A stretch of DNA of 15,116 nucleotides from Candidatus Firestoneibacteriota bacterium (GTDB lineage: Bacteria > Oederibacteriota > D2-FULL-39-29 > JBDRBU01), in assembly GCA_043822305.1 (NCBI GenBank), contig JBDRBU010000094.1, forward strand, positions 1 to 15,116, in the 5' to 3' direction. The notes beneath the pieces are model-generated. The model had not been told where the DNA came from. It saw only the letters and a list, made by a program, of their open reading frames with translations, and did no database searches. Positions 1-15,116 of this stretch are shown here, piece by piece. Every line of letters starts with the position of its first letter. Position 1 is the stretch's first letter. The translations under genes were made by a program, and so were the position numbers.

Positions 1-121
1 AATAGAGAAAAAAGATAAACAATTAGGACTTTTTTAAATAGTAAAGCGTTTTTACATATTCTCTCCCTAACACCACATAAAAACCTCAAGCAAAAACCTC
101 TAAATTAAGCTATAATATTAA

Positions 122-290
122 CCGTAATTGGTAACTCGTAAAGCGCCCCGTGGAATCTAAAAGATTCCCGGGACCAAAGTCCTTGAGATTGTTCATCAAT
201 CTCTAAGGGTAATTCGTAACTTTTTTTAATTACCAATTACCATTTACGGATTGCTGTTTACCATTTTCGTAATTAGTAATTACGAAAATG
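122..290. repeat. Structured region upstream of the tRNA: nested inverted repeats and degenerate GTAA/TTAC heptamer-like units
   Basis: 122-141 pairs with 230-249 (17/20). Hairpin CCCG-t-GGAATCT-aaa-AGATTCC-CGGG at 147-172. Hairpin CCTT-GAGATTG-ttcat-CAATCTC-t-AAGG at 181-208. Perfect palindrome CATTTTCGTAATTA-g-TAATTACGAAAATG at 262-290. Confidence 0.75.
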
Positions 291-362
291 CCGAGATAGC
301 TCAGTTGGTAGAGCAGGGCATTCGTAATGCCAACTGAAGAAATTTTTAATCCTTTTGCGGCA
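290..362 (+). pseudogene. tRNA-Thr(CGT) with intact 5' half and degenerate 3' half; probable integration (attL-like) site
   Basis: GCCGAGA-TA-GCTC-AGTTGGTA-GAGC-A-GGGCA-TTCGTAA-TGCC gives a canonical acceptor 5' strand, D-arm and anticodon arm (CGT). The T-arm GGTTCRA is absent (AAATTTTTAA instead). TTGCGGC-A at 355-362 is still in register to pair 6/7 with the acceptor 5' strand. Confidence 0.85.
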
Positions 363-405
363 CGTCAAATTGCAGGCAGGCATTATGATTTAGTCTTTTA
401 ATCTC

Positions 406-467
406 TTTGAACCAATTTGCATGAATTTGAACCATTTTGACCCTCTTATGGACACCTATTGGACACC
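406..467 (+). repeat. Two pairs of short direct repeats next to the tRNA; candidate integrase arm-type or accessory sites
   Basis: TTTGAACCAWTTTG at 406-419 and 426-439 (20-bp period); TGGACACC at 449-456 and 460-467 (11-bp period); inverted GGTTCAAA at 513-520. Function is inferred from position only. Confidence 0.55.
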
Positions 468-610
468 ATAAGGCTAGTTATACAAATAGACTTTTTCCGA
501 GTATATAAAAAAGGTTCAAAAAGTTGTATAGAAAAAGGGTTTAATCAATCTTCAATGCAAAATCCGAAGGTATAGATTGTCAAGCTGTTAATAAGAAATC
601 CCATCTCAAT

Positions 611-638
611 TTGACAAGATTTTAAAAACATGTAAAAT
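611..638 (+). promoter_or_regulatory. Candidate sigma70 promoter for the TAC operon
   Basis: TTGACA (611-616), 16-bp spacer, TAAAAT (633-638). Confidence 0.5.
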
Positions 639-681
639 AAATTTTAGTTTATTGTCAAGTCCTTCACGCAAACGCATATAT

Positions 682-710
682 TTGGAAAATGATACTACCT
701 GTAGTATAAT
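682..710 (+). promoter_or_regulatory. Candidate promoter overlapped by a palindromic operator (likely HicB autorepression site)
   Basis: TTGGAA (682-687), 17 bp, TATAAT (705-710). Palindrome ATACTAC-ct-GTAGTAT (692-707) overlaps the -10. SD AAGGAG at 712-717. Confidence 0.6.
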
Positions 711-724
711 CAAGGAGAAAACGG

Positions 725-991
725 TTGGCTAACATTGATAAAATAGTCAAGAAGATGTTGCAGCGACCAGCTGAAATGCCATTTAATGAAATTAAACGTA
801 TATTAGAATATTTTGGATTCACTTTACGTACTACAGGTAGTGGGAGTAGTCACCTAATTTACGAAAGAGAAAATAGTCGCCCAATAACTATAGTTAAAAA
901 TAAAAAAAAGGTCACAAGGTGGTATATAAAGGATATTGTAAAAATATTAACCTTGGAGGAATGGTATGAAAAAAGGAGGGTTGATGAGTAG
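725..991 (+). CDS. hicA: HicA-family mRNA interferase toxin
   Basis: 88-aa basic protein with the HicA pattern 'F.EIKRILEYFGF...GSSH.IY', including the catalytic His. TTG start with SD AAGGAG; directly upstream of a HicB gene. Confidence 0.88.
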   Translation: MANIDKIVKKMLQRPAEMPFNEIKRILEYFGFTLRTTGSGSSHLIYERENSRPITIVKNKKKVTRWYIKDIVKILTLEEWYEKRRVDE

Positions 992-1451
992 AATGAGTCC
1001 TTACATGAAATTACCCTATACAATCGAGTTGATTCAAGAGGAAGTAGGTGGCTTTCACGTGAAGGTAAAAGAACTTCCTGGATGTATGAGTTATGGAAAA
1101 ACCGCAGCTGAGGCTATCAAGAATATTAAGGATGCTCAGCTATTGTGGATTGAAACAGCTATAGAGAAAGGGATTGACATACCGTCTCCCGATGTTACAG
1201 GGGAATATTCCGGTAAAGTACTGTTAAGGATGCCTAAGTATATCCATGAACGTCTGTCTGGAATGGCAGAAGAAGAAGGGACAAGTTTAAATCAACTTAT
1301 TGTATCACTCCTTTCTGGAAAGTCAGCAATTAAGGAAATGGCAAAAGAATTACAGAAATATGAGAAGTCAAACCAACATCTACACGTATGGAAGATATAT
1401 CCTAACTCGCTAATACCAAAATTTGAAGAGAATGAACATGCCACAGCCTAA
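984..1451 (+). CDS. hicB: HicB-family antitoxin (HicB domain + RHH) with ~44-aa C-terminal extension (putative chaperone-addiction tail)
   Basis: 'ELPGCMSYGKT..EA..N..DA...WIE' HicB fold; 'YSGKVLLRMPKYIHERL..AEEEGTSLNQLIV' RHH domain. ATG 984 follows AGGAGG (974-979) and overlaps the hicA stop; the ORF track starts at 966. Confidence 0.92.
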   Translation: MSRMSPYMKLPYTIELIQEEVGGFHVKVKELPGCMSYGKTAAEAIKNIKDAQLLWIETAIEKGIDIPSPDVTGEYSGKVLLRMPKYIHERLSGMAEEEGTSLNQLIVSLLSGKSAIKEMAKELQKYEKSNQHLHVWKIYPNSLIPKFEENEHATA

Positions 1452-1884
1452 ACCTAAAAACAAAGAAATCACGAAATATAAAAAATTCATAGAAACGCTT
1501 ACTATCCAATCTCTGCGTATTCTTTCTTTGGATGTCAGCGTTGAAGAAAATTTTCACCCTCCAGCTGTAATTATTAAGGAAGAGAAGAAACGCTTTGAAA
1601 AAATAGATAATAAGACGTTTAAAGTTTACCATGAGTATAATATAAATGGCAAAAAGCAAAAAGATGAAAAAATTAAATTAAAAATAAGAGTCGTCTATCT
1701 AATAACTTACCATTCGGAAGTTTCAATTTCCGAGAAGTTCTTTAGCCTTTTGGGAAATTCTTCGCTATATTTACATACATGGCCGTATCTTAGAGAGTTA
1801 GTTCAAGAAATAACAACACGAATGGGTTTACCACCGTTAATCTTAAAGCCCATGTTTGTAAAACACTCGAAGTTGCAGAAATAG
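1432..1884 (+). CDS. SecB-like chaperone (TAC third component)
   Basis: C-terminal 'WPYLRELVQEITTRMGLPPLIL' is the SecB-family helix/loop signature. About 150 aa; overlaps the hicB 3' end. Start is ambiguous (1423 TTG, 1432 or 1438 ATG). Confidence 0.85.
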   Translation: MNMPQPKPKNKEITKYKKFIETLTIQSLRILSLDVSVEENFHPPAVIIKEEKKRFEKIDNKTFKVYHEYNINGKKQKDEKIKLKIRVVYLITYHSEVSISEKFFSLLGNSSLYLHTWPYLRELVQEITTRMGLPPLILKPMFVKHSKLQK

Positions 1885-1969
1885 ATTAAAGTATTTTGTT
1901 GTTAAGCGAGGGTTATTTTTGCTACCAATTTTGATAAATCCACCCTTTCAGCTCTTGTTATAGTATTTT

Positions 1970-2090
1970 TCGGAATTTTTCCGAGCCTATAAAAAAGAGT
2001 TTTCCAAGGCCTATAATAGGACATTATCCCGAGTTTTTTGACACCCTAAAAGAAGGGAATTTCCCACCGCCTATAATAGCTGTTTTCGCC
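1970..2090 (+). repeat. Degenerate direct repeats, consensus TTTTCCnnnGCCTATAAtAg
   Basis: Copies begin near 1977 (ttttccgagcctataaaaa), 2000 (ttttccaaggcctataatag), 2035 (degenerate) and 2060 (tttcccaccgcctataatag). Confidence 0.6.
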
Positions 2091-2127
2091 TCAAATCTCG
2101 CTCAAAAGAGAAAACCTGTTCAATAGG

Positions 2128-2335
2128 CAAGACCTTATATAAAACAAAGGCAAAACGTCTTACAAAATCTTACATTCAGCAAACTGTAAAGACTTGCCAA
2201 AACTTGCATATAAAACGAAGGTAAAAACCTCATATCTAAACTAAACGAAAAGGTTGCATATAACAAATTGCAAAACTTGTCATATAAAAAGAAACCCGGT
2301 GCGATTGAAAGACTTACCAAAACTTAACATTCAAC
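2128..2335 (+). repeat. Array of ~7 degenerate direct repeats, consensus CAAAACTTRCATATAAAA
   Basis: Copies near 2128, 2163, 2198, 2223, 2248, 2271 and 2318. AAAGACTTRCCAAAACTT at 2188-2205 and 2308-2325 match 17/18. Confidence 0.7.
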
Positions 2336-2349
2336 TCAAATTCAATTTA

Positions 2350-2378
2350 TTGCCAATCCACTGTCGGAAGAATATAAT
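2350..2378 (+). promoter_or_regulatory. Candidate sigma70 promoter for the PabI-family R-M operon
   Basis: TTGCCA (2350-2355), 17 bp, TATAAT (2373-2378); SD AGGAGG at 2434-2439 before ATG 2444. Confidence 0.65.
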
Positions 2379-2443
2379 AGGGAAAACAGAAATAATCTGA
2401 ATTTTATAATAAAATAGGTTTCAGTTTAAGGTAAGGAGGAAAG

Positions 2444-3196
2444 ATGGAATATAATGTTAAGGGACGAGATATTTTGATAACTATTCCAGCTGCTAACTAT
2501 AGAGAGTATAGATTTAATAAAAGAAAAAATAGATTAGATTTTGGAGAAACTTTCTCAACAAGAAAGTCTATTTTTGATGAGCAAGTCTATTTAGAATGGC
2601 AAATAGGTTATGATGTCCTAGTTAATGAAGTTGAGAAGGGGGAAAAGAAAACAAAATTAGACAAAAAAGATTTTTTAGGTAGTAACGGCAAGCGCAAGTA
2701 TCCTTCTCAATTGTCAGAAATCTTTTATGCTGCTATTGAATTGGACCTTATCTCAAATAAAGAAGTTAATCATTTGCTTGATGAAATAAGGGGTTATCAG
2801 GGTTTTATAGATGAGAAAACTATAAGCGTAGAGCACCATTCCAAACTTACTATTAACGGAATAAACTTTGAAGAAACAAGCATCAAATTGCCTACACTTT
2901 TTATGATTGAAACCATAGATGAAACACAAATCGAAGTTTCTATTAAAAAACAACAATATGCCACTGGTGTTCAACCTATGGTTTATTTTTGTATACCCAT
3001 TCAATCTTTTATGAATTCGTCTTATCTTTTAGGTAAATCATCTGTTTCGGGAGACAATCTAATATATGTTATAAACAAAAACAATGTTCAAAATCTAATA
3101 AGTTTGATGAAAATTTTCGGTATGGCTTCTAAACGCCATAATTATGATATTGTCCAAATTATTCAAACATTACGTGAAATACATGCAAGTAAATAA
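2444..3196 (+). CDS. R.PabI-family (HALFPIPE) restriction DNA glycosylase
   Basis: 'YLEWQIGYD' and 'KQQYATGVQPMVYFCIP' blocks plus C-terminal 'FGMASKRHNYDI' (HxxD) are characteristic of the R.PabI/R.HpyAXII family. Overlaps a methyltransferase gene. Confidence 0.82.
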   Translation: MEYNVKGRDILITIPAANYREYRFNKRKNRLDFGETFSTRKSIFDEQVYLEWQIGYDVLVNEVEKGEKKTKLDKKDFLGSNGKRKYPSQLSEIFYAAIELDLISNKEVNHLLDEIRGYQGFIDEKTISVEHHSKLTINGINFEETSIKLPTLFMIETIDETQIEVSIKKQQYATGVQPMVYFCIPIQSFMNSSYLLGKSSVSGDNLIYVINKNNVQNLISLMKIFGMASKRHNYDIVQIIQTLREIHASK

Positions 3197-4361
3197 AGCA
3201 GAACATTTGCCGAAACATAAACAAGTCCAGCTTGGGAGTTATTACACTCCAGAAAAATTAACAAGAAGGGTTTACGATTTTATTCAACCATATCTTTCGG
3301 CTCGTCGAAAAAAGATTGTAATAGTTGATAGTGCTGGGGGATGTGGAGCATTTTTAGTTCATGCTAATGGGAATGATTATCGCATAGCAGATAAAGATGC
3401 CAAAGCATGTGCGTTCTTAAGGCAACGGTTTGATAAGAATAAAATATTTCATACAAATTCTTTAACTAGGGTGAGTAGGGAAAAATATTTAATACCCCCT
3501 TCTGCATTTTTAATAATGATTGGAAATCCTCCTTATAATGATACAACCTCGGAGTTTAAGAATGGAAGAAAGGGGAAAAATATATGTGATGAGGATTTAT
3601 ACGATAGAGACTTAGGGGTATCGTTTTTAAAATCATACCATAAACTAAAAGCTGATATTGTTTGCATATTGCATCCTTTATCATATTTAATTAAAGAGAC
3701 TAACTTTAAGCGATTGCGTGTTTTTAAAAATAGCTACAAACTAACAAAAGGAGAAATATTTTCTAGTGCCTTGTTCCACGGAACAGGTTTAATTAAGTTC
3801 CCAATATTGATAGCCCTTTATGAAAGAACTGTAGAAGGAATGACATTTGATTATATTAGGCATTTTAAATTTAATATATTAGGTAGTAATAAGAAATTTG
3901 TTTTATCTAATTATAAAACAACAGACGGCTATATTGATAAATATCCCCCTCGCAAACATGACATAAAAAAGTCTCCTATAGGATTATATTATTACACCTT
4001 TCGTGATTTTAATTCTTTAAAAAAGAACACCTCTTTTATTACGAAAGAGCATCCCAATGGAATTGTTGTAACATTAGAGAACTTTTATAAGTATTCGTAT
4101 CTCTATTCGTTGAAAAGTCTGTTTAAGCCTGAAGATGCGTGGTTATATGGGAATCTGTCTCCCCTCGCAAACATAGAAGATATAGAGCAGAATAAAGAAC
4201 TTTATATCTCATACGCTATTAAAACCAATCAATCTTTCAGAGAAATGGATAATTCTCTTCAGAAAAAAATTGTAAATTATTACAAAATAAAAACTTACAA
4301 TATGGAGCATGTTGACAAGATTGAAAAAACAATCAAGAATAGGTTGAACAGGTTAATTTAA
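3183..4361 (+). CDS. N6-adenine DNA methyltransferase (gamma-type), cognate of the PabI-family enzyme
   Basis: Motif X 'LGSYYTP', motif I 'DSAGGCGAF', motif IV 'GNPPY'. Likely start ATG 3183 overlapping the R gene; the ORF track starts at 3144. Confidence 0.9.
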   Translation: MQVNKAEHLPKHKQVQLGSYYTPEKLTRRVYDFIQPYLSARRKKIVIVDSAGGCGAFLVHANGNDYRIADKDAKACAFLRQRFDKNKIFHTNSLTRVSREKYLIPPSAFLIMIGNPPYNDTTSEFKNGRKGKNICDEDLYDRDLGVSFLKSYHKLKADIVCILHPLSYLIKETNFKRLRVFKNSYKLTKGEIFSSALFHGTGLIKFPILIALYERTVEGMTFDYIRHFKFNILGSNKKFVLSNYKTTDGYIDKYPPRKHDIKKSPIGLYYYTFRDFNSLKKNTSFITKEHPNGIVVTLENFYKYSYLYSLKSLFKPEDAWLYGNLSPLANIEDIEQNKELYISYAIKTNQSFREMDNSLQKKIVNYYKIKTYNMEHVDKIEKTIKNRLNRLI

Positions 4362-4374
4362 TTTTCAAAAAGAG

Positions 4375-4605
4375 ATGTTAAGCGTGGTCATGAAAAATAA
4401 AATTAGTAATGATTCGGGAGCATTAGAATGGACATATTGTAAAAAATGCAACCAAAATACCAATCATCAAATTTCCAAGAATAAAAAAAATATTATAAAG
4501 ATGGATTGTATTTACTGTAAAAATCTAAAAAATAGGGGAAAACATGGTGTTGCGAAGACAAAGCCTAAAAATGGTTGGACTAAATCAGGGTTCACAGTTA
4601 AATAA
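4375..4605 (+). CDS. Small basic putative Zn-ribbon protein, function unknown
   Basis: Two CxxC pairs (CKKC, CIYC); fills the gap between co-oriented genes. No clear SD; start may be 4390. Confidence 0.45.
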   Translation: MLSVVMKNKISNDSGALEWTYCKKCNQNTNHQISKNKKNIIKMDCIYCKNLKNRGKHGVAKTKPKNGWTKSGFTVK

Positions 4606-4639
4606 AACGGAGTCAGGTCTTGCATTAACACATTAAGAA

Positions 4640-5560
4640 ATGACAGCTGCGAAACAAAAATATCTATTCTATGTTTTAGTATTAAGCCTAATTTTCTTAG
4701 CAAGTTGCACCCACAATACCATTAACCAAACAACACAGCTAAACACTCCTCAAGAAACAAAAAAACCTACTGCCATAGAACAGCAAACAATAAAAATAGC
4801 CTCATTTAACATTCAGATTTTCGGCCAGACAAAAATAAAAAATGATGAAGTCATGCAGATAATCTCAAAAATAGTCAAACAATATGACTTAGTTGCAATA
4901 CAGGAAGTAAGAAGCACTGAACAAAATGTTATACCCACCTTGCTGAATTACATTAATGACGCCAATACAAAATATGACTATATAATAAGTGAAAGGTTAG
5001 GCAGAAGTACGAGCAAAGAGCAGTATGTCTTTGTCTATAACACAAAAACAATAAATCTTATTCCAAATAGCAGTTATGTTGCAGGAGACCCTGACGATGT
5101 TTTTGAAAGAGAGCCGTTTATTGCTTCTTTTAAAGCAGGGAATTTTGATTTCACAATAGTTGATAATCACGTCAAGCCTGAAGATGTAGAGGCAGAATTA
5201 ACACACCTGAAAATAGAAATAAATAAAATCTATGATGGCTCTTCTGAAAAAGATGTTATAGTTGTCGGAGATATGAATGCAGACGGCTCTTATTTTAAAG
5301 AAGAAAAACTGGCTGTAATTTTACCTGAATGGACACAGATGATTGGGAATAATGTAGATACAACAGTCGGAACTGCTGATAACACCTATGATAGAATGAT
5401 GACAAGAGATACAACTGCAAACGTGGAATATACTGGCAATTCAGGAGCATTCAGATGGGATACTGAATATAACGTAACAGATTCTGCTTTTATCAAGAAA
5501 GTTTCAGATCATTATCCTGTATACGCTGAATTTAGGGTTGATTTGCAGGATGATGATTAA
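4640..5560 (+). CDS. DNase I-like exonuclease/endonuclease/phosphatase (EEP) lipoprotein
   Basis: Signal peptide with lipobox LASC. DNase I motifs IASFNIQ.FG, DLVAIQEVR, SERLGR.TSKEQY.FVY, FEREPF, GDMNAD.SY, YDR and SDHYPV. Confidence 0.92.
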   Translation: MTAAKQKYLFYVLVLSLIFLASCTHNTINQTTQLNTPQETKKPTAIEQQTIKIASFNIQIFGQTKIKNDEVMQIISKIVKQYDLVAIQEVRSTEQNVIPTLLNYINDANTKYDYIISERLGRSTSKEQYVFVYNTKTINLIPNSSYVAGDPDDVFEREPFIASFKAGNFDFTIVDNHVKPEDVEAELTHLKIEINKIYDGSSEKDVIVVGDMNADGSYFKEEKLAVILPEWTQMIGNNVDTTVGTADNTYDRMMTRDTTANVEYTGNSGAFRWDTEYNVTDSAFIKKVSDHYPVYAEFRVDLQDDD

Positions 5561-5592
5561 GAATCAGGAAAGATTTATTAAGAGCCGGAGCA

Positions 5593-7023
5593 ATGTTTAG
5601 AATGGGAGGCAAGATTAAAATGCCTATAAAAAAATCTATAGTACAAAATTATGATAATTGGGTTAGAAGAAAAGAAAGTATTGCAGACTTATTTCTTGAT
5701 CTAGAAAATATCCGATTACAAGTGGAAGGACAAACTTCACAGGATGCTTTAATCAATGATCTTTTTTTGAATGAAGACGCTATGCAAACATTAGAAAGCA
5801 TAGCTACAAACGGCTTTTTCCCGGACGAGATCCCCGTCGTCATTAGGGAAAACAAAAAACTTGTTGTCATTGATGGCAACCGAAGAGTTGCTGCTTTGAA
5901 AGTATTACTACATCCAGAAATTGTTCCGTCAAAAGAAACAAAAATTAGGGAATTAATAAAGAGTGCAGGGCCATTAATTAAGGAAATGGAGGTTGTTTTG
6001 GCCCCGGATCGCGATTCAGTTAGACACTTTTTAGCAAGCAAACATACACACGATACAAGACGACCTTGGCGACCATTAAGACAGGCTTATTTTTATAAGG
6101 CAGAACTTGCTAGAGGCAAAACCGTTCAAGATTTAAGAAAAGAATATCCAAATGTTGATATAGATAAATTCTTAAAACTTATCAATATTCATAGAATCGC
6201 CAAATCCATACAATATGATTCTGATCAAGTAACGAAGAAAGTTCATAACGAACGCACTTTCCCTGCTTCCACAATCGGAAGGCTGTATGAAGATAAGCGG
6301 GTGAGAAATTTTCTTGGTTTCGATTTTGATAAGAACGGAGAAGTAAAAATACAAATTAGCAAAAAGGAATTTGAAAAGGGATTTAAAAAGATTGTACAAG
6401 ATGTTGTAGATAAGATCGTCGATTCACGTTCTTTAAACACCGAGAAGAACAGGAAAGATTATCTTGCCACTTTTTCAAAGGCAGAGATTCCCAATAAGAC
6501 AAAAAGTGGGGGTATCATTACAAGCAAGGATTTCAAAGAGACCATCCCTCTCACTATTAAGAAAAAAACAAAATTAGCACCGAGAGATATTGATTTTACG
6601 CTTCAGTGTCCCGGGGTAGGAAGAATGCTTAGTGAGCTTCAAAAGATAGATTACCATAAGTTCCCGAACGCATCTCACGATCTTCTGAGAAGTTTTCTTG
6701 AGTGCGCCCTTAAGGCCTATTTTTATCAAAAAGGCACACAAATTAAGCCAGCTGGCAAATTTGTATATCTAAATGATGTTTTGCGAGAATTTAAGAAGGA
6801 GATGGATTCTACAAAAAATATCGAGCTATCCCAAGTCACACAGAGAATAATCAGTAATACAAACATGAATTCTTATTCCGTACAATTCCTTAATGCAGTA
6901 AATCATAATTCAAGCGTTTTTGCCATTGCTAAAGACGTAGAGGACGCATGGGATACAATGGAAAAACTATTCCGCTACATTTTAAATCCCAAGAAAAAAC
7001 AAGATGATAAAGATAATATATAA
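5593..7023 (+). CDS. ParB/Srx-like N-terminal domain protein with HEPN-like C-terminal domain; probable defence effector
   Basis: 'LDLENIRL' and 'VVIDGNRRVAALK' ParB/Srx motifs. C-terminal 'LLRSFLECALKAY ... FLNAVNHN' resembles HEPN helices with a terminal His motif. Start may be 5620 (SD GGAGG 5605-5609). Confidence 0.68.
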   Translation: MFRMGGKIKMPIKKSIVQNYDNWVRRKESIADLFLDLENIRLQVEGQTSQDALINDLFLNEDAMQTLESIATNGFFPDEIPVVIRENKKLVVIDGNRRVAALKVLLHPEIVPSKETKIRELIKSAGPLIKEMEVVLAPDRDSVRHFLASKHTHDTRRPWRPLRQAYFYKAELARGKTVQDLRKEYPNVDIDKFLKLINIHRIAKSIQYDSDQVTKKVHNERTFPASTIGRLYEDKRVRNFLGFDFDKNGEVKIQISKKEFEKGFKKIVQDVVDKIVDSRSLNTEKNRKDYLATFSKAEIPNKTKSGGIITSKDFKETIPLTIKKKTKLAPRDIDFTLQCPGVGRMLSELQKIDYHKFPNASHDLLRSFLECALKAYFYQKGTQIKPAGKFVYLNDVLREFKKEMDSTKNIELSQVTQRIISNTNMNSYSVQFLNAVNHNSSVFAIAKDVEDAWDTMEKLFRYILNPKKKQDDKDNI

Positions 7024-7852
7024 AAGAAATCTTAAGTTTCATTATAGTCCTTTAAGATATCCAGGAGGGAAAACTTTTCTATTTTCATTTTTTGATAAAG
7101 TAATCAAAAAAAATGGATTGGGAAATATTACTTACATAGAGCCATTTGCAGGAGGAGCTGGCGCAGCATTAGCTTTATTGTTTTTAGAAAAGGTGGAAAA
7201 AATAGTTATTAATGACCTTGATAAGGCGATTTACTCTTTTTGGAAATCAGCAATTTTTGATTCAGAAAAATTTATAAAAAAAATATTCTCAACACCGATT
7301 TCTATTAAAGAATGGAGAAAACAAAAGTTAATTTATAAGAATCCAAAATCCGATTGTTTTGATTTAGGGTTTGCAACCTTCTTTCTGAACAGAACTAATA
7401 TTTCTGGTATAGTCAATGGAGGTCCAATTGGTGGCATCCAGCAAAAGGGCAAATGGAAAATAGATGCGAGATTCAATAAAGAAAAATTGGCTGAAAGAAT
7501 ACGTCAATTATCCTTGTATAAAAATAGGATTTCAGTTTTTAATAGAGATGGAGTTGATTTGATGAAGGGCTATCTAAATAAAAAAAATGTTTTTATATAT
7601 CTTGACCCACCATATTACGAGAAGGGCGCTACGTTATACCTGAATCACTACAAAAAAGAGGATCACGAGGTGCTCGCAAAGCTATTAAATTGTAATCCAG
7701 ATGCATTTTGGTTACTCACTTACGACAATAAAAAAGAAATAAAATCCCTTTATCCAGAAAGAAAGATAGCTAATTTTTCGTTAAACTATAATGCCTATGA
7801 ATCTTACAAGGGAAAAGAAATATTGATTTCATCTGATGCCCTTGTGGTTTAA
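7004..7852 (+). CDS. Dam-like (D12 class) N6-adenine DNA methyltransferase
   Basis: 'SPLRYPGGK', 'EPFAGGAG', 'FFLNRT' and 'YLDPPYY'; overlaps the upstream gene by 20 bp. Confidence 0.93.
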   Translation: MIKIIYKRNLKFHYSPLRYPGGKTFLFSFFDKVIKKNGLGNITYIEPFAGGAGAALALLFLEKVEKIVINDLDKAIYSFWKSAIFDSEKFIKKIFSTPISIKEWRKQKLIYKNPKSDCFDLGFATFFLNRTNISGIVNGGPIGGIQQKGKWKIDARFNKEKLAERIRQLSLYKNRISVFNRDGVDLMKGYLNKKNVFIYLDPPYYEKGATLYLNHYKKEDHEVLAKLLNCNPDAFWLLTYDNKKEIKSLYPERKIANFSLNYNAYESYKGKEILISSDALVV

Positions 7853-7928
7853 TTATGCAGCTCTTTCTTTTTCCTAAGATAGAAAAATTATTAAGGCAAA
7901 AAATCTACCTATATTGAGGTAATATAAA

Positions 7929-9794
7929 ATGACATCATATACTTCCGTCACTGCAGAAGCCCATACCCCGCCTTATAAAATACATAGATACTTTGCAAGA
8001 AGGCCTTGGAATGTCTTTAAGAACTTGATAGAAACCTTCAGTAAGGAAGGCGATATTATTTTAGATCCTTTTTGTGGTGGAGGCGTTACCCTTTACGAAG
8101 GACTCAAAGTTGGGCGAAAAGTTGTTGGATTGGATTTAAATCCTCTTTCTATTTTTCTTGTAAGAAATATGATAAGAAAAAAGGTAGATTTTATAGAACT
8201 TAATTCAGCCTTCCAAAAGATAAGTGATTATTTAAAACATCTTTATGGTGATTATAATCTAGTTGATTGTGAGTCTAGGCAAAAAACTTTATTAAAAGAG
8301 AAAATTGAAATTGAATGGAACGAACTTACATTTTATGCTTTTTGCAATCTTTGTGGGCACAAAGTATTGTTATCAAACAAAAACAGAATATCAAATGGTA
8401 GATATTCTTGCTCAAATTCTAGTTGTAAAGGTAACAAAAATAATGATGGTTTCATTGAACCAAAAAATTGTAAAAGAGATGGTTATAAATACCTTTACTC
8501 TGTAATTTATTCTCCTATAGACAGAAAAAAGATAATCATTGAATATGATGATGAAAGGAACAAAAAGTTAAATAAGCACATAAAATTCTTAGAAAAAGAA
8601 ATTAGCAAGAATAAAATTGAGATCGGAAAAGACGAAATTCCACTTAATTGGGATAGACAATATGAAGACCTGCTATACAAAAAAGGTATAAAATATTTTC
8701 AAGATTTATTTACAAAAAGGAATTTGTTAATTAATTTATTGCTTCTTAACTATATTTCTAAGCTGAATATAACTAAGGATACATACGAAGTGTTAAGACT
8801 TGTTTTTAGTAGTTCTCTAAGAGATACCAATATAATGTCTTTTACAAATAGTGGATGGCAATCAGGTAAGCCTACTACTTGGTCTAAGCATGCTTATTGG
8901 GTCCCCTCTCAATTTTGTGAAAATAATGTTTTATCTTCATTTAAAAAGGCATTTAATAGAGTACGAAGTGCATTTCTTTTTAATGAACAATTCAACTATG
9001 AAGTAATTCCTGTGAATAGATTTGACACTTTAAGGGACAAAGGAAATATACTTTTGTTAAACGCCTCAATTGATGAGGTAAATATTCCAGATAATTCCAT
9101 TGATACAATTATTACAGACCCTCCTTATGGAAGCAATGTCCAGTATTTGGAGTTATCACATTTTTGGTATGTTTGGAATAAAGACTTATATGAAACTAAA
9201 ACCCTAAATTTCTTAAAAGAGGCTGTTGCTAATAGAAAGAAGAATTTCGTTGGCGCTAAGTCTATGAAAGATTATGAAAATAATCTATTCTTAGTATTTC
9301 ATAAATCTTATCATGTTTTAAAACCGAATAGACATATGGTTTTAACATTTAATAATAGAGATATTGGGGCTTGGTTGGCATTGCTTATTTCTATATTTCG
9401 TGCAGGTTTTACATTAGAAAAAGAAGGATTATATTTCCAGGATGGAGTGGATAATTACAAACAGACTGCTCATACTAAATACGATGGTTCTCCATATGGA
9501 GATTTTATTTATGTTTTTAAGAAAGATACAAAGAAAAAAATTGGATTAAAGAACATGACAGAGACAGATTTTATCAAGGATTTAGATATGATTTTTGCTA
9601 CTTATCTAAACAATTTTAATAATTCAAGATATGACAGAAATGAAGTTATAAGGAAGATGTTCTTAAAAGTAATACCTAAAATAGAAATATTTGTTAAGTC
9701 CAATCTTTTAAAAAGCGATAAACATAATTTATATACTCACTTTGACAAAAACTATCTACGAAGGATATACACCCCAAATGACAAGAAAGAGTGA
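7929..9794 (+). CDS. Amino-DNA methyltransferase (DPPY) with Cys-rich insertion
   Basis: N-terminal 'IHRYFARRP' and motif I 'LDPFCGGG'; CNLC...CSNSSC Zn-finger-like insert; motif IV 'ITDPPY'; SD GAGGT. Confidence 0.88.
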   Translation: MTSYTSVTAEAHTPPYKIHRYFARRPWNVFKNLIETFSKEGDIILDPFCGGGVTLYEGLKVGRKVVGLDLNPLSIFLVRNMIRKKVDFIELNSAFQKISDYLKHLYGDYNLVDCESRQKTLLKEKIEIEWNELTFYAFCNLCGHKVLLSNKNRISNGRYSCSNSSCKGNKNNDGFIEPKNCKRDGYKYLYSVIYSPIDRKKIIIEYDDERNKKLNKHIKFLEKEISKNKIEIGKDEIPLNWDRQYEDLLYKKGIKYFQDLFTKRNLLINLLLLNYISKLNITKDTYEVLRLVFSSSLRDTNIMSFTNSGWQSGKPTTWSKHAYWVPSQFCENNVLSSFKKAFNRVRSAFLFNEQFNYEVIPVNRFDTLRDKGNILLLNASIDEVNIPDNSIDTIITDPPYGSNVQYLELSHFWYVWNKDLYETKTLNFLKEAVANRKKNFVGAKSMKDYENNLFLVFHKSYHVLKPNRHMVLTFNNRDIGAWLALLISIFRAGFTLEKEGLYFQDGVDNYKQTAHTKYDGSPYGDFIYVFKKDTKKKIGLKNMTETDFIKDLDMIFATYLNNFNNSRYDRNEVIRKMFLKVIPKIEIFVKSNLLKSDKHNLYTHFDKNYLRRIYTPNDKKE

Positions 9795-11103
9795 ATGTAA
9801 GCTGATTCGAAATCAGTTAAAGTATAAAAAATTATATCCGGCATATCTTAGAATGCTATATACTTTAAACAGGGAATATAGAGTAAAGAAAGAACATTCG
9901 TTTTCTGATTTAGTAAACTTTAAAACAAATAAAGAAATTCCTAGACACAATTGGTTTTTTTATAAACAGGGCTATTCTGAGAAGTTAGTCAGTGAACTAC
10001 TCCTTAAAGAAAAACCTCCCAAGACTCGCTATGTATTAGATCCTTTTACAGGAGTCGGAACAACTAATCTTGTTGCAAAAAGTTTAGGATATAGAAGTAT
10101 AGGATTGGATATTAATCCTGTAGCTACCTTTGCAGCAAAAGTAAAAACTACTACATTTTCAAAACAAGAGATCAATAAAATAAATACTATGATTAAATTA
10201 TTTTCACCTACAAAAAAGAGTCAGATTATACCTATTTCCCCCTTACTTGAAAGGTCTTTTTCTAAGATTGCCTTTAATAAATTAATGCATATAAAGAGGT
10301 TTTTTGAGTCAATAAAAGATAAAAAAATAGCCTCTTTTTTTAAATTGGCATATCTTTCTATTATCGAAGATTGTTCTAATAGAATAAAAGATGGTAACGG
10401 ACTTAAGATTGCTATGAATAAGAGGAAAATACGAGATATTTACAGCTTCTATATTAATAAATGCAAGGTAATGGTTAATGACATTTATAGATTAAATTCT
10501 GGTAAAAAACCCATAATAATCAACGGTTCTATATTACTAAAAGAACATTTTGATAAGATAAAAGATAAAAAAGTAGGTATTGTTATTTTTTCTCCACCTT
10601 ATCTTAACTGTTTTGATTATTGTGAAGTATATAAACTTGAATTATGGATGGGGGGGTTTGTTAATAATTATGAAGATTTTAAGAAATATCGGACAATGGC
10701 AGTGAGGTCCCATGTTAATTCAGAATTTAATCATTGTATACAAAATCCTAATGCTAAAGTTAAATTAATCTCAGAAACAATATCTTGTTTCAACATTTGG
10801 AATAAAAATATTCCTGATATGATAGAAGGATACTTTGACGACATGACCAAAATGTTTAAGAAATTACACTTTCTTATGGTAAAAGGAGGTAAGTGCTTTA
10901 TAGTTATTGCTAACTCGGGATATAAGGGTGTATTAGTGCCAACTGATTTGTTGCTCGCAGATATTGCTAAAATGAATGGTTTTAAAGTTGCCAGTGTTAT
11001 ATATGCACGAAAAATTCGAGCTTCATCTCAACAAATGAATGAGCTACATAATACCTATAAGAATCTAATCAGGGAAAGCATAGTTGTCTTGGAGAAAAAA
11101 TGA
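9778..11103 (+). CDS. Amino-DNA methyltransferase, SPPY type (probably N4-cytosine)
   Basis: 'HNWFFYKQGYS', motif I 'LDPFTGVGTT', motif IV 'FSPPY', C-terminal 'RESIVVL'. ATG 9778 preferred over TTG 9742. Confidence 0.88.
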   Translation: MTRKSECKLIRNQLKYKKLYPAYLRMLYTLNREYRVKKEHSFSDLVNFKTNKEIPRHNWFFYKQGYSEKLVSELLLKEKPPKTRYVLDPFTGVGTTNLVAKSLGYRSIGLDINPVATFAAKVKTTTFSKQEINKINTMIKLFSPTKKSQIIPISPLLERSFSKIAFNKLMHIKRFFESIKDKKIASFFKLAYLSIIEDCSNRIKDGNGLKIAMNKRKIRDIYSFYINKCKVMVNDIYRLNSGKKPIIINGSILLKEHFDKIKDKKVGIVIFSPPYLNCFDYCEVYKLELWMGGFVNNYEDFKKYRTMAVRSHVNSEFNHCIQNPNAKVKLISETISCFNIWNKNIPDMIEGYFDDMTKMFKKLHFLMVKGGKCFIVIANSGYKGVLVPTDLLLADIAKMNGFKVASVIYARKIRASSQQMNELHNTYKNLIRESIVVLEKK

Positions 11104-13970
11104 AATTTCATCCATTACTAAAATCTAAGATAAAGAGTTGGAATGAACTAGAGAAACATATAGAACAACTGCCAAACACAAAAGAAATGGGAAATGTTTT
11201 TGAGCAGTTTGTATATGTCTATTTTCTTATCAAGCACAACTTATATCAAATAGCTGAGCACTATATGGAGAAAGATATTCCCTTGGAATATAGGAGAAGG
11301 TTTAATTTTGAAAGATATGATTGCGGAGTAGATGGTTTAATTATATTTAAAAATGGCAAAAGCGCCGCTTATCAAGCAAAATTTAGAAGTGATAGAGTGC
11401 AACCTTCCTATGCCGAATTAACAAAGTTTTGGGCTGAAGCAAAATCAACTGATTACAATTATACGGTAGCAAATTGTTATTACCTTTCTAGACTTTGCGC
11501 GAAACAACCGAAGCATCTGAGTATTTTGGTTGATGAGTTTGAAAATTTAGGTTCAGAATTTTTTAATGAATTTTATCTATGCATTAATGCAGAAAAACCA
11601 AAGCGTCAATTATATGCTCCTGATAAATTCCAGCAAAGAATGATTGGTAATGTGTTGAAGGGCTTCACAAAATATAATAGAGGGAAATTGATTGCCGCTT
11701 GTGGTACTGGCAAAACTTTAACAGCTTTATGGATTTCTGAACTTATGAAGACTCAGAAGGTTCTTTTTTTAGCACCGAGTTTAGCTTTAATAAAACAGAC
11801 ACTAGAATCATGGACAGAGCAAGCCAGTAGAGATTTTTCTTATTTGTGTGTATGTAGTGATAAAACGGTTTCTGACGAAATAGACAGTGGAGACATTAAG
11901 CTATCTGATTTTAATGTCCCGGTTACAACTTCCCCTAATGATATTTGTAAGTATTTATCGCAAAAATCAGAAGAGAAAAAAATAATTTTTTCTACTTATC
12001 AATCACTAGATGTCTTATCTGAAAGCATAAATAAATTGGTTGGATTCACATTTGATTTAATAGTATTTGATGAAGCACATAGGACTGCCGGCACAAAAGA
12101 TTCCTCTTTGTTCTCGTTAGCTCTTTATGACCAAAATATCCCATCAAAAAAGAGGCTTTTTATGACTGCAACTGAGAGATTAATTAGGCCATGGATTCTG
12201 AAAAAAGCGAAAGAGTTTAATAGAGTTGTTTTTTCAATGGACAATCCAGAACTATACGGTCCTGTTTTTGATAGATTTAATTTCGGCGAAGCTATCCAAA
12301 ACAAAATTATTTCTGATTACAGGATTATTGTTGCAGGAGTTAAAGCAAAAGAGGTATATGGTTGGATTAAAAGTAATAAATTGCTGGTTCATACTGAGAG
12401 TGGTTCTAAAGAATATTTCACATATGCTCAAAATATATTTCGACAGATTATGTTAATCAAGTCAATGCGTAATTTTAAAATGAAAAAATGTATAACCTTC
12501 CATTCTAATATTAAAAATGCAGTTTCATTTATTCGAGGAGTGAGTTCAGAAGATACTAATTTAAGGCAAGTGTTTAGTAGGCTTTGGCCAGAGTTATACG
12601 GAAAGGATTTATATCTAGATCATGTTAACGGCACAATGAGCGCAGGAGACAGAAAAGAGCGCCTAGATATTTTTAGGGATTCTAAATTTGGTGTAATTTC
12701 TAATGCAAGATGTTTAACCGAAGGAGTAGATGTTCCAATTATTGATAGTGTTTATTTTGTCAATCCAAGGCATTCTTTGATTGATATTGTCCAAGCCTGT
12801 GGAAGGGCTCTAAGAAAACCAAGAGATAAACATGATAAATTAGCATATTTCATCGTGCCTATTTTGATACCAGATATAGATGAAAAAGTGGACATTATTA
12901 ATGAAGTTGATTTTGAAATGCTACATGATTTGATACAGTCATTAAGAGACCAGGATCAACGACTTTCAGAGTGGATAGATAAAATTAATCTTAGTGCCTC
13001 TCAAGGTAAAACATATAGATTTTCTGAGGGGTCAGATAGTCCAATAATTCTTAATTTACCTGCTGAGTTTAATGTGAAAGATTTTGAAAAGAAATTATAC
13101 CTGAGGATTGCAGAGGTAAACAGAAATCCAACGCACTTTGACTACAAAACTAGGAAGTATGGTAAAACCGAGAGAAAAAGTGAGTATAAGAGAATATTCA
13201 AAACCCTTGGGGATTATTCAGTTGAATCTTATAAGAATAACTTGGTTATGCCCACCATAAGGAAATTTCAATCTAAAGACCAGACATTATCTACTGCAAA
13301 ACTTAAAATTAATCATAATAATATATCTCACACTGAGCGATTGGGTTTAATAATTAAGGAGAAAACTGGATATAAGTTATCTCCTTTAGGAATTCAGCTT
13401 TTTGAGGATAAAATTAATTTTGAATTATTATTTAAACAACAAATGTTAAGATATTTCTCATCTGATAAGCAAGGAGGGCGTATTTTATTCCCATACAGAG
13501 CTTGCTTAAAGATATTATTAGAAGCCAAATCAATTAATTTCATTGAATTCGCTTTCGGCTTATATTCATTAATAGATTCATCAGAAGAATCAATTATCGC
13601 AGGGGCAGAAGACACAAAGTTTCTGAGAGAAAAATATCCCAATTTGGAAATTTTAAGTGAAACGAATAAACATAAAGTTTTAAAAGAATTGAATAAATAT
13701 TTTGGGACAAACTTTTCAGTAACAGACATCTGGGCTAAAAAAACAACAATTAATAATCAATATATCTATTTTAGAAATCATCTTTCTTTATTCAATGATT
13801 TTATTGTTATAGATGAAAAAAACAGAACTATGACTCTCATCAAAGGCAAAGAAAAAGCACTCAAAGAATTATTATTAAGAGACTCTTTGCTTGAATATGA
13901 AAAAGACGAGACTATCCTAAAAAAGAAATATATTCAAAAACTCATAATATTCATGCTTTTTTCTTTATAA
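11100..13970 (+). CDS. Mrr-like PD-(D/E)xK nuclease fused to an SF2 (DEAH) helicase and a C-terminal putative DNA-recognition domain; restriction enzyme
   Basis: 'GNVFE...DCGVDG...YQAK' nuclease; Walker A 'ACGTGKT', 'FDEAH', 'MTAT', 'LTEGVDVP', 'IVQACGRALR'; about 270 additional C-terminal residues. ATGA overlap with the upstream MTase. Confidence 0.87.
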   Translation: MKFHPLLKSKIKSWNELEKHIEQLPNTKEMGNVFEQFVYVYFLIKHNLYQIAEHYMEKDIPLEYRRRFNFERYDCGVDGLIIFKNGKSAAYQAKFRSDRVQPSYAELTKFWAEAKSTDYNYTVANCYYLSRLCAKQPKHLSILVDEFENLGSEFFNEFYLCINAEKPKRQLYAPDKFQQRMIGNVLKGFTKYNRGKLIAACGTGKTLTALWISELMKTQKVLFLAPSLALIKQTLESWTEQASRDFSYLCVCSDKTVSDEIDSGDIKLSDFNVPVTTSPNDICKYLSQKSEEKKIIFSTYQSLDVLSESINKLVGFTFDLIVFDEAHRTAGTKDSSLFSLALYDQNIPSKKRLFMTATERLIRPWILKKAKEFNRVVFSMDNPELYGPVFDRFNFGEAIQNKIISDYRIIVAGVKAKEVYGWIKSNKLLVHTESGSKEYFTYAQNIFRQIMLIKSMRNFKMKKCITFHSNIKNAVSFIRGVSSEDTNLRQVFSRLWPELYGKDLYLDHVNGTMSAGDRKERLDIFRDSKFGVISNARCLTEGVDVPIIDSVYFVNPRHSLIDIVQACGRALRKPRDKHDKLAYFIVPILIPDIDEKVDIINEVDFEMLHDLIQSLRDQDQRLSEWIDKINLSASQGKTYRFSEGSDSPIILNLPAEFNVKDFEKKLYLRIAEVNRNPTHFDYKTRKYGKTERKSEYKRIFKTLGDYSVESYKNNLVMPTIRKFQSKDQTLSTAKLKINHNNISHTERLGLIIKEKTGYKLSPLGIQLFEDKINFELLFKQQMLRYFSSDKQGGRILFPYRACLKILLEAKSINFIEFAFGLYSLIDSSEESIIAGAEDTKFLREKYPNLEILSETNKHKVLKELNKYFGTNFSVTDIWAKKTTINNQYIYFRNHLSLFNDFIVIDEKNRTMTLIKGKEKALKELLLRDSLLEYEKDETILKKKYIQKLIIFMLFSL

Positions 13971-14010
13971 ACTTCATAAATAAATTTTTATATATTTTAT
14001 TAACCTGATA

Positions 14011-14046
14011 AAAAAGTTCACTTTACATAGGAAGTGCGAACTTTTT
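14011..14046 (+). terminator. Imperfect hairpin with A- and T-tracts after the R-M operon; coincides with the left recombination-like site
   Basis: AAAAAGTTC-ACTT-tacatagg-AAGT-gc-GAACTTTTT, 40 bp after the stop at 13970. Confidence 0.45.
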
Positions 14047-14258
14047 CATTTTATCCTCTAATTCCTATCTGATTCATTTCACGTCGTCAAATCTATTCTT
14101 CTAATATTTCTCTATTTCTACAACCTACTAATTTATTCTCTCCGTTTTCCTTCTATTTCTCATTTCCAGAATCCTACTCTATAAACCGGCGTCGGAAAGC
14201 TTAAATACATCTATTTCGCCTTTATTATAGCAGTTCACCTTTCCTATGAATGATGAAC
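14016..14258. mobile_element. Candidate invertible DNA segment bounded by inverted 26-bp sites
   Basis: GTTCACTTTA-CATAGG-AAGTGCGAAC (14016-14041) and GTTCACCTTT-CCTATG-AATGATGAAC (14233-14258) are 19/26 identical as reverse complements, with an identical centred core. The second site ends 7 bp before the recombinase ATG. Confidence 0.62.
14224..14232 (-). promoter_or_regulatory. Extended -10 element TGcTATAAT on the minus strand inside the candidate invertible segment
   Basis: + strand ATTATAGCA is the reverse complement of TGCTATAAT. The -35 position currently reads CATTCA (poor). Confidence 0.55.
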
Positions 14259-14265
14259 ACACAAA

Positions 14266-14880
14266 ATGACATTTACGTGGATATTAGACGAAAGTAAGTA
14301 CCTAAAAACAGAAGAAGTGAGAAAGCTCATGGATACCTGCCGGGAATTAATGCGAAAACACAGAAGTTATCTGGCAGTCAGGAATTGTTTCATGGTTGAA
14401 CTCGGCTTGTTTACAGGATTGAGAGTGAAGGAAATGGCTAACCTGAATTGCGGTGATCTTTTAATCGGAAATGAGCAATCCACATTAATAGTAAGCAAAG
14501 GCAAGGGAGACAAGAAAAGAATTGTAAAACTCAACAGTGAATTTAGAAGAAAATGCTTAAAGTTTCTCAAATACAAAGAAAAAATAAATCAAAGTATAAG
14601 TGAAGATTCTCCACTGTTCTGTTCTCTTTCAGGCAGAAGATTAACTAGAAGAGCATTGCAAAAATCATTCAAGAAATGCATGGAAATCGCAGAATTGTCT
14701 GAGCATTACGGAATTCACAGCTTAAGGCATACATATGCCTCTCATTTATACAAGGCAAGCAATCACAATCTCAGATTAGTGCAGGAGCAATTAGGACATT
14801 CTTCTATAAAAACGACAGAAGTTTATGCAAATCTGATGGCAACAGACGTGAATGAAGCGCTTGAAAATCTTTACAAGTAA
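14266..14880 (+). CDS. Compact tyrosine recombinase (catalytic domain only; XerC/D-like motifs, FimB/FimE-like size)
   Basis: Catalytic set R (TGLRVKE), K (KGKGDKKR), HxxR (HSLRH), H (LGHSS), Y (TTEVY). 204 aa, with no N-terminal arm- or core-binding domain. No SD upstream. Confidence 0.94.
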   Translation: MTFTWILDESKYLKTEEVRKLMDTCRELMRKHRSYLAVRNCFMVELGLFTGLRVKEMANLNCGDLLIGNEQSTLIVSKGKGDKKRIVKLNSEFRRKCLKFLKYKEKINQSISEDSPLFCSLSGRRLTRRALQKSFKKCMEIAELSEHYGIHSLRHTYASHLYKASNHNLRLVQEQLGHSSIKTTEVYANLMATDVNEALENLYK

Positions 14881-14891
14881 GGAGGTGAGCG

Positions 14892-15098
14892 ATGTTTGAG
14901 TATTGTGGCTGGTGTAACAAACATATCAATCTTCTGAATTTTCAGAAAGTTGCATTAAGAATAAACGGAAATATTGAAAAGAAAAGATTATGGTTCTGCG
15001 CGCCAAGATGTCTTCTTGAATTTAACAGGCTTTATGAAGGAAGTAATTTCAACATGCGACTTGACGTTCCAAAAGCATTGAAAGCAGGTAAATGGTGA
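14892..15098 (+). CDS. Small putative treble-clef Zn-finger protein (TRASH/YHS-like)
   Basis: CGWC...WFCAPRC pattern; strong SD AGGAGGT at 14880-14886. Another SD (AGGAGG) at the window end implies the operon continues. Confidence 0.7.
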   Translation: MFEYCGWCNKHINLLNFQKVALRINGNIEKKRLWFCAPRCLLEFNRLYEGSNFNMRLDVPKALKAGKW

Positions 15099-15116
15099 AA
15101 ATAAAAAAGGAGGGGA

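Follow-up and report, generated by a model that had tools for sequence, protein, structure and literature searches.

Phase variation by DNA inversion has, to our knowledge, been documented almost entirely in host-associated, cultured bacteria. In fimS, small tyrosine recombinases (~200 aa) are encoded beside a short invertible element that carries a whole promoter, with the recombinase genes lying upstream, outside the regulated operon, and recombinase expression depending on orientation. This E. coli switch, with FimB and FimE, is described in the paper on the cwpV switch of Clostridioides difficile, which RecV inverts (Emerson et al. 2009, PMC2784873). In that paper's account of cwpV, the promoter lies outside the inverted repeats, the OFF terminator forms at the left-repeat junction, and OFF is the orientation of 96% of genomic DNA. 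From gut Clostridia, an "inverton group 139" has been described together with a tyrosine "invertase group 35," its flipping being shown by reads (PMC11892184); according to the same source, invertases near invertons are generally not regulatable by those invertons. In the literature on inversion and invertons (Planctomycetes, Omnitrophota, metagenomes, and programmed inversions), we found no description of the recombinase family treated below, and the main text of the DeepInverton paper (PMC11602134) contains no word beginning with Planctomyc or Omnitroph.

The locus studied here lies in a stretch of DNA of 15,116 nt, hereafter the window. We think it likely that this locus is an inversion switch, in which a recombinase flips a 211-bp segment and thereby governs itself and the genes behind it, the present orientation being OFF. 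Two 26-bp sites are very probably the ends of the flippable segment. They had been proposed from the sequence-only reading, and inspection finds both in place. The distal site, S1 (14016-14041), consists of an arm GTTCACTTTA, the core CATAGG (14026-14031), and an arm AAGTGCGAAC, with an A-run (14010-14015) on one side and a T-run (14042-14046) on the other. The proximal site, S2 (14233-14258), consists of an arm GTTCACCTTT, the core CCTATG (14243-14248), and an arm AATGATGAAC. Both sites have a 10-6-10 (arm-core-arm) layout, and all four half-sites start with GTTCRY. The centered cores are inverted, as had been claimed, with identity reaching CATAGGAA in one site and TTCCTATG in the other.

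A repeat search of the window recovers the two sites as an inverted repeat (27 nt, 74% complementary, 189 nt apart), and it also aligns them directly (19 nt, 79%), which is expected because each site is itself palindromic. By manual count, S1 and S2 match at 19 of 26 positions in the inverted alignment versus 18 of 26 in the direct one, and therefore only the asymmetric core sets their orientation. Arm symmetry is modest (6/10 in S1, 8/10 in S2). The pattern GTTCRY-N14-RYGAAC, with at most one mismatch, is found twice in the window versus 0.19 matches expected, a number reached by only 1 of 200 shuffles. Its exact form occurs nowhere in the 2,148,896-base genome except at S1 and S2, which are also among the 19 genome-wide matches to the looser GTTC-N18-GAAC. 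The locus displays the layout of an inverton, that is, inverted sites (here 217 bp apart), identical crossover regions, a short segment, and a nearby recombinase gene.

That gene (14266-14880, plus strand) encodes a tyrosine recombinase of 204 aa reduced to the catalytic domain. Residues 12-190 match PF00589 with 110.4 bits, well above the cut-off of 27.1 (E 1.1e-31), and the R-K-H-R-H/W-Y residues are present as R53, K80, H151, R154, H178, and Y187, invariant across 27 aligned relatives or sequences, which together place the protein in this superfamily. The closest solved relative is the catalytic domain of XerH (residues 175-355 of 363, E 8e-21). Although it would work in a similar way, the protein is no member of the FimB/FimE family, since the corresponding NCBIfam models (NF007370 and NF007371) give 32.9 and 29.1 bits versus cut-offs of 221 and 222. 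Nor is the protein a Xer resolvase of the XerC/D/A/S/H type, full length and with an N-terminal core-binding domain: it falls below all Xer cut-offs (the best, XerA, at 124 versus 220 bits), and its matches begin at model positions 93-112. An integron-integrase model gives 70 bits versus a cut-off of 265, and, in place of a single dif per replicon, there is an inverted site pair at the locus and several modules per genome in relatives. Judged by these profile matches, the recombinase is a Xer-like catalytic domain.

Covariation of the cores in related loci had been named as a check on the proposed switch, and the cores do co-vary. The recombinase family was followed through 80 loci, the window and 79 others; a site pair like that of the window lies upstream in 48 of them, and 32 have no pair by the criteria used. 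The regions in front of the 80 recombinase genes contain 63 candidate site pairs, of which 48, in 48 loci, have reverse-complement cores and none has directly identical cores. In all 48 paired loci, the cores are exact reverse complements of each other despite comprising 29 different core words, none of them palindromic; since the loci are related, these counts, as well as the Wilcoxon tests on the hairpins and U-tracts discussed below, overstate independence. When cores are paired across loci, they match in only 140 of 2256 cases. Distal sites share just 29-79% identity with the reverse complement of their proximal partners over arm positions 5-10 and 17-22, and site identity is therefore concentrated in the crossover region.

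The segment between the cores (211 bp, 14032-14242) is 31% purine on the sense strand in its present orientation, with a GC skew of -0.57. The same pyrimidine-rich strand bias is seen in 46 of the 48 paired loci and is reversed in the other two, L008 and L010. L010 has the inner arms of L015 in exchanged positions. A 35-nt stretch beside the proximal site of L013 corresponds to L015's distal inner flank read as its reverse complement (31/34, counted by eye), and L078 has hybrid arms with matching cores. There are thus four homologous loci (L008, L010, L013, and L078) with a flipped segment and swapped inner arms, which is what crossover within the core predicts, and homologues in the other orientation, also asked for by the sequence-only reading, do exist. 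For 13 of 13 pairs of similar segments from majority loci, the better alignment is the one in the same orientation. The central proposal, that the small tyrosine recombinase would invert 14032-14242 via the inverted cores, is therefore supported by core covariation and flipped homologues, rather than by the strain's own reads.

The window has the orientation seen in almost all its relatives, which is shared by its two close relatives with data, L002 and L081, the latter being the one locus that a metagenome scan with the recombinase protein returned, with only 99 nt upstream. The idea that the window is flipped relative to "ON" loci, prompted by an outward start codon at S1, was dropped because its strand composition is that of the majority orientation. 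In 98 further genomes of the phylum, no DNA match turned up. The sequencing runs, all available as Logan contigs, cover no more than a fraction of 0.18 of the stretch, and none of the four runs X1, X2, X3, and X5 covers the window's upstream flank (13700-13987), so they contain relatives, not this strain. No inverted junctions were seen in the Logan contigs, which drop rare variants, of these four runs. One contig of a relative (X1 record 1) aligns on the minus strand to exactly 14026-14248, core to core, and continues for 1485 letters on the recombinase side that have no match to the recombinase, which is a hint of a flipped segment in that relative.

Expression signals around the sites differ between the two orientations. 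The predicted fold of S1 is a hairpin of -10.2 kcal/mol with 8 T in the 10 nt after it, and on the minus strand a hairpin of -13.3 kcal/mol. The distal hairpin of the window is weaker in the present state than in the flipped state (-8.2 versus -11.1 kcal/mol), and it is followed by 8 U versus 4. Across the 48 loci, the distal hairpin is predicted to be more stable in the majority orientation in 35, less stable in 11, and equally stable in 2, while the next 10 nt contain more U in 41, fewer in 5, and as many in 2. A hairpin plus U-tract in one orientation, as in cwpV, is thus predicted across the family. A fixed sigma-70 promoter is predicted immediately upstream of the distal site in most relatives, L009 and L015 being examples: a score of at least 10/12 is reached in 26 of 47 loci, versus 1, 2, 3, and 5 of 47 in controls. 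Such a fixed promoter is absent from the window (8/12), L002 (7/12), and L003 (8/12), and the OFF logic is therefore extrapolated to these loci. A simple consensus scan reported neither promoters nor terminators at the sites, and the locus matches no known RNA family (Rfam) and no tRNA target.

What the window does have is a divided set of signals. A -35-like hexamer, TTTACA (14022-14027, plus strand), made of the fixed outer arm and core of S1, would be useful only after inversion. An extended -10 element, TGCTATAAT, located just inside S2 (14224-14232, minus strand) and conserved in L002 and L081, at present faces away from the recombinase. When the window and L002 are flipped in silico, TTTACA comes to lie 17 bp from a TG-preceded TATAAT, a promoter scoring 11/12 plus TG; no control zone of the 47 loci reached 11/12. 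On the minus strand (14023-14059), a ribosome-binding site, AGAGGA (the reverse complement of 14054-14059), precedes an eight-codon ORF (14049 down to 14023) that reads outward across S1, followed by the S1 minus-strand hairpin and six T. On the plus strand, a seven-codon leader ORF (14246-14269) starts at the ATG in the core of S2, and its TGA overlaps the recombinase ATG. In the present orientation, neither this ORF nor the recombinase ATG is preceded by a ribosome-binding site. L002 retains the promoter, ribosome-binding site, and leader of the flipped state. In one clade, comprising 16 loci, the recombinase ORF of the majority orientation reaches back into the segment and begins with a conserved M-S/P-F-L.

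From these features, we infer that the 204-aa recombinase acts at this locus by binding both 10-6-10 sites upstream of its own gene, and that strand exchange within the inverted 6-bp cores would flip 14032-14242 together with both inner arms. The segment would serve as the leader of a recombinase-headed operon, its orientation deciding the expression of the recombinase and the genes following it. As for which state is ON, we infer that the present orientation of the window is probably OFF. In this state, S1 with the T-run inside it resembles a terminator, the sole good -10 element, TGCTATAAT, faces left, apart from the -35-like TTTACA in S1, and the recombinase ATG is without a ribosome-binding site. 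A flip would bring TTTACA to 17 bp from TGCTATAAT, remove the T-run, and turn the leader purine-rich, and it would bring AGAGGA and a leader ORF of 14 codons immediately in front of the recombinase gene, the stop codon of this ORF overlapping the recombinase start. As most of the enzyme would be produced in the ON state, that state would be quick to revert and OFF would last long, the predicted outcome being a small ON subpopulation.

The recombinase is preceded by a restriction-modification-like cluster, whose last gene (11100-13970, plus strand) encodes a 956-aa ResIII/helicase protein and ends 46 nt before S1. It is followed in the operon by a gene for a 68-aa four-cysteine protein (14892-15098, plus strand), conserved only in L002, and by a strong ribosome-binding site for a further gene (15105-15116, plus strand) at the contig end. 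In L002, the gene after that for the four-cysteine protein encodes a PD40/PPC protein of 665 aa whose N terminus resembles a signal peptide. Homology between relatives, same-genome copies included, extends roughly from the distal site to the recombinase end or slightly beyond. The "element" supposed earlier is not borne out: the relatives have in common a module of ~0.9-1.2 kb, comprising the sites, the leader, and a catalytic-domain-only recombinase of ~205-240 aa, and their flanks vary. Relatives contain several module copies per genome, and the site-leader-recombinase unit is portable. By MAG label, its hosts are Omnitrophota, Planctomycetota, Elusimicrobia, Nitrospirota, and Paceibacterota. 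The module sits first in operons of variable surface and defense genes, the next gene being co-oriented with the recombinase in 59 of 70 loci. The downstream genes (45 of 100 proteins with a Pfam family) encode outer-membrane, PEP-CTERM, pilin-like, lectin, giant surface, and defense proteins. A conserved partner gene was sought and rejected, no neighbor family being common to more than five loci. A plasmid or phage origin was likewise rejected, with one 36% match in 72,556 plasmid records and none in phages.

Several other readings have to be weighed against such a switch. The switch family could be real and the present, majority orientation be ON, a pyrimidine-rich unstructured leader permitting expression that the flip silences. 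The 16 loci with an in-frame recombinase start inside the segment, and with a conserved N-terminal peptide across the proximal site, point this way, as does the weaker distal hairpin of the window in its present state. We nevertheless judge this unlikely because, in the majority state, the hairpin and U-run come directly after the fixed promoter, in the window it takes a flip to turn the good promoter and the ribosome-binding site toward the recombinase, and, on kinetic grounds, a recombinase-making state should not dominate 46 to 2. That the sites have no part in recombination and are nothing but operators, terminator hairpins, or a long-range stem of RNA or ssDNA appears highly improbable. 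Each site is palindromic, and S1 with its T-run resembles a bidirectional terminator, but such functions have no need for asymmetric cores that stay reverse-complementary 140-290 bp apart while varying between loci. In addition, the arms show no stem-like covariation, flipped segments exist, and Rfam has no match. The fallback named in the sequence-only reading, operators or a terminator, is no alternative to the switch: the sites probably double as part of a terminator, which would make that reading a piece of the mechanism.

Two further readings concern what the sites are for, or whether inversion still takes place. The sites could serve mainly for integration, excision, or cargo exchange, in an att- or integron-like manner, with S1 as a border joining different restriction-modification cargo. 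Homology between the window and L002 (1108 nt in all, 91% identity) begins 6 nt before S1, and the upstream genes differ: different, co-oriented restriction-modification operons stop 38 nt short of the distal site in L002 and 31 nt short of it in L003, so that such an operon ends 31-46 nt before S1 in 3 of 3 loci of the window's clade. The module is also multi-copy and portable. We regard this reading as improbable since inverted sites lead to inversion rather than excision, searches of the window, L002, and L003 gave no third site whose core matches, there are homologues with the segment flipped and the arms swapped, and the integron-integrase score is far below its cut-off; cargo exchange is nonetheless compatible with inversion. 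Comparably doubtful is a locked relic, in which the family switch is real, the arms of this strain have drifted, and inversion has ceased. The window, L002, and L081 do share one orientation, arm symmetry is modest, and no inverted joints were seen in contigs of relatives. Against this stand cores still identical over 8 bp, an S1 that is the same in the window and L002 at 26 of 26 positions while the inter-site segment has diverged (S2 differs at two bases, in the outer arm only), a full set of catalytic residues, flipped-state signals kept in L002, and the relative's contig that aligns on the opposite strand exactly core to core.

If the locus is indeed an inversion switch, the module suggests that a compact, self-encoded version of the cwpV-type terminator-flip switch is widespread in uncultured groundwater and sediment lineages, in which it would head operons for surface proteins and anti-phage systems. 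It is conceivable, and we put this forward tentatively, that the promoter-site-leader-site-recombinase unit is an autonomous, self-limiting phase-variation cassette, which copies itself before unrelated surface and defense operons in many phyla, candidate-phyla bacteria and possibly DPANN archaea among them, and provides bet-hedging for what lies downstream, an enzyme made only in ON resetting it to OFF. The system is small and defined (~0.9 kb, with one enzyme and two 26-bp sites) and could be tested on a plasmid, and the loci, with their covarying cores, amount to a natural collection of orthogonal site/enzyme pairs. It also carries a warning for annotation, since contig breaks and "XerC/XerD" labels at such loci may hide a regulatory switch.

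Among known systems, Xer/dif provides the best sequence relatives of the catalytic domain (XerH, XerA, and XerD) and has a similar site, with two inverted arms around a 6-bp spacer. Unlike Xer, the recombinase here has no N-terminal DNA-binding domain, and, unlike a single dif, the sites form an inverted pair beside the gene, with several copies per genome. The locus is reminiscent of fimS in that a small tyrosine recombinase, whose expression is predicted to depend on orientation, adjoins a short invertible element, although the enzyme fails the FimB/FimE models. It resembles inverton group 139, by layout alone, in that one example coordinate in PMC11892184 gives 26-bp inverted repeats ~206 bp apart with a tyrosine recombinase nearby; it differs in that the recombinase is, by prediction, the first regulated gene and in that the hosts belong to uncultured environmental phyla. 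The likeness to cwpV, as PMC2784873 presents it, is the most extensive. Both have ~195-211 bp between inverted repeats, a promoter upstream of the left repeat (here, a predicted one in most relatives), and, in one orientation, a stem-loop and poly-U where the left repeat meets the invertible region, which is a prediction in our case. In both, genomic DNA is mostly in the stem-loop/poly-U orientation, and the regulated gene encodes a surface protein. In contrast to RecV, which in the same account is full-length, encoded elsewhere, and serves several switches, the enzyme here is a catalytic domain only, and its gene, in cis, would come first in the transcript under control. Many relatives, again unlike cwpV, have the proximal site in the 5' coding region of the recombinase, and the window's clade, devoid of a fixed promoter, appears to split its promoter across the site. 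Switches of this general kind are thus already known, and the module described here appears to be a real one, a variant on the cwpV theme.

The sequence-only reading had placed two 26-bp sites upstream of a tyrosine recombinase gene, and both are found where it put them: a distal site, S1, at 14016-14041 (GTTCACTTTA-CATAGG-AAGTGCGAAC) and a proximal site, S2, at 14233-14258 (GTTCACCTTT-CCTATG-AATGATGAAC), each composed of two 10-bp arms around a 6-bp core. In a repeat search of the window, they form a 27-nt inverted pair with 74% complementarity. The motif GTTCRY-N14-RYGAAC matches twice in the window (0.19 matches expected), and S1 and S2 are its sole matches in the entire MAG (2.15 Mb, 31.6% GC, of which the window is the complete 15,116-bp contig C94), where even the looser GTTC-N18-GAAC yields just 19 words. 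The recombinase ORF, on the forward strand at 14266-14880, starts 33 nt downstream of the beginning of the proximal site (14233 to 14266) and encodes 204 aa that correspond to the PF00589 catalytic domain, with all six catalytic residues present. Its closest relatives, according to family models and solved structures, are Xer catalytic domains: residues 175-355 of XerH are its structural-database match, and the XerA model scores 124 bits, under a cut-off of 220. The FimB and FimE models score 33 and 29 bits, with cut-offs of 221 and 222.

Evidence that these sites are recombined comes from relatives of the enzyme. Among the proteins of 112-357 aa searched, 840 are related to it at E <= 0.001, the best 120 of which are 162-264 aa long. 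Scanning one genome per species gave 378 encoding stretches, and we retained the best 79, which by record title come from MAGs of Omnitrophota, Planctomycetota, Elusimicrobia, Nitrospirota, Paceibacterota and others, labels that may be wrong; several of these genomes carry more than one copy. We searched as far as 700 nt ahead of each recombinase for 26-mers with at least seven of the eight end letters GTTC...GAAC and paired them by simple end-letter rules. In the 80 loci (the 79 and the window), this produced 63 candidate pairs 100-500 bp apart, none with directly identical cores. In 48 loci (the window and 47 of those fetched), one core is the exact reverse complement of the other; the loci are phylogenetically related, so that such counts represent non-independent events. 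These rules gave no such pair in 32 of the 80 loci; six of the 80 have less than 350 nt upstream, and some others have end letters that have drifted. The 48 paired loci use 29 different core words, none palindromic, and the core of a distal site matches that of another locus's proximal site in 140 of 2256 cases. The covariation of cores in related loci, for which the sequence-only reading had asked, is therefore present. Since cores pair within a locus while the variable arm positions of a distal site are only 29-79% identical to the reverse complement of its own partner, the identity lies in the crossover region, where strand exchange by tyrosine recombinases requires it. Terminators, operators and RNA stems have no need of crossover-region identity, so any of these is very unlikely to be the sole role of the sites.

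The segment between the cores, 14032-14242 in the window, occurs in both directions among homologous loci, as an invertible switch would have it. In 46 of the 48 paired loci, the window among them (31% purine, skew -0.57), its recombinase-sense strand is rich in pyrimidines and has more C than G; loci L008 and L010 show the opposite bias. Similar segment pairs from loci with this majority orientation align better the same way in 13 of 13 cases. L010 carries the inner arms of its relative L015 in swapped positions, distal for proximal. In L013, 35 nt beside the proximal site match the reverse complement of the L015 distal inner flank (31 of 34, counted by eye), and in L078 the distal site combines one distal-type and one proximal-type arm, the proximal site has the opposite combination, and the cores match. 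As L010 and L013 share 92% identity, these four flipped loci count as about three independent cases. L002 (93% identity) and L081 (95%), both close relatives, have the orientation of the window. No inversion joints were found in public sequencing runs, whose data are contigs of relatives rather than of the window's own strain. A 1730-nt contig from one such run, X1, matches the opposite strand of the window over exactly 14026-14248 and continues on the recombinase side into sequence unlike the recombinase, a pattern that hints at a flipped copy in a relative.

What inversion would change is suggested by predicted signals. Most relatives have a predicted sigma-70-type promoter whose end lies 7-14 nt before the distal site. 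Among 47 loci scored (L020, with less than 160 nt upstream, was left out), this region reaches at least 10/12 in 26 and at least 11/12 in 14. None of the four zones scored for comparison reaches the higher score, and the lower one is reached by one locus in a control zone further upstream, two on the opposite strand, three in the segment sense and five in the segment antisense direction. The promoter being fixed in these loci, inversion would therefore alter the leader and not the promoter. The predicted distal-site hairpin averages -12.6 kcal/mol in the majority orientation versus -9.0 in the other (more stable in 35 of 48 loci, less in 11, equal in two), and the following 10 nt hold on average 6.65 versus 4.1 U (more in 41, fewer in five, equal in two). 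This predicted arrangement, with a promoter outside the repeats and a hairpin and U-run at the distal junction in one orientation, resembles Clostridioides difficile cwpV, for which the cited passages of PMC2784873 describe a promoter outside the repeats, propose an intrinsic terminator at the left-repeat junction in OFF, and report 96% of genomic DNA in that orientation. The C-rich, G-poor leader could additionally load Rho, whose involvement in the flgB switch is reported in PMC7446863. In the groundwater runs X2 and X5, relatives have another upstream flank that ends, at the place of 14013, with CTATATTAAAAAAT directly before S1; it contains a -10-like TATATT, placed as the fixed promoter of other clades.

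The window, L002 and L003 have no such fixed promoter (7-8/12). As it stands, S1 in the window has eight T among the 10 nt that follow it, TGCTATAAT (14224-14232, minus strand) faces leftward in the direction of an ORF of eight codons and of a hairpin with a T-run on that strand, and no ribosome-binding site precedes the recombinase ATG. Flipping the segment in silico brings TGCTATAAT to 17 bp from the fixed TTTACA (14022-14027), scoring 11/12 plus TG, as it also does in L002, and puts AGAGGA and a 14-codon leader ORF, whose stop overlaps the recombinase ATG, ahead of the gene. Because the flip would thus assemble promoter, ribosome-binding site and leader before the recombinase, the present state, provided that this is a switch, is probably OFF. 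If the enzyme is made in ON, cells should on kinetic grounds stay longer in OFF, and the ratio of 46 majority loci to two would then be accounted for.

Three points speak for the opposite assignment or weaken ours. The distal hairpin of the window is weaker now (-8.2 kcal/mol) than flipped (-11.1), the majority state in 16 loci lengthens the recombinase ORF into the segment from a conserved start, and all promoters, terminators and ribosome-binding sites named here are predicted from consensus; a simple promoter/terminator scan of the window flagged none of those at the switch. The proximal site is spanned by the coding sequence of a conserved N-terminal peptide, M-(S/P)-F-L-x-K-F-I-K-L-M-K, whose start codon lies within the invertible segment. 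The peptide is found in L009, L010, L058, L018 and L008 and in the relative proteins P0012, P0025, P0063 and P0068, and in the flipped L008 and L010 its reading frame runs out across the distal site to a stop. The two orientations could yield long and short recombinase forms.

Related loci, copies in the same genome among them, are homologous roughly from the distal site as far as the recombinase stop, or some hundreds of bases past it (-316 to +619 for L017/L021, -448 to +781 for L022/L038, -291 to +1160 for L036/L047), beyond which the flanks differ; between the window and L002, homology starts 6 nt ahead of S1. Judged by these alignments, sites, leader and recombinase are a portable, often multi-copy module. 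L043 has a second recombinase of the family (5972-6589) directly 3' of the first, and L046 and L079 are two modules about 28 kb apart on one contig (CAZFOQ010000003.1). Four modules lie in archaea-labelled MAGs (L020, L042, L076 and L078, labelled Woesearchaeota, Bathyarchaeum, uncultured archaeon and Aenigmatarchaeota), which could reflect mis-binning or transfer; L078 has a bacterial-type -10 element upstream. Assemblies tend to break here: the window contig stops 236 bp past the recombinase, at 15116, position 1 of L081 lies within the invertible segment, and Logan contigs end at or beside the sites (e.g., 14052, 14026, 14248). Such breaks are consistent with, and no proof of, an assembly graph that branches where a site is repeated or invertible.

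No neighboring gene family was common to more than five loci. The next gene is close and co-oriented in 59 of 70 loci, and of 102 co-oriented genes in next or second-next position, 100 were scanned against Pfam, which assigned a family to 45 of them. These include surface-type families (outer-membrane beta-barrels, PEP-CTERM, pilin-like N-methyl/DUF1559, lectins, PEGA, and FG-GAP/LamG/GLUG giant proteins) and defense genes (AAA_21 with RloB, Schlafen/AlbA, SIR2-TPR, a STAND-like NTPase, HsdM), a cargo typical for phase-variable loci. The remaining two genes, those of L002, were examined separately: a 68-aa four-cysteine protein is followed by a 665-aa PD40/PPC protein whose start resembles a signal peptide. 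The 68-aa protein (CxxC ... CxxxC) lies directly 3' of the recombinase in both the window (14892-15098) and L002 (5627-5833); it is conserved in L002 only and matches no Pfam or NCBIfam family. In the window, L002 and L003, the loci of this clade with upstream sequence, differing co-oriented R-M operons stop 31-46 nt ahead of the distal site: methyltransferases and a ResIII helicase (window, 11100-13970), two N6_N4 methyltransferases (L002, 28-4714), and a methyltransferase with a TdeIII endonuclease (L003, 2729-4724). Their methyltransferases are distantly related (33% over 55 aa). Further left, densely packed DNA-modification genes fill 2444-11103 (an R.Pab1-like endonuclease, N6_Mtase, an endonuclease/exonuclease/phosphatase-family protein, a D12 methyltransferase, a 621-aa methyltransferase with a weak DUF1156-antiphage match, and a 453-aa N6_N4 methyltransferase whose start overlaps the gene before), and 725-1451 contains a HicA-like toxin of 88 aa paired with a HicB-like antitoxin of 161 aa.

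Inversion switches are a known kind, with fimS and FimB/FimE and cwpV and RecV as precedents, and the system in the window is probably a variant of it. A literature search, with supplements outside its scope, found no publication on this recombinase family. By description, the sites resemble the "group 139" invertons of gut Clostridia, which PMC11892184 gives as 26-bp repeats with a tyrosine invertase nearby. The same paper characterizes invertases near invertons as generally non-regulatable; here, the recombinase is encoded in cis and predicted to be the first gene of the regulated transcript. Further differences from these precedents are that the enzyme is an Xer-like catalytic domain only, the proximal site lies within the recombinase 5' coding region in many relatives, the module is portable and often multi-copy, the hosts are uncultured environmental phyla, and the clade of the window has an apparent split-promoter variant.

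Follow-up and report, generated by a model that had tools for sequence, protein, structure and literature searches.

The stretch of DNA analyzed here (the window; 15,116 bp) is the whole of contig C94 in a metagenome-assembled genome of 2.15 Mb, which comprises 125 contigs and has a GC content of 31.6%. Positions 2444 to 13970 carry a restriction-modification cluster, in which an R.Pab1-like endonuclease, several N6/N4 methyltransferases, and a ResIII helicase are encoded on one strand. Between the end of the ResIII gene and the left of two 26-bp sites there are 45 bp, with the strand shared, and the switch analyzed in this study occupies the 295-bp gap between the cluster and a tyrosine recombinase gene. 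The positions of its parts are given in Table 1. The contig stops at the Shine-Dalgarno (SD) sequence of a third gene, and neither the rest of the operon nor the upstream flank of the related locus L007 was found in the window's own genome.

Table 1. Positions of the recombination sites, candidate regulatory elements, and genes at the right end of the window
Feature	Position	Strand	Remarks
Left recombination site	14016..14041		26 bp, GTTCA-N16-CGAAC, imperfect palindrome; with the A-run 14010–14015 and the T-run 14042–14046, a bidirectional terminator-like hairpin
TTTACA, −35-like hexamer (5/6)	14022..14027	+	Extends over the outer arm of the left site and the edge of its core
SD-like AGAGGA (14059–14054), ATG (14049–14047), and 8-codon mini-ORF	14023..14059	−	Exits through the left site
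Core CATAGGAA, presumed crossover region	14026..14033	+	Inverted partner TTCCTATG at 14241–14248
Invertible segment, 191 bp	14042..14232		Plus strand pyrimidine-rich (G 0.07, C 0.25)
Promoter-like TTAAAT-16-TATTAT, weak (8/12)	14201..14228	+	Overlaps the minus-strand −10
TGcTATAAT (TGCTATAAT), extended −10	14224..14232	−	Right inner end of the segment; faces left as assembled and right, at the recombinase, once flipped
Right recombination site	14233..14258		26 bp, GTTCA-N16-TGAAC; core inverted relative to the left site
7-codon upstream ORF	14246..14269	+	ATG inside the right-site core; TGA overlaps the recombinase ATG (ATGA)
204-aa tyrosine recombinase, catalytic domain only, Xer-like	14266..14880	+	PF00589, 1.1e-31
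68-aa Cys-rich ORF (CxxC ... FCxxxC)	14892..15098	+	Strong SD in front; second gene of the operon

A minimal recombinase and its relatives

The recombinase matched PF00589 with 110 bits (cut-off, 27), and residues R53, K80, H151, R154, H178, and Y187, which include the H-x-x-R motif, were invariant across 18 aligned sequences. The NCBIfam models for XerC, XerD, and XerA gave 124, 121, and 119 bits, below their cut-offs of 220, 335, and 330, and the Xer profiles matched in their C-terminal catalytic part only (for example, 93–261 of 263). The models for FimB/FimE-type invertases (NF007370, 33 bits, cut-off 221; NF007371, 29 bits, cut-off 222) and for integron integrases (TIGR02249 and NF011946; 70 and 48 bits against 265 and 435) also stayed below their cut-offs, with the matches again confined to the catalytic half, and the layout of the upstream genes was not cassette-like. 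The plasmid and phage collections offered nothing closer than generic Xer-like proteins with at most 36% identity.

Relatives of the recombinase were collected by scanning one genome per species, which gave 79 loci with 42–93% identity. Their bins are labelled as Omnitrophota, Planctomycetota, Nitrospirota, Elusimicrobia, Paceibacterota, Zixiibacteriota, Desulfobacterota, and others, including some labelled as archaeal. A scan of metagenomes yielded a single contig (L006; 1145 bp), which starts inside the segment and encodes a 95% identical recombinase, and no homologue at E ≤ 1e-30 was detected in 60 relatives of the genome. The recombinases of this family have 204–230 aa and are encoded in cis.

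The 68-aa Cys-rich ORF matched nothing in Pfam or NCBIfam, and its homologues follow the recombinase in L007 and L032. In L006 and L007, the third gene encodes a protein with a signal-peptide-like N-terminus, that of L007 having 665 aa with PD40 and PPC domains. Across the family, the cargo is mostly secreted or surface-located, with pilin-like N_methyl proteins, outer membrane β-barrels, PEP-CTERM proteins, lectins, PEGA, lipocalin-like, and PD40/PPC proteins; some loci carry defence genes (AAA_21 plus RloB, Schlafen/HATPase_c_4, and HsdM). Genes for surface, secreted, and defence proteins are typical targets of phase variation.

Inverted recombination sites in front of the recombinase gene

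Within the window, the pattern GTTC-N16-20-GAAC occurs just twice, at the two sites, and it has 67 matches genome-wide. The more specific pattern GTTC-N6-CATAGGAA has two matches in the entire genome, both of which are these sites. We then searched the related loci for two sites 120–420 bp apart, with the right one adjoining the gene start. An inverted pair was found 5′ of the recombinase in 60 of the 75 loci having at least 300 nt of upstream DNA, spread over many phyla, compared with five of 75 when direct repeats were sought by the identical search. Since the search maximised complementarity, control runs provide the fair comparison: control stretches inside or behind genes gave a pair in none of 73 cases.

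The arms of the sites were conserved, and their centres were diverse, with 32 distinct central 6-mers among the 60 loci. Within a locus, the two centres were reverse complementary at seven or more of eight positions in 48 of the 60 loci; that is, the cores co-vary. The median spacing between the sites was 229 bp, and 57 of the 60 loci fell within approximately 205–296 bp. L007 carries the two sites and the −10 exactly as they stand in the window, whereas roughly one base in 10 is different in the segment that separates the sites. The locus has the inverted repeats flanking a short segment beside a recombinase gene by which an inverton is recognised. Judged from these patterns, both sites of the window are genuine recombination sites, inverted relative to each other, and their pairing is not a matter of chance.

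Inversion of the segment

Two related loci were found in the opposite orientation. The segment of L015 aligned with those of L014 and L017 as its reverse complement only (100 versus 26 and 106 versus 23, respectively), while the outside flanks of these three loci lie in a shared sense. Similarly, the segment of L013 matched in reverse only to L020 (79 versus 18), L021 (75 versus 17), and the window (59 versus 18). L013 and L015 were each opposite to 55 of the 59 other loci; the orientation of L077 was ambiguous, being opposite in 33 of 59. Furthermore, the inner half-site that typifies the right site occupies the left site in both L013 and L015, which is the exchange of arms expected from crossing over in the core. 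These alignments indicate that inversion occurs in the family.

In the window's own clade, all assembled copies (the window, L006, L007, and L008) have one orientation, and the L007 segment, approximately 90% identical to that of the window, is oriented alike. A metagenome contig of 1730 nt (X1 record 1) matched the window solely from core to core (14026–14248) and on the opposite strand, with unlike sequence of 1485 nt and 22 nt on its two sides. This record hints at a flipped allele with a different left flank. Among the public sequencing runs, none contained more than 7% of the sampled words, and no read or contig with both orientations of the window locus was seen in them. We infer that inversion also takes place in the window's own strain. 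The possibility that the window itself represents the flipped state, considered for the minus-strand SD and ATG at its left end, was ruled out by the order of the inner motifs, the composition, and the alignments.

Usual layout of the family

The promoters around the left site were then compared among 57 loci. In the 60 nt 5′ of the left site, a promoter matching the consensus at 9/12 or better was found on the plus strand in 38 of the 57 loci, compared with nine on the opposite strand and five in a control stretch 260–320 nt upstream. At 10/12 or better, the corresponding numbers were 27, two, and zero, and at 11/12 or better, they were 16, zero, and zero. Conservation among related loci starts at the −35 of this outside promoter. 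The segment behind the site is strand-asymmetric: in 48 of the 60 loci, purines made up less than 0.45 of its plus strand, and the two flipped loci, L013 and L015, were the only ones above 0.55. Averaged over the loci, 6.3 of the first 10 nt past the left site were T as assembled, versus 4.2 if flipped. By these comparisons, the family norm is a fixed consensus promoter just outside the left site, aimed into the segment and followed by a strand-asymmetric leader. A conserved inner motif (CGTCG ... CTTAAATA / TTTATAAA) was considered as a general −35/−10 pair and rejected, its spacing being unfit and its sense opposite in some loci.

It is very likely that the switch in the window is a flip-flop belonging to this widespread, apparently undescribed family. 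In the open literature searched, we found neither a description of the family nor a phase-variation switch whose promoter is naturally split.

A candidate promoter split across the left site

The preliminary description had proposed that inversion would assemble a near-consensus σ70 promoter from two separated halves. The halves are present as described. The sequence 17 bp downstream of TTTACA is TTCATT (14045–14050), and TGcTATAAT, read on the minus strand from 14232 to 14224, has CATTCA at 17 bp, which matches a −35 at two of six positions. Flipping 14034–14240 in silico, with the crossover placed in CATAGGAA/TTCCTATG, generated a rightward TTTACA-17-TGcTATAAT, which matches the consensus at 11/12 and has TG at −15/−14. 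By the same operation, the T-run after the left hairpin (14042–14046 onwards) was exchanged for non-T sequence, again as proposed.

Promoter matches of 11/12 or better numbered 273 on both strands of the genome, and 70 of them had the TG, in 4.3 million position-strands. The resulting rate of 11/12 matches with TG was 1.6e-5 per position and strand, and the chance expectation for such a match at the junctions was approximately 0.002 (about 30 straddling positions × 2 junctions × 2 directions), a value that comes from our own arithmetic on a question framed post hoc. An ORF of at least 100 aa started within 250 nt downstream of 112 of 267 promoter matches, compared with 5728 of 44400 random positions, and of 42 of 68 matches bearing TG. 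Because matches of 11/12 or better are enriched before ORFs, the σ70 consensus including the TG extension is in use in this organism.

Conservation of the hexamers and their spacing in homologues, by which the preliminary description had proposed to judge the idea, was not found beyond one near-identical relative, and this speaks against a family-wide design. A junction promoter of 9/12 or better after a virtual flip was found in two of 60 loci, namely the window and its 93% identical relative L007. In L008 (66% identity), scanning for a junction or outside promoter down to 8/12 gave nothing convincing. The junction promoter is not a family trait: it occurs in one shallow lineage and represents one evolutionary event. 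At the positions of TTTACA, the usual family site has TTTTCA or CTTTCA, and the −35 was in this sense nearly present already. 

The view that the promoter is created at the junction and not merely re-oriented also proved to be overstated. The extended −10 lies wholly inside the segment and is turned by the flip, which improves the −35 from 2/6 to 5/6 (from 3/6 to 5/6 in L007), and it may fire in either orientation. An extended −10 often works without a −35; therefore, the hybrid −35 may contribute little. As assembled, TGnTATAAT could plausibly fire leftward into the left-site hairpin and U6. TGcTATAAT is unchanged in L006 and L007.

No outside promoter of 9/12 or better was detected in the 60 nt 5′ of the left site of the window, where the best match was 8/12, and L007 and L008 are likewise without a promoter just outside the left site. 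The −10 on the segment together with the −35 inside the site may serve as a self-contained replacement for the outside promoter. A module that swaps its left neighbour cannot keep an outside promoter, so a −10 and −35 carried by the module itself would take its place.

Leader, terminator, and upstream ORFs

Folding in silico gave the left-site hairpin a free energy of −9.8 kcal/mol on the plus strand as assembled, followed by UUUUUCAUUUU. On the minus strand of the assembled form, the left-site hairpin is followed by UUUUUUAUC. In the flipped form, the plus-strand hairpin (−13.1 kcal/mol) is followed by UGCUAUAAU, without a U-run. In silico, a rightward terminator is thus seen in one orientation only. 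Since the left-site hairpin is terminator-like both ways, a leftward RNA from TGcTATAAT would be approximately 215 nt long and purine-rich and would end at this hairpin. In the flipped form, the RNA from TGcTATAAT would continue through the right site. The genome has a Rho gene, and the base composition of the leader suggests that Rho may be involved.

The recombinase start has no SD of its own. In the flipped form, AGAGGA, four bases, and ATG begin an upstream ORF of 14 codons that ends with a TGA overlapping the recombinase ATG; this ORF arises from the minus-strand mini-ORF, which the flip fuses in frame to the upstream ORF of the right site. The arrangement of the right-site upstream ORF is also found in L007 and L008, and L007 retains the ATG and the frame of the flipped-state upstream ORF with a weaker SD. 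With the segment in the purine-rich state, 14 of the 60 loci have an SD-like 4-mer 5′ of the right site, compared with three in the other state, a count that is not independent of composition.

Some expression of the recombinase may occur in the assembled state as well. The TTAAAT of the weak plus-strand match at 14201–14228 belongs to a motif conserved in many homologous segments, and TTAAAT-16-TATTAT could be a basal recombinase promoter in that state. In the common state of many other loci, an ATG is conserved 17 nt ahead of the right site and would lengthen the N-terminus of the recombinase. Because of this conserved ATG, the recombinase is probably also made in the common state, and "OFF" may be only relative.

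Proposed mechanism and alternative explanations

Taking these observations together, we hold with moderate confidence that 14016–14258 is an inverton flipped by the downstream 204-aa recombinase, in which the assembled orientation is OFF and the flipped orientation is ON through TTTACA-17-TGcTATAAT, the recombinase and the cargo being co-produced in a pulse-like manner. The recombinase heads an operon, with the 68-aa Cys-rich protein next and, in relatives, a secreted PD40/PPC protein thereafter. The assembled orientation, which corresponds to the common pyrimidine-rich state of the family, is read as OFF: the left site and its T-run are terminator-like for transcription from upstream, the leader is C-rich and G-poor, and the sole strong promoter element, TGcTATAAT, faces left into the hairpin and U6. 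In the flipped orientation, read as ON, the −10 would sit 17 bp from TTTACA and point rightward, the U-run would be lost, the leader would be purine-rich, and the SD-led 14-codon upstream ORF would end in the ATGA overlap with the recombinase start. With the recombinase and cargo made together, a quick, pulse-like return to OFF would be favoured.

The earlier assignment of the assembled form as OFF and the flipped form as ON for the recombinase operon agrees with the promoter direction, the loss of the terminator, the purine-rich versus C-rich leader, and the SD with its coupled upstream ORF, as predicted from the sequence. Most likely, expression of the recombinase, the small ORF, and the surface protein would be switched on jointly in the flipped state. 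The arguments for ON and OFF from the purine/SD asymmetry and from the majority state are indirect, and we infer, in addition to the ON state itself, the contribution of the −35 and the pulse logic. A fast return to OFF is expected because the recombinase would be fully made in the ON state only, and such a reset would fit the rarity of the purine-rich state (two clear cases in 60). The self-resetting idea of the preliminary description is, in this respect, a reasonable one.

A different and rather unlikely explanation follows the usual layout of the family, which resembles the cwpV and flgB switches discussed below. Here, transcription would come from upstream, by read-through from the restriction-modification genes or from a weak outside promoter, the segment would be an orientation-dependent leader, and the TTTACA/TATAAT match would be incidental. 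An intrinsic terminator and/or a Rho entry site would act as assembled, and transcription would read through when flipped. The fixed outside promoter, found at 9/12 or better in 38 of 57 loci as the family norm, agrees with this explanation, as do two family-wide features that the window shares, namely its strand asymmetry and the T-run behind the left site, together with the Rho gene and the closely preceding ResIII gene on the shared strand. However, the outside promoter of the window reaches 8/12 at best, and because L007 has unrelated DNA to the left of its site, the conserved module cannot depend on that DNA. The 11/12 match with TG at the exact place, in view of its low chance expectation, also speaks for the split promoter over an incidental match.

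The sites could also be attachment or boundary sites of a mobile cassette, with the recombinase mainly integrating and excising the module and the inverted pair being a by-product. The homology between the window and L007 begins exactly at the left site (in its A-run), and no common DNA lies to the left of it; among run contigs matching the window, none reached left of about 13988, although stretches without cover are uninformative in this regard. The module is 93% identical at the protein level between the window and L007, whereas their Rho proteins are only 63% identical. Rho proteins from other phyla share 74–78% identity with the window genome's own Rho, the nearest named one being from a Candidatus Firestonebacteria bin (78%). 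The disparity between 93% and 63% therefore means that the module moved between genomes or that one contig was mis-binned. Some genomes contain several copies of the module, and the start of conservation at the outside −35 in other loci would likewise fit a cassette boundary. On the other hand, the sites are inverted and not direct, their spacing is confined to approximately 205–296 bp in 57 of 60 loci, flipped alleles exist, and mis-binning of a contig could mimic transfer. A third site, sought to test this mobile-element explanation, was absent from the window's own genome and from genome G061, where the one near-match, on contig C57, falls within a glycosyltransferase gene and is missing the second arm. 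We consider integration and excision improbable as the main role of the sites.

Least probable of all is an inactive relic, whose sites and recombinase are kept by recent descent and whose junction promoter is a chance product of AT-rich DNA: the single orientation of the window, L006, L007, and L008 and the GC content of 31.6% would be compatible with it, but the recombinase is intact with every catalytic residue, the window and L007 have the same sites and −10 despite differences in the segment, and X1 record 1 fits a flipped allele.

Beyond the inverton model for the window itself, we tentatively consider a broader and more doubtful scenario for the family. It may be a horizontally mobile phase-variation cassette, consisting of a promoter, an inverton of about 200 bp, a minimal Xer-like recombinase, and interchangeable surface or defence cargo, which is present in many phyla and archaeal-labelled bins and acts as a self-resetting pulse generator. 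In such a scenario, the lineage of the window would have lost the outside promoter and rebuilt it split across the site, so that the promoter would be complete only after the flip.

Comparison with known switches

Invertible switches are known chiefly from host-associated, cultivated bacteria. The family described here would add a compact and very widespread switch of uncultivated environmental lineages, with a 26-bp site, a minimal cis-encoded recombinase, and a conserved layout, and would offer a testable model for phase-varied surface and defence genes in groundwater and sediment microbes. One module appears to support two regulatory designs, one in which a fixed promoter precedes an invertible leader and one in which the promoter is split across the site. 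The catalytic-domain-only recombinase, the small portable site pair, and the built-in self-regulation may also appeal to engineering. We regard this family-level result as more interesting than the split-promoter claim.

RecV is encoded away from the C. difficile cwpV switch on which it acts. In the family described here, by comparison, the recombinase is encoded in cis, directly downstream, and is itself under the switch. It also differs from the cwpV system in being, in the window, a 204-aa catalytic-domain-only protein of uncultivated lineages. As described by Emerson et al. (2009; PMC2784873), the cwpV switch has a segment of approximately 195 bp between inverted repeats, a promoter upstream, a tyrosine recombinase, and a surface protein, and its OFF state was proposed to result from an intrinsic terminator that forms in one orientation. 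The family norm has a like layout, with a fixed outside promoter and an invertible leader. In contrast, the lineage of the window has moved the −10 onto the invertible segment and lacks the promoter outside. For the C. difficile flgB switch, Trzilova et al. (2020; PMC7446863) describe Rho-dependent, orientation-specific termination in an invertible 5′ leader, acting after initiation. The strong C>G asymmetry of the leader in one orientation and the Rho gene would be compatible with a mechanism of this type in the present family.

The E. coli fimS element is an invertible promoter acted on by FimB and FimE, recombinases of approximately 200 aa, with orientational control of fimE. A recombinase of about 200 aa, a short invertible element with promoter function, and orientation-dependent recombinase expression, which is a prediction for the window, are shared between the two systems. 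In fimS, however, the entire promoter lies inside the element, whereas in the window only the −10 is inside, and the place of the −35 is taken by the core and outer half of whichever site adjoins it. The recombinase gene here is downstream of the switch, and its product scores below the FimB/FimE model cut-offs. By this comparison, the variant in the window would come nearer to an invertible promoter of the fimS type whose −35 is hybrid, and the family as a whole would work like the cwpV and flgB leader switches.

The nearest precedent for a strong promoter that is assembled by recombination and drives the recombinase itself is the junction promoter Pjunc of IS2/IS3 minicircles, which, according to PMC3219604, takes its −35 from one end and its −10 from the other with a mandatory 17-bp spacer and drives the transposase. 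Pjunc involves a DDE transposase and circle formation with no reversible phase variation, whereas a tyrosine recombinase and inversion are involved here. If true, the split promoter of the window would be a natural counterpart both of the IS junction promoters and of synthetic recombinase-latched split promoters.

Coding features and motifs of the invertible segment

We analyzed the right inner end of the invertible segment among loci encoding relatives of the window recombinase (L-numbers). Many segments, including those of L014, L016, L032, L046, L051, L061, and L077, have a conserved ATG 17 nt 5′ to the right site when in the common orientation, which is the pyrimidine-rich plus-strand state of the assembled window; this ATG lengthens the recombinase by ~10–25 residues (M..F.KKFIKLMK...). 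In the opposite orientation of these loci, the core ATG alone is left. Thus, each orientation may encode its own recombinase isoform, two in all. A hydrophobic ORF of 17–27 codons (MI.L...LSF...) behind a strong SD was also observed within the segments of L014, L015 (on the reverse strand), and L017, and was conserved across these three loci, which belong to different phyla by their record titles; the window showed no counterpart of it.

Two short motifs recurred within the invertible segments of most loci, across phyla, and both may be binding sites for an accessory or DNA-bending protein. In Planctomycetota-type loci, the second motif ended in TTTATAAA in place of CTTAAATA, and in a few loci it was reversed in sense.

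Features of the switch region and of related loci
Feature	Location	Remark
HicB-like antitoxin ORF	window 966-1451
Restriction-modification/defence cluster	3′ of HicB-like ORF, up to window 13970	long, all genes same-strand
Two segment motifs	window, about 14078-14092 and 14190-14210
First segment motif	~40-60 bp from left site	CGTCG(A)
Second segment motif	~40-60 bp from right site	CGTCG-N5-20-CTTAAATA
Cys-rich ORF	window 14892-15098; L007 3627-3833; L032 1033-1227	64-68 aa; 3′ of recombinase
Second recombinase copy, partial (L089)	G061 C35 1-165, contig start	78% identity to residues 150-204

Genes flanking the switch

The small Cys-rich ORF (MF-E/D-YC-x-WC ... LWFC) was common to three loci, namely the window, L007, and L032, which are otherwise just ~50% related. 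Searches of Pfam and NCBIfam gave no match for this ORF, which could be an accessory DNA-binding factor of the switch. Upstream, the defence cluster includes an R.Pab1-like endonuclease, D12 and N6/N4 methyltransferases, an endonuclease/exonuclease/phosphatase protein, and a 956-aa ResIII helicase. An N6/N4 methyltransferase was also located immediately 5′ of the left site in L007, despite DNA unrelated to that of the window.

Spread and variation of the module

The module, which extends from the left site to the small ORF and includes the recombinase, showed ~90–94% DNA identity between the window and L007 (contig C60 of bin G061), whereas the Rho proteins of the two bins were only 63% identical. 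This means either horizontal transfer in the recent past or contig mis-binning. The partial copy L089 came from the same bin as L007, and several other bins (e.g., those of L027, L042, and L053) held 2–3 module copies apiece. The same recombinase was found in archaeal-labelled bins (L025, L047, L077, and L078; Woesearchaeota, Bathyarchaeum, an archaeon, and Aenigmatarchaeota), and three of these four loci passed the filter for inverted site pairs 5′ of the recombinase. Outside the left site, at least L077 carried a promoter of bacterial type (TTGACA/TATATT), which, together with the archaeal labels, points to transfer or mis-binning.

Finally, in sequencing run X1, the summed depth of 53 contigs (85–100% identity) was maximal at window 14228–14323, which takes in the right site together with the initial 60 nt of the recombinase gene, where it reached 480–580 compared to about 150–300 elsewhere. 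Many module variants seem to co-exist in this one biofilm metagenome.

Follow-up and report, generated by a model that had tools for sequence, protein, structure and literature searches.

A putative self-controlling inverton with its recombinase gene directly downstream, and a short leader reading frame that inversion would complete

Genes at the locus and a probable mobile element

The window, by which we mean the whole stretch of 15,116 nt analyzed here, is an entire contig (C94) of a 2.15-Mb bacterial genome. It carries HicAB, several DNA methylase genes, and genes for an R.Pab1-type nuclease and a helicase, all on the plus strand; a helicase-type restriction gene occupies positions 11100-13970, downstream of the methylase genes. 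A gap of 296 bp separates these plus-strand genes from one encoding a tyrosine recombinase of 204 amino acids (14266-14880, plus strand), which consists of the catalytic domain only. The protein belongs to PF00589 (110 bits; cut-off, 27.1) and has the catalytic R-K-H-R-H/W-Y set; R53, K80, H151, R154, H178, and Y187 are invariant across 44 aligned recombinase sequences. It falls outside XerC, XerD, and XerA (119 to 124 bits against cut-offs of 220 to 335), its match to the Xer profiles starting at profile position 93-106 with the N-terminal core-binding domain absent, and outside FimB and FimE (32.9 and 29.1 bits against NCBIfam cut-offs of 221 and 222).

A perfect 9-nt Shine-Dalgarno (SD) sequence overlaps the recombinase stop codon and precedes a Cys-containing open reading frame (ORF) of 68 amino acids (14892-15098; 14878-15098 with the SD, plus strand), after which the start region of a further gene (15092-15116, plus strand) is cut by the contig end. 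The 68-aa product contains CxxC and CxxxC motifs, is nearly identical in the closest related locus, L001, and has no Pfam or NCBIfam match; it is possibly a small zinc-binding accessory protein. In L001 the counterpart of the gene at 15092 specifies a protein of 665 amino acids that begins like a signal peptide and contains PD40 repeats and a PPC domain.

L001, whose recombinase is 93% identical in protein sequence, matches the window at 14010-15114, while its left-hand genes differ. Further right it encodes a large protein whose start resembles a signal peptide, along with a DUF87/HerA ATPase, ThiF, and a ubiquitin-like protein; the block 3' of the switch operon (L001 9702-13647) comprises DUF87/HerA ATPase, DUF2958, ThiF, and ThiS/SAMP-like genes and is likely the body of a mobile element. 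One piece related to this block is present on contig C79 of genome G000. The recombinase was not detected in the 98 other genomes of the host's phylum (99 with the host) searched with this query, and its relatives carry the labels of many phyla. Because of the different left-hand genes in L001, this negative result, and the phylum range, we read the switch and recombinase as a mobile element. A phage origin was considered and rejected: a single-protein scan of viral contigs found no relative, and an alignment scan gave only distant matches (80 loci; best E value, 5e-20). There was no plasmid match at an E value of 1e-30. At the far left of the window (262-331), a near-perfect 29-bp palindrome is followed by an apparent 5' half of a tRNA-Thr(CGT), where ARAGORN calls no tRNA gene; the two may mark the left attachment site of an island.

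Paired sites, orientation, and predicted transcription

The recombinase gene is preceded by two recombination sites. The left site (14016-14041) is a 26-bp dyad with 10-bp arms flanking a 6-bp core at 14026-14031; the right site (14233-14258) has a core at 14243-14248 that is the reverse complement of the left core and ends in an ATG at 14246. Between the cores lie 211 bp, and the segment from core to core (14026-14248) is present in the pyrimidine-top orientation, predicted to be OFF. Relatives were compared in a set of 159 fetched loci by using a site matrix derived from 55 proximal seeds after the core columns had been set to zero; a pair consisted of a proximal site and a partner 100 to 400 bp upstream, both scoring at least 9 bits, and partners were sought upstream only. 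The 6-bp cores were exact reverse complements in 76 of 76 loci in which both sites were scored, as expected of an inverton, and likewise in two of two new family loci. When weaker proximal sites are counted there are 91 pairs with 47 different cores, duplicates included (78 pairs when made nonredundant), and the cores covary across the 47 distinct sequences. The recombinase gene lies directly 3' of the switch in all 91 pairs; this fixed linkage suggests that the adjacent recombinase catalyzes inversion. The strict dyad pattern occurs elsewhere in G000 at only two places, both unpaired.

Pyrimidine-top is the common state (84 of 91 pairs). Of the seven purine-top pairs, two have near-identical counterparts oriented the other way, support is weak for four, and the remaining one is ambiguous. 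Near-identical segments occur in opposite orientations in L007/L086 (90%) and L126/L079 (86%). A further case comes from the read runs, of which the comparison covers 4 of the 19 listed: record 4 of X2, a 1,730-bp contig from a relative of about 90% identity, aligns gap-free to 14026-14248 only, with 22 differences, and a nonaligning flank of 1,485 nt sits where the recombinase would be expected. Judged by its alignment coordinates alone, its end points appear to be those of an inverted allele; no joint is listed in the read-run contig alignments. Both orientations thus occur in nature among the relatives, and we have hardly any doubt that the inversion is real. The sites, their covariation, the two orientations, the layout, and the start architecture described below are read from sequence comparison.

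IHF sites are not enriched (39 of 78 against 34.9). Among 5-mers of the invertible segments, enrichment is strongest for CGTCG, seen in 28 of 78 segments where 6.0 were expected, and in the window near 14083-14090 and 14190-14196. In L012, L014, L033, L053, L095, L101, L106, L110, L113, and L148, the common state places an operator-like dyad (TAAC...GTTA around an inner GCTTT/AAAGC pair) about 25 to 45 nt inward of the right site.

Flipping the window in silico brings a TTTACA (14022-14027, plus strand) and a TATAAT with TG extension (14224-14229, minus strand) together across the left site with a 17-nt spacer, a predicted sigma-70 promoter of 11.1 bits in the junction scan, against a best score of 4.9 bits at the junctions of the present state. 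L001 is identical in these letters. Other junction promoters form on flipping in L084 (10.3 bits) and L111 (11.7), and L002 has an internal one (10.9); a strong junction promoter is found in only three nonredundant loci. A whole-segment scan, which missed the junction promoter of the window, gave no family-wide sigma-70 bias toward the flipped state (47 of 88; P = 0.12). As presently oriented, the left site yields a terminator-like hairpin with a T-run behind it (14010-14052, plus strand), a structure absent from the list of a simple terminator scan; on inversion the T-run moves away. The left site is followed by a run of at least six T's in 57 of 78 loci, against 8.5 expected and 12 of 78 when the loci are flipped. 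The downstream ORF is codirectional with the recombinase gene in 67 of 74 loci, and a hydrophobic N terminus is predicted for 43 of 59 downstream ORFs, compared with 12 of 64 on the left. Given the junction promoter, the left-site hairpin with its T-run, and the codirectional downstream ORFs, we consider it likely that the flipped state is the ON state in the window's clade, the promoter and terminator being predicted ones. Since flipping would assemble a sigma-70 promoter and weaken the terminator, the sequence immediately upstream of the recombinase gene would most likely be transcribed in the flipped state, within a 5' leader of about 209 nt. In RNA run X1, low-depth coverage was confined to parts of the recombinase gene and the next ORF, with the switch outside it.

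In the opposite polarity, the common orientation would be the expressing one, driven by a non-sigma-70 element such as the TTAAA motif that lies about 29 nt before an SD-less in-frame ATG, and the flipped orientation would be at rest. Many relatives have a motif of this type just within the right end of the segment in its common state; in the window it is at 14200-14207 (plus strand). An in-frame upstream ATG, mostly SD-less, is present in the common state in 22 of the 27 loci of the window's branch in which the site is in frame with the recombinase, against 5.6 expected, and its distances from the site differ by whole codons, which fits expression from the common state. Against this, the window, L001, and L002 lack the ATG, nine loci have strong sigma-70 promoters directed at the gene only once flipped, and the host is bacterial with no TBP match. 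We regard this polarity as improbable in its full form, although common-state expression can be compatible with a flipped ON state if it is the basal route from OFF to ON, and the common-state ATG may serve such basal expression. An archaeal TATA reading of the TTAAA motif was rejected: the host has no TBP match and six sigma-70 matches, and the relatives lie in bacterial chromosomes.

Reading frames ahead of the recombinase start

A sequence-only reading of this DNA had proposed that inversion also supplies the recombinase gene, which lacks an SD, with an SD-led leader ORF coupled to it by an ATGA overlap, forming a second, translational layer of the switch. The sequence it gave for the minus strand at 14058-14047 is correct: an SD and an ATG (14049-14047) lie there and, after inversion in silico, open a 14-codon ORF whose TGA at 14267-14269 overlaps the recombinase ATG, whichever of the nine crossover positions in the shared 8-mer is used. 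The flipped window therefore has the -1 stop/start overlap of a coupled leader, and ATGA overlap is the usual geometry of translational coupling. What inversion contributes is the SD and the seven upstream codons, whereas the last seven codons and the ATGA already exist in the present orientation, as an ORF that starts at the core ATG and ends over the recombinase start (14246-14269, plus strand) in either orientation. The flipped 5' leader also holds a second short ORF of eight codons (14051-14077, minus strand), also found in L001, the stop codon of which ends 1 nt before the leader ATG.

The recombinase ATG does lack an SD (best run, 2 nt; duplex energy, about 0 kcal/mol). The strong AGGAGG ascribed to the neighboring genes holds for two of nine other window genes checked (2444 and 14892), while three of the nine have no SD (3144, 4640, and 7004). 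Starts without an SD are common in the host, with runs of at most 3 nt at 164 of 380 unambiguous starts, and ATGA is its commonest start context (211 of 380). The worry that the spacing of the leader SD is too short proved unfounded: its GAGG lies 5 nt from the ATG, within the 4 to 7 nt of aligned spacing that is most frequent in the host (85 of 136 starts with a strong SD). This SD is only the 4-nt GAGG, and a run that long precedes 383 of 1,843 random ATGs (21%). When the 62 nt preceding the arm were shuffled 20,000 times, 25.5% of the shuffles contained an open in-frame ATG and 10% contained one led by an SD of at least 4 nt. The leader alone does not exceed chance.

Nor are its loading signals kept in relatives. 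L001 retains the leader ATG without the GAGG, so the close SD is lost; the deeper X2 allele and both X3 contigs have ATT in place of the ATG; L002 likewise has ATT and no upstream ATG, and on flipping it gains a 5-nt SD 11 nt before the core ATG; and L084 has no start codon in the leader frame. P0002 to P0005, which are 70 to 75% identical and make up four of the seven nearest proteins, begin with Met-Ala, so their recombinase start cannot overlap a TGA and an ATGA is excluded; these four and P0007 were judged from protein sequence. Searches for more DNA of the window's clade found none that was new. The frame and its ATGA are conserved in the window, L001, L002, L080, and L084, so conservation of the frame, which had been suggested as a check, is found in part: the combination of SD, start codon, and overlap expected of a coupled leader is not conserved.

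The frame itself appears to have a simpler origin. Many homologues are called with N-terminal extensions that represent the translated right site, with the core ATG in frame. In the window's clade the first conserved Trp lies 47 nt from the site, compared with 48 to 66 nt elsewhere, so that the same frame ends there in a TGA over the new ATG. Both trees (midpoint rooted, with soft support for the deeper branches) place the window's clade among the in-frame forms. The 7-codon ORF thus looks like a detached recombinase N terminus, as far as sequence comparison can tell, which would explain the frame without selection for coupling and would also provide a ready route for coupling. The window and L084 clades are separate in both trees, one of which is a quick search, and a single ATGA clade is not rejected (p-AU = 0.215).

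If the leader is incidental, inversion acts on transcription only, the recombinase starts without an SD, and the short ORF is an N-terminal relic to which a chance ATG on a purine-rich strand has been added. The 10 to 25% chance expectation, the loss of the ATG in the run alleles and of the SD in L001, the exclusion of an ATGA in P0002 to P0005, the 164 of 380 SD-less host starts, and the start-less frame of L084 all agree with this. It accounts poorly for the family-wide pattern of decoy starts described below and for one inverted-looking contig that appears, from depths of 79.8 in total and 53.5 for the variant, to keep the ATG. It also sits uneasily with the site frame, into which flipping brings an SD of at least 5 nt at 8 of 27 loci, against 3.0 in shuffles (2 of 400), a gain that gives modest support only, as the loci are related. 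In L002, L017, L029, and L031, flipping provides the core ATG with an SD of 5 to 7 nt, which realizes the idea of the sequence-only reading by another route. We consider an incidental leader rather unlikely, if a serious contender; that the leader measurably raises recombinase output is a tentative proposition, somewhat less doubtful. The leader is plausible as an unconserved local variant, recently gained or easily lost.

Across the family, direct initiation at the recombinase start is weak. Starts were classified automatically at 118 nonredundant loci (18 were dropped because the anchor Trp or 75 nt of upstream sequence was missing, and 24 as near duplicates), with SDs of at least 5 nt counted by hand; known slips are L034 and L120, which look like ATGA cases, L019, which is spurious, and L018, which is a tie. 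Only 4 of the 82 site-bearing loci have a direct SD of at least 5 nt (10 of their 14 direct-SD calls are 4-nt runs), 29 have none, and 39 show an ATG with an SD that is not part of the recombinase ORF. Among the 36 loci with no called site, 26 have a direct SD, of at least 5 nt in 23. Since 19 of these 26 belong to one clade, the contrast is confounded by descent and rests on few independent events, and degenerate sites are present at several of the "no site" loci.

For most relatives, the SD-led upstream ATG sits in DNA beyond the invertible segment and is independent of orientation. These decoy ATGs are positioned exactly 14 nt before the true start in 22 of 46 decoy loci; their ORFs end in ATGA in 17 cases, run past the recombinase start in 20, are called as stopping before it in 5, and lack an in-frame start within the noninverting DNA in 4. 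ATGA is no commoner at decoy loci (24 of 41) than in the host background (211 of 380). Such upstream ORFs might lower recombinase output, ribosomes at the SD-led ATG occluding the true start; no coupling by ATGA is possible for the 20 of 46 that run past the start, and the window itself has out-of-frame ATGs 13 and 16 nt upstream that open an ORF running past the start. The SD-led ORF of the window ends exactly at the ATGA, the usual coupling geometry, as do 17 of the 46 family cases, and we judge pure occlusion unlikely as the role of the upstream ORFs. More unlikely still is recoding, whereby ribosomes slipping by -1 on the A-run ahead of the TGA would fuse the leader to the recombinase and restore the basic N-terminal extension of the relatives. 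In the window, L001, L002, and L080, re-pairing of the P-site Lys codon in the -1 frame is possible, and L045, L142, and L150 have an SD-led ATG and an A-run with no in-frame start codon; there is no canonical slippery heptamer, the A-run is absent from L084 and from decoy loci such as L004, L027, L034, and L093, and the three start-less loci may be damaged genes or may have frameshift- or slippage-dependent expression.

Our preferred reading is that recombinase translation has been selected to be weak, which we hold to be fairly probable; a weak start probably keeps the switch from flipping straight back. Of the proposed second translational layer, weak and indirect recombinase initiation stands as a trait of the family, but the SD-led 14-codon leader is not conserved.

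A model of the switch and its relation to known systems

We consider it reasonably probable, with slightly less assurance than for the weak start, that the locus, part of a mobile element, is a self-controlling inverton that serves secreted-protein genes and in which translation of the recombinase is throttled. The polarity, the terminator and promoter functions, catalysis, ORF translation, and feedback logic of the following model are what we infer from the DNA. The recombinase would bind the two 26-bp dyad sites and flip about 220 bp upstream of its gene, the first of an operon that also includes genes for presumed secreted or surface proteins. In the common state the left site would act as a terminator and no strong promoter would face the gene (OFF); in the flipped state the T-run would be gone and, in the window, a near-consensus sigma-70 promoter would span the left junction (ON). 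ON would transcribe recombinase and cargo, and the recombinase would return the switch to OFF, a negative feedback. As ON would also express the enzyme that turns the switch OFF, recombinase translation would be kept low; poor initiation beside the perfect SD of the next gene would let cargo be made first. In the window's clade, the SD-less recombinase start may be reached at least partly by reinitiation from the short ORF through the right site, probably the N-terminal frame of the relatives cut loose by a frame-shifting shortening, and the leader SD and ATG may be one local way of loading that frame in the ON state. The 84-to-7 orientation bias is consistent with a short-lived ON state, although an assembly consensus would also favor the majority state.

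It is possible, though we put it forward only tentatively, that these loci belong to a widespread and apparently undescribed class of self-timing switches carried by uncultured environmental bacteria, whose recombination site would serve at once as a terminator, as half of a promoter, and as the recombinase start region. Flipping would then rewrite the enzyme's translation start, decoy starts 10 to 17 nt upstream would set the duration of ON, and the leader would be the window's version of the timer. The recombinase gene is the first gene behind its own switch in hosts labeled with many phyla, a layout that needs a brake, and several independent-looking brakes are found at the recombinase translation start across the sequences. 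If confirmed, this would be a naturally occurring switch with negative feedback that takes up less than 1 kb and comes with dozens of natural core variants, and it would open to testing how a cell determines the time spent in a phase-variable state. On its own the leader is of less consequence, a tuning variant at the strain level.

Recombination is known to assemble a promoter or alter the coding end of a recombinase gene, as in IS-circle junction promoters and att sites inside integrase genes; those are products of circularization or integration, whereas here the event is a reversible inversion. In KplE1 intS autoregulation, as described in the portion of PMC2951348 available to us, the recombination region likewise overlaps the recombinase's own expression signals, but the setting is integration, excision, and promoter repression, with no inversion or translational element in that portion. 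The Escherichia coli fimS switch, in the accessible parts of PMC9993118 and PMC5386303, resembles the one proposed here in that small tyrosine recombinases (FimB/FimE) adjoin a short invertible switch for surface structures, and orientation feeds back on recombinase output through a terminator; there fimE lies upstream of the switch and is affected at its 3' end, whereas here the switch is upstream of the recombinase gene, the site overlaps the start region, and a promoter would be assembled across the junction. The Clostridioides difficile cwpV switch (RecV) shares an inversion of about 200 bp in the 5' leader and, in the excerpts of PMC2784873 at hand, an intrinsic terminator proposed for OFF, as predicted here; its segment has no promoter or ORF, whereas here the predicted terminator is the recombination site and the first downstream gene is the recombinase. 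Among gut invertons, tyrosine recombinases also lie beside invertible elements near surface genes (hCom2 groups 139/35 and 126/103), but in the available sections of PMC11892184 nearby invertases are generally not regulatable by them, group 145 being a possible exception, whereas here the recombinase gene is directly downstream in every pair, with partners sought upstream only. The kind of system is therefore known, a fimS- or cwpV-like inverton, and the layout with the recombinase downstream of its own switch is a new variant. A literature search, run on partial texts and outside most subscription papers and supplements, found no publication on this recombinase family, its layout, or decoy starts of invertases; a term search of the accessible text of PMC11602134, PMC11868660, and PMC2845655 returned no relevant passage, and members of the family could be present in the inverton tables that accompany PMC11602134 and PMC11892184.

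Two variant arrangements were seen among the relatives. A sister clade (L047, L067, L068, L072, L077, L128, L132, L141, L153, and L157) has no dyad site and instead carries a different upstream motif (GGTATAAGAA or close to it), palindromic in L068, L072, and L157, together with a strong direct SD. L040, L042, and L255 have a single site that abuts the recombinase gene out of frame, with its core in the direction of a left site and no nearby partner; the genome behind L040 holds three copies, and the single-site loci may be the product of recombination between copies.
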